Below are positions 1 to 64,000 of a DNA stretch of 64,000 nt, in pieces; positions within the stretch are counted from its first letter, which is position 1, and every line of letters starts with the position of its first letter. The notes under the pieces were generated by a model. It was not told the DNA's origin. It saw only the letters and a list, made by a program, of their open reading frames with translations, and did not search any database. A program made the translations under genes and the position numbers. The DNA comes from Octopus sinensis (lineage: Eukaryota), in NCBI RefSeq assembly GCF_006345805.1, contig NC_043002.1, positions 82,336,001-82,400,000 on the forward strand. The letters are read 5' to 3'.

Positions 1-1933
1 CAAAAATTCTTTGTTTTTATAGAGAGAACCATTAGTATTTGTTTTTGGTAGGAGAATGTAGTGGGTGCATTTTACATGCCACTGGCACAGGAGCTAGCCA
101 GGTGGCACTGGCATTGGTCACGCTCAAATGGTGCTTTCTACATGCCACCACCAGGGGTGCCAGTCAGGCAGCACTGGCATAGTGTCACACTTGGGCATGC
201 ATGCATGCATGCATGCATCCATCCATCCATACATATACAGGGTGCAGCAGAAAGGTTGCCCCGATTTCAAAGGTTAATGAAAAACAAATACATGAAGATA
301 CAAGAAAAAAGCGATGCTCTCCACTTCAGGCCATAGTGTGTACTACCTGAATCGGAAAGAAAAATGGCATTTAATGAACTTCGTAAAAATACAAAGTTTT
401 TTCATGCATCTTCATGTCTTTGTTTTTTGTTAACACTGTATATATATCCGCTTTACAGAGTGTACTGGGTGCTTTTTATGTGACACCGGTGGGGTTACCA
501 AGTAGTTTGCCAGACAAAGACCTCTCATTTGAGAGAGAAAGTTGAACAGAAGGAAGTGGCTGTGAGTCAGTTGAGAGGTTAGAGTGTAATAGAGGGGCAG
601 AGATAGTTGTTTTACTATAGACGAGATATTTGGCCATTCCAGTAGAACAGGGAAGGAGAAGGAGTTAGAGAGAAATATAGAGAGACAATCAAAATGAGAG
701 AGAGAGAGAGAGAGAGAAATAGATTTAAATATCATTTCTCATCACTTCGTCCCACGTTTTCATGGGTCTATCCAGGAATTAAAGATCAGCACTTGTTTAT
801 GCAGCTGTCCTCATCCATACACATCACATGTTCATACCAACACAGTCTTCTCTCTTGCACACTGCATCTGATGCCTCTTTTACCCAATTTTTTGCTTCAA
901 ATATTTATACTCTGTCATACATGCAATCTAACATTACTCCCCCAGCATGAAGACATGTTAAGAATAAATACACAAATGTTCATCCCAGATCTCACAGTAC
1001 ATGGTGCAAACAATAATTTTTTAACAGTTGGCAGATATAAACACTAATCAGCACAGAATCTGTTCGTTAAAAGTATAAGCTATGCTAGTGGCTTTGTTTA
1101 GGCTCATAGTTCTGGTTAACAAAAGACATGGTGAAATACTGGTGTCCCAAAGTGACATGCACCAATGAACTGAGTATGTTGAACACACTGTCATTGTAAA
1201 AGTGAGATGTTATTTTTTCATGACATGTACTACATCTAAACACTCCCTGTGCCAGTGGCACGTAAAAAACACCATCCAAACTGGGTTGATGCTAGTGACC
1301 CCTGACTGGCTCTCGTGCCGGTGGTATGTAAAAAGCACCCACTACACTCTTGGAGTGGTTGGCACTAGGAAGGGCATCCAGCTGTAGAAACCTTGCCAGA
1401 TCAGATTGGAGCCTGGTGTAGCTTACTGGCTTGCCAGACCTCAGTCAAACCGTCGAACCCATGCCAGCATGAAAAACGGACATTAAACGATGACGATGAT
1501 GATGAGCTCAATAACATTCCAACTCTCTCAACCAGAAATGAAGTTATTTGTTAAGGCCTACACAAATTTCATCATTCCATCAATTTGACCTCTGATGCTA
1601 GAAATAACAGTCAACGCCCAACATTAGTATCAATAAACAGATTTCAACTCTTAGTTAAACAGCTCAACAAGTGGTCCTTATACTTATTTACAGCTGCAAT
1701 TGGTGACTCATTCACACGGCCACAACAGTTGAGCCCCACATCTGAAATAGCAGTCACCAACACCCACTTTTATCTATTTCACCTTTGCTTTTTGACCAGA
1801 TTCTTCCATATCTCTCTCACCTGCAACATGTGAATGTTGGTACTCATTTGAGGTGAGCTCTCCATATTCGATTCAGCATGTGACAGATGGAATAGACAAA
1901 GCTGGGGTGGGGGAGAGAGAGGGAGAAAAGCTG

Positions 1934-1976
<43 letters not shown>

Positions 1977-2334
1977 CACAGACAGGCAGGTGGATAGGTA
2001 CTAGAAAGAAAATTTCTAGATTAATAGTTGACACCCACACACACACACACACATTTTCCACACCCACATATAAAGAGTGAGAGAGACAAAAATATGTAGT
2101 TCATAATTTTGTCACGGTTCAATGTTTGAGTTTAAGAGAGAGAGAGAGGGAAGGGATTTAGCATTTAACATGTTAGCTTAGAAAAACCAAACAAAACAAA
2201 CAATGTCCCTCCATAAAACATCTACTTCACAATCTGCTCCGCTCTTTTCAGAGTTTAACGACCTACTGATACCATAGTTGTGAATTAAAAGAACTTGGAA
2301 GATTAAGCCTTGAACCAGAACTTTTTCGATACCC

Positions 2335-2545
2335 TTAACCCTTTCATTACCAACCCAACTGAAACCGGCTCTGGCTCTGAGTACAAGTTTTGAATTAAAA
2401 TCTTCCACCAAACCTTAGTCACAATTTATGTTCCTAACACTAGCTGATTGATAACTAAGTTATTTTACTAAATTCTTTGTTATAGTTAAAGTAATTGAAA
2501 GAAGCACAGAGCATCTCAAAATAAATACAGAAACGAAAAAGTTGA
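2335..2545. mobile_element. piggyBac-like MITE remnant
   Basis: Starts TTAA|CCCTTT; right end degenerate (AAAAAGTTGA for AAAGGGTTAA). Confidence 0.35.
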
Positions 2546-3183
2546 GGGCAGGAACTTTTCAGTACCTCCTCAAATGTTGTTTAGATTTGCCAAATTACCC
2601 TTGAAAAATGACATAACACCAAAGAACATATACAAATTCTACATAATATACTTAAGCGTGAAGCTAAATATAAACATGTTCTTCGAAGTGCAGATTCCAG
2701 CTTATGATGTACTTCTTATTTACCTGAAGTATCATATTCCTCCTGTCATTTTGTTTTTTTACACCTACTCACCCAAGTGAATACTTCGTGGTATGAAATA
2801 AACAACTACATTTCACTAAAGAGCTGCCATTGAAGTAGCAATGGATACTGTAGATTTTAAAGTATCAATAAATACTAGATTATTTAAGTCTCAACAATAC
2901 TCTATGGATTATTAACACCAATTATTTGCAATAACTTCCAACAGTAAACCCAAAAATATTAAACACACATACAAGGCCCTCTGTTTTAATCTTATGATAT
3001 CTAAATATGTACAAGTATGGCTGTGCAGTTAAGCAGTTCGCTTTGCAAGCAAATAATTTTGAGTTCAATTCCACTGCAACTCCTTAGGCAGGAGTCTTCT
3101 ATTATTGCTCAAAACTGACCAATGCTTTAAATATGGTAGATGAAAACTGTATTAAGGTTGCTGCACATATATATATTTATATA

Positions 3184-3596
3184 GGCACAGGTGTGGCTGT
3201 GTGGTAAGAAGCTTGCTTCTCAGCCACATCATCCTGGGTTCAGTCCCAATGCATGGCATCTTGGGCAAGTGTCTTCTACTATAACCTCAAGCTGACCAAA
3301 GCCTTGTGAGTGGATTTGGCAGACAGAAACTGAAAGAAGTCCATCATATATATTATGTTTATATTTATGTGAGCAAGTCTTTGAGTCTGTTTGTTCCCCT
3401 CACTATTGCTTGACAACTGATGTTGGTGTGTTTACATCTCCATAACTTAGTGGTTCAACAAAAGAAACTGATAGAATAAGTACTAGGCTTACAAAGAATA
3501 AGTCCTGGGGTCGATTTCTTTGGGTAAAAATCAGTTTAAGGCAGTGCTGCAGCATGGCTGCAGTCAAATGACTGAAACAAATAAAAGAGTAAAAGT
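3184..3596 (+). mobile_element. tRNA-derived SINE, family A (internal TA/TG microsatellite)
   Basis: A-box-like TGGCTGTGTGG, B-box-like GGTTCAGTCCC, tail CAGCATGGCTGCAGTCAAATGACTGAAAC. Many other copies or fragments, e.g. 20015-20095, 20460-20590, 21130-21300, 43595-43810, 44750-44930, 46280-46460, 56390-56822. Confidence 0.8.
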
Positions 3597-3607
3597 ATAT
3601 ATATATA

Positions 3608-3978
3608 TATATATGAAAAAAACAAGTCGAGATACAAAATGCTAAAATAATTTTATAAAGAACATTTCAGTACCGGTTTCAGTCATTTGAGACCTTTTCA
3701 ACTGTAACAATTAAATAATTGAACTTAGAAAAATTAAAAGAAAAGTTTTTTTTAAAAATATTTGTATAGTGTTCAAGAGAGACAGAGAAAGGCAGAAACA
3801 AGGAAAATGCCACATATATTTGAACACTATACAAATATTCTTTTAAAAAAACTTTTCTTTTTAATTTTCTATTTAATTGTTACAGTTGAAAAGGTCTCAA
3901 ATGACTGAAACCGGTACTGAAATGTTCTTGATAAAATTATTTTAGCATTTTCTATCTTGACTTGTTTTTTCATATATA
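3608..3978. repeat. Long inverted repeat (PLE inverted pseudo-LTR type)
   Basis: Arms 3608-3776 and 3820-3978 are reverse complements; 43-nt spacer; 9-nt indel; hammerhead-like motif in each arm. Confidence 0.85.
3883..3919 (+). ncRNA. Minimal type-I hammerhead ribozyme, U3-A8 core variant (mirror copy on - strand at 3668-3704)
   Basis: CAG-TTGAAAA-GGTC(tcaaat)GACT-GAAA-CCG-GTA-CTG; stem I CAG/CTG, stem II 4 bp, stem III palindrome ACCGGT. Confidence 0.6.
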
Positions 3979-3979
3979 T

Positions 3980-5960
3980 CACCTTCCACATCATTTGAGC
4001 TAAATTCTGGCAATTAATGCATCTACACAGATTTATGCAGGTTACCTTTCCGACCCTTTCCTTCATCTTTGAGTTCCTCACAGCTATTCTTGCAACTGCA
4101 ATAAGTAAGCTCAAGCAGAGCACTTGGTGCAGGTGGAAGATCACCCCACACTACTTCTATAGTGGTATCTTTTACTTTTCATTCATGTTTGTGTGAGCTG
4201 GGGATACTGGGAAACTGTTCAAGACATTTGATATGTACTCCTGCTTGGTAGTTTGCCCTCATCAAGTGTTCCACCATGGCATCATGTGTGGGAGGCATGT
4301 TTATCTCTGCTTTAGTACCTATCAAGAACTTGTTATACCTTACTGTATTGACACTCGAACAATCTTGATCATACAGTGTACAAACAAATTTCTCCACTGT
4401 GTGTACCAGACTATCTTTTACAGAGAATGTTGCACCAAATTGTTGAAAGGCTGCTTGAAAATCAACAGATTCAGTCATGAGCTTCAAGACGTTCTTCTTA
4501 GACCAGCCATAGAAACAGCTTGTTGAGTCACAGCCGGTAAAACCATGAAGGCCGATGAGGGGATCTGCAACACTGTCTCCGAGATGATTTTGTATAGCTG
4601 TTAGATTAAGTGTATGCTTGTTGTTGCCTCTACCAGTGTGAAAGAGCAAACGGGGCTTGAATTTGATGAGCCTTTGCTATGCCAATAATGAAAGCATCAG
4701 TGTCTGGGCTCTTTACAATGATTGCTGGTGTACTGCTTGAAGCTGAAGGGAGAAATGCAGCAGCATATTGACAATGCAAGAACAGCCTGGTGTCTGCTTC
4801 TTCATGGTTGCATTCAAGTTCCTTCACAATTTGTATCTTGACTGTGCCATTTACATTCTACAGCAAATGACATTCTTTGTTGTGAGCTATAACAACTTTT
4901 ACATCATGAAGCAAGGTTGGGTGTTCCTGCCACATCTTGATGAAGAACTGAATTAAGGCTTCTTTGTTTTGACTGCATGAGAAAAACTTTTACTTTTGAT
5001 TGGGCATTTTTTGCTCTGATCTTGGTGAGTTGGCTTCCACTTGCAGCTTGTTTTCCTTGCTCTGCTGCTTTGATACTCAAAGCGAACACAATGTGAGCAT
5101 CGTGCACAAGGTGAATAAGCTGTTTGATTACATATTCTCAAAGTTCACCAAATGTACCTGGCACAACCTTTTGAGGGAATTTCTTGGAGCATTGCCATCC
5201 CATCTACAATCCACACACTACCCAATGGAATACCTTCCACAACTGAAGCAGGCTCTACACTGGATTCAATAGAATGAAGAAGAGTTGCTTTTGTAGTCTT
5301 GGTCAAGGGCCAAGATTATATATTATGTTTTGGAGATTAAATTTCCTTACTCCAGCAATAACAACCAAACATTGAAACAGATTGCAATCAGCTTTTATTG
5401 TAACTTCTTTGCTTTTTACTTTGGTCGTTGAAGTTTTGTTCATTATTGTGAAGGTTTTCTTTTTCTGCTTTTTGAGGACCCTGAACAAGTCTCCCTCTCC
5501 TTGTAAGCGTTCTTCACAAAATGCCTTGAAAGCGTCATCTCCACTTGCGTATGCAGAAGTATAATCATCACAGACATCAGTGGAAGCTATCACTCCTGAT
5601 GCAATGTGCACGAGTTCTTCAGTATTTTCCTGGAAGGGATTGATCATGGTCTCTACTGTTTCAACTGCAGAGATATCTTCTTCATATTTTTCCATGTTGG
5701 TCACATTAAGATCTTTTTTTTCTGTGGATCTGTTGTCTTTCCCTGCCATATCCTCACAATGTTTGCTGATAGCATTTCGCTCATGTTAGGAAAGAATCCA
5801 ACGGGCAACTGCACTTTTGGAAAAAAAAAATCTTCATGGTTCAAAAGGGGGAAGGTGGTTGCAGTAACACATTGTGGTGTGAAGAGAGCAAGATGCGGCA
5901 AGTAATACATCTTAGTCATCCATTGCATCTGTTTTCATTTTTGTAGTCGTCTTGACTTGG
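3980..5960 (-). mobile_element. Academ (AcademX-type) DNA transposon remnant, frameshifted
   Basis: Colinear fragments: AVARWILS/MINPF/LKKQKKKTF/YNLGP/IVDGMA; XPG-like nuclease motifs HEEADTRLFLH, SPDTD, LHGFTGCDSTSCFYG; Cys-rich end PPAPSALLELTYCSCK...CRCINCQN. Confidence 0.75.
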
Positions 5961-6247
5961 TCTTGCCGCTGGGTTGATCAAAGACAGTTATGGATGAGAG
6001 AGTGAATATGACAGTGAACGACTCTTTTTCACTTTAAACAAAGTCACTGCAGGGGTCTTCAATCTATGATGACAACGTGGTCTTTGTTACTCCAACAGGT
6101 GAACATGATCACCTACAGAGGGATAAAATATAAAGTTATAAAGAAAGTAAAACCCAAAAAATTCTCAAGAATTTACCCAAACAAGTGCAGGAGTGTAAAT
6201 ATATGTAAATATATACTTACATATAAGAGACCAAAGTGTACGTATGC

Positions 6248-6321
<74 letters not shown>

Positions 6322-6329
<8 letters not shown>

Positions 6330-6940
6330 TGGAGAAAAACACAAAACGTCCAGACAGTTAGGTGATACAAGAAAGGGACAACAAAACATCCAGATAGACG
6401 ATACAAAGAAAACAAAGACAGGTCATTCAGGATTTCTTTCCTTAGTCGAGTTCAAGATTATCTTTGCAATTTCGGCTGGTTATACTCGAGATTGTGCCAA
6501 TCTAGCCAGGAAAAACTAAGCTAAGAGCATTAGATTCCTTGGAAGAAAGCAGTGAATGTATATGAAAACAAGGACGAAAAAAAAAACAGAGGTTATGCAA
6601 ATACAAATAACAGGACATAACAACAGGTGTCTTTCGACTAGGGATGATTTAAATTAAGCTGGCTTGTGTGGAAGTAAAGCCTTACGGCTGGGATACAAGA
6701 GTATAGATGTTGCATGGACAGCCAAACCAAGAAAAAAGGTCAGGCTTCGCCAAACACCGGTTACATGGAGAGAAAGGTAGAGGCAGAGGGACAGAAGAAA
6801 TAAGGAGGGGCAAGAAAAAATGACAAGGACACAGTAAAGTGAAAAAAAGAGGGAAAGCAAGCATAAAGAGAAGGCAATGAAATGTGAGAGAGGGGGAATG
6901 AAAGAATGAAGATATAATTAAAATCATATTAATCATAAGG
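6322..6940. repeat. Dispersed repeat, class unresolved; second copy at 35470-35842
   Basis: About 370 bp shared between the two loci, both next to (TA)n tracts. Confidence 0.7.
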
Positions 6941-7111
6941 ACACATTAACGTGTATACCTGCTAGAAATGAGAGTTAAAACCCACATTTGGCCCACCAAA
7001 AAGAATTTACGCTGAAAATAACAGATTCAACAGTACATGAGCGAGTGGATCAAAAAAATCCCTCACATACCTATATAACATAAAGCTATATATTTAATGG
7101 TACAGGTATAT

Positions 7112-7162
7112 ATGTGGACTAGTTTCTGGTTTGATATAAAAGTCTTACCATCTTCAGCACAT
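7112..7162 (-). ncRNA. Minimal type-I hammerhead ribozyme, canonical core
   Basis: Minus strand: ATGTG-CTGAAGA-TGGT(16 nt)ACCA-GAAA-CTA-GTC-CACAT; perfect 5-bp stem I, 4-bp stem II, palindrome ACTAGT, GUC site. Confidence 0.85.
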
Positions 7163-7214
7163 CTTAACCCTTTGAAACATCTCCTCAATCTACCACATTG
7201 AAATCTGCTGGCAT

Positions 7215-7720
7215 CCATCTCTCATCATCATTTAACATCCATTGTCCATACTGGCATGGATTGGATGGTTTGACCAGGGCTGGTAAACTGAGGGGCTGTA
7301 CCAGACTCCAGTCTGATTTGGCATGGTTTCTACGGCTGGATGCTCTACCTAATGCCAACCACTCTGAGAGTGTAATGGGTGCTTTTACATGCCACCAGTA
7401 CAGGTGCCAGTTGTGTAACACCAGTATTTGCCACAATTATGATTTCATTTGGCTTGATGGGTCTTCTACAAAAGCATGGAATATTGCCAAAGGTTTTGGT
7501 CATTGCTTCCATTGGGCCTAACGTTTGAAAGGTACTTTTCACATGCCACCGGCACAGGTGCTAGTTGTGTGACACCAGCATTGGCCACATTGCCTCCATG
7601 AGGCCCAATGCTTGAAAGGTGCATTTTACGTGCCAGTTATGTGACACCAGCATTGTCCATGACTACAATTGCACTTGGCTTGACAGGTTTTCTCAAGCAC
7701 AGCATATCACCCAAAGTCTC
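7215..7720 (-). mobile_element. RTE LINE 3'UTR/tail copy (family B)
   Basis: Ends in (ATG)n-like tail. The same sequence is contiguous with RTE coding remnants at 21787-22235. Other copies at about 60-200, 1250-1500, 8700-8840, 9025-9500, 21540-21710, 23060-23310, 24597-25200, 46880-47066, 60783-61060. Confidence 0.7.
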
Positions 7721-10053
7721 ACACACTCAGACATATATATCAGAGTGTGTCTTTGCATCTATGTTTGTCCACTCTCCACTGCTTGACAATCAGCGTTGTG
7801 GTGTTTGTGTCCTTGTAACTTAGCAGTCATTTGACTAAAAATTCAAGGCGGTGCCCTAGCCTAGCTGCAGTCTGATGACTGAAACAAGCCAAAGATGGTA
7901 TCCAAAACTATGAGCACACAAATGATGAAATCCTTCGGACACAGGAGAATCTGCAACTAAGGCCAGTTAAGGAACCCTAAAGATCCAGAATTACTCTGAC
8001 TTCCAAAAGCATGAGCTCTTGCTGAGCTGTTGTTCTACAATCTATAGGTACATGCTTAAAGTAGGTCCATTCACTCTAGCCATTTTTGCCAGTCACTCAC
8101 CGTTTTACAAATTTGTTGGGAGAAAGCACTTCCTTCTCCATCCTTACTTTCCTTTCCAAGTGGAACTTCTAAGAAAATCAATGAGAACTCGACTGAAAAG
8201 GGAAGTGTTTTACCTCAATCATTTCAGCCTTGTCCATCACACAACCTTTTGCCACAGCCACTAGACAGAGGAATACTCTCATTCCTGCCTTGTTGAAGGT
8301 GGTTGGTGGAGTGATCCTCACTATGGAGTAAGCCAATATTGGATTCATCCTATGTGTGACAACAGCTGTTTCACATAACCCCCAAAGTCAGCAATGCTTG
8401 GACACTACACAAATACATAAAATAGTTTCATTTCTTTGCATGCATCTTGGGCAGTTCTACCTGGTGATATTTCCATGCCTGTAGAGTTTATCTTGAACTA
8501 GCTCATTGCCAGGCCAGGGAGTTCTGAAAGAGACCAGCTAGTTTGTTCTTGTTGCCGCCTAGAGTTTCCCTGAGAAGGTGATAACTTTTGACCACCACTA
8601 GATTTCCATATATCACTAATGTAGAATCTCCACTGACCATATTACTCAACTTGTAGAGGGTGGTGAGCACCAATAATGATAATAATTCTATGAACATCAT
8701 CATCATCATCATTTAGCATCCGTTTTCCATGCTGGCATGGGTTGGATGGTTCAACTGGGGTCTGTGAAACCAGAAGGTTGCACCAGGCTTCAGTCTGATC
8801 TGGCAGTGTTTCTACGGCTGGATGCCCTTCCTAACGCCAAACAAAAGGCCTAAAATTAAAAAGAAGAGAGCTAGTCAATTTTATTAATCCCAGTGCTTCA
8901 CTGATACTTATTTTATCAAACCCAAAGGAATGAAAGGCAAAGATGAGCTTAAAATGTAATGGACTGGAAGAAATGTTGCTAAGCATCTCGTATAACATGC
9001 TAACAATTCTGCTAGCTCACCACCTCATCATCATCATTTAACGTCTGCTTTCCATGCTAGCATGGGTTGGACGATTTTGCCTGAGGACTGGCGAACCAGA
9101 TGGCTGCACCAGGCTCCAATCTTGATCTGGCAGAGTTTCTACAGCTGGATGCCCTTCCTAACGCCAACCACTCTGAGAGTGTAGTGGGTGGTTTTTATGT
9201 GCCACCGACACGGGGGCCAGTCAGGTGGTACTAGCAATGACCTCGCTCGAATCTTTTTACACATGCCACCGGCACAGGTGCCAGTAAGGCGACGTTAGTA
9301 ACGATCACGCTCGAATGGCGCCCTTTTATGTGCCACCGGCATGGAAGCCAGTTGGCTGCTCTGTTAATAATCATGCTCGGATGGTGCTCTTGGCACCCTA
9401 CTAGCACGGGCACAAATAAGTAAGGTGACACTGGTAACGATCACACTCAAATGGTGCCCCTTTTATGTGCCACTGGCACGGAAGCCGGTTAGCTGCTGTG
9501 TCAAACGATCACACTCAATAATTGTAATGATAATTGATTATAAAGACTCAACACTGAAGCAATATCAACTGGTACTTTATTTTATCAATCCCAGAATGAT
9601 GAAAGGCAAAACTGATTCTTGCAAGATTTGAGCACTTGACATAAAGAATAGTAACTAAAGACTGCAAGATTTTAGGGACTCTGCCAAATTATTGCCCTTC
9701 TAATGATTCTACCAAGCTATGTGTGTTTCTTTATTAGTTACAAGGACTTATAGAAGAGAGGCAGTACAAAAAGACAGAATTGTGAGGTGTTCTTTTGTTA
9801 TGGTACACAAGATCATAACAAAATGACATCTGGTTTTACATTTTATTTTGGTCTTTGTGTTACTTAACATAATTTTTTTTATAACTTTGAACAAACAGCA
9901 TACATGTACACAATATAAAACACATTTCAATTTCTTGTATGATTCGTATAAATTGATCTCTCAATTATTTTTAAATACTTCTTAACAACATTAATTACAA
10001 TAAGTTCAGGTAAGTAGTTTTGGTCTCAATTCTACTGCATGACACCAAGGGCA

Positions 10054-11372
10054 TCATCATCATTCATCATTGTTCGACCGTGGTCGAGACAATGGAATTT
10101 ACTATGTTACGCCAGACTTCACGGTCCATCATAGCATTACGGAGGTCCTGTTGCTGGATGCCTGTATCCCTGGAGATTACATCAGGGTAGGAGAGTGTGC
10201 GCCCTCTGGTATTGCGAGTAGATGGCTTCCAGAGGAGAAGAGTAGAAATTACTTCTTTTTCAGCTCTACAACAATGTCCAGCAAACTGGACTCTTCTACC
10301 TTTCACAAGAGATGACACAGGTGGTAGTTTCCCATATATTTGCATTTTGGTTGGATGGCGCTTCCACGAGAGGTTTTGAGCTCTCATAAGGAGGCGAGTG
10401 TAGGTTCCATCCAACCGCCTCTCAAGCTTCTTTGATAACGTCCAGGTTTCTGAGCCATATATTAGAATTGGTTCGACTGTGGCTTTGAATATTTCAAGTT
10501 TGAAGTCTCTACTTAGATTTGATGACCAGATCTTATGCATGTCATTACAGGCTGACCAGGCCATACCCTTTCTAGTTAGAAAGTCTTTTCCAGATGATGA
10601 TATGTATGACCCAAGATATTTATAATCAGAAACCATATTTAAAGGCGCACTGTTGAGAGTATGGATGATGCAATCACTGTTGGACAGGCACTTGTTTATG
10701 TATTCAGTTTTGGCCTCATTGAGGTAAAGACCTACACAATTTGAGGCTTGTTCAAGAGATTGTAAAAGAGACTGGGCATTGGAGAGAGAATCACTGATAA
10801 GAGCGATGTCGTCAGCAAAGTCAGTGTCTGTCAAGTATTCAGCTGAGTGTCTGGAACTTCTTCTTGGTTTTATTTCAAAGCCTTTGCCAGAGATGGTATC
10901 AACTGACATACGTAGCACATAATCAACAACAATGATGAAAAGAAATGGGGCGAGTGTGTCTCCCTGCAGTATTCCGGCTTTGATTGAGAAAGATGATGTT
11001 TCTCCATCAGGGGTTAAGATGGTTGAAGACGTATCTGTGTAGAGGACCTTGATGGCAGAAATAATTTTGTTTGGTATCCCATAGAGCTTAAGGATTTCAA
11101 ACATCTTGTACCTATCTACAGAATCGAACGCTTTAGAAAAGTCTACAAATACCATTGCAAGATCGCGATTAAATGCTTTTGATTCTTCAATAAGTCTGCG
11201 CAGGCATAGTATCTGGCTCAGCGTTGAGCGCCCATGTCTGAATCCATTTTGGTTCTTTCGGAGCAAAGGTTCAACAAAAAGGACAAGACGATTTAGGATC
11301 AGTTTGTTGTACAGTTTTGCAGCAATTGACATTAGAGATATACCCCTGTAGTTGGTAACGAGGGATAAATCG
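10054..11372 (-). mobile_element. 5'-truncated RTE-clade LINE with intact RT ORF (10067-11332, 421 aa)
   Basis: NYRGISL, QNGFR, FVDFSKAFDSV, GILQGDTLAP, FADD, YKYLGS, YGSETW; (ATG)n tail; TSD CCAAGGGCA at 10045-10053 and 11373-11381. Confidence 0.95.
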
Positions 11373-11744
11373 CCAAGGGCAAGTGTCTAACCCTGGATTG
11401 ACCAAAGCCTTGTGGGTCGATTTGGTATATGGAAACCGAAAGAAGCCCGTCATTATATATATAGTCGGCAGGAAAGTGACGGACGGTACAAGTTGGCACC
11501 AGCATTGCTAGAAATTAGTCAAAACAACTCTTCGCTACATGAGAGCATTTTTCTAATGACCAACAAGGGAGACAAACTAAGAGTTGTTTTGACTCTTATT
11601 TCTAGCAATGCTGGTGCTGACTAGTACCTTCGTCACTTTCCTGACGACTAGTTGCCTTTCGATTGTAAATTGCGAATAACCACCTTAATTATATATATAA
11701 ATATAAATATTTGGCATAACTACAAGTTTCTGCCCCGCCCCCGA

Positions 11745-12400
11745 CTTTGAATGATCATAACTTTCAGAAAAATGGAGATTTTTTTAATGAAATTTTCTAC
11801 GAATATGAGTTATATCATGTAGATTCCGAACATACAAAACTTTTGGGGAAAAGTATTTTAGGAGGGGTGGGTGGGGAATTCCGGAAAATTCACCGGCGTA
11901 CACTTCAATTCGTCTTAACTTTCAAGAAAATGGATATTTTTTAATGAAATTCTCTACAAGTATACCTCGGACTATGTAAATTCCGAGAACATAGGAATTT
12001 TGGGGAAAAACAATTGGGGGTTATTTTTGAGAACTGTTCCCCACTCGGGGGTGTTTCGGAACAAGTCGTCCATATTTATTTTATTTTTTCCGTTTTGTGC
12101 GTTTGTGCTTCCGTAGATTTCTACTGAAGCAACAAACGAGCAAGGAAGCCCTCACCAGAACACTTGTTATGCTAAAAATAACAGCTAAAGGTCTGGTACA
12201 GAGTAATATGTTAAAACGACTTATCTGTTGCATACGATTTTTTTTTTTTACTTTAAGTAAATTCCTTTGGTAAATGTTTCTATTAGAAAGGCAGAAGACA
12301 TCAGAAGCAAAAATAAGGGATATACAAGTGTAAAGTATAACTTGTTACATAAGCTCTATAATAAACATGATATTGAATGGAATAATTCCCCGTTTTAACT
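11745..12400. mobile_element. Non-autonomous DNA-element-like repeat; copies at 18590-20010 and 20095-20395
   Basis: Shared blocks such as ATCATAACTTTCAGAAAAATGGAGATTTTTTTAATGAAATT; superfamily not identified. Confidence 0.6.
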
Positions 12401-13205
12401 TTTTAATTACACACACACACACACACAAGATAAATATACTCGAGATTATAGTGAAGTTGTATCTAGAAAACTAGTTCAAAGAAACTCACGCAAGGTTCTT
12501 TCGTGCTAGCTAGTTTGTCAAGGTGAAATTAGTAGTACGTTAACAAATGTGTGTTGAAAATATCGCAAGCACGTCGACTAAAGAAACAAACAATCGCCAA
12601 CAGGGTCCTTGCGTATACTGAAACATGTTGGCATGTATTTTTATGCCTCGTATAAGCGAGAGAAGAGAACTATGAGTTACATTTAAAGAAGCAGGAAATA
12701 AATGTAGAAAAGGAGCTAAATTTAGTTCGCGAAGAGCGACTGCCTCTTCCCATACGTTGCCCAGACTATACGCCCATTCAGTTGCACCATGTTTGCTATT
12801 CGCACAAATTTACACCTCTTTCGGTGTTTACCTACCGTTAAAAAGGGGAAAAAAGTTAATAATAACAAGGGTTTGGTTTTAGAACAAAGTGTCCCACGCA
12901 TAGTCACTAACTAGAGGAAGATTGCCAGGCCTTCCCGGACATAAGACGGAGGCGGTGGAAAACATGTAACGTTTACAATACCCATATATCTCGTCGGAGA
13001 CTAAACTTACTGCCTGCAGAATGGTTTCGTCTTTTGCACAGCACAAATCGACAGTTTATGTAACAAACTCTTTTAAAGTATCAATTTTTTTTCTACCAAC
13101 GCCCCGCGTCTATTATTCAACAAATTTTTTAAAAATTTTGCCGACATGATCACCATTAAAAGACATTTCGACATTTAGATGATTTACATATAGCTTTAAA
13201 ATCTC

Positions 13206-13578
13206 TCTATATATAAAGCTGAAGTTGTCTGTGTATGGCAGGTGTGGTAGCCTTCAACTAACACTATCTCCTCCGAGACCCTGCAATTGAGAGTATGATA
13301 GAAGAAGGCTTGCTCTTTATTCCGTAGAAGAAAAAATTAAAATCGGACTATGTTAAGACCAAAAATTATTTACATCAAAAAGGTGCTTTTTTTTCCAAGA
13401 AAATCCCTATTTGTTACGATTCTTTGACTGCTGTGTCGCCATTTTTCGGTGTATTTCAACCAGAAAAATGTTCACTTAAAGAGAATAACAAGCTACATAA
13501 TGCAAAATGTTTACTTTTCAAAAATTCCAATTCTAAAGGGTCGAAACAAACCCAAGCAACGCCTGGCGATACTGCTAG
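13206..13578 (+). mobile_element. Non-autonomous Helitron
   Basis: 5' TCTATATATAAA; 3' hairpin CCCAAGCAACGCCTGG followed by CTAG|T. Confidence 0.75.
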
Positions 13579-14530
13579 TTGAAAATATATTTGAAAATTA
13601 AGGCAATTAAAAGATGTATCTACCACCCCACCTACCATCTCCTTTCGAGCAATTAAGTACTGGGGTCGATTTAATATTCCGAAACATTGCCAATATTCCT
13701 ATAAAATAGTGGTTCTCAAACTAATTCCAAACAAATGCATTCATATATTCTTCCTTCGCCATAGCGTCGGACAAATTAAAAAAGGGCAATATATTCTATA
13801 TTCACTACTTTTCACCCCTCAGAAACACTCACAAACATCCGAAATATGCATGGAATTGTTCTAAATTTAGAAGAATCTGCTGTCAGCGATCACATGATGA
13901 AAATGATAAACATTTGATGCTGCATCGTTTTTCTTCTTTTTTTTTTTGTCTCTCTCCCTTTTTTTCCGCTTTTTCCCTTTTCTTTGTCTTTTGTAAAAAC
14001 TTATATTATGGAAGGATTACATAATATTGTTTAGGATTTGTATTTTAATTAAATGCATTATGTAATTCCAAGGTTAAATCTGAAAGAACAGAACTAGGAT
14101 TAAAGATACTCCAGCCGCGCCCATCCCGTCTTTGCTTCAGATCATATATATACGACTACTTTAGCTGTGTCCTTCCCTCTTCTTTTAAGACGGTAGGGTA
14201 TAATAGGAAATTTTGCTAAAATTTCGAGTAGGTCGAGACACGTGGCGGCGCCTTCTCTGGCGTGTAAAACGAATAAATTTACTTTCGTTAATTAAACTCT
14301 AATAACAACAACCTTCATCACAATAGAAAAATAGATACTTTACATTTTTCTTAAAGAATTAACAAACTAACAGCTTAAAAAAAGAGAGAATGGTTTACCA
14401 TTCAAAGCTGCTTTATTCACCATAAGGTTGAGAGTGGCGGGAATAGTGATTAGCAGTTACTTTCAAGCGGCAACTCAAGTAGTAGTACTAGTTGCTAATA
14501 GGAAGGCAGGGGGGACTACTACAGTGTTCA

Positions 14531-14561
14531 TATATAAACCGTTATCGTAGTCTGATGCAAT
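14531..14561 (+). promoter_or_regulatory. Candidate TATA box (14531-14538) and C/EBP-ATF (CARE/AARE) motif TGATGCAAT (14553-14561)
   Basis: Exact motifs 105-135 bp upstream of the SLC3 ATG; E2F-like GGCGGGAA at 14436-14443. Confidence 0.45.
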
Positions 14562-14665
14562 AACTGTTGTGTGTGTCCGTAGACTGTGAAGGTGCTTGGT
14601 TGAACTCTGACAGAAAAAGCACAAAATAATTTCTTTTCATTTTGTCGACACAGGAAAATATCAAC

Positions 14666-16573
14666 ATGACTATCGAAGCCTCTTTGGAAGGACAAACGGA
14701 AGACCAGCCTAAACAAGATACTATAGTTTGTATGACCGACACTGGTGCGACAACTGAGACTGATTTGGATGATTCCAAAACTAAATTTATTGCTAATGGC
14801 GCTAACGATGATGGCGCTGTTAATGTCATGATAAAATCCCCAGATGAATTTGGCGGCTTGTCGAAAGAAGAACTTATGAAATTTGCCAATGATCCGTTTT
14901 GGATTCGTGCTCGTCTTATTCTTTTTATTATATTCTGGATTGGATGGGTTTTGATGCTCGTTGTCGCCATTGTAATTATTGTTCTTGCTCCGCGCTGTCC
15001 ATATCGTCCCGACCTGAAATGGTATCAGAAAGATTTAATATATGAAATATCTCCTCGCTCCTTCAGTGATTCTAATCACGATGGTGTTGGTGATCTGAAA
15101 GGAATTCAAGAGAAAGCTGGCTATTTGGAATCCATCCATGTTAAAACATTGTGGCTGCACAATATCTTTCAGTCTAAATACAACGATTCTGGCTATGGAT
15201 TACTTAATCACACCGTTATTAACCCCATGTATGGAACTGAAGCAGAATTACTTTCAACAATCAAGAGTTTCAGGAAGACTGGCCGTCATTTAATCCTTGA
15301 TTTTATCATACTCAACACACACACAGATCATGCATGGTTTGTTCAAAGCCGTCAGAAGAAAGGAAAAATGAGCGATTATTACATTTGGGCTGATAAAAAC
15401 TTGGTGAACAATTTACCAACATCGGAGAAAAATGTCTGGCACTTGGATTCCAAACGGGATCAATATTACTTAGCAGTAACCGACAAAGACTTGCCCAATT
15501 TGAATATACAAAACGAAGAAGTAAGAAAAGAACTGAAATATTACCTACGCTTTTGGTTGGATCGCGGTGTTGGCGGCTTTCACATCAATGATTTAGAAAC
15601 TACTTTTAAAGAGATTTCCTCTAACGGATCTTCGGTATTCGAACGTCAGCAGGTAATAGAGTTGTTAAAAGAGCTGAGAGTGATCGCAGATGAATTTTCA
15701 GATAAACCGGGACGAGAGAGACTTTTGTTTGGTACAATGCCCGTCAATAGTAACGAAACGGCTGAATTCTACGGTGATGAGACTGAAAAGGCCCTTCATT
15801 TTATTGGTGTAACTAATCTTGCTACATCTGACAGCCCTGCTTCGATTCAAGATGCTATACGTTCTACGAGCCAATATCTCCAAAGCCATTGGAATGGTTG
15901 GATTTTGAGTAGCAACAAATTGTCTCGTCCCATGAGCCGTTTACATTCCTTCGATTACTTAAAATCACTCTTAACTCTTCAGATGCTCTTGCCTGGGACG
16001 GCTTTCTGCCACTACGGAGACGAAATTGGCATGCGGGATGCAGTTTTGCAGAATATAACTGATGGATTAAAAGACGACCAACCGAATAACAACTACATAG
16101 AATATTACAAATATCGTGCCCCTATGTCATGGTCCTCGACTAACGTAGAGTTCAGTGATGCTACGCCATGGTTAATATCAGTAAATAACAACAGTGTAGC
16201 AGGGCAAACAGCCTACAACAACAGAGACTTATATCCTCCTCTGAAGGCCTTCACTGATCTAAATCTTCTACGAAGCAATTTCTCGTTCCAGTGGGGGAAA
16301 TTTGTGCCGAGTTTCACAAATAAGAATATTATCAGCTTCCTTCGTATGGCGAAGGGTTTCCCAAGTTTCTTGGTGGTCGTTAATCTCGGCTCACACAAGC
16401 ATACAATTCATTTCAGTAGTTTTATTGAAGATGTCTCCTTGGATAAGGCCAAAGTTGTGTACCACAGCTTGCCTGAGCAGCCTAAATTCAAAGTCGGGGT
16501 GACTGTCAACCTTAATACAGCACCAGTTAGCTTACATAAGCATGAAGCTATTGTATTCAAGTTTGCGACATAA
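14666..16573 (+). CDS. SLC3A1/SLC3A2-like: SLC3 amino-acid-transporter heavy chain (4F2hc/CD98hc/rBAT-like), uninterrupted 635-aa CDS
   Basis: LSKEELMKFANDPFWIRARL + single TM + PRCP disulfide Cys, then GH13-like ectodomain (PRSFSDSNHDGVGDLKGI, YGDEIGM) lacking the catalytic residues. First ATG is 14666 (A at -3). AATAAA at 16846-16851. Confidence 0.93.
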   Translation: MTIEASLEGQTEDQPKQDTIVCMTDTGATTETDLDDSKTKFIANGANDDGAVNVMIKSPDEFGGLSKEELMKFANDPFWIRARLILFIIFWIGWVLMLVVAIVIIVLAPRCPYRPDLKWYQKDLIYEISPRSFSDSNHDGVGDLKGIQEKAGYLESIHVKTLWLHNIFQSKYNDSGYGLLNHTVINPMYGTEAELLSTIKSFRKTGRHLILDFIILNTHTDHAWFVQSRQKKGKMSDYYIWADKNLVNNLPTSEKNVWHLDSKRDQYYLAVTDKDLPNLNIQNEEVRKELKYYLRFWLDRGVGGFHINDLETTFKEISSNGSSVFERQQVIELLKELRVIADEFSDKPGRERLLFGTMPVNSNETAEFYGDETEKALHFIGVTNLATSDSPASIQDAIRSTSQYLQSHWNGWILSSNKLSRPMSRLHSFDYLKSLLTLQMLLPGTAFCHYGDEIGMRDAVLQNITDGLKDDQPNNNYIEYYKYRAPMSWSSTNVEFSDATPWLISVNNNSVAGQTAYNNRDLYPPLKAFTDLNLLRSNFSFQWGKFVPSFTNKNIISFLRMAKGFPSFLVVVNLGSHKHTIHFSSFIEDVSLDKAKVVYHSLPEQPKFKVGVTVNLNTAPVSLHKHEAIVFKFAT

Positions 16574-16919
16574 GTTCTCTTCTACACTCTAAAGTTACAA
16601 GCATTTATCTGTGGCAAACTTCATTAATTATATAGGTATGTTTCCAAAATTATTTTTAACGTGACATTAACATTATTTTAAAGAAGTGTCTCATAATCGG
16701 TTTTATAGTTACCTCCCCTGTTGTAACTGGCATTTCATGGCGTTTGAAGCTCGAACAAAAATCTTAGATCCACATTAAATGTACAAATAGACTTGCAGAT
16801 TGCTTTCGTGTAACGAATGAAAAAAAAGAAAAGACCCTCATAACAAATAAATAGCTTGATCAATGCAAAACATTTTTGTTATAATTTGTTGGTTTTGCTG
16901 AAATTTGCATAGTCGGTTG

Positions 16920-17287
16920 GGCGATCTTTCGTCTCTAGTAGACATTTCCGTAAAATTTTTTTTTTTTTTACATATGGGCTTGCGGGAACTTTTGAAGTAA
17001 TGAGAGCGAAAGAGACTAAGAGAAAGCGATTGTATGACGAGGGAAGTTCTTTTGAAGTTACCGTGCATGGGAGCATTGATGTATATGTGTGTGTGTGTTT
17101 GATGGGGTGTGGGAGACAGACAGTATGTTGTGTAAGTGAAGTGCTTCTGTTAGTGTGTGTGAAAGAAAGAGATAACTGAAATTTTTTACTCGGTGTATGT
17201 GTATATGTATGTATATTACTTCAAAAGTTCCCGTAAGCCCATATGTAAAAAAAAAAAAAAATTTACGGAATGAGACGAAAGATCGCC
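16920..17287. mobile_element. Foldback/MITE-like element
   Basis: About 75-bp inverted termini GGCGATCTTTCGTCTC...CATATGGGCTT.CGGGAACTTTTGAAGTAAT; no TSD found. Confidence 0.55.
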
Positions 17288-17322
17288 GTATTTTCTTCTA
17301 AACAGCTTTCTAATTGTATTTT

Positions 17323-17490
17323 GGTACTATTTAAGAAGAGTGGTCCCGGTGCGCATCCGCGCTAGCTATTCGTGACTAGTCGATCCTACAACGACTACCT
17401 AGCAAAGTAAATAAAACACAAACTAAATAATTTTTAAAGCAAAGTAAATAGAACAAAGTAAGGAAACATCGACTAGTCTTAAATAGTACC
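17323..17490. mobile_element. 168-bp MITE
   Basis: Perfect 14-bp TIR GGTACTATTTAAGA; 9-bp TSD TTGTATTTT; related internal sequence inverted at about 49840-49920. Confidence 0.85.
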
Positions 17491-19092
17491 TTGTATTTTT
17501 ATGTGTGTGTTTCTTATCTTCCTAATATAGATACATGGAATTTTCAGAAATTAAAAAAAAAAACTTACGTGCTTGATAGAAAATGAAATTTTTCCATAAT
17601 AATTTTGAGTTTAAGTCTTATGGCAGATTATATGATGTACTTCGATCAGAACTCCAATCCCTCACACTTTATATATTCCTCTGTAATTATACAAACTTTG
17701 TTAGTGGTCGTACAAACTCGGATTTCCGGAATTAACGAAACGTACCAACTGCCGAAATTTATCTGTCTCGTCAACTATTAAAGGTCAAAAATAGTCCTGT
17801 ACTGTAATCCTATAGAGACAGAAATGACCTTGCTCATTAAAAAGAAAAAGTTCCAAATTTTCATTTCATTCCCCCACCCCATTTTGGCAGAATCCTGGAT
17901 GAAGCACCTACAAATTAATATGAACAAAAAGTATTTTAAAGCATTGACATATTCGTTTCGGTATTTCAAGAGAGCCAAGTAATTTTTTTTTTTTTTTACA
18001 TACTTCGTTACTATTAGTTACATTTTTAAGAATCTCGCTCAAATTCCGCCGAAGTCGATTTTTGCATTTCGTCCTTTTGGAGTTGGTAAAATAAGTATCA
18101 GTTAAACACTGGGGTCGATGTAATCGACTTTCTCTCGTGAAATTTGCTGGCCTTGTACCAAAATTTGAAGTCAATATTATTTGTACTTTTTCTGAATACT
18201 TACAGGAAGTACTAAACTGAAAACAGGACAATATAAAGATCCTCACCTGGGAACAAAAAAAAAAATTAACCAGCCTGGTGGGGTGTTAATAAGTGTGGGG
18301 AAAACGAATATGAAAAAAAAAAAATGCGCGCTGACGACACTGAAGTGGGGGACTTCCGGAAAATTCACAAGATCCGATTTTTCTGTCAAATTCGGGTAAA
18401 ATGGATATAAATATATATATGTATAATATTTTTTTTTACGGAATCCCACGTTTTTAGTTATGGAGGACCCGATTCCGAAATTTTTTTTTCCAAAAATCGC
18501 ATTTTCAAAATTTCATTGTTTTCGCAGTTTTGTGAGATTTGGCTGTTATTTCGAGCCTCGGCGTCCACTTCAATACGTCTACACTCTCAAGAAAATGATA
18601 TTTTTTGGCATAACTACAGATTACTGCCCCTCCCTCCGACTTTGGGTGATCATAACTTTTTAAAAAATGGATATTTTTTAATGAAATTTTCTACGAATAT
18701 GTGTTATATCATGTAGATTCCGAATATACAAAACTTGGGGGGGGGGGGTAGGAGGGGATAGGGAATTTCGGAAAATTCACTGGCGTACACTTCAATTCGT
18801 CTCAACTTTCAAGAAAATGAATATTTTTTTTTATCTCGGACTATGTAGATTCCAAGAACAGGAATTTTGGGGGTTATTTTTGAGGACCATTCTCCACTCG
18901 GGGGTGTTTGGAAGTAAGTAGTCGTCTGTATGTTTCATTTTTTCCGTTTTGTGCGTTTATGCATCCGTAGATTTCTACTGAAGTAACAAACACGTAAATG
19001 AAGCCCTCACCAGAAAATTCGTTATGCTAAAAATAACAGCTACTGGTCTGGTACACAGAAATATGTTATTAAGACGACTTATCTGTTGCATA

Positions 19093-19827
19093 GGATCTTT
19101 TCCTTTTGAACAGCACATGTCAACACAATTTCTAGTTAACTAAACACTTATAAACTTCGTATACTGGTAGAATGTGTTTATAAAACATCATTTTTTCTTG
19201 GCTTCTATAGTTTGTAAGATATTTCGGCAATTTTAACCAATCACTGGCGTCCATTTAGCTAAATAACATTCCGTGCTGTATGAATATGTCCCTCAATTAA
19301 GAAACAGATTGGGTTTATTTACATTTGCGAAGAAAAAAAAGATACCCTTCCCCACCGCTAACCCTAAAACAGATTGAAATGCAATAGATCGATACTAGGG
19401 TTATAATTATGGGTGACAATTTCATACGACACCGCTACGGAAAATGGGATTTTTTTCTAGCGGTGTCAAATGAAAATGTCATCCATAATTATAACTCTAG
19501 TATCGATCTATTGCATTTCAATCTGTTTTAAGGTTAGCGGTGGGGGAAGGGTATCTTTTTTTCTTTGCAAATGTAAATAAACCCAGTCTGTTTCTTAAAC
19601 GAGGGACATATTCATACAGCACGGAATGTTATTTAGCTAAATGGACGCCAGTGATTGGTTAAAATTGCCGAAATTAAAGTGGAAATATGTTACAACATAT
19701 AGAATTTTCTCAATAAAGCCAAGAAAAAATGATGTTTTATAAACACATTCTACCAGTATACGAAGTTTAAAAGTGTTTAGTTAACTAGAAATTGTGTTGA
19801 CATGTACCGTTCAAAAGGAAAAGATCC
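19093..19827. mobile_element. 735-bp palindromic Merlin-type MITE
   Basis: TIR GGATCTTTTCCTTTTGAAC; nearly the whole element is a hairpin; 8-bp TSD GTTGCATA; empty site at 12227-12234; partial copies at 41537-41790 and 51417-51680. Confidence 0.9.
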
Positions 19828-20605
19828 GTTGCATACGATCTTTTTTTTCACTTTAAGTAAATTCCCAGGTAAACGTTACTAATAGAAAGGCAGAAGCAAA
19901 AATAAATAATATACGCGCACAGTTAAATATAGAAGTATAAAGTATAATTTGTTACATAATCTCTATAGTAAATATGATATTGAATGGAATAATTCCCCGT
20001 TTGAACTTTTTTAATTACATTGTGTGAGGGATGAACTGAACCCGGAACTATGTGGTTGGTAAGCAAGCTACTTACTACACAGCCACTCCTGCGCCTGGAT
20101 GATCATAACTTTCAGAAAAATGGAGATTTTTTAATGAAATTGTCAACAAATGTGTTATATCCTGTAGGTTTTGAATATACAAAACTTGTGGGGGTGCGGA
20201 TCGTCTTAACTTTCGAGAAAATGGATATTTTTTTAATGAAATTCTCTACAAATATACCTCAGATTATGTTGATTCCGAGAACACAAGAATTTGGGGGGGG
20301 AAAACAATTGGAGTTTATTTTTGAGAACTGTTCCCCACTCAAGGGTGTTTCGGAAAAAGTCGTCCATGTTTCATTTTCTCCGTTTTGTGCATCTAATTGA
20401 CTGGCCCCCTCCCCCTAAATTTCAGGCTTTGTGCCTAGAGTAGAAAAGAATATCAAGACAAGGGGAATTTCAGTTTCTGTCTATCAAATCCACTCACAAT
20501 GCTTCGGTAGGCCTGGGGCTATAGTAGAAGATATTTGCACATGGTGCTCTGCAATGGGATGAATCGTGGTTGGGAAGCAAACTTCTTTCCATGCTTGTGC
20601 TTGTC

Positions 20606-20850
20606 CATGAGAGAGTCATACCCAATGACTGGTGTAGTAGCATTATAGTCAACTGCTACAAAGGCAAAAGTGATGCCTTAAACAAATGATTATAGAGGCT
20701 TCAAAGGCTGGATCAGGTGAAAGTTACAGAAAGGGTTGTAGCTCAATTAATTAGGAGCAGAGCATAGATGAGATGCTGTTTGGATTTGTCTAGAAGCACC
20801 ACCAATGTTATCTTCCTGGTGAGGCAACTGCAGGAGTACTTCTGAATGCA
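20606..20850 (+). pseudogene. RTE RT N-terminal fragment
   Basis: IPNDWCSSIIVNCYKGKSDAL, KVTERVVAQLIR, TTNVIFLVRQLQE, with stops and frameshifts. Confidence 0.7.
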
Positions 20851-21030
20851 TCCAAACACTGGAATTCATCCAACAATTGATGAACAGGGCCTTGCACTCA
20901 ATTCAGATGGCTATGTGAAGCTGCTAGAAGGCTGTATGTAGCATCAAGATTCAGCTCCTTGCCATACCTCTGGAAAGAGTCAGGAGTGGTTGTTAGAGAA
21001 TTTCTATGACTTCACCTGCTCCATTTAGAT
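20850..21030 (+). pseudogene. Tc1/mariner (maT/DD37D-like) transposase fragment
   Basis: LNSDGYVKLLE ... QDSAPCHTSGKSQEWLLENFYDFT. Confidence 0.6.
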
Positions 21031-21786
21031 ACATGGATACCAGGTGCCACACAATGGGACTGTACCTAGAATCTTGTGACTCTTACCACGCAACCATACC
21101 TGTGTCTATGTATATATTATATATATATAGTAGAAATAGATAGAGAGAGAGCTTCCATGCAGTTACTCTCTGTTAATTCTATTCATAAAGCATTGGTCAG
21201 TTTAGAGATTATAGTAGAAGATATTTAACCAAGTTGCTGAGCAGTGGGATTGAACCTGCTGCAAAGTGAACTTCTTTCTAAGCCACACAGTCATGCTTAC
21301 AGCACATACAGTGAAAATAGATGATCATTTCTTTTACATGCACATGTCCTGAAATTTTGTGGGATGGGGTTGGTCCATTATATTGACCTTAGTGCTCAGC
21401 TGGTACTCGTTTCACCAACTCCAAAAGGATGAAAGGCAAAGTTGACCATGGCAGAATTTGAACTCTGAACGTAGTCAGTAAAATGCTACTAAGCATCTTG
21501 CCCAGTGTGCTAACGCTTCTGCCAACTTGCTACTGTAGTCATCATCATCATCGTTTAACATCCGTTTTCCATACTAGCATGGGTTGGACGGTTCAACTGG
21601 GGTCTGGGAAGCCAGAAGGCTGCGCCAGGCCCAGTCTGATCTGGCGGTGTTTCTACAGCTGGATGCTCTTCCTAACGCCAACCACTCCGTGAGTGTAGTG
21701 GGTGCTTGAAAATGAATAATGAAATTATATTAAAGTGCGGAAAAAATACAAACTAAAATTCTGAATAAAATGTATTTATGTAATAC

Positions 21787-22235
21787 ATCATCATCATCAT
21801 TTAACGTCTGTTTTCTATGCTGGCATGGGTTGGACATGAGCAGGCCAGCTGAAGAAACCATGTCTGTTTCGGCATGGTTTCTATGGTTGGATGTCTTTCC
21901 TAATGCCAATAACTTTAGAGAGAGTACTGTGAGCTGTTTATGCAGTACTGGTATGGGTGCTCTTTAGATGGCACCAGCACCCATGATCCCACAAAGATTA
22001 GGAACGCTCAGCTGAGGAGGGACACAGGAGACATGCCTGTATGCAAAGACAACCCTGATTTTATTTAGCTTGACATGTCTTTTCAAGCACAGTAAACTGC
22101 CAAGAGTATCGGTCTCCTGCTATCCCCTATGTGAGATTCAATATCTGAAGATCCTTTCTCACCACTTCTCATCTCTTCCTTGGTCGTTCCCTCCAGAATT
22201 AGAGATCAGCACCTTTTGATGCAACTGTCATCATT
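21787..22235 (-). mobile_element. RTE LINE 3' end: coding remnant + 3'UTR + (ATG)n tail
   Basis: DSCIKRC...VVRKDLQILNLT, followed directly by family-B sequence. Confidence 0.7.
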
Positions 22236-22323
22236 CATACAATATATTATATAACTTATATACATACATACACACACAAATATATATATATATCAAAATA
22301 AGCAACAAGGATATCCAGAGGTA

Positions 22324-22412
22324 ATGCAGTACGATTGTTTCATGCAACTCCATTTAATTGAACAATGCAATCATTACATCAATTTAAAATGCAGAGCAAT
22401 CTTCAGCTGCAC
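22324..22412 (-). ncRNA. Decayed type-I hammerhead motif
   Basis: GTGCAG-CTGAAGA-TTGC...GCAT-GAAAACAATC-GTA-CTGCAT; one extra A in GAAA; stem III ACAATCGT is one transition from palindrome ACGATCGT. Confidence 0.6.
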
Positions 22413-23057
22413 AAAGACATAGAATTTAACTAAATTAGAACAGATAGACACATTATTATAATTATACCTAAAATATCCAAGAAGTTAAGGAGATAGACAA
22501 AGAACATGCTGGCTTCACTCCAGCATAGAAGTTACTAAGTTATCAAGAAGATCTACATTGTTACAGACATGTCTGTCACTGATTTTTTTTGTTTTTATGG
22601 GGTCAGTTTTAATTTATAGACTAGTTTATCAAATCCTTGTATAACTAAGGCTGAGAGAACAAAGGGTAGTATCTGTTAGGAGTAGGGTTGAAATGATTTC
22701 TGTCTGCTCCCTCAGCCCTACTCTCAACAGATACTACCCTTTGTTCTCTCAGCCTTAGTTATACAAGGATTTGATAAACTAGTCTATAAATTAAAACTGA
22801 CCCCATAAAAACAAAAAAATCAGTGACAGGCAGAGTCTGTAACAATGTATATCTTCTTGATAACTTAGTAATTTCTATGCTGGAGTGAAGCCAACATGTT
22901 CTTTGTCTTTCTCCTTAACTTCTTGGACATTTTAGGTATAATCATACTAATGTGTCCATCTGTTCTAATTTAATCAAATTCTATGTCTTTGTGCAGGTGA
23001 AGATTGCTCTGCATTTTAAATTGATGTAATGATTGCATTGTTCAATTAAATGGAGTT
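22347..23057. repeat. Long inverted repeat (PLE inverted pseudo-LTR type)
   Basis: Arms 22347-22691 and 22712-23057 (about 345 bp), 20-nt spacer. Confidence 0.9.
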
Positions 23058-23289
23058 TAATCTGTTCTGCCAAGGTTTCTACAGCTGGATGCCCTTCCTA
23101 ATACCTACCACTTCTAGAGTGTAGTGGGTGTTTTTTAAGTGCTACCAGCATGAGGGCCAGTCAGGCAGCACTAGCATTGATCAAGCTCGAATGCTGCTTT
23201 TTATATGCCACTGGCACAGGTGCCAATCAGATGGCCCTGGCATTGGCCAAAACAACAATTTCACTTGACTCAACAGGTCTTCGCAAGCA

Positions 23290-23640
23290 CAGCATATTGC
23301 CTGACAATTGAAGGGTGCTTTCTTTCCCCCTAGCATGTGATGAAATCTGTTTTCTGTACATCTTTGGTGTTTATTGTCTCTGCACATCTTCCACACACAA
23401 AAACTATCTACCTGAAGGGATTTGTGATTTGTCTGCCTTCCTACTCACTAAAACTTTGGTTTTTGCTAGATTGACTCTAAGTCCCTTCGATTCTAGACCT
23501 TGCTTCCACACCTGAAGCTTCTCCAGTTCTGGTAGTGACTCAGCTATTAGAGCAAGGTCATCAGCATAGAGAAGCTCCCAGGGGCAGTCTGTCTTGAATT
23601 CCTCTGTTATTCCTTGAGCTGCCAGAAGCAGCATGTATAC
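23290..23640 (-). pseudogene. RTE RT fragment
   Basis: CPWELLYADDLALIAES...GLRVNLAKTKVLVS. Confidence 0.85.
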
Positions 23641-24729
23641 AAGTGTATGTATGTATGAATGAATGAATGTCAAAGGATTATTAGTTGTTAGAACTCTTCC
23701 ATTTTACTATTTCACTTAGGCATTGTGAGGCTAATAACCTGGTGTAGAACTCAATATACTTATGCTTCAAGACTAAGCATAAGTTGAGTTTAGAATGGTA
23801 ACAAGAAAATGAAATGACAAAGGAATTAATAATTATCTCATGACCTTCATTAGCTTGGCGCTGTTTCTGCTATAAGATGCAGTGGACTCAAATTTGAAAC
23901 TCAGATGAAGCTATAAGGTGTTACTCAGGCACTCAACTATGAGCTGAATGTATCTTACAGCAGAGACAGCTGTAAGCTAATGGAGTTCATAAAATAACCA
24001 TTTATTCCTTTGTCATCTCATTTTCTTATATGTATGTATACATGATTATAAATGTGTTAAACATGAAATTCAAAATAGGATAGTGTTTCATGTTTTATCA
24101 TTGTTTACTGTCTTTGAATGAAGATAAACAAGTAAGTACTTGTGTTCTTAAGTTTAATTTATTTATATTTTATAGGTTAAAATACATAAACACTTTTTAA
24201 AATTTACATTTTAAAAATTTATGTAGAAGATGTGACAACACATTTATTATTATTTTTTTTTTTTTTTTAGTCTGAAGTTTAAGGCAGTGAGCTGGCAAAG
24301 TCATTAGCATGCCAGTGAAAATGTTTAGCGACATTTCTTCTGAGTTCAGATTCCACCGGGGTCCACTTTGCTTTTCATCCTTTTGAGGTTGATAAAATAA
24401 GTACCAGTTGAACACTGGGATTGATGTAATCAACTTACCTGTCACCCAAACTTCCTGGCCTTGTGCCAAAATTTGAAATCATTTTATTTAAAGTGAGCAG
24501 TGTTCAAAACAACAACAACAGTTATTTCTACTAATGGAAATTTTGCAGGAGAGAATAAGTGATTACATTGATCCCAGTACTCAACTGGTTATTTAATCAT
24601 CATCATCATTGTTTAACGTCTGCTTTCAATGCTGGCATGGGTTGGACAGTTTGACTGAGGACTGACAAGCCAGGAAGCTGCACCAGGCTCCAATCTGATC
24701 TGCCAAGGTTTCTTATTTCTTTATTCAAA

Positions 24730-24905
24730 GAGATTAATTTGATTACTTCGACCCCAGTGTGTAACGGGTACTTAATTTATTGACCCTGAAAGGATGAAAG
24801 GCAAAGTTGACCTCGGCGGAATTTGAACTCAGAACGTAAAGACAGACAAAATACTGTTAAGCATTTTCCCTGGTGTGCTAACATTTCTGTCAGCTCGCCG
24901 CCTTT
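24730..24905 (-). mobile_element. tRNA-derived SINE, family C
   Basis: Head contains GAGTTCAAATTCCGCCGAGGTC. Copies at about 8880-9020, 21330-21530, 24320-24480, 25230-25370, 42035-42195. Confidence 0.7.
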
Positions 24906-25385
24906 CTAGCAAGGTTTCTACAGCTGGATGCCCTTCTAAATGCCAACCACTCTGAGAGTGTAGTGGGTGCTTTTTATGTGCCACCAACACAGGGCCAGTC
25001 AGGCAACACTGGCATTGACGATGCTTGAATGGTGCTTTTTATGTGCCACCAGCATGGGAGCCAGTCAGACGGCCCTGGCATCAACCATACTCAAATAGTG
25101 CTTTTAACGGGGCACCAGCACGGGTGCCAGTCAGGCAGCACTGGCATTGACCATACTCAAATGGTGCTTTTTATGTGCCATCAAATTTTGGCACTGGGCC
25201 AGCAAGCCCGGGTGGCAAGGTTAAGTTGACTACATTGACCCCCCCCCCCCCCCGGTGTTCAACTGGTACTTATTTTATTGACCCTGAAAGGATCAAAAGC
25301 AAAGTCAACCTGAGCAGAATTTGAACTCAGAACATAAAGACACGAAATGTCGCTAAGCATTTTTCCACAGTTCACCAAATATTGT

Positions 25386-26295
25386 GGTACCTAGGAGGAC
25401 TGAGCGGCGGATGCATTCCTTGAGTGTGTCGCGATTCCAACAAGGTACTGCACTTCTCCGAATACCCATTGCTGAGGTAGCAACCTTCCTCGATTATGCT
25501 TTCTCTTAGAGAAGACTGTTTCATCTATCTCGACAATCTTCCCAGGACCACCTATTACAACTGGGTTCATGAGCAAGTCATGTGCGCATATTTCTTGCAC
25601 ATAACTGTTATAATCCACAGCTGCATTGTGGCTCATCCCCAGTTCTTCTACACAATAACGCACTGTAGTCAGTTCCTTGATCCAAGAGTACAAAAAATGA
25701 CTATAGTCCGCAGAAGAAGTGTGGTACCTTCTAGCCATGTCCCCTTTTGGACAGACACTCTCTGACTGCAACTTTTGCGACTACACCGCCAGTAAATATT
25801 CTTATCCCCCAATTTCTTTTTCATCAAGTGCCCATTTCTACAATTTTTAGTACAGGGTATAATACCTTTGCCAAGTACGTCTCCGCATCCTCCTCCGTTT
25901 TTATTACTTCAAACAACTTGCCTAGACTACTCATTTTCCAAATGAGTAATTTAAAATTCAAACAATATCTACACACAAAATAAACAAAATAAACTGAAAC
26001 GCTAAAACTAAATGAAAATACACACGTGTATCTCAAACGAAATATACACCGCTGGAACTTCTTGTTGACAAACAACAGCAGTAATTGTATTCACCTCAAT
26101 AGACGTCATTGATTGGTTGAAATTACTGAAATACGATAACTTTAACAACAAATAACTTCCAAATTCCAAATTTTTCTCAACAATGCCAAGAGTAAACAAT
26201 GTTTTATGTGACACATTCTACCAATATATGAAGTTTGAAAGTGTTTAGTTACAAAAAATTATTTTTTAAATCTGTAGGTCAAAAGGTAAAGATCG
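25386..26295 (-). mobile_element. Merlin (IS1016/ISXO2-like) transposon, 3'-truncated
   Basis: ATG 25934; WRCSRKSC zinc-ribbon region; IGGPGKIVEIDETVFSKRKHNRGR..QQWVFG; left TIR CGATCTTTACCTTTTGACC resembles the MITE TIR at 19093. Confidence 0.85.
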
Positions 26296-26994
26296 GAGAA
26301 AAACATTTACTAACAGAAAATTGTTAAAATAAATTGTCTCTAAAATACCTTTAAATTATTACTGCTTCCAGTGTTTCTGGTTTTCGATGAGACACATGTT
26401 GCATGTGACCTTTCTTTGCCGGGAAAATTGGAAGAATGACAAATAAGCCCTCTTTCTCTTTATTTCTAATAAAACAGACCCTTATTTTCTTAGAAATTAG
26501 AGTGACCCCTAGCGAGACCACCATCAAATCGAAAATGGGATTGCACATTTCATGGGCAAGGTGAACTGTAACCACACCCACTTCCGTTTTTTTTTTTTTT
26601 ACAGAAACCCACGTTTTCGGCTTCCAGAGATTCCAAATCCCTAAAAGAAAATTGGCATTTCAAAATTTCAAAATAATGAAAGAAATATGTGATTAATATA
26701 CTCACCTTTCTGCAAAGATGTCTTTCAGAGAAATTTCTCGAAAATGAGGTTTACTGTGACAAAAAGTGAAATAAAGTGTTCATTTTTTTTTTACAACTGA
26801 AAGTGCTTTTTTTTCTACAAAATGAAACTTGGAATTTAAAAAAATATGAGTCGTGCATTTATATTGCTTACCTATTTGAACAAGTAAATGTTTAAACTTT
26901 CTATTGGGGTACTTCTTTTTCTCCAATTGTGGAAAAATTACAACTGTAACAAAAGAATGTGAATATTGTAAAATATGTTAAACAAAAAAGAAAA

Positions 26995-27965
26995 TAATGG
27001 AAACCCCAGAGCATATATAGCCTATATATGTATTGCAGGGTCTATATAACAACTCCTGCCTCTATATAGATTTTGGTGAGAATTTTGAACAAATTTTTGA
27101 ATAGATTTTGATGGAAACTTTCAAAAACTTTTCAAAAGATTTTGATCAAAATATTTTGAAAAATTTTAAAGGGTTTTGATGAAAATTTTTCAAAACTATA
27201 TAGAAGCCCCTGGTCCTATATAGCCTATATAGGCACCCTTTGGTCTATATAATCTATATAAGCATCCCTGGGCCTATATAGCATCTCCTGTGCCTATATA
27301 GGATTTTGGTGAAAATTTAAAAAATCTTTTCAGAGGATTTTTATGAAAATTTTGAAAAACTTTATAGGCACCACTAAGCCTATAGACAGCCCTTGGCTTA
27401 TATAGGCACCCCTAGGACTATATAGGAACTCCTGTGCCTATATAGATTTTGGTGAGAATTTGAAGAATTTTGAACAAATTTTTCAAAGGGTTTTGATGAA
27501 AATTTTTCTAAACTATATAGAAACCTTTTGTCCTATATAGCATCTGGGCCTGTATAGCATCTCCAGCACCTATATAGAATTTTGATGGAAATTTTGAAAA
27601 CCTTTTCAAAGAATTTTGATGAAAATTTTAAAAAGCATTTCAAAATCCTTTGAAATGTTTTTCAAAATTTTAATCAAATACCTTTGAAAATTTTTTCAAA
27701 ATGTGCATCAGAATCTATATTGGCGCAGGTATTGCAATATAGGCCCAAGTGTGCCTATATAGGCTATATAGTTTTTCAAAATCTTTTGAAAAGTTTTTCA
27801 AAATATTCACCAAAATCCTACATAGGCACAGGAGTAGCTATATAGGCCCAAAGGGGCCCATATAGGCTATAGAGGTGCAGGGGTGCCTGTGTAGGCTATA
27901 TAGGTCCAGGGATGCCTATATAGTCTATAAGTTCTTTGAAAAGTTTTTCAAAATTTTCATGAAAA
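26995..27965. repeat. Modular foldback: alternating CTATATAG blocks and TTTTGAAAA blocks
   Basis: About four modules in one orientation and about two inverted; pivot hairpin CATTTCAAA-atcc-TTTGAAATG at 27636-27657. Confidence 0.8.
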
Positions 27966-27973
27966 TTCCACCA

Positions 27974-28110
27974 GAGGGGCAGTTCAAATCCATAACACTA
28001 CATTAATGGCGAATCCCCCAACATGTCATGTAACGTAATGGGTTGAATCTGCCCTTCTGCCGAATTCCTGACATGTCATGTAATATTATGGATTGACCCT
28101 GCCCCTCTTA
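27974..28110. mobile_element. 137-bp element with GAGGGGCAG inverted ends
   Basis: GAGGGGCAGTTCAAATCCATAA matches the reverse complement of TTATGGATTGACCCTGCCCCTC; no TSD. Confidence 0.45.
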
Positions 28111-28510
28111 GGAAGTCTTCGACCGAATTTTCCAGGAAGTTTGAAAATCTTCGGAACTTGCCAGGAAGATTTCGACCAAACTTCCCGGAAGTTACAAAAT
28201 CCTTCGAACGTCCCAATCAGTTTTCAACCAAACTTGCCGGATGTTAGAAAATCCTCGGAGTTCACGACCAAATTTCCCGGAACTTACAATGCAGTTTTCG
28301 ACCAAACTTCCCTGAAGTTAGAAAATCCTCGGAACTTCCCATGCAGTTTTCGAACAAATCTCCCTGAAGTTAGAAAATCTTCGGAACTTTCCAGGAAGTT
28401 TTCGACAAAATTTCCCGGAAGTTAGAAAATCTTCGGAACTTCCCAGGAAGTTTTCGATCAAATTTCCAGTAAGTTAGAAGATCCTCGGAACTTCCCATGA
28501 AGATTTGATA
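28110..28510. repeat. 52-bp minisatellite, about 7.5 units
   Basis: AAGTTAGAAAATC-like anchors at 28137, 28189, 28241, 28315, 28367, 28419, 28471. Confidence 0.9.
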
Positions 28511-28709
28511 CAATCACCTGAAGAAATACATCTTGCACCTTTGATGAATGATTGTAATTTACACAACATATTAAAAATATCTTACCAATATATTACAAGT
28601 GTAAAACAATTGTAGTGGTTTTAAATAAAATAAATGTTGTTCAATCCATTACTTATCTATTTACATGTGTGTATGTATGTATATGTATATATATATATAT
28701 ATATGTGAA

Positions 28710-29010
28710 GGCGCATGGCTCAGTGGTTAGAGCGTCGGGCTTACGATCGTGAGGTTGTGAGCTCGAATCCTGGACCGGGCTGCGTGTTGTGTTCTTGAGC
28801 AAGGCACTTTATTTCACGTTGCTCCAGTTCACTCAGCTGTAGAAATGAGTTGCGACGTCACAGGTGCCAAGCTGTATCAACCTTTGTCTTTCCTTTGGAT
28901 AACACTGCTGGTCTTCCATAAAACAACCTTGCCCAGACTTGTGTCTAGGAGGGTAACTTTCTAGGTGCAATCCCATGGTCATTCATGACCGAAGGGGGTC
29001 TTTACCCTTT
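28710..29010 (+). mobile_element. tRNA-derived SINE
   Basis: A box TGGCTCAGTGG, B box GCTCGAATCC, no acceptor stem, followed by a SINE body. Confidence 0.8.
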
Positions 29011-29069
29011 ATATATATATATATATAATGATAAATATCAGAGTGAGTTATCAACAGTAGCAGAAACAC

Positions 29070-29552
29070 ATCGTGATGTAAATATGCCATTTGAATATGG
29101 CTAACCCCTAAGGGTGGATGCTACTGTAGTTTTTAGCCCCAGGAAGACATCTCCTCCAGCTGGCTATAGACACACTTTCTGTGCCCTATCAGTATTTGCA
29201 AAGGGAAGCCATCCTTCTCGTCTTCAACTTCTGATACACACGGACCCGAGTTTCAAGGTATTGACCTATCATCAGCGTGTGACAATCACAGTTGTCGATA
29301 GGAAGGAGAGAGCCTCCTTCCTATCGACAACTGTGATTGTCACACGCTGATGATAGGTCAATACCTTGAAACTCGGGTCCGTGTGTATCAGAAGTTGAAG
29401 ACGAGAAGGATGGCTTCCCATTGCAAATACTGATAGGGCACAGAAAGTGTGTCTGTAGCCAGCTGGAGGAGATGTCTTCCTGGGGCTAAAAACTACAGTA
29501 GCATCCACCCTTAGGGGTTAGCCATATTCAAGTGGCATATTTACATCACGAT
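29070..29552. repeat. Near-perfect palindrome (PLE inverted pseudo-LTR type)
   Basis: 239-bp arms (29070-29308 and 29314-29552), 5-nt loop, 5 mismatches, no indels. Confidence 0.95.
29341..29385 (+). ncRNA. Minimal type-I hammerhead ribozyme (identical mirror copy on - strand at 29237-29281)
   Basis: CACACG-CTGATGA-T-AGGT(caat)ACCT-T-GAAA-CTCGG-GTC-CGTGTG; 6-bp stem I; ACTCGGGT is self-complementary with G-U pairs. Confidence 0.85.
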
Positions 29553-29555
29553 ATA

Positions 29556-30217
29556 TCTATATATATAAAACTGTAGTTGTGTGAGTGTCTGTCCCCTTCG
29601 ATTTAGATTCCTAACTACTCCCACATTTTGTGGTGCAGTTTAACCAAATTCGGGTATCTTATAGTCGTGATTCATATCGAGCCTGTCTGGGTATTAGCGC
29701 GCGTCTACGATGAGTCTACGATTTAAAAAATAATTTAACATCATTTTTTTATTCCATTTTAACGCATATTTTTTCGTGTGTCGATGGCGGCGGAGTTGGC
29801 GTCCACGCTCGCAGTTGCACCTGTGTTGCTTCTCCCCCTTCTTCCCTCCCTCGTGAAGCTGTGGGGAAGGGAGTGTAAGGAAATCAACGTCGTAAAGCGT
29901 TGTCAAGGAGACCAGCATTCTTTTAGAACAACGACTTCATGGCTTGAAGGCACCAAAACAGAAATGGCTAAGAAAGCGTCTACATGAGTCTACGATTTAA
30001 AAAAAAATTTACCATCATTTTTTCCATTTTAATGCATTTTTTCGCTATTATATAAGGGAAGTAACTCTCTAAAAATGTCTCCGATGAGTCAAAGATTTAA
30101 AAAAAAATTACCATAATTTTTTATTCCATTTTTAATGCATTTTCTTGCTATAACTCTAAAAATGCTTATATAGTTATTTCCCTTACAAATCCGAGCAACG
30201 CCGGGCGATACTGCTAG
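29556..30217 (+). mobile_element. Non-autonomous Helitron, copy 1 of head-to-tail pair
   Basis: A|TCTATATATATAAAA start; CCGAGCAACGCCGG hairpin, then CTAG. Confidence 0.85.
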
Positions 30218-31134
30218 TCTATATATATAAAACTGTAGTTGTGTGAGTGTCTGTCTCCTACGATTTAGATTCCTAACTACTCCCACATTTTGCGGTGCAG
30301 TTTAACCAAAACCGGGTATCTTATAGTCGTGATTCATATCGAGCCCGTCTGGGTATTAGTGCGCGTCTACGATGAGTCTACGATTTTAAAAATAATTTAC
30401 CGTAATTTTTTTCCATTTTAACGCATATTTTTTCGTGTGTCGATGGCGGCGGAGTTGGCGTCCATACTCACACCGGCACCTGTGTTGCTTCTCCCCCTTC
30501 TTCCCTCCCTCGTGAAGCTGTGGGGAAGGGAGTGTAAGGAAATCAACGTCGTAAAGCGTTGTCAAGGAGACCAGCGTTCTTTTAGAACAACGACTTCATG
30601 GCTTGAAGACACCAAAACAGAAATGACGAAGAATGAGTCTACGATTTAAAAATAATTTACCGTAATTTTTTTCCATTTTAACGCATATTTTTTCGTGTGT
30701 CGATGGCGGCGGAGTTGGCGTCCATACTCACACCGGCACCTGTGTTGCTTCTCCCCCTTCTTCCCTCCCTCGTGAAGCTGTGGGGAAGGGAGTGTAAGGA
30801 AATCAACGTCGTAAAGCGTTGTCAAGGAGACCAGCGTTCTTTTAGAACAACGACTTCATGGCTTGAAGACACCAAAACAGAAATGACGAAGAATGAGTCT
30901 ACGATTTAAAAAAAAAATTACCATCATTTTTTCCATTTTAATGCATTTTTCGCTATTATATAAGGGAAGTAACTCTCTAAAAATGTCTACGATGAGTCAA
31001 CGATTAAAAAAAAAAATTACCATCATCTTTTATTCCATTTTTAATGCATTTTTTTGCTATTTTTTATAACTCTCTAAAAATGCTTATATAGTTATTTCCC
31101 TTACAAACCCGAGCAACGCCGGGCGATACTGCTA

Positions 31135-31135
<1 letters not shown>
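30218..31135 (+). mobile_element. Non-autonomous Helitron, copy 2, with 260-bp internal tandem duplication
   Basis: TC start directly after CTAG of copy 1; identical ORFs 260 bp apart (30437 and 30697); ends CTAG|T. Confidence 0.85.
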
Positions 31136-31179
<44 letters not shown>

Positions 31180-31199
31180 ATATATATGGAATAACTACT

Positions 31200-31560
31200 A
31201 TGAAGCATTGTATAGAGTATATTGTATATGTAGATAAGCCAGAACACACAGCATTCAACACCTGCCACTCATGCATCTTCTTCTCCAGGTACGTTGATGA
31301 CATCCTTATCATCATATCCTTAAGGGATGAGGCCATTAATATACACCAGATCTTCAATAAACCTAACATAAACATCAAATTCGAGATTAAACATCCAGAC
31401 GAATCGGAAACCCGCTCTCTACTCAGCTTCCAGCTCAAGATCACAGAGGAAGACTATATTTACCAAATTCTACAGAAAAGCCACTAATAGAAAATTTTTC
31501 ATCCACTACCAATTAGCCTTACCCACCAGAGCCAAAGTCGCGTTTGTGAGAAACGTCATG
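31200..31560 (+). pseudogene. PLE reverse-transcriptase fragment
   Basis: FFSRYVDDILII...IKFEIKHP...; thumb region IFIHYQLALPTRAKVAFVRN. Confidence 0.7.
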
Positions 31561-32339
31561 AAATCCCCTTTCCAACATTTTGCAGAAGTTACATAAAATT
31601 GCAAAAAGACGAAAGACTAACAAATGATTAAACGGCAGCACAAAATAAAACGAAACAGAAAAACGCAAAATGTAACATTATTGGAATTAGCTAAAGCCAG
31701 GAGGCAACATTCATAAAATATGATAGATTCAGTGTGATGAGAGGTTAAGTGATTTCGTGATGCAGTTTCTTTCATTAAAATCTGCATGTTTGAAATTTAT
31801 TGGAAGAACCTTTTATCAAAGAAATGTTCTTTCGTAGACCTCCCTGAAAGGTCAAGTAAAAAGTGGTATATCAAGGGAAATAAGTCATAAGAACTGTAAT
31901 AATTAATTATCTCCCTTACACTACAAGGCAGTTTATTGCTTGTTTCCATCGAATTTGTTTAGTGGATTCAGTGGGAGAATACTGGTGCACCACATTTATA
32001 AATTATGACGACCATATCAACCTCTGTACTTATTGTGGTCTACTAGCTATTCCACCAGTCTTTATTTGTCGAAATGGTTGCGGAACGCGGCATAAACACG
32101 CTACTGGAATTACCCCACGCGCTCGCACACATCCCGTAACATGCCACAAGAGCAATGATTCCATGAAAAACTTGATGTAACGTGAAAAACCTGTAACACG
32201 AAATTAATATCCCCATTGATTTTTATATATGTTCTGACTGGTGACAAGAAAAAAAACAACAACAAAAAACACCTACACATTTACTTTTATGCATTAAAAT
32301 AATAATTTCTAAATATACACAAAACAATGACACTCCTTT

Positions 32340-32642
32340 TGTTATGACGACAAAGTTTCCAGTCGATCCAATCAACGGAACAGCCAGCTCATGGAATTAA
32401 CGTGCAAATAGCTGAGCATTCCACAGACATGCGTACCCTTAACGTAGTTCTCAAGGAGATTCAGCGTGACACAGAATGTGACAAGGCTGGCCCTTTGAAA
32501 TAAAGGTAATAATAATTTTTGTCAGCCGAGTGGATGGAGCAACTTGAAATAAAATGTTTTGCTCAAGGACGCACAGTGCTCTGCCGGGAATCGAACTCAC
32601 GATCATGACCCGAATACTCCAACCTGTAAGCTACGCGCCTTC
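32340..32642 (-). mobile_element. tRNA-derived SINE
   Basis: Head GGCGCGTAGCTTA...GAGTTCGATTCCCGG followed by a SINE body. Confidence 0.75.
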
Positions 32643-34257
32643 ATACACTGTACAATATGTATATATAAAAACATTTGGAGTGAAATAAGTTAGGATCGTA
32701 ATAAAGATGTCGACAATTCTCTTATAAGTGGAGATAGAATAAGAGTTACTGTGAGGATGACGGTTACAATTTTCTATCTTGTAGTTCATTATCATCATCT
32801 CCTTAAAGGGGCAAAGAACTTATCCAAAATGGTTTGATGTTTATGGTGCATCATTTCTGTATTGTTCAGTGCAGGAACTGTCGTCATTGTAAACTCCTCT
32901 TGAAATTTTTGTTACGTTCACCATTAGGGTTGTAATTAACAAAAACTTATAGACCTTCCTCTATGAGGAACGTCAGTAAGTTTTTTGTTGCCAACCCTTT
33001 TACTAATATTCTTTGCAGCCAACATAAATGTATTCATAAGAATTTCAGTATTCTTATCTCAACTTGTTCTTGTTCTAATATCATTAGCTTTTCGTCTTAA
33101 ACATATAACCATGCATGCACTTATAAAAGAACACATGTACAATTAACTTAGTTTAATTTTTTTGACTTGCCGAAAACACACTGCACCTCTATGCACTTTT
33201 TGTTTGCATTAAATATACCGCTCCTATATACCCTCTGTCGTCAGAGTGAGCATAATTACTTTCCCTGTTGGTAGCAATATTCTGTTTTCTCCTAGAAAGT
33301 AAAACTTTCGTCTTTGTTTATTGACCTTTAAGGATCTCAATTCTAGGTTCAAGTATGATAACTAGATTGTGAGCTTACAGGAGTTCCTACACACGGTCAG
33401 TCTTAAATGGCACTCATGAGAGATGACTCAACTAGTGCATCACTTTGAGTCCTTACTTAGCTCTTCCTTGGGTTTCTGGATCAAGGACAGTAATGTGAAT
33501 ATCTGCTGGAGCAATGCATTAAAAAAAAGGAAAAATAAGCTCTGCGCACTCTTCCTATCTCAGAGCCTGAAAATAGTTTTGTTTTACTTTGCCAAATTTC
33601 TCATGGAGACTCTGACGTTCAATTTCTCCGTTACAGTCAGTCAATTTATGAAAAGAGGAGAAATTTGAGATCCATGTTCCTGATGAACACCTACATGAAT
33701 ATCTTACTGAGATCGTTGAAAGCTCTCGTTTAGCTAAGAACACTTCTCTATGGGTTTTGCACGACTCTCACAAACCTTCCCTTTACTTCCATCTTTTTTA
33801 GTGATCACTAGACTAAAGAACGTATAACATTTTTTAGGCCTTCTATAAACCAATGAATACTAAATATAATGGTTTACTTTTGGCTACGAACTTTTCTTGT
33901 GATTGTCCGATTAGAAAGAGGATTTAGGTCATTCTTAGTTCTCGCCTAAACTCAAACTGTCTCATATCTAAGTTAATTATCTCACTGATTAGCTTTGCTA
34001 TAACTCTTTCAGTAGCATTCCTAATTTGGCCCACCGTTTTTATACGTTTACATTTTCTTCTTTCTAAAGCATTTCTATTGCTTTTCCAGCAGTTCATGAT
34101 ATTGCTGCTATACCAATCACGGGGGAGATAACACCACCCAGTGCTACTTGATTGATTATGTAAGTAAGCAGCGCATTTCTGGCCATCGATAGAATAAATT
34201 TAAGAGCGAAGGAATGGAGTCGATTTAGCTACAAAATATTTTAGATGTGAATGGAAT

Positions 34258-34786
34258 TGTAACGGGAATTAGTTGCTTCTTGCACTTTTAGGGTGCAACT
34301 CGGGTGCATTCACAATTTCCGTTGCTTAAATTTCCAGATTCTACCAGTCAAAGAACACAAACGCAACAGTAAAAATGTATACTCTTTATTTTTCTTATAA
34401 CAGTAAGAAATAAGGTGGTATATTTGGTTCCACTTGGTATGGATGTGGCAAGGCTGAAACTTTAACGCTTGTAAGAATCTTACAAGTTCAGCAGCAACAG
34501 AGCTGGTCAAATATGGCGTCCTTAAAGAGCGGAGAAATTACACGTCTGCTACAATTTGGTGTGGGCAGCCTTCTGCCGACTGCTACGTGTCTCTGGACGC
34601 TTTCTGGTTAAGGTTTTACCTTCCCACGCCTCCTGTCAGCTAAATGCCACATCATCATTCCCTTCTTCCGGTCTTCATGCATACGCGAGAGGGCGCTTCC
34701 CTTCTGCCTCACCAGAAGGCTCCAAACCCCGCACACGCGAACTGAAGTGGCGTTGCGCGCGCGCGCTGTCGGATAGCGTCACTACA
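34258..34786. mobile_element. Probable solo LTR
   Basis: TGTA...TACA termini, 4-bp TSD GAAT (34254-34257 and 34787-34790), AATAAA on the - strand. Confidence 0.55.
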
Positions 34787-35127
34787 GAATTATAATAAAA
34801 CAACATAGTTGTATAGATAGTAAGTCTTGCTCCAATGATAAATATCGAGAGAAAATTTGCAAAACAATTCAGCTACTCGATTCCACCATGCAAACTCACA
34901 TGGGAAAATGGGAGGAAAAAATGAGGAGGAAATGTCTGCTAGTTATACATATATATATAGAGAGAGATGCGCGCACACACACGCACACATATATAATTAG
35001 ATAGTAGATAATAAAACGAATGGTTTATACCTGGTAGCTTACTGGTAAAGCATGGTCACTTTCACAGTGTTCGTTATTTTTTTGGTTAACGAGAGACGGA
35101 AGATGGAAGATACAAGAGTTTTTATTA

Positions 35128-35230
35128 ATCACTACAATTGTTTCGATACAGCTAGCATCGAACCCTCACGGGTAGGATACTTAACTGGTTCAGGATCATC
35201 CGACGGTGGAGATGTGTCTCTTCGGGTGAT
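35128..35230 (-). ncRNA. Type-I hammerhead ribozyme, U4C core, long loop II
   Basis: Minus strand: ATCAC-CCGAAGA-GACACA(62 nt)TGTATC-GAAA-CAATT-GTA-GTGAT; palindrome ACAATTGT. Confidence 0.75.
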
Positions 35231-35414
35231 AAACGGATACAACTCATTAAAATAACAGTTCCGCAATGTACCTGCTTAGTTCTTGTGAAGAAAAGCAGCA
35301 AATTAAAGGATATAGCTTCATTTATATAGAAGATCAATAATAAAATAACAGATGCAAAAAGGGAAACTAGCACACAATACAGCAAAAAAAAGAATAAAAA
35401 TAAATAAATAAATA

Positions 35415-35474
<60 letters not shown>

Positions 35475-36024
35475 GACAAGAACGCAAAACATCCAGACAA
35501 TTAGGTGATACAAGAAATGGACAACAAAACATCCAGATAGACGATAGAAAGAAAACAAGGACGGGTCATTCTGAGTTTTCTTTCTTCAGTCGAGTTCCAG
35601 ATTATCTTTGCAATTTTGGCTGGTTAAACTCAAGATTGCTCCAATCTGGCCAACCCCAAGGAAAATCTAAGCTAAGAGCATTAGATTTCTTGAAAGAAAG
35701 CAACGAATGTATATGAAAATAAAGATGAAAAAAAAAACCCGGAGAAGTGTACACAAATACAAATAACAGGACATAACAACAGCTGTCTTTTGACTAAGGG
35801 CGACTTAAATTAAGCTGGCGTGTGTGGAAGTAAAGCCTATGTAGTCATTGGTTATGACTGGTTAGAAATTTACTGTTAGTTCCGCGTCTATTATACTCTT
35901 ACAAAAGGAAGTAAAAAAACAGGCTCTGTCAGCCAGGTCTGTGAAAATTTAAAACAAAAGCAGAAACCATATTTCTAACAAGCATTTTGTTTTAAACTAA
36001 TAAGCCAGCCAGCCAGCCATCCAT

Positions 36025-36550
36025 CTGTTTAAATACTCAACAAATGCAGCAGTTATTCTATGCAGGAGTCCCTAATTTGCATACAGAAAATGTTTAACAC
36101 TTTATAAACTGTATATATACGAACAAATGCAGCAGTTATTCTATGAAGGAGTCCCTAATTTTCATACCGAAAATTTTTAATACTCTATAAACAGTATATA
36201 TACTCAACTTATGCAGCAGTTGTTCTATGAAGGAATCCCTAATTTTCATACCGAAAATTTTTAACCCCTCTATAAACTGTTTAAATACTCAACAAATGCA
36301 GAAGTTATTCTATGAAGGAGTCCCTAATTTGCATACCGAAAATTTTTAACCGCTCTATAAACTGTTTAAATACTCAACAAATACAGCAGTTATTCTATGA
36401 AGTAGTCCCTAATTTGCATACCAAAAATGTTTAATACTTTATAAACTGTTTAAATACACAATAAATGCAGCAGTTATTCTATGCAGGAGTCCCTAATTTG
36501 CATACCGAAAATGTTTAGCACTCTATAAACTGTATATATACCCAACAAAT
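36025..36550. repeat. 83-85-bp tandem repeat, about 6 units
   Basis: TGCAGCAGTTATTCTATG..GGAGTCCCTAATT anchors at 36045, 36128, 36212, 36297, 36382, 36466. Confidence 0.92.
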
Positions 36551-37715
36551 CAACCCATCCAATCATCCATTCATCCACCCATCTAAATTCAAACACAAAT
36601 AATTTCTAACAGGCATTTTGTTTTAAACTAATAATTGTCTATCCATCCATCCATCCATCCACTGATCCACCCATTCACCCATCCATCCACCCATCTACCA
36701 ATCAACCAATCCATCCATATACCCATTTACACATCCACCCATCCATTCATCTAAATTCAAATACACAAATAATTTCCAACAGGCATTTTGTTTTAAACTA
36801 ATAATTATCCATCCATCCATCGATCCATCCATCAGTCCATGAAACCATCCACCCATCCATCCCTCCACTCATCCACTCATCCATCCAAATTCAAGCACAC
36901 AAATAATTTCTAACAGGCATTTGGTTTTAAACTAATAATTATCCATCCATCCACACATCCACCCATCCATCAAACTAAATTCAAACACACAAATAATCTG
37001 TTTTAAACTATTAATTATCCATCCAACCATTCATCCATCCACCTATCCATCCATCCATCCACCAATCCACTCATCCTTCTATCTAAATTCAAACACAAAT
37101 AATTTCTAACAGGCATTTTGTTTTAAACTAATAATTATCCATCCATCCATCCATGCACCCATGCAACCATCCAACCATCCATACATTTATCCATCCATCC
37201 ATCCATCTAAATTCAAGCACACAAATAATTTCTAACAGGCATTTGGTTTTAAACTAATAATTATCCATCAATCCATCCGTACCATACCACCAATACCATC
37301 CATCCATACCACTTATCTATACATTCCATCCCTCCATCAATCCATCTATACAATCCCATACCATTCATACATCTAAATTCAAACAAATAATTTCTAACAA
37401 GCATTTTGTTTTAAACTAATAATTATCCATCCATCTATACCATACCATCATCCATCCATACCACCCAACCATACTATCCATCCATAGCATCCATTCATAC
37501 CATCCACCCATACCTTATCATCCAATCAATACCATCCACACCATCCATCCATCTAAATTCAAACGCACAAATAATTTCTAACAGGCATTGTTTTAAACTA
37601 ATAATTATCCATCAATCCATCCATACCAAACATACTATCCTTCAATACCATACCATCCAATCATCCATACCACCCATCCATCAATCCTTACCATACCATA
37701 CTATCCATACCATAC
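36551..37715. repeat. Compound array: conserved unit of about 58 bp alternating with variable (CCAT)n/(CCATA)n tracts
   Basis: ATCTAAATTCAAACACAAATAATTTCTAACAGGCATTTTGTTTTAAACTAATAATTATC at about 36581, 36749, 36883, 36974, 37081, 37205, 37371, 37551. Confidence 0.9.
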
Positions 37716-38212
37716 CATCGGCATGGCTTAGCAGTTTGGCAAGAATGGCCAATAGAATTAGGTGCCTGGTATGAAAATAAGTACCGGCATTGCTTCATTC
37801 AAATAAATCCCTTTAAGGTGGTGCCCCAGTATAGCTGCAGTCCATGAAACAAGACCAGAACCTCACATTACTATGGTTCAATCTCAAATCTCTTTGGAAA
37901 CGTTTCCTTATCAGATAACTGTGATTCAGTAGCAGACCCATGGAATGAATCAGAAGATGAGGGATCAGGTTTTGATATCAGAAGGGAGCAAGTCACTGTC
38001 AGTACCATCACTAGAGATGCTCTCCATAAAATAATCTTTGTGCCCAGTGACATGTAAAAGACATACAGAACATTCTGTAAAGTGGTTGCTGTTGGGAGGG
38101 GCATCCAGACATAGAAACCATGCCCCATCAAAGGACTGGAGCAGCTCTCTGTATTTCCAGATCCAATCATGGAAAATGTATGTTAAATGTTGATGTCAGA
38201 CACACACACATA

Positions 38213-38509
38213 TCTTTATATATAAAATTGAAGTTGTGCGTGTGAGACTCTGTCTCCCCCGATTTAGATTCCTAACTACTCCCACATTTTGCGGTGCAGT
38301 TTAACCAAAAGCGGGTATCTTATAGTCGTCATTCATATCAAGCCCTTCTGGGTATTAGCGTGCGTCTACAATTTAAAAAAAAAATTTACCATCATTTTTC
38401 CGCATTTTTAATGATTTTTGCTTGGGTTATATAAGGGAAGTAACTCTCTAAAAATTTTTACATAGTTATTTCCCTTACAAACCCGAGCAACGCTGGGCGA
38501 TACTGCTAG
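38213..38509 (+). mobile_element. Short non-autonomous Helitron
   Basis: A|TC...hairpin...CTAG|T; absent at the paralogous site (about 44290-44310). Confidence 0.85.
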
Positions 38510-38711
38510 TATATATATATATATATTATAAGTATTATTAAGTCAGAAAATGGAGACATCTATTGGATATAAATTATTTAATATCATCACCTACAATTGT
38601 TTCATTTCATACCCAAAATTAAAATTACAAAACATTTTTTAATTCAATAATTATAATAATAATCATGAATAATGATTTACAACATGTAAGAGTAAGATTA
38701 TATAATGAACC

Positions 38712-39390
38712 AGCAGAGGCACCCAGCATTGCCTGGGAATGAAATTTTTCCTCACATATTGGAAGAAAAAAACAAAATATGTTGCAAAGAAATTTGTTAC
38801 TGTAATTTCAGTTTATTCTTCAATTGGGATATATTTATTCTTTAATTGGGAAATCAAGTCTGAATTCATAATAAAAAAAATTTACCACTTTTATGAAAGG
38901 AGTGAAATTCTATCACATATGTTGAAGGAAATTATCAAAGAGCTTTTGGGTAAACGACATTCTTTTGTTTTCTGGTTTGGACCATAGACAAATAAGTCTT
39001 GCAAATTACCTGCCCTGGAGCAAGCAACAAAGTTGACCATGAGAAAAGCAAACAAGTAGTTTTCAAAGACTGGCCTTGACCTTTATGAACAGACACTGCA
39101 AAGTGAAGTAGCACTGGGAATTGTTCGTTTGAACTGAAAGGGCATGTCTGTTGGTTTGGTTGTAATTCTTGGAATGAAAACCTCTTCCCCAGAGGCACAT
39201 CCAGTGATGACGGTAGCTTCTGTTATATTAGGTGATAATGTCTTCACAATAAACCTTGTTCTATCGCATAATTTAAGAGGATCTAAATTTCTTGGAAGCA
39301 TTATTGGGACTCCTATCTTTGGAAAAAGTTTATGTGGTGGAATTCCAGGTGGCTCCAGAGAATTAATGAACTCTGTTGGGTAATGGACAG
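38712..39390 (-). mobile_element. Helitron 3' end with Pif1-type helicase remnant
   Basis: NSLEPPGIPPHKL, MLPRNLDP..LC, VFIPRI, KGQGQSL, KNVVYPKAL*; terminal hairpin CCCAG-gcaatg-CTGGG then CTGG. Confidence 0.85.
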
Positions 39391-39412
39391 CTTGGAGATG
39401 AAACTGATGATG

Positions 39413-41089
39413 TCAAGGATGTGTTTCCTCTCCTGTATGGATGAGTTTGTGTTTAGTTAAAGTATCATTCAGAGCAAATGATCTATCACAGATATCACAG
39501 TGATATGGTTTCTCACCTGTATGAATACGTGTGTGTGTAGCTAAGTTACATTTTTGAGTGAATGACTTTCCACAGATATCGCAGTGATATGGTTTCTCAC
39601 CTGTATGCAAACGTATGTGAGTAGTTAAGTGACCTTTTTGAGTGAATGACTCTCCACAGATATCGCAGTGATTTTGTTTCTCACCTGTATGCAAACGTTT
39701 GTGAATAGTTAAGCTACCTTTTTGAATGAATGATTTACCACAGATATCGCAGTGATATTGTTTCTCACCTGTATGCAAACGTTTGTGAATAGTTAAGCTA
39801 CTTTTTTGAGTAAATGATTTACCACAGATATCGCAGTGATATTGTTTCTCACCTGTATGCAAACGTTTGTGAATAGTTAAGCTACCTTTTTGAGTGAATG
39901 ACTTTCCACAGATATCGCAGTGATATTGTTTCTCACCTGTATGCAAACGTTTGTGAATAGTTAAGCTACCTTTTTGAGTGAATGACTTTCCACAGATATT
40001 GCAGTGATATGGTTTCTCACCTGTGTGAATGCGTTTGTGTGTAGTTAAGTCATTACTTCCAGAGAATGATTTACCACAGATATCGCAATGATAGCGTTTC
40101 TCTCCTGTATGAATGCGTTTATGATGAATTAAATCATTCATCTGAGAGTATGTTTTACCTAAAATATCACATTGATATGCTTTCTTACCTGTATGCATAC
40201 GTTTGTGAGTAGCTAGGTTACTTTTTTGAGAAAATGACTTACCACAGATATCACAGCGATATGGTTCATCACCTGTATGAATGCATTTGTGAATAGTTAA
40301 TACTACATTTCGAGCAAACGATTTACCACAGATATCACATTGATGTGGTTTCTCACCTGTATGCAGACGCTTGTGAATAGTTAAGTTACATTTTTGAGAG
40401 AATGATTTACCACAAATATCACAGTGATATGGCTTCTCTCCAGTGTGAATGTGTTTGTGTGTAGTTAAAGTATTAATTCTAGAGAATGATATACCACAAA
40501 TATTACAGCGATATGGTTTCTCACCTGTATGAATGCGTTTGTGTGTGGTTAATACTATGTTTTGAGCAAATGATTTACCACAGATATCACAGTGATGTGT
40601 TTTCTCACCTGTATGCAGACGTTTGTGAATAGTTAAGCTACTTTTTTGAGTTAATGACTTTCCACAGATATTACAGTGATATGGTTTTTCTCCTGTGTGA
40701 GTGCGTTTGTGTTTAGTTAAAGTACCATTCATAGCGAAAGATTTACCACAGATATCACAGTGATATGGTTTCTCACCTGTATGCATACGTGTGTGTGTAG
40801 TTAAGCTACATTTTTGAGAGAATGAATTACCACAGATATCACAGCGATATGGTTTCTCACCTGTGTGACTGCGTTTATGTGTAGTTAAGTTACTAAATGC
40901 AGGGAATGTTTTACCACAAATATCACAGTGATATGGTTTCTCTCCTGTGTGACTGCGTTTATGAGTAGTTAGGTTCCCTCTCCTAGAGAAAGACTTTTTG
41001 CAGATATCACAACAGTACGATAATTTTTCTCTTTTTATCGACATCCCTTCACAAAATAAGCCATCCTTTACATTTCTCACATAACTCAT
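39413..41089 (-). CDS. Poly-C2H2 zinc-finger protein, 558 aa, 19 fingers (finger 11 has Cys>Leu)
   Basis: Uninterrupted CxxC-x12-HxxxH repeats with TGEKP linkers; no recognisable effector domain. Confidence 0.92.
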
Positions 41090-42884
41090 TGTTCTGTAAT
41101 GTTTCTGATACTACCACAATAAATAAATATTTTTCTTGTCTGATTTTGTCAGTATCTGAATGTTACAAATTTCCTTGTAAATGTATCTATGTTTAATTAG
41201 AATGTGAAATACAGTGTGTAAGAAAAATGTCGCTATCAATTTCAGTTCAGAACAAAGTATTTCACAGTTATTCATCATCGATATATTATGTAAACATGTT
41301 TATATCAATTATTTATCACATCTTTATAAGATTATAAATATTCTTGATGTATCTCTAGCAAAAATCCAATCATCCACAATCGTCTGATATTCTGAAATGA
41401 TATAGAAATAATATACAATAGAGAAAATAGTTAAAAAGGAGAGATTCAATAATAGAAATGTTAGTTTGTTTTCATAAGGATAAACTGTGAATATAAATTT
41501 TCAGCTAAAGAGTTACTTTCCCTTGTTATTAAAATTGGATCTATTCCATCTCAATCACAAAGTAAAAAAAAAATTTTTAACTAAAAAGTTTGAATCTTCA
41601 AATACTGGTAGAATTTCTCTGAATGATTTTGACAAAATTTCCTATTTTAGAAGTTATTTCATGTTAAAGTTGTCGTATTTGGGTAATTTCAACCAATCAA
41701 CGACGTGTATTCCGTTGAAGAAAGCTACTGCTGTTTATGATAGTAATTGAAGATGAACAACTTCCGGGTCATCTCTACTAAACGTCACCACTCTGTTGTA
41801 TTCATCACGTTTATCCTTCCTAGTGAGCAATGTACATTCCTTACTCTTTCCCTCCCTTATACACTATCAACTAGCATCCACTGAGCAAACTTGTCACTGC
41901 CACTACAGTTACCCTATTATCCGGTGTATAAGCTGCTATTTGTTTTGTTTTACCGTCATGTTTTGATAATGTTATTTTTAATCTAATGAAGACTTATATT
42001 TATTTCTTTATTGCCAACAGAGGGGACAGGCATGGACAAAGGCAATAAGTCGATTTCATTAACCTCGGTGCGTAACTGGTACTTATTTAATCGACCCCGA
42101 AAGGATGAAAGGCAAATTTAACCTCGGCGGAATTTAAACTCAGAACGTAACGGCAGAAGAAATACCGCTAAGCATTTCGCCCGGCGTGCTAACGACATTG
42201 TTCTAAAAGCACTCGTAAAGGTTTAGCCATATTCATTATACTGCTTGAAGATGGAGTTCGTTAAAAGCTGTGTATTGTTTTATCGTAGCGGTTATCACTA
42301 GCCACATGTTTGTCGACTATTTGAGTTACCAAAGATGACCACAGTCGTATATACGTTCCGTTTTTAGTACCTGAGAACAATGAATTCTGCAGCATCATAA
42401 AACACAATTTACCGACAGAGACTCATATAGCCAACAAAGTGTCTCGCTCTTTTAACGGACCTGAGCAATAACTGCAATAGCTATAGTAAAACAAATTATT
42501 GTACCGGTTATCACTAACCACAAGGTTGTCGGCTTTTTATGTGGTTAAACAGAACGACAGTCAGAGAACAGTAATCTTTTTAGTTTTTCTATCATTATAA
42601 GTGAATTTTTGTTTTCCTATATAACGTATAAACAGAGGTATATCTTTCGGATGCACTTGTCCAAATTTAGCCGAATATACACGTAGACAAACCATCTCCG
42701 ATACAAAGCGAAAGGGGCCACGCAGAAACGGTTTGCGACATTCACCTGAGTTCACTAATTAATTATCATTTTATGTGACTACTATAATCAATTAAACTGA
42801 ATTAATTACGGTATATTTCATACACATAAAAAAGCAAGGCATTCGGAGATTTCGACTTAACCGAAATGTATATTAATTACTTAC

Positions 42885-43009
42885 CTGGTGTTTTATATAA
42901 ACCCGGGTTTAATGTGAAATGTCTTTAATTTAGCTTAAGAGACGTTTCAACAAAAAATTGAATTGTAAGACATTTCAAAAAACCGACACGGTAAAGAGCG
43001 AAACGAACT
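42885..43009 (-). promoter_or_regulatory. Predicted non-coding exon 1 of ZNF gene 1
   Basis: TTAGTT Inr-like start; CAG|GTAAGT donor at 42884; pyrimidine tract + TTTCAG acceptor at 41392; all conserved in the paralog. Confidence 0.6.
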
Positions 43010-46000
43010 AATTTCTGATGGTTGTGTACATAATGTTATCAATCTTTTGTGATTTACAAAATTAATGTTACCAATTTTTTCCTTTTTAATTGCCTAAAAA
43101 TACACTTAAAAATATAATACAGACTTTTTAAAGCATGGATTATAAAGGATATCTAGACGAAATTATATTTTATTAATGGGAATTATAAAAATAAGATACG
43201 AAACTAGAAATGAAAGGAAGGAAGCGAACTATCGATATCTGGTCAAAAGATTAGAAACAAGATTATTTGGAATAAGATTTTTAAAATATTTAAATCAAAT
43301 TTACATAAGTTAAGTTTATCCTAAAATTCCACTGAAGCATCTGAGATAGTTGATCATTTTTACTATTATGATTCTCTGTTAATTTTAAATTTGGTGAAAT
43401 GGAAAATTTTCATCATCATGCTTAATAGTAGATATGGATTTTGATACATATAATATATGTATAAAATGGATTTTGATACATTCCGCCATATAATATAAGG
43501 AGTCGGTAGTGATGCCCCATGCTATATTCTTAATATGCCATGGGAGTCACCATGATTTTCAATGGGGATTTCTTTCTTTTATATATATGGAGTCTTTGGT
43601 GTGGCTGTGTGGTAAGAAGTTTGCTTCAGAACCTCATGGGTTGAGGTTAAGTCCTACTAAGTGGTACCTTGGGAAACTGTCTTCTACTATAGCCCAAGGC
43701 TATGGTGGAAGCTGTAAGATGTCCAGTGTATGTATATATATGTGTGTGGTCTGTTTGTGTTTGTTTCCCATCACTGCTTGACACTAGGTGTTGGTTTGTT
43801 GACATCGGCATGGCTTAGCAGTTTGGCAACAATGGCCACTAGAATTAGGTGCCTGGTATGAAAATAAGTACCGGGATTGCTTCATTCAAATCCCTTTAAG
43901 ATGGTGCACCAGCATGGCCACAAGTCATGAAACAAGATCAGAACCTCATATTACTGTGGTTCAATCGGAAATCTCTTTGGAAACGTTTCCTTATCAGATG
44001 ACGGTGATTCAGTAGCAGACCCATGGAATGAATCAGAAGACGAGGGATCAGGTTTTGATATCAGAAGGGAGCAAGTCACTGTCAGCAACATCACTGGAGA
44101 TGCTCTCCATAAAATAATCTTTGTGCCCAGTGCTGGTGACATGTAAAAGATGCCCAGAAAATTCTGTAAAGTGGTTGGCATTAGGCATCCATCCATAGAA
44201 ACCATGCCACAATAGGCAAATGGAGGCTGGTGCAGGCCTCTGGCTGACCAGATCTAGACATGGAAAATGGATGTTAATTGATGATCTCACACACATATAT
44301 ATATATTACATATTATTAATAAGTTAGAAAACGGAGAAATCTATTGGATATAAATTATTTTATTAATTAATTAAAACCATCACCTACAACTGTTCCATTC
44401 TACAACCACAATTTAAATTACAAAACATATATAAATATATATAATCTTACATTTTAAAACAGCTGTGGTGGAAAATCATTTGGGGAGGACAAAAGGACAA
44501 TGTGCATGTATGTGTGCACACATGCTTTAAAAATATTACTTTATTTTTAACTTCAATAATAATAATAATCATGAATAATGTTTTACAGTATGTTAGAATG
44601 AGATTATATAATGAATAAAATAAAATAAAAGTGAAATATATTTTATATTCATGAAAGAAAGTTTATGTTCATGTTTGTAAATGTGTGTGTACGTTTAAGC
44701 GCATAAAAAATAATTTCCGTCAAAGGGCAGAGGAACTCCATGAACAGTCAATGGCCATCCAACAAAAAAATGTCTAATATATATATGCCGTCACTTAGCA
44801 GTTCGGCAAAAGAGACTGATAGAATAAGTACTGGGCTTACAAAGAATAAGTCCCAGGGTCGAGTTGCTCGATTAAAGGCGGTGCTCCAGCATGGCCAGTC
44901 AAATGACAGAAACAAGTAAGAGAGAAAAAGAGAGAGAATGCGTGTCATATTTTAAATTTTATTTTTACCTTTATGTACATATATTATCTTCTGTTTCTTG
45001 ATGTCATATCTTTCATCTATATATATCATTTTATACTTTATTTTTCATTTATCTCCTTTGTGTGTGTGTGTGTCAGGTTAGACTAATGCTGCTACCAAAA
45101 TGACAGAAGATGGTACAACCTGCGGCTGTTTCTGCTGCCTTGTAGACATATACAGGACTATGAAAGGCTAAGGGAATAAACCCAAATAGAAAATCAGGAG
45201 AGAGGGACCCTAAGGCAGTTGATGGGGAGGAATGATCCAAACTATCCTCTGGCAGCCCCTGCAACTTTGCTGGTTCCAGATGTATTGACCTTGTCTCTCC
45301 TTTGGACTAAATCAGTGAATTCGAGAGAGGGATCGTGCAAATTGGGTAAGGCACGTTCTCCATACATTCAGAGCCCAGGCATTTAGCTTAGCCAAGGACA
45401 TAGAATTTCTGGGAGGACGCAGCAAAAAGATAAAAAAAAAAAAGAGAGCGTATGGAGAGGACACTTCATCTTTGCTGTAACAGTCAAGGAAAACAACAGA
45501 GGAGTGGCAGATTACAGGTTATAAGGTATCCTTATTTGGTGAAGCGGGATGTCACCACGGGTCATCTTCGACGATAGGAGTGATTATTCAATCGCACTGA
45601 TCAGCTACCGCCCGCCTTAAACTGGGCAGTCCCCAGTCAGTAAGATGCTCATCCACCACGTCTGTCCGCTAAGGGTGTATGGAGCTAGGATAAAAACTGA
45701 AAAGTAGATGTAAAGCCCAGCACCTGGCAAAAGAGAAAGAAAATTGAAATTGAACGCCACTGAAACTAGGGACCTGGAATGGCAATCATTGTCAGAGAGC
45801 TCACACAGCTGAATGCAGACAGCACTGCACTGTAAGAGACAAGACTTGCTGACTCTGGTTCCATTAGGGAAAGAAATCACACATTTTTCTGGAAGGGTGA
45901 TTATAAAATATATAAAATATAAAAAATAAATATGTAGAAATAAGGAATAAAGAATAAAAAAAAAAAATGAAGGTGATATGAAATTTGTTTATACACGTTC

Positions 46001-46259
46001 ATACATGCGTATGTGTGTATATTGTTTATGTATTAGCTTGCATATGCAGATATTTCCTTGTAAAGTTACTACATCAGTTCCTAAATGGATCACTTTGTTG
46101 GTATTTATAAAATAAAATATAAATAAGCAGAAACAAGGAATAAAGAATAAAAGAAAAATAAAAGGTGAAATAAGATTTGCTTATACACGTAAATATATGT
46201 GTATATGCATTTAGTGTTTATTAGCTTCTACATATACACTTCATTCTAAAGTTACATCT

Positions 46260-46300
<41 letters not shown>

Positions 46301-47068
46301 GCTTCTTTCAGTTTCCATCCACTAAATCCAATCACAAGACTTTGGTCAGTCTGATGCCATAGGAGAAGACACTCACTGAAGGTACTACACATTGGGACTG
46401 AACCCAGAACCATGTGATTGGCAAGCAAACTTGTTAACGCACAGTTACGCCTATACCTATGCTTAGACGTTCTACATATAAAATCAATGGAGAATAATTA
46501 GTGAGTAAAGCAACTTTATTCTTCTTTCAGGTTTCAACAAATAATCACAAAATATGATGAGTTCAGAAGTGAAAAATCTCAATCTCGCAGCTGAAATGAC
46601 TAAAGATTGAGATAATGTTTTTAGGTCCAACACTCAGTAAAAAAATGGGAGATTTCACACAACTAGTGATATTTTCCTGTATGGATACTTATATGCCTGG
46701 TTAAGTGATTTCCTTGGGAGAATTATTTACCACAGAAGGATGAAGTATTGAAGGCCAATCTCAAAATGCTGAACCTTATAAAGGAGATGACAGACGATTG
46801 AGATATGTGGTACATTGCTGTACTGGAGAAGACCTTCCCACCATAACACAATTGAGATCCTGAAACCAAGGTGCTATGTAAAAAGCACTGATGATGGGGC
46901 TACGTCAGAAACACCCAGTACACTCTGTGGAATGGTTGGCATTAGGAAAGGTATCCAGTCATAGAAACCAAACCAAAACAGACTATGGAACCTGGTGCAG
47001 CCCCTGGCCTCATCAGCTCCTGCAAAGCCATGGAAAACAGACATTAAAAGTTGATGAAGATGATGATG

Positions 47069-48235
47069 TCATGGTGACGTTTTCTCTCCTGTATGAATGA
47101 GTTTGTGTTTAGATAAAGTATCATTAAGAGGAAATGATTTACCACAGATATCACAGCGATATGGTTTCTCACCTGTATGAATGCGTTTGTGAGTAGTTAA
47201 GTGACCATTTTGTGTGAATGATTTACCACAGATATTACAGAGATATGGTTTCTCACCTGTATGGATGCGTTTGTGTGTGGTTAATACATCATTTAGAGCA
47301 AACGATTTACCACAGATATCACAGTGATATGGTTTTTTACCTGTATGCAGACGTTTGTGAGTAGTTAAGTGACCTTTTTGAGTGAATGATTTACCACAGA
47401 TATCACAGCGATATGGCTTCTCTCCTGTGTGAATACGTTTGTGTATAGTTAAGCCATCACTTCCAGAAAATGATTTACCACACATGTCGCAATGATAGGG
47501 TTTCTCTCCTATATGGAGACGTTTATGATGAATTAAATTATTCATCTGAGAGAATGTTTTACCACAAATATCACAGTGATATGGTTTTTCGCCTGTGTGA
47601 ATGCGTTTATGAGCTGTCAAGGTACTATTTATAGCAAATGACTTACCACAGATATTACAGTGGTATGGTTTCTTACCTGTATGAGTGCGTTTGTGATTAG
47701 TTAATACATCGTTTACTGCAAATGATTTACCACAGATATCACAGTGATATGGTTTCATACCTGTATGAATACGTGTATGAGTAGTTAAGTTACCTTTTTG
47801 AGAGAATAACTTACCACAGATATCACAGTGATAAGGTTTCTCACCTGTGTGAATGCGTTTGTGTATAGTTAAGTTACTAAACGCAGGGAATGTTTTACCA
47901 CAAATATCACAGTGATATTGTTTTTCTTCTGTGTGACTGCATTTATGAGTTTTTAAGGTACTATTTGTTGAAAATGACTTCCCACAATCATCACAGTGAT
48001 ATGGTTTCTCTCCTGTGTGAAAGTATTTATGTTTAGTCAAGAGGTTATTTTGAGAGAATGATTTACCACAGATATCACAGTGATATGGCTTCTCTCCTGT
48101 AGAAATGCATTTATGAGTAGTTAGGTAACCTCTCTGAGAGAAAGACTTTTTGCAGATATCACAATGGTATGATAATTTTTCTCTTTTTCTCGTCGTTTCT
48201 TCAGGAAATAAGCCATCCTTTCTAACATAACTCAT
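47069..48235 (-). CDS. Poly-C2H2 zinc-finger protein, 388 aa, 13 fingers (finger 1 lacks the last His)
   Basis: Same architecture and N-terminus (MSYVR..DGLF...REKLSY) as 39413-41089. Confidence 0.92.
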   Translation of the reverse strand: MSYVRKDGLFPEETTRKREKLSYHCDICKKSFSQRGYLTTHKCISTGEKPYHCDICGKSFSQNNLLTKHKYFHTGEKPYHCDDCGKSFSTNSTLKTHKCSHTEEKQYHCDICGKTFPAFSNLTIHKRIHTGEKPYHCDICGKLFSQKGNLTTHTRIHTGMKPYHCDICGKSFAVNDVLTNHKRTHTGKKPYHCNICGKSFAINSTLTAHKRIHTGEKPYHCDICGKTFSQMNNLIHHKRLHIGEKPYHCDMCGKSFSGSDGLTIHKRIHTGEKPYRCDICGKSFTQKGHLTTHKRLHTGKKPYHCDICGKSFALNDVLTTHKRIHTGEKPYLCNICGKSFTQNGHLTTHKRIHTGEKPYRCDICGKSFPLNDTLSKHKLIHTGEKTSP

Positions 48236-50381
48236 TGTTCTATAATGTTTCTGATACTACCACAATAAATATATATTTTTCTTGTGTTTATATATATATA
48301 TATATATTTCTAGTGACTTTGTCAGTATCTGAAGGTTACAGATTTCCTTGTAAATGTATCCATGTTTAATTGGAATGTGAAATGAAAATATTCCAGGCAG
48401 TGATGAAGAAAAATGTCGCTATCAATCTCAGTCCAGAACAAAGTATTTCACAGTTATTGATCATAGACATATTATGTAAACATGTTTATATCAATTATTT
48501 ATCACATCTTCCTTTAGTCTTTAAAAGTTTATCAATATTCTTGATGTATCTCTAGTAAAAATCCGTTCGTGCCACAGACGTCTGATGTTCTGAAATGATA
48601 TAAAAACAATATAAAATCAAGAAAATAGTTAAAAAGGAGAGATTCAATAATAGAAATGTTAGTATGTTTTTATAAGGATAAACTGTGGATATAAATTTTT
48701 ACCTAAAAAGATACTTTCTATTTTGTTATTAAAATTATATTCTACAACCTTGAGGTAATGTCTACATATTCACAGGCATCGGCTCCCCCACCTTCAGATA
48801 TTATGTAACATTTTAAACTACACAATCATCATTTCATCATTTAACGCCTATTTTCCATGCTGGCATGGGTTGGACAGCTTGAGAGGAGCTGGTGACCCAG
48901 GAGACTACACCAGGCTTTGTGATAACACTATCTTCAGCAACATAATTAGTCACTGTTGTTCAGCCCTAGGCCTGTCCTGATAGAGTAGGTCTATGATCAA
49001 AGGCATTCCAGCCATGATCATCCCACCTTTGCTTCAGCCATTCTATTGCCTGAACTATATTATTCTTCAAGATAATTCTTAAGTTTTAAAACCAAAACGG
49101 GCAGTTTAGGTAAAACATTTTTACTGTTGACCAACCCCCTAGATATGCCTAGACATCCACTGTTGTTAAGTCGCAGGTCAGGCCTGTCAGAGTAGAATTA
49201 TGAAGAAAGGCATTCCTACCATGACCATCTCAGCCTTCCTTCTCAATTTTCAATACCAGATAATAGAATTTGAAGTGAACTTAACTGCTATTTCCAGCAT
49301 GTCGACCGACCACATAGAGACTCCCATGGAGCATCACTGTTGTTTAGTCCCAGGTCAACTTCGCTTGAGCAAGCTTATTACAAAAGGTTGGCTGTTTTCA
49401 TGACAGATCAAACAGACATATCTACAGTTTTGACGAGGGGTCAGCAAGGTGGTCAACATTGACACCTTGGCTATCCAAGGAGTCGATAACCTCTTCCAAC
49501 GATTTTGAACGTTAGACTGGTTTTTCGTCATGTTCGTGATAGGGCGCCAAACTCGATCCTGAAAGTTATGAAGGGAAAAAAAAAAAACGTATCGTGTCAA
49601 CTTTCCAACAATCCTCTCCCCACTCCTTGTCATTGTTGACCAGAGGCCAGCAAAGTGGTCAATTCGGTTATCCAAGGAGTCGATAAACATAAAGTACCAG
49701 TAAAATACTGTGGTCCACAGTGTTAACTAACCTGCTCTCTTCAAAACTGCTTATATAAAACAATGTAATAATTTTTTTACACAAATTAAATAAATTATTT
49801 TTATAAACAAAGGTTAGGGTTACGTTTAGGGTTAAAGAGTCGTTCTAGGATCGACTACTTACAACTAGCTAGTGTGGATGCGCGAGTGCGCGCACCGGGA
49901 CCACTGTTCTAGTAGTACCCAAATAAATGTGCAACTGAATTCTAGAAGCTGTGTTTCACCCACTTTTAACAAGAAAACTTCTCACACTTTACCACGCCAA
50001 ACCAAGCTACGTCTCTATATCTCTTCGCTTCCTCACATTTCCGATTCATGCACGATGCTTGCCTCCAACTCCCCAATCCTGTTCCCTTGGTACTGTGCCA
50101 CTGTATCATTGTTCTCGTAATCGTAAACTATGCCCAGAACGACAGTCAGAGAGCAGTAATCATTTTGGTTTTTCTATCATTTTAAGTGAATATTTGTTTT
50201 CATATATATCTTATAAACAGAGGTATATCTTTCGGATACACTTGTCCAAATTTAGCCGAATATACACGTAGACAAACCATCGCTGATACTAAGAGAAAGG
50301 GACCACGGTATATTTCATACACATAAAAAAGCAAGGCATTCGGAGATTTCGACTTAACCGAAATGTATATTAATTACTTAC

Positions 50382-50507
50382 CTGGTGTTTTATATAAATC
50401 TGGGATTAATGTGAAATGTCTTTAATTTAGCTTAAGAGACGTTTCAACAAAAAATTGAATTGTAAGACATTTCAAAAAAACCGACACGGTAAAGAGTGAA
50501 ACGAACT
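50382..50507 (-). promoter_or_regulatory. Predicted non-coding exon 1 of ZNF gene 2
   Basis: Near-identical to 42885-43009; donor at 50381; acceptor at 48590. Confidence 0.6.
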
Positions 50508-50989
50508 AATTTCTGATGGTTGTGGATATCATGTTATCAATCTTTTGTGATTTACAAAATTAATGTTACCAATTTTTTCCTTTTTAATTGCTTCAAAATA
50601 CACTTAAATATATAATACAGACTTTTTTAAACCAAGCATTGTAAAGGATATCTCGACGAAATTATATTTTATTAATGGGAATTATAAAAAAAAAAACGAT
50701 ACGAAACTAGAAATTAAATTTAAAAAAAACCAAGATTAGAAAGAAGATAAAAAATATTTAAATAAAAGTTACATCAGTTAAGTTTATCCTAAAATTCCAC
50801 TGAAGCATCTGAGATAGTAGATCATTTTTAATATTATGATTCTCTGTTAATTTTAAATTTGGTAAAATAGAAAATTTTCATCATCATGCTTAATAGTAGA
50901 TATGGATATTGATACATCTCAAATTCCGCCAGATTATTATTTAAGAAAGAAAATGGTGTTTCGAAATGCTGAAGATTATTTTCTAGAAA

Positions 50990-51276
50990 TCTTTATATAT
51001 AAAAATGAAGTTGTGTGTGTATCTGTCTACTCCGATTTAGATTCCTAACTACTCCCACATTTTGCGGTGCAGTTTAACCAAAAGCGGGCATCTTATAGTT
51101 GTGATTCATATCGAGCCCTTCTGGGTATTAGCGCGCGTCTACGATGAATCTACGATTTAAAAAAAATTTACCATCACTTTTCCGCATTTTTAATGATATA
51201 AAGGAAGTAACTCTCTAAAAATGCTTATATAGTTATTTCCCTTATAAACCCGAGCAACGCTGGGCGATACTGCTAG
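50990..51276 (+). mobile_element. Short non-autonomous Helitron
   Basis: A|TC...CCCGAGCAACGCTGGG...CTAG|T. Confidence 0.85.
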
Positions 51277-51800
51277 TGAATAATAAAGTTACAAGCTAAA
51301 AGTTATGTTATTTTAGCCAATCCTAAATCCTACATTGGCAGCATATTTTAGTAAGCAACCGTAATATATCGTAACGTATATTAAATGTTTTTATAAGCCA
51401 AAACACGTTCTAGTCACTAGATTGAAATGTAATAGATCGATACTAGGGTTATAATTATGGATGACATTTTCATTTGACACCGCTAGAAAAAAATCCCATT
51501 TTCCGTAGCGGTGTCGTATGAAATTGTCACCCATAATTATAACCCTAGTATCGATCTATTGCATTTCATTCTGTTTTAGGGTTACGATTAGTTAGAATTA
51601 GGGTTAGGGGTGGGGGAAGTGTATCTTTTTTTCTTCGCAAATGTAAATAAATCCAATCTGTTTCTGAGGGACATATCTAGTGTGTTTGCAGTGATCTTCA
51701 CATTATTATGTTCTCTGACGTCTGAATGCTGGTTATAATTTCTGTAGAAATAATTCTTGAAATGTTGTTGTCTTCATACTTTATTTCCCAAAGTGTTTTT

Positions 51801-51838
51801 CCTTCTGAAGATGGGCCTTTGCGTCTGAAATATAAAGG
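51801..51838 (+). ncRNA. Weak candidate minimal hammerhead
   Basis: CCTT-CTGAAGA-T-GGGC(ctttgc)GTCT-GAAA-TA-TA-AAGG; 4-bp stem I, part of which may come from the adjacent SINE head. Confidence 0.35.
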
Positions 51839-52001
51839 TAGGTGTGGCTGTGTGGTAAGTAGCATGCTTACCAACCACATGGTTCCGGGTTCAGTCTCAC
51901 TGCGTGGCACCTTGGGCAAATGCCTTCTACTATAGCCTCGGGCCGACCAAAGCCTCGTGAGTGGATTGGTAGACGGAAATTGAAAGAAGCCCGTCGTATA
52001 T

Positions 52002-52066
<65 letters not shown>

Positions 52067-52069
<3 letters not shown>

Positions 52070-52790
52070 CTTTCCAAGTGCACATTACTAGGATGGCGAC
52101 AAAGTGCAGACGACTGGCTGGGTGGATCCTAAGAACATTCGGAACCAGAGATAAAGAAACCATGATGGTCCTCTAGCGGACATTCGTCCTCAGCCGCCTG
52201 GATTACTGCTCAAGCTATGGTCACCCACCAGTGTAAAATTAACAGCGGACCTTGAAGCAATCCAGAGAAGATTCACAAAGAAGATCGTCTCTTTGTAACA
52301 GCTCAGCTACTGGGAAAGGTTGAAGCAGCTAAGACTCTACTCCCTGGAGAGAAGACGGGAGAGGTATGCAGTAATATATGACTGGAAGATCCTGGAAGGA
52401 ATTGTGCCAAATTTTGGCATTGTAAGCTACACCAATGCTAGAACGGGACGACACTGCATAGTGCCAAAGATCCCAGCAATGCCATCACGCTTCAGGACCA
52501 GCTTCTGCAAGAGCCCACAACTTTTTAATATTCTCCCAAAGAGTCTGAGGAACTTGCACAGAGTAGATGTACCGGTTTTTAAATCAAAGCTGGACATCTT
52601 CCTGTCGAGAGTCCCAGATGAACCTACCTCACGGCAAGAGGTGCAAATGAGAGTAGCTATATCAAACTCCATTCTTCACCAAGTGTCACATATTAAACGA
52701 GGTTCTTCATAATAACAGTGTAGCACAAAACGGCGGTGCATCAGCATGGCCGCAGCTCTGAGCTGAAACTAGAGAAAAAATATATATATG
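52067..52790 (+). mobile_element. CR1-clade LINE 3' end
   Basis: LDYCSQLWSP, IQRRFTK, ERLKQLRLYSLERRRER, FKSKLDIFLSRVPDEP; 3' stem-loop tail. Confidence 0.85.
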
Positions 52791-52797
52791 TATATAT

Positions 52798-53900
52798 ATA
52801 TGAATAAAAAATGGAGTTAACGCAGGTGTAAACAAATATTTTAACACATGTTTCGAAAATTCCACTGATACTATTCAAAAGAATAAATGGTATAAACAAT
52901 GCAATCTTCTCTTCGGGAAAGTGAAAAAAACGATACTGGTCAATACGACATTTTAGCAAAAAATGATGGATTTGTATAGCGATAGACAGAACGCTATTAA
53001 TATTGTTTTAAAAAACATTATATGATATAACGTCATAAGTAGCTAACAGAAAGAGTAGGGATATTAATAGTGAATGTTAAATATAAAGGAAATTAAAGTT
53101 TAAATTATATATAATGATAGAGACTACTTATATGCACTAAATGTATGTTTTTGCCAATGCTTACATCTGTATGCTCGCTCTATAACCGTGTTTACTAGAG
53201 TATTTTTAGAAAAAAAAATGGAAAATAGCTCAGAATTGCAGAGAAGACAGAATTTCTTGCCTTTGTCATATGGTATCGAAATTGAGAGGATCAACCATTC
53301 TAAATGAAATTGTTCATTGTGGTCTTTTAAATCCCAAATCAGTTTGCTGAGACCGGTACTATTACGTTTATTTCTATCCCTAAATGTTGAGTAATGGATA
53401 GAAATTCTTTTAGATAACTCTAACGATGTGCTTCCAATGTAAAATCGTACTTTATTACGAGTACTGATTATACACTGGTATATAGAATTTTTAACCTTAG
53501 AGTTATTTGACATAAACTTAATTCTATTACAGATGTAAGCATTGGCAAAAACATACATTTAGTGCATATAAGTAGTCTCTATCATTATATATAATTTAAC
53601 TTCCTTTATATTTAACATTCACTATTAATATCCCTACTCTTTCTGTTAGCTACTTATGACGTTATATCATAAACGTTTTTTTAAACAATATTAATAGCGT
53701 TCTGTCTATCGCTATACAAACCCATCATTTTTTGCTAAAATGTCGTATTGACAAGTTTCGTTTTTTTCACTTTCCCGAAGAGAAGATTGCATTGTTTATA
53801 CCATTTATTCTTTTGAATAGTATCAGTGGAATTTTCGAAACATGTGTCGAAAGTAAAAATATTTGTTTACACCTGCGTTAACTCCATTTTTTATTCATAT
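52798..53900 (-). mobile_element. 5'-truncated PLE with inverted pseudo-LTR; GIY-YIG ORF remnant at 53124-53558
   Basis: IYQ..FYIGST..RISIH..C.LC.SE; arms 52798-53171 and 53528-53900 are reverse complements. Confidence 0.88.
53769..53854 (+). ncRNA. Type-I hammerhead ribozyme, U4C core
   Basis: ACTTTC-CCGAAGA-GAAGA(45 nt)TTTTC-GAAA-CATGT-GTC-GAAAGT; perfect 6-bp stem I. Confidence 0.78.
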
Positions 53901-54042
53901 TATTCAAATATTCAACGTAAACACGAAGTTTCTACCTTTAAACACAAGGAGTTACAACATCTTTACTTGTGAGATTTTTGCTGCCCTGGTAACTATTTAT
54001 TTATTTTTCCGTGTTAATTGTTAACAAGGTAAAAATACACTC

Positions 54043-54049
<7 letters not shown>

Positions 54050-54086
<37 letters not shown>

Positions 54087-54293
54087 ATATATATATATAT
54101 GTGTATATATATATATATATGTTATATATATATATAGTGTATATATATATATATGTGTATATATATATATATGTGTATATATATATAATGTGTATATATA
54201 TATATATTGTATATATATATATTGTGTATATATATATATATGGTGTATATATATATATATGTGTTATATATATATATGTGTATATATATATAT

Positions 54294-54345
<52 letters not shown>

Positions 54346-54459
54346 TATATATGTATATATATGTATATATATTATATATGTATATATATATATATGTATA
54401 TATATAATATGTATATATATAATATATATATATATATTATATATATATATATATATATG

Positions 54460-54509
<50 letters not shown>

Positions 54510-54533
54510 ATATATATATATATATATAATATA

Positions 54534-54584
<51 letters not shown>

Positions 54585-54664
54585 TATATATATATATTAT
54601 ATATGTATATATGTATATATATGTATTATATATATATATATATATATATGTGTATATATATATG

Positions 54665-54695
<31 letters not shown>

Positions 54696-54741
54696 GTATA
54701 TATATATGTATATATATATGTATATATTATATATATATAGG

Positions 54742-54788
<47 letters not shown>

Positions 54789-55194
54789 GTATATATATAT
54801 ATGTGTATATAATATATGTATATATATATGTATATATATATGTGTATATATATATGTGTATATATATATATGTGGTATATATATATGTGTATATATATAT
54901 ATGTATATATATATGTATAATATATATGTGTATATATATATGTGTATATATATATGTGTGTATATATATGTGTGTATATATATGTGTGTATATATATATG
55001 TGTTATATATATATGTGTGTATATATATATGTGTGTATATATATATGTGTGTTATATATATATGTGTGTTATATATATGTGTATGTAATATATGTGTATG
55101 TATATATATGTGTATGTATATATATGTGTATGTATATATATATGTATGTATATATATATATGTGTATATATATATATGTGTATATATATATATG

Positions 55195-55226
<32 letters not shown>

Positions 55227-55375
55227 ATGTATATATATATATATATGTATATTATATATATGTATATATATATATATGTAATATATATATATGTATATAT
55301 ATATATGTATATTATATATATATATGTATATATATATATATGTATATATATATATGTAAGTATATATGTATGTAT
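54050..55375. repeat. 1.3-kb degenerate (TA)n/(TG) microsatellite
   Basis: Directly visible; source of the spurious YI/CV-repeat ORFs. Confidence 0.98.
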
Positions 55376-55935
55376 GTGTGTCTTCCCAACATCGCATGAC
55401 AACCGATGTTGGTGTGTTTACGTCCCCGTAACTTAGCGGTTCTGCAAAAGAGACTGATAGAATAAGTACTAGGCTTACAAAGAATAAGTCCTGGGGGTCG
55501 ATTTGCTCGACTAAAGGCGGTGCTCCAGCATTTTGAAATGTCGATTTTTGCCAATTTCTTTTTTCAGATTCGGAATCTCTGTAGCCGAGAAACGGGGTTT
55601 CTGTAAAAACAAATAATAAAAGAAAGGAAGGGTTGGTGGGGTAAAAATTAAGTCTTTTCACTCTTTGCACGCCACGTATCTGCCTGACAAGCTGTTAATT
55701 TCTTTGCATCCCTACAACTTAGGGGTTCGTTAACAGTATAGCGTAAAAGTAGCAATTGAATTGAAAATAAACAGTCTAGGCATATTTTTGTATCTTTTGT
55801 TATTTCTATCTTTTTCTTGCAATTCATTTTCCCAAAATATAATTACCGAAATGAAAACATTAAGAACTGGCCATTTTAGCTTTAGCATCCGATAAAATAT
55901 TAATAATACGAGGTACACAGCATCTTCCGAGTGTC

Positions 55936-57790
55936 AGTTCATTTCGTTAACTTTCCGCGTCGGTTTTTCGAAGTGTTTTCAAATCATATTTCATCTTCAG
56001 GTACTTAAAGATATTTCACATTTAACACTAATTTATTTATCATTATATATATATATATATATACTTATATAGATAGATAACAGGTAAGATAGAATACATA
56101 ATTTATTTTTAGTAAAAGCCGATGAACCTGGCTAATTGGAAACTTCAGACAAAAGCGAAAGTTTCAAGTGTTACAAGTCTGAATCGATATTAATTCTATT
56201 CTCCGATAAAATTGGCATATCCGTGAAAAAACACCAAATTTCTAATTTTTTTTATTCCAGTAGATATTTCATTTGTTGATTGTGTCCATTCAAAGCCGTC
56301 TGTTGTTTTATTTTAGAGGTATCATTTATTAAACATCTGTATTTGCTGTTTATTCTGTCAAAATAATTCTCTTTTATTTAGCTCCTCTTTTACTCTTTTA
56401 CTTGTTTCAGTTATTTGACTGTGGTCATGCTGGAGCACCGCCTTTAGTCGAGCAAATCGACTCCAGGACTTATTCTTTGTAAGCCTAGTACTTATACTAT
56501 CGGTCTCTTTTGCCGAACCGCTAAGTTACGGGGACGTAAACACACCAGCATCGGTTGTCAAGCGATGTTGGGGGACAAACACAGACACACACATATACAT
56601 ATACATATATATACACGACGGGTCTCTTTCAGTTTCCACTCACAAGGAATTCCGAACTAACACTCGGGAGATGCTGTGTACCTCGTATTATTACTATTTT
56701 ATCGGATGCTAAAGTTAAAATGGCCAGTTCTTAATGTTTTAATTTAGTAGAAGACACTTGCCCAAGGTTCCACGCGGTGGGACTGAACCCGGAGCTACTT
56801 ACCACACAGCCACTCCTACGCCTGGGAATAAACAATTATCTGCAACATCATAAAACAAATTGCTGACTGCAACGAGTGTAGGACAAAACTCCTCAGTTAT
56901 ATTTTTCGGTTGTCTTTCGTTTTATTTTTATTTCTTACTCGTTTCAGCCGTTAAACTGCGGCCATGCTGGGGCACCGCCTTCACTGAAACAAGTAAGAAA
57001 AAAGTTCTGGAGTCGGTAAATTCGACTATAAATTCTTCAAGGCGGTGCCCCCAGCATGGTCAGAGTCTAATAACGGAAGGAAGTAAAATAGGAAAACAGA
57101 TCTGAAAAAATTTTTTTTAATTACTGGTTTTAAAGTATTAGGAGGTGGGGTTCAAAGAAGTACCAAAATGGTTTTCATTTTCATAATTAGTAAACAAAAC
57201 TTAATCTATACACCAAATTTGAAAATAATTGCAACAAAATTGTAGAGTGTCGAAAACCATGACAAAATAAATATCAAAAACGAGCTGAAGGCTGTGCATA
57301 TGTGGACATTACACAAGGTTGTATAATATAATTTTAATAACAAAATAAATTTTAAAGATTAATTATTGGGATAAAAGTTTATATCCACAGTTAATCATTA
57401 TGAAAATGAAGTTATATTTTCTATTGTTGAATCTCTGCTTTTCAAGTGTTTCCTATATCTTCTACTGTTTCTGTGTCATTTCAGAATATGAGATGTTAGT
57501 GGTAAAAAAGAATTATTACGTCAAATATATCATGAATATTGATTGTCTTTTGAAGACTAATGGAAGATGTTACAATAGACATAACCCAGTTTATATAATA
57601 GATGAATGGTGAATAACTGAAATATTTCTTCTGAATTAATAGCAACATTTATTTTCCTGGAATATTTACAAAAGTATTTCACATTCTCTTTGAACACCGA
57701 ATGTGTGTATATCATCTTCAGATATTGACAAAAATAGGAGTTGCTGTAAATATAACTGTGGAAGTATTTGAATGAACAAAGAAACAGAAA
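55936..57790 (+). other. Third ZNF-paralog 5' structure (exon 1 55936-56083, intron, 5'UTR exon from 57485) with no zinc-finger CDS in the window
   Basis: Homology to ZNF1/2 exon 1, branch/acceptor region and 5'UTR; donor CAG|GTAAGA; acceptor TCATTTCAG|AATAT. Confidence 0.7.
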
Positions 57791-57792
57791 CC

Positions 57793-58914
57793 TCAGGTTC
57801 AGTAAAAAGTAAGCAACATTTTAAACCATGAAAAATCTGTACTGGATTTTTGCAGAGTTTTGAATCTTTTTAAACATTTGTTTTCCAATTGTCTGACAAT
57901 ACAGACATAGACTTGCCCAAATGCATCAATATAATTAACATTGATATTTTTTCACTGTAGTTATAATAATCTGAAATGGAACTATCAAAGCGTGATATTC
58001 GAGCAATTTTGCTATTCAACTTCAAAAAAGGACGTAAAGCAGCTGAAAGTGCTCGCGATATCAATGAAACATTTGGTGAGGAAATGACCAGTGAGTGGTC
58101 AGCTCGAAAATGGTTTAAACGATTTCGTAGTGGTGATCTCAGCCTTGAAGATCGTGAGCGTAGTGGACGCCCGTCTGTCATCGATGATGGTCAATTAAAG
58201 ACTGTCATTGAGAAAGATCCATGTAAAACTACTCGGAAACTGGCAGAAGAACTTAAAGTTAGCCAGAAAACTGCCTGCAACCACTTGCGTGCTCTCAGAA
58301 AATCAAGAAAGCTTGACAAATGGGTAAAACACGATTTGAATGAAAATTAGTAATTGTGCAAATATGAAATTTGCTTGCCGCTTTTTCTCTGTAACCAGAC
58401 TGATCCATTTCTTGACCATATTGTAACTTGTGATGAAAAGTGGACAATAATAAAAAACGTTCTTCGCAGTGGTTGGACCAAATTGAGGCACCAAACATCT
58501 TCCCTAAACCCAAACTCTTCAAAAAGAAGGTTAAGGTGACTATTTTGTGGTGTGCAGATGGACTCATCCACTATAACTTCTTAAAACCTAGAAAAACCAT
58601 TACTACAGAAACATATTGCTATGAAATTGCCAAAATGAATGCAAAACTGTTACTTGTCCATTCCAGACTGGTCAACAGAAGAGGGCCAACCATTCTTAAT
58701 GACATTGCTTGACCACATTTCACTAATGACGATCCAGAAGTTGAGGGAACTTGGCTATGAAGTTCTTCCCCACCCAGCTTATTCCCCAGGCCTTTCTCCT
58801 ACCAGCTTCCACTTTTTCAAGCACCTTGATGGTTTCCTGCAAGAGAAGAAGTTCAAAAATCAAGAAGTAGCCAAACTTTTTTATATACAGAATAGAAAAA
58901 CCTCTATCCTGTGA
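57793..58914 (+). mobile_element. Mariner element: intact 124-aa DNA-binding ORF (57976-58350), catalytic part disrupted, 3' end missing
   Basis: TIR-like TCAGGTTCAGTAAAAAGTAAGCAACATTTT; WFKRFRSGD.SLED..RSGRP; WVKHDLNE then TAG TAA; TCDEKW; frameshifts; YSPGLSPTS lacks the third Asp. Confidence 0.92.
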
Positions 58915-59345
58915 TATATACATAGCCTCCATTATGTCTGGGAAGAAAGACGGAACGGTCACAGTTGGGACGTCTTTGATCATATCTGTCCAATCAGATC
59001 CAACTCGGGACTAAACAAAAGGTGACAAAGGGAACAAGTCAAGGCAACAAGAGAGACTTTACCTGAGTGCTAGAAAGAGTAACTGAATCTTCCTGACGAA
59101 AAGAAAAGAAATGAAATTACCGTTTTCAAGAAAAAAAAAATAATGCAAGTTTATATTATTTTATAATGTTCACTTGGGAATTCATTACTTCTAGAAAAGA
59201 ATAAGACAAAATAGTCATGGCTGGAGCGCCTTTTCTCACAGATCCATTACAATCAGAGCTATCTTGTGGTTAAAACAATATTCTTCACTGAATGATGAAG
59301 TAGCTGAAGTTAAAGAAAAGTTGAAAGAATAAAAGATCGCAAGTA

Positions 59346-59750
59346 GGCGCAGGAGTGGTTGTGTGGTAAGTAGCTTGCTTACCAACCACATGGTTCTGGG
59401 TTCAGTCCCACTGTGTGGCATCTTGGGCAAGTGTCTTCTGCTATAGCCTTGGGCCGACCAATGTCTTGTGAGTGGATTTGGTAGACGGAAACTGAAAGAA
59501 GCCTGTCATATATATATGTATATATATATGTATGTGTGTGTGTATATGTTTGTGTGTCTGTGTTTGTCCCCCTAGCATTGCTTGACAACCAATGCTGGTG
59601 TGTTTACGTCCCTGTCACTTAGCAGTTCGGCAAAAGAGACTGATAGAATAAGTACTGGGCTTACAAAGAATAAGTCCCGGGGTCGATTTGCTCGACTAAA
59701 GGTGGTGCTCCAGCATGGCTGCAGTCAAATGACTGAAACAAGTAAAAGAG
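59346..59750 (+). mobile_element. Full-length tRNA-derived SINE, family A
   Basis: Complete head, internal microsatellite and CR1-like tail. Confidence 0.85.
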
Positions 59751-61080
59751 TATCCATATTCCAAATATTGAGATTCCCTTAACTAACGTAATTTTATTCA
59801 GATTTTCGTATGAAATAAATAGAAAATGTTATGGGAACTTAGTACATATTATGGCTAATATCCAGTGTTGTACGAGAGTAGTTTCACGGATCTTGTCAAT
59901 CCCAGTCATGGATTTTTTAATTAATTTTTCTTAGCTAAACAGTTTGAAACTTTGGATACTGGTTGAATGTATCAGAGGTTTTTCTATTCAGAATATAAAG
60001 AAGTTTGGCTACTTTTTCTAGCAGATCATACAACCACATACAGGCTCCATCGTTGGTCAGTCTCAGTAATAATTTTATTGTTATTTAGCCTCAAATCAAC
60101 CCTGATACAACAAACCTATCATCAAAGACATTCCAGCCTTCAGCAAACTGTCTTTTTAGGGATAATCTAGGACGTTACGTACAATGGGCGTGTGATTTAA
60201 GTAGAGGGATACTTTGGCTGTTATTTTTAGCATGTCGAGCGACCAGGCAGAGGCTCTTTTATTGGTTCGATTGTGTGATGAGATTTGTTTTACACATATT
60301 TGTATGTATGTGTATATATCATCTGCAGAAATTAGAAATTAAGTCAAAAGCTGAGAGTTTCGTGTACTGGAACTTATCAAACACGAATTTGGCCATTATC
60401 ACTCTGTAACTTCTGCCTATTATTAATGTGTGTGTGTGTATAATAATAATAATAATGAAATTATTGTATACAGTGCTTTATTGTATACACCACAACATGT
60501 ATGTATGTATATATATATATATATGTGTGTGTGTATGTGTGTATTCAAAGAAATTCCAACTCTCTTTTTTATGTTTTATTTATATTCTTTATAATATTAA
60601 TGTAGAATATAGAATATATAATATAAATAGTATATATAGTAAAATGAAATGAAGTATTGATTGTCTTATTGAATAGATGAAATATTGAATATCAAATATT
60701 AAGGGACTAGTATACTTTCTTGCATTTAAGCAGTCTTCAAGGTCCTAGGTTGTGACAGGAATGTGTATATATATATATATATATCATCATCATCATTTAA
60801 CGTCCGCTTTCCATGCTGGCATGGGTTGGACGGTTCAACTGGGGTCTGGGGAGCCCGAAAGCTGCACCAGTCCAGTCAGATCTGGCAGTGTTTCTACAGC
60901 TGGATGCCCTTCCTAACGCCAACCACTCCGAGAGTGTAGTGGGTGATTTTATGTGCCACCGACACAGGTGCCAGGCGAGGCTGGCAAACGGCCACGCTCG
61001 GATGGTGTTTTTATGTGCCACCGACACAGGTGCCAGATGAGGCTGGCAAACGGCCACGATATATATATATACATACATGG

Positions 61081-61833
61081 ATGGAAATAGAAGTACTTAA
61101 ACTGAGAGCTAAGACGAATGAAGAAAAAGTAAAAACCATAGATGTAGAAAACAACGAAGAAGTCATCAAACTAACAGACAACATCAATACTGAAACATTA
61201 CTTACACTATGGAAAGAAGAATGTGAAAAAGAAGGACTAAAGTCCCTCCAACGATGGGAAAAGAGCGCCAACTGGTTCTTGGATTATGAAACCAACTTCA
61301 AAAATGAACTCATATCCAACAACCCCTTCATAAAATTAAGTAAAACAAAATCAAATACTAACAGAACGGAACAACCACCAAGAAATCTAAACACACTCTA
61401 CACCAGAAAAATACATTTAAAATGTACCCCACACTACCTACACCAACCCCAAAACACTTACAGGGGCCCACCACACCATTTAGAGAACCAAAGGGCTACA
61501 ACATACAATTCTATGAAAAACAATCCACATAACCAAACTAAGACTCCACCACCAAACATCTACCCTAGGAACCAACTATACAAACCTAACAAACAACAAA
61601 TACACTACAGAAGAAACAACTACCAACACAATATACCTGATAAACTAAGACGGAACACGAGGTACAAAAACACACTACAAAACAGAGCACCACAAACTCA
61701 CTCTGAAAATGATAACAACAGGAGACAGATAAACAGTATTTTTGAACATAACTACACCAACCATTTTTTAGACCTAACACACAGGAACAGGGATACACGA
61801 TGGCAACGGACAAACAAAAGAAACCACAGGTAA
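61081..61833 (+). CDS. Upstream ORF of the PLE (Asn/Gln/Thr-rich, unknown function)
   Basis: MEIEVLKLRAK...WKEECEKEGLKSLQRWEK; same strong A/C bias as the RT ORF; overlaps it by 34 nt. Confidence 0.5.
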   Translation: MEIEVLKLRAKTNEEKVKTIDVENNEEVIKLTDNINTETLLTLWKEECEKEGLKSLQRWEKSANWFLDYETNFKNELISNNPFIKLSKTKSNTNRTEQPPRNLNTLYTRKIHLKCTPHYLHQPQNTYRGPPHHLENQRATTYNSMKNNPHNQTKTPPPNIYPRNQLYKPNKQQIHYRRNNYQHNIPDKLRRNTRYKNTLQNRAPQTHSENDNNRRQINSIFEHNYTNHFLDLTHRNRDTRWQRTNKRNHR

Positions 61834-64000
61834 TTAAAATAATCAATCTCTCAAATAAAGAACTTACACCTAACGAAATAAGCATACTTTCCAAAGGACT
61901 TAAATTTACACCAACCCCACAACGTTCTAATTACTATGAAATGAAAGATGATATTTCTGAATTTTGTAGGAAACTAAGACTTGCTGAGGAATTTCATGGC
62001 AAACAAATAGATGAATCAATAGCTAGAAACAACAGCAATTACACCCCTACCAAGGGAAAGAATAAAGCCTTAGACTGCTATTGTGACTACATAACTAATT
62101 TCCCTTTTCAATTCACCAAGAAACAAAAACATAGCCAAAACTTTAACAAAAGAGAATGGAATGACCTCATCAAACTAAGAGAAGACAAAACAATAACAAT
62201 TAAGGAGGCAGATAAGGGCAACGCGGTAGTATTAATGACTACAAACGATTATAAAAATTTAGTGCTATCCCTATTAAAAGATGAAACGTATTATGAAAGG
62301 GCCCAACAGTATAATCAGCCAAAAATAATGTATAACCTCAGGACATTAATCAACACATACCGAGAAGGACTCACGGACAAGGAGTACGAATACATCACTA
62401 ACTTTAAGTGCAAATCAAGTTTGTTCTACGGTATCCCTAAAGTCCACAAAAGCCAAATAATTAGTGAAACATGCAAAACATCTACCGATATACTCATCAA
62501 AATCCCTTCACCAAATGATCTTAAATTTAGACCGATAATAGCAGGCCCAGCATGTGAAACTCACCGCCTCAGCAATTTCTTAGACACACTTCTTAAACCT
62601 TTCCTAAAGCACATCAAAAGCTACGTAAGAGATGATATAGACATGCTTAACCACCTCCCCAAAACAGTCAATGAGAAAACCCTTCTAGTATCCTTCGACG
62701 TAATTAACCTTTATTCAAACATCCCTCACACCCTAGGAATAGAAGCGATCACTTTCTGGCTAAATAACTACTCCTTTGAACTCCCAACTCGCATAAATAA
62801 AGAACTTATAATAGAAGGACTTACATTTATTTTAGAAAACAATTACTTTATTTTTGACAATAATTTCTACAGACAAAGATCGGGAACAGCGATGGGCACG
62901 CGTACTGCGCCTTTTTTTGCCAACCTAGTGATGGGATACCTCGAGAAAATACTCTACCAGAAAACACTCGAGAAATATGGAAACACCTTCTCCACCTATA
63001 TCCAGAACAACTGGAAAAGCTACCTCGACGACTGCTTTATCCTCTGGGATAAAAGTATAGAGAAACTTGAGGAATTTAAAATACTATTAAATGGAATAAA
63101 TGATAATATTCAGTTCACGATGGATCATAACGAAGAAGAATTGCCATTTTTAGACATCCTCATTAAGAAAGCCGGCAACAAAATAGAGACAGATATCTAT
63201 TATAAATCGACAAACTCCAAGCAGTACCTACCCTTTGATTCATGCCACCCAAGACACACTAGAATAAATGTCCCTTTTTGTTTAGCTAGAAGGATTTGCA
63301 CCATAATATCAGACACAAACACCCAACACACACGTCTCCAGGAACTTAGAACTACACTCACAAATAGAAATTATCCACAGCCCCTAATAGACAGTGCAAT
63401 CCAACGGGCACTTAAATTAAGTATAGAAGACCTGAGACAAACAAAACCAAAAAAGAAAGAAAAATTAAAAACCCTTCCCTATATCTCTACACACAACCCA
63501 CTTAACAATGCGGCCTTCAGCACCATACTACAAAGCACAGCCCTACTAAAGGGAGACCCAAAGATGAACCGGATCCTCGAAACACACACCATCATTAAAA
63601 GTAAACGGCAACCAAAATCCTTGAAAAGGATTTTAACCCAAGCTAAACTGCACTCAACATCAACCACAAAACCAGCAGTTAGAAAATGTGGAAAGCCCAA
63701 CTGCGGAATCTGTGTCATCTTGGTAGAAGGTTCAGAATTTATACTAAAGCAAGGCCATCAGTTCACCATTAGAACAAACTTCACCTGTGCATCAGAAAAC
63801 TTAATTTACATCTTAACATGCGCAGGTTGCAATAGGCAGTATATAGGCCATACAAAAAATAGCTTACGTAAAAGGATGGCGGTGCATAAATCCCAAATTA
63901 GAAACCCTGAATACCGGAAAATACCAGTCAGCGGACACATAGATAGATGTGCTTCAAATGAAAATCCGAAATTTACAACTTGCCCACTTTACAAATTCAG
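61800..64000 (+). mobile_element. Penelope-like element (Neptune-like) RT + GIY-YIG ORF, open to the window end (>733 codons)
   Basis: Manual translation, no stop found: IINLS..KGLKFTPTP, KEADKG, FYGIPKVHK, FRPII, SFDVINLYSNIP, QRSGTAMG, YLDD, LPFLD, CGKPNCGIC, LIYILTC..C..QYIG. Confidence 0.93.

What the first reader, a model, noticed from the sequence alone, without database searches (positions are those of the whole stretch)
55936..58350. Third ZNF paralog whose promoter and leader now lead into a mariner DNA-binding domain
Seen: + strand homologs of ZNF exon 1 (TCAGTTCATTTCG...CCGCGTCGGTTTTT; TTAAAGATATTTCACATT; CAG|GTAAGA), of the intron end (TTTATATCCACAGTTAATCATTATGAAAA; TCATTTCAG|AATAT) and of the 5'UTR (exact GTATTTCACATTCT; TGTGGAAGTAT). 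The homology stops within about 10-20 nt of the expected ZNF ATG, where a mariner TIR begins (57793). No fingers follow in the remaining 6 kb. The mariner supplies a donor (GTAAGC, 57809) and an acceptor (TTTTTTCACTGTAG, 57960) before its ATG. Its first 124 codons, through the WVPHEL-equivalent linker, are clean; after that come two stops, at least two frameshifts and loss of the third catalytic Asp. Known: SETMAR arose by capturing a mariner via an upstream acceptor and conserved the DNA-binding part. Inference: possible early domestication, with a ZNF promoter expressing a TIR-binding, catalytically dead repressor; otherwise a ZNF gene killed by insertion.
Basis: partly seen in the sequence, partly recalled or inferred. 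Interest (0 to 1): 0.8.

Follow-up and report, generated by a model that had tools for sequence, protein, structure and literature searches.

The report
Octopus ZNF gene stump feeding a mariner fragment
The front end of a zinc-finger gene in an octopus genome runs straight into a broken mariner transposon, and the first ~82 codons of that transposon's DNA-binding part have changed almost only at silent sites, so this piece may have been kept as a working protein rather than left to decay.

Summary
The window is Octopus DNA, about 99.5% identical to O. vulgaris OX597819.1. A + strand homolog of the exon 1, intron end and 5'UTR exon of two neighbouring C2H2-ZNF genes ends within a few bases of the expected ZNF ATG. 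At that point (57793) the 5' inverted repeat of a cecropia/Hsmar1-type mariner begins.

The mariner has an intact 124-codon ORF for the paired HTH domain. After that come three stops, two frameshifts and loss of the third catalytic Asp. The last ~230 bp, including the 3' repeat, are missing. No zinc fingers follow for ~10 kb.

The catalytic part looks neutral (13 synonymous: 30 nonsynonymous: 1 stop). The 124-codon ORF is silent-biased (13:11), and the bias lies entirely in codons 1-82 (8-9 synonymous: 1 nonsynonymous). The other seven copies pooled give 49:143 there. The bias starts at the ATG.

So domestication has real but indirect support, for HTH1 plus linker only. Transcription, the proposed splicing and ZNF-promoter use are untested. 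Rivals are a mosaic of a young and an old copy, or chance. No orthologue from a more distant octopus could be fetched.

The parts
55894..56083 (+). Homolog of ZNF exon 1 and proximal promoter; donor CAG|GT at 56083|56084; contains a (TA)n expansion
   Evidence: Three-way alignment with sequence upstream of ZNF1 and ZNF2; blastn 67.5%/160 nt vs ZNF1
56084..57484 (+). Intron homolog, filled with SINE copies (56385-56640, 56745-56825, 56925-56981). Its last ~200 nt (57282-57484) are conserved with the ZNF1/ZNF2 introns. Acceptor AG at 57483-57484
   Evidence: blastn; alignment A2
57485..57792 (+). Homolog of the ZNF 5'UTR part of exon 2; homology fades between 57768 and 57792, a few nt from where the ZNF ATG should be
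   Evidence: 72.6%/427 nt vs ZNF2, E 7e-62; alignment A2
57793..57817 (+). Mariner 5' terminal inverted repeat (TCAGGTTCAGTAAAAAGTAAGCAAC); preceded by CC rather than a TA target-site duplication
   Evidence: Same terminus at ends of L002, L003, L004, L008 copies; unique in the window
57818..57975 (+).
57976..58350 (+). Intact 124-codon ORF encoding the paired HTH DNA-binding domain of a mariner transposase; ends at a private CAG>TAG stop
   Evidence: the ORF listing; HTH_48 2e-19; SETMAR DBD 7S03 E 1.7e-33 and Mos1 3HOS E 6e-26; annotated as a protein in the O. vulgaris assembly
57976..58221 (+). Codons 1-82 (HTH1, linker, first helix of HTH2): the segment with the purifying-selection signature, 8-9 synonymous vs 1 nonsynonymous private change
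58222..58347 (+). Codons 83-124 (rest of HTH2 and WVPHEL-type linker): neutral-looking, 5 synonymous vs 10 nonsynonymous private changes, including P118K, H105R, I107L and G108R
58351..58866 (+). Decayed catalytic domain: stops at 58351 and 58710, 7-nt deletion after 58444, 2-nt deletion after 58717, third Asp replaced by Ser at 58804-58806; truncated about 38 codons before the natural end, with no 3' TIR
58862..60017 (.). Segment bounded by a 44-nt inverted repeat (58862-58905 / 59974-60017, 90.9%) that starts exactly where mariner homology stops; encloses a SINE (59344-59752). It marks the rearrangement or insertion that truncated the mariner

Best explanation
The locus is the stump of a third, inverted C2H2-ZNF paralog. 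It keeps the promoter-proximal exon 1, the intron and the 5'UTR part of exon 2. A cecropia/Hsmar1-type mariner transposed into the leader at or next to the ZNF start codon. A later deletion or rearrangement removed the mariner's last ~230 bp together with the ZNF coding exon. These steps are shown by the sequence.

The remaining mariner is dead as a transposase. Its first 124 codons still form an ORF for the paired helix-turn-helix DNA-binding domain. The first ~82 codons have been held by purifying selection for about as long as the other copies of the family have been decaying.

The most likely reading (inferred) is that this segment is, or was until very recently, translated as a small HTH protein or as a coding exon. 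The adjacent ZNF-derived promoter and leader are the obvious source of transcription. This would be a lineage-specific co-option of a transposase DNA-binding module.

The function is not established. HTH2 is drifting and the mariner family looks extinct in octopus. A host role for HTH1 plus linker (DNA or protein binding) therefore fits better than a dedicated TIR-binding repressor of mariner.
For: Structure. ZNF-leader homology runs up to 57768-57792, and an exact mariner terminus sits at 57793. The ORF is intact with HTH_48 and HTH_32 matches, and the rest is broken.

Selection. Each copy was compared with a consensus built from the other copies. That consensus reads as an open DD34D transposase.
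- In the 124-codon ORF the window copy has 13 synonymous : 11 nonsynonymous : 0 stop changes.
- In its catalytic part it has 13:30:1.
- The other seven copies have a synonymous fraction of 0.17-0.30, apart from two C-terminal samples of only 20 codons.
- In codons 1-82 the window copy has 8-9 synonymous: 1 nonsynonymous. The seven others have 16-24 nonsynonymous each, pooled 49:143.
- Synonymous counts are alike (8-9 vs 3-13), so the window copy is as old as the others.

Controls.
- With the same three-copy consensus used for the catalytic part, codons 1-82 give 12:2 against 13:31, Fisher P=3e-4.
- In a sliding 80-codon scan the window copy reaches P=1e-4. The best value in any other copy is 0.014.
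- All differing sites are backed by 4-7 of the 7 other copies.
- Only 3 of the 9 silent changes in codons 1-82 are CpG transitions (my reading).
- The bias begins at the ATG. The 100 nt just upstream carry 10 private changes with no codon pattern, which also rules out the overlapping antisense ORF.
- At the catalytic part's nonsynonymous rate, 12-17 such changes are expected in codons 1-82. One is seen (P<=5e-5).

Other support. The start context is good (A at -3, G at +4). The 124-aa product is an annotated protein of the O. vulgaris assembly. The ORF is identical at protein level in a second genome that differs by 0.44%, and the one difference is synonymous.
Against: - Counts are small: 10 changes in the key segment. 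The split at codon 82 was chosen after seeing the data. The pre-specified N-terminal versus C-terminal comparison is only P=0.04.
- The catalytic-part consensus rests on 3-4 copies.
- HTH2 and the conserved WVPHEL linker are not constrained, which is odd for a DNA-binding module.
- The 5' TIR is still present.
- There is no transcript evidence. The O. vulgaris annotation pipeline also used ab initio and protein-homology evidence (PMC10700109), and similar short 'SETMAR-like' models are called on plainly decayed copies in O. sinensis and O. bimaculoides.
- A read-through leader would carry 11 upstream ATGs.
- No orthologue from a more distant species could be examined. No orthologous model turned up among O. 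sinensis RefSeq proteins.
Confidence: 0.5

Rival explanations
1. Neutral wreck of mosaic origin. The 5' part (TIR, UTR, codons 1-~82) would come from a recent insertion out of a mariner lineage that stayed active long after the main burst. Its differences from the consensus would then be silent-biased. The 3' part would come from an old decayed copy. Recombination between the two direct copies fused them and deleted everything in between, including the ZNF coding exon.
For: - It explains three things at once: the abrupt change of pattern near codon 82, the lower total divergence of codons 1-82 (branch 0.049 against 0.08-0.12 elsewhere), and the missing ZNF exon.
- UTR divergence of about 8-10% is compatible, because UTRs also drift in active lineages.
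Against: - It requires a lineage active until no more than about 1% divergence ago. Yet no close relative was found. The best N-terminal hit is 75% identical (70% over the longest match), and the best full-length hits are 57-60% identical and from other animals. O. sinensis and O. bimaculoides RefSeq proteins were in the database searched.
- None of the seven sampled copies shares more than two of the window copy's private silent changes, and no sharing forms a pattern.
- A young insertion should still show its TA duplication. The flank is CC.
Confidence: 0.2
2. Ordinary dead ZNF stump plus dead mariner. The intact ORF and the silent-site excess are chance, helped by after-the-fact choice of copy and segment.
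For: - Openness alone is weak evidence. The chance that all 5 disabling lesions fall in the catalytic part is 0.07, and P(no lesion in 372 nt) is 0.03.
- At least seven other decayed copies also keep N-terminal ORFs of 93-179 aa.
- Codons 83-124 and the rest of the copy are neutral.
Against: - 9 of 10 changes at third codon positions has P=3.6e-4.
- The deficit of nonsynonymous changes against the copy's own catalytic part has P<=5e-5.
- The empirical null from seven other copies never goes below P=0.014.
- Conditioning on an open frame removes stops, not missense changes.
Confidence: 0.2
3. The ZNF gene is not dead. Its coding exon lies more than 10 kb downstream, and the mariner with other repeats sits in what has become a long intron or UTR.
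For: Only about 10 kb downstream could be read. The downstream DNA is dense with repeats: SINE, an inverted-repeat segment and retroelement RT ORFs.
Against: In ZNF1 and ZNF2 the leader and the ATG with its fingers lie in one exon. Here that exon is interrupted a few nt from the ATG, and the mariner's 3' end is missing. Nested insertion alone cannot explain that.
Confidence: 0.07

Closest known systems
SETMAR (primate SET gene plus captured Hsmar1 transposase; PMC6326780, PMC9062482, PDB 7S03)
   Same: - Same mariner subfamily. The 124-aa ORF aligns to the SETMAR DNA-binding domain over 109 residues (E 1.7e-33). The full conceptual protein is 55-58% identical to SETMAR and Hsmar1-type proteins.
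- In both, a host gene's transcription unit runs into a mariner whose DNA-binding part stays open while catalysis is lost.
   Different: - In SETMAR the transposon landed downstream of host coding exons and is fused in frame to a SET domain. Both HTH motifs and the whole transposase ORF are conserved, and orthologues exist across anthropoids.
- Here only host non-coding sequence (promoter and leader) lies upstream, and no host protein domain is attached.
- Only HTH1 plus linker looks constrained, and the catalytic half is broken and truncated.
- Conservation across species is unknown.
DNA-binding-module co-option of Tc1/mariner transposases in Drosophila (CG4570, cag, the recent obscura-group gene; PMC13548663)
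   Same: The HTH module is retained without the DDE domain. Purifying selection is mild or partial, as in a recent lineage-restricted case. The question of telling such genes from decaying pseudogenes is the same.
   Different: Those genes pass multi-criteria tests: microsynteny across species, loss of TIRs and TSDs, and expression. Here synteny beyond a 99.5%-identical genome and expression are untested, and the 5' TIR is retained.
KP-type truncated-transposase repressors (P element KP; from my own knowledge)
   Same: A product made of the N-terminal DNA-binding part of a transposase with the catalytic part lost. It could in principle compete for transposon ends or poison multimers.
   Different: - KP is a mobile, multi-copy, internally deleted element with both ends intact, and it is selected while the family is active.
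- This is a single immobile copy lacking a 3' end.
- All sampled members of its family are decayed by 10-16% or more, so there is little left to repress.
Annotated 'SETMAR-like' short proteins on decayed mariner copies in O. sinensis and O. bimaculoides (P0123, P0124, P0128)
   Same: Same mariner family (66-68% amino-acid identity). N-terminal HTH ORFs of 116-148 aa are called as genes. P0128 even splices an upstream exon into the HTH region.
   Different: Those copies show neutral substitution patterns (synonymous fraction 0.17-0.26 in the N-terminal part) and in-frame deletions or altered starts. The window copy does not.

Membership tests
mariner transposon copy (cecropia/Hsmar1-like, DD34D) | N-terminal paired HTH (HTH_48) followed by a Transposase_1 / DDE domain | tested here: met
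   HTH_48 2e-19 and Transposase_1 1.4e-19 on the conceptual translation; 57-60% identity to full-length mariner transposases
mariner transposon copy (cecropia/Hsmar1-like, DD34D) | Terminal inverted repeats at both ends, flanked by a TA duplication | tested here: not met
   The 5' TIR is present at 57793-57817. The 3' TIR is absent from the window and from L001. The 5' flank is CC, not TA. This is therefore a truncated remnant, not a complete element
mariner transposon copy (cecropia/Hsmar1-like, DD34D) | Intact D,D(34)D catalytic triad and open transposase frame | tested here: not met
   Third Asp replaced by Ser (58804-58806), three stops, two frameshifts. The family consensus restores the HDNARPH and SPTD motifs and an open frame
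mariner transposon copy (cecropia/Hsmar1-like, DD34D) | Multiple dispersed paralogous copies in the genome | tested here: met
   Seven other copies from O. sinensis, O. bimaculoides and Logan contigs, 74-80% identical
Domesticated transposase-derived gene (criteria as in PMC13548663; SETMAR as model) | Open reading frame kept under purifying selection | tested here: inconclusive
   Met for codons 1-82: 8-9 synonymous vs 1 nonsynonymous, against 49:143 in the other copies. Not met for codons 83-124 (5:10). The test uses a paralog consensus, not orthologues
Domesticated transposase-derived gene (criteria as in PMC13548663; SETMAR as model) | Single orthologous copy conserved in synteny across species | not testable with these tools
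   The only comparator is O. vulgaris OX597819.1 at 0.44% divergence, which has the same structure and one synonymous difference in the ORF. The attempt to reach the O. bimaculoides orthologue via ZNF2 failed
Domesticated transposase-derived gene (criteria as in PMC13548663; SETMAR as model) | Loss of TIRs and TSDs (immobilisation) | tested here: inconclusive
   The 3' TIR and any TA flank are gone, so the copy cannot move. The 5' TIR is still recognisable
Domesticated transposase-derived gene (criteria as in PMC13548663; SETMAR as model) | Transcription and translation from a host promoter | not testable with these tools
   No expression data. The only evidence is an annotated 124-aa model in the O. 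vulgaris assembly. The pipeline that produced it also accepts ab initio and protein-homology evidence
C2H2 zinc-finger gene of the local cluster | Exon 1 / intron / leader architecture shared with ZNF1 and ZNF2 | tested here: met
   Alignments A1 and A2 with splice motifs conserved
C2H2 zinc-finger gene of the local cluster | Coding exon with tandem C2H2 fingers after the leader | tested here: not met
   No tblastn or C-x2-C...H-x3-H match on either strand from 57.8 kb to about 68.3 kb
KP-like truncated-transposase repressor | Encoded by a mobile, internally deleted, multi-copy element while the family is active | tested here: not met
   Single copy without a 3' end. No copy more than 75% identical at protein level was found. 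All sampled copies are decayed

The most novel reading that the evidence does not exclude
A lineage-specific octopus mini-gene. The orphaned promoter and leader of a dead C2H2-ZNF paralog would drive a small protein of roughly 82-124 aa, made only of the first HTH and linker of a mariner transposase, kept under purifying selection long after the mariner family itself died. This would be a promoter-capture route to domestication, the mirror image of SETMAR: host regulatory DNA plus a transposon DNA-binding domain, with no host protein domain. The constraint ends near codon 82, so the selected unit might instead be an exon that splices onward, for example at CAT|GTAAAA near 58222.
Probability: 0.3. 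Interest if true: 0.65.

Novelty: new member of a known kind. Interest (0 to 1): 0.5.

Why it matters
Octopus genomes are known for a very large C2H2-ZNF expansion and a heavy transposon load. Documented cases of transposase domestication in cephalopods are scarce.

If confirmed, this locus would catch a co-option at an early stage. The transposon end is still visible, the catalytic half is rotting, and only one HTH is under constraint. Transcription would be supplied by the regulatory remains of a dead ZNF gene, not by fusion to a host coding exon.

The case also has a practical lesson. An open N-terminal ORF alone says little, because at least seven neutral copies have one. A silent-versus-replacement count against paralogous copies separates this copy from the rest.

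If the signal turns out to be a mosaic or chance, the locus is an ordinary gene wreck.

Tried and rejected
- **3' TIR and mariner tail.** I searched for a 3' TIR with up to 3 mismatches, and with the 3' tails of three other copies, in the window and in L001. Neither was found. tblastn with full-length mariner proteins found no downstream remnant of the last ~38 codons.
- **Exact-product look-ups of ZNF2 and ZNF1.** The aim was to get annotated gene ranges and so confirm exon 1. Neither product is on record.
- **Last protein search, on ZNF2.** The aim was to find the O. bimaculoides orthologue and reach the orthologous mariner site through its flank. The result was swamped by vertebrate zinc-finger proteins, and no octopus protein was listed.
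- **Antisense ORF 57870-58181.** Its third codon positions coincide with those of the sense ORF, so it could in principle explain the bias. Rejected: its UTR-overlapping part has 1 synonymous: 9 nonsynonymous changes.
- **CpG hypermutability.** Rejected: only 3 of the 9 silent changes in codons 1-82 (4 of 13 in the whole ORF) are CpG transitions. The other copies, with the same sites, show no bias.
- **Consensus noise.** Small comparator sets add about 4 spurious nonsynonymous changes per 77 codons. The contrast survives when the same three copies are used for both parts.
- **Retrieval bias.** The comparators were found by protein similarity to the query. This cannot hide the window copy's private changes, so I discounted it (inference).
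- **A false lead.** An apparent tandem pair of copies in L002 was an artefact of several loci sharing one file.
- **SRA run identifiers of the Logan contigs.** They were not found in the paper library.
Full report
**Source and setting.** The window is octopus DNA. The 124-aa ORF in the finding is carried by Octopus vulgaris chromosome OX597819.1 (GCA_951406725.2, locus L001). The window matches L001 at 98.4-99.2% by megablast. In the 5.5 kb around the finding there are 24 substitutions, or 0.44%. The window therefore comes from another haplotype, individual or very close sister species.

Two intact C2H2 zinc-finger ORFs lie on the - strand: ZNF1 at 39413-41089 and ZNF2 at 47069-48235. Their upstream regions are 80-92% identical to each other in two blocks. 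One is an exon-1/promoter block. The other is the intron end plus the leader and ATG.

**Check of the observation.** The + strand segment 57282-57686 matches the ZNF2 intron end and leader at 72.6% over 427 nt (E 7e-62). It matches ZNF1 at 70.6% over 333 nt. Segment 55894-56039 matches the exon-1 block more weakly.

These include the donor CAG|GT at 56083|56084 and the acceptor TTTCAG|A at 57484|57485. The last clear leader motif, TGTGGAAGTAT, sits at 57758-57768. In ZNF1 and ZNF2 the ATG follows that motif by 18 nt. Here 24 nt (57769-57792) follow, and then the mariner terminus TCAGGTTCAG... begins at 57793.

That this is the true element end is shown by other copies of the same family. Their ends read TA|(T/C)CAGG... 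and ...CCTGA|TA. In the window the flanking dinucleotide is CC, not TA.

No C2H2 finger is found downstream, in the window or in the extra 4.6 kb of L001.

**The mariner copy.**
- The ORF 57976-58350 matches Pfam HTH_48 (2e-19) and HTH_32.
- A conceptual read-through matches Transposase_1 (1.4e-19).
- It is 55-60% identical to Hsmar1/SETMAR-type transposases.
- The ORF aligns to the SETMAR DNA-binding domain structure 7S03 (E 1.7e-33) and to Mos1.
- After codon 124 come TAG and TAA (58348-58353), a 7-nt deletion after 58444, TGA at 58710, and a 2-nt deletion after 58717.
- The SPD motif reads SPG, and the third catalytic Asp is Ser.

Homology to other copies stops at 58863-58885. The last ~38 codons, the 3'UTR and the 3' TIR are absent from the window and from L001. 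Exactly there a 44-nt inverted repeat begins (58862-58905 / 59974-60017). It encloses a SINE.

So the ZNF gene was not simply killed by an insertion. A second event removed the mariner's 3' end and the ZNF coding exon.

**Is the intact N-terminal ORF more than chance?** Openness alone is weak evidence. With five disabling lesions in the 519 nt after the ORF, the chance that all fall there is 0.07. The chance of none in 372 nt is 0.03.

Other decayed copies also keep N-terminal ORFs of 93-179 aa. Some are annotated as 'SETMAR-like' proteins in O. sinensis and O. bimaculoides. The 124-aa product is itself an annotated O. vulgaris protein. But that annotation combined transcripts, protein alignments and ab initio calls (PMC10700109), so it does not prove expression.

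I fetched seven other copies of the family: L002 and L003 from O. sinensis, L004 from O. bimaculoides, and L005-L008 from Logan contigs. I aligned them with the window copy.

Their consensus is an open DD34D transposase. I compared each copy with the consensus of the others.

| Copy and region | Synonymous | Nonsynonymous | Stops |
|---|---|---|---|
| Window copy, 124-codon ORF | 13 | 11 | 0 |
| Window copy, catalytic part | 13 | 30 | 1 |
| Window copy, codons 1-82 | 8-9 | 1 (T25S) | 0 |
| Window copy, codons 83-124 | 5 | 10 | 0 |
| Seven other copies pooled, codons 1-82 | 49 | 143 (incl. stops) | (included) |

The other copies have a synonymous fraction of 0.17-0.30, the neutral expectation, apart from two C-terminal samples of only 20 codons. 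The excess in the window copy lies wholly in codons 1-82. In that stretch each of the other copies has 16-24 nonsynonymous changes. The number of silent changes is similar to the window copy's (3-13). The window copy is therefore not young. It has simply not accepted amino-acid changes there.

**Controls.**
- Using the same three comparator copies for both parts gives 12:2 against 13:31 (Fisher P=3e-4).
- In a sliding 80-codon scan the window copy's N-terminus reaches P=1e-4. The best window in any other copy reaches 0.014.
- The consensus base at every differing site is backed by 4-7 of the 7 other copies.
- Only 3 of the 9 silent changes in codons 1-82 are CpG transitions.
- The 100 nt upstream of the ATG carry 10 private changes with no periodicity. 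The constraint therefore starts at the start codon. This also rules out the overlapping antisense ORF, whose third positions coincide with the sense ones.
- Star-tree branch lengths for the window copy: UTR 0.079, codons 1-82 0.049, codons 83-124 0.117, catalytic part 0.08-0.11.

**What this supports.** The data fit purifying selection on the sense reading frame of HTH1, the linker and the first helix of HTH2, over a period comparable with the age of the family's other copies.

It does not support every detail.
- The HTH2 recognition helix and the WVPHEL-type linker carry most of the replacements (R83C, E88K, K91E, Q94K, H105R, I107L, G108R, K111R, P118K). A faithful TIR-binding module is therefore doubtful.
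- All sampled family members are 10-16% or more decayed, so a repressor of that family would have had nothing to repress for a long time.
- The proposed donor GTAAGC is part of the TIR sequence.
- The AG of the proposed acceptor is a private T>A change at 57959, which is suggestive but is one of ten UTR changes.
- A read-through transcript from exon 2 would have a 490-nt leader with 11 short upstream ORFs. ZNF1 and ZNF2 have 5 each in 300-350 nt. The start context is good.

**Rivals.**
1. *Mosaic copy.* A recent insertion from a long-lived active lineage recombined with an old copy, deleting the DNA between them. This would also explain the missing ZNF exon and the sharp boundary near codon 82. 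It predicts close siblings and probably intact transposases. None was found in databases that include the O. sinensis, O. vulgaris and O. bimaculoides protein sets. The CC flank also does not look like a fresh insertion.
2. *Chance, helped by post hoc choices.* The pre-specified N-terminal versus C-terminal contrast is only P=0.04, and counts are small.
3. *A ZNF exon farther than 10 kb downstream.* This cannot be excluded, but it does not explain the truncated mariner.

**Comparison with known cases.** The nearest model is SETMAR (PMC6326780, PMC9062482). It belongs to the same mariner subfamily and arose when a host transcription unit captured a transposase. But SETMAR fuses a host SET domain in frame and conserves the whole DNA-binding domain.

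The DNA-binding-module route described for Drosophila Tc1/mariner-derived genes, including a recent lineage-restricted case, is the closest category (PMC13548663). The criteria in that paper are synteny across species, loss of TIRs and expression. Here they are mostly untested or only half met. I therefore file this as a candidate, not a member.

**Verdict.** The locus is certainly a ZNF gene stump fused to a truncated dead mariner. With about even odds, the first ~82 codons of the mariner ORF have been kept by selection.

The decisive data are orthologous loci in other octopods, a full census of the family's copies, and transcript mapping. None of these could be obtained with the tools at hand.

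Noticed in passing
window 55849-55940 and 56654-56745: A 92-nt inverted duplication (94.6%) brackets the exon-1 homolog of the third ZNF copy and a SINE. One arm is the promoter-proximal sequence itself. It could form a long hairpin in a primary transcript or mark a local rearrangement.
   Followed up: no
window 58862-58905 and 59974-60017: A 44-nt inverted repeat (90.9%) whose left arm begins exactly where mariner homology ends. It encloses a tRNA-like SINE copy (59344-59752). It is either the ends of another small element or a footprint of the event that truncated the mariner.
   Followed up: partly
window 54000-55400 (L001 7099-7345): A very AT-rich (GC 0.19) TA/TATG-type microsatellite is about 1 kb longer in the window than in the O. 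vulgaris reference assembly. This is a large length polymorphism or an assembly difference.
   Followed up: partly
window 36025-37630: Minisatellite arrays explain the strong GC skew (-0.54) of this stretch. One has an 84/169-nt unit with about 6 copies. Several have CCAT-rich units of 126-170 nt.
   Followed up: yes
L004 3001-5385 (O. bimaculoides CM046601.1): The RefSeq model P0128 ('SETMAR-like', 143 aa) splices an unrelated upstream exon into another decayed copy of the same mariner family and leaves it at a GGTAAAG site inside HTH2. That copy shows a neutral substitution pattern. Chimeric models on mariner HTH fragments are therefore not rare in octopus annotations.
   Followed up: partly
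window ~61525-63624 (L001 13550-15366): Retroelement ORFs (374 aa with DUF8422, 229 aa with HTH_animal, reverse-transcriptase-like motifs) are open in the O. vulgaris assembly but not identical or open in the window. This may be a young element with allelic differences.
   Followed up: no
window 10067-11332 (-), 14642-16573 (+): A 421-aa reverse-transcriptase ORF (LINE-like), and a 643-aa single-exon ORF that resembles an amino-acid-transporter heavy chain or alpha-amylase-family protein. Neither was examined.
   Followed up: no
window 58326-58333: The double private change CCA>AAA (P118K) turns GGTACCA into GGTAAAA. This improves a donor-like motif at the end of the ORF and could matter if the HTH segment is used as an internal exon.
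   Followed up: no
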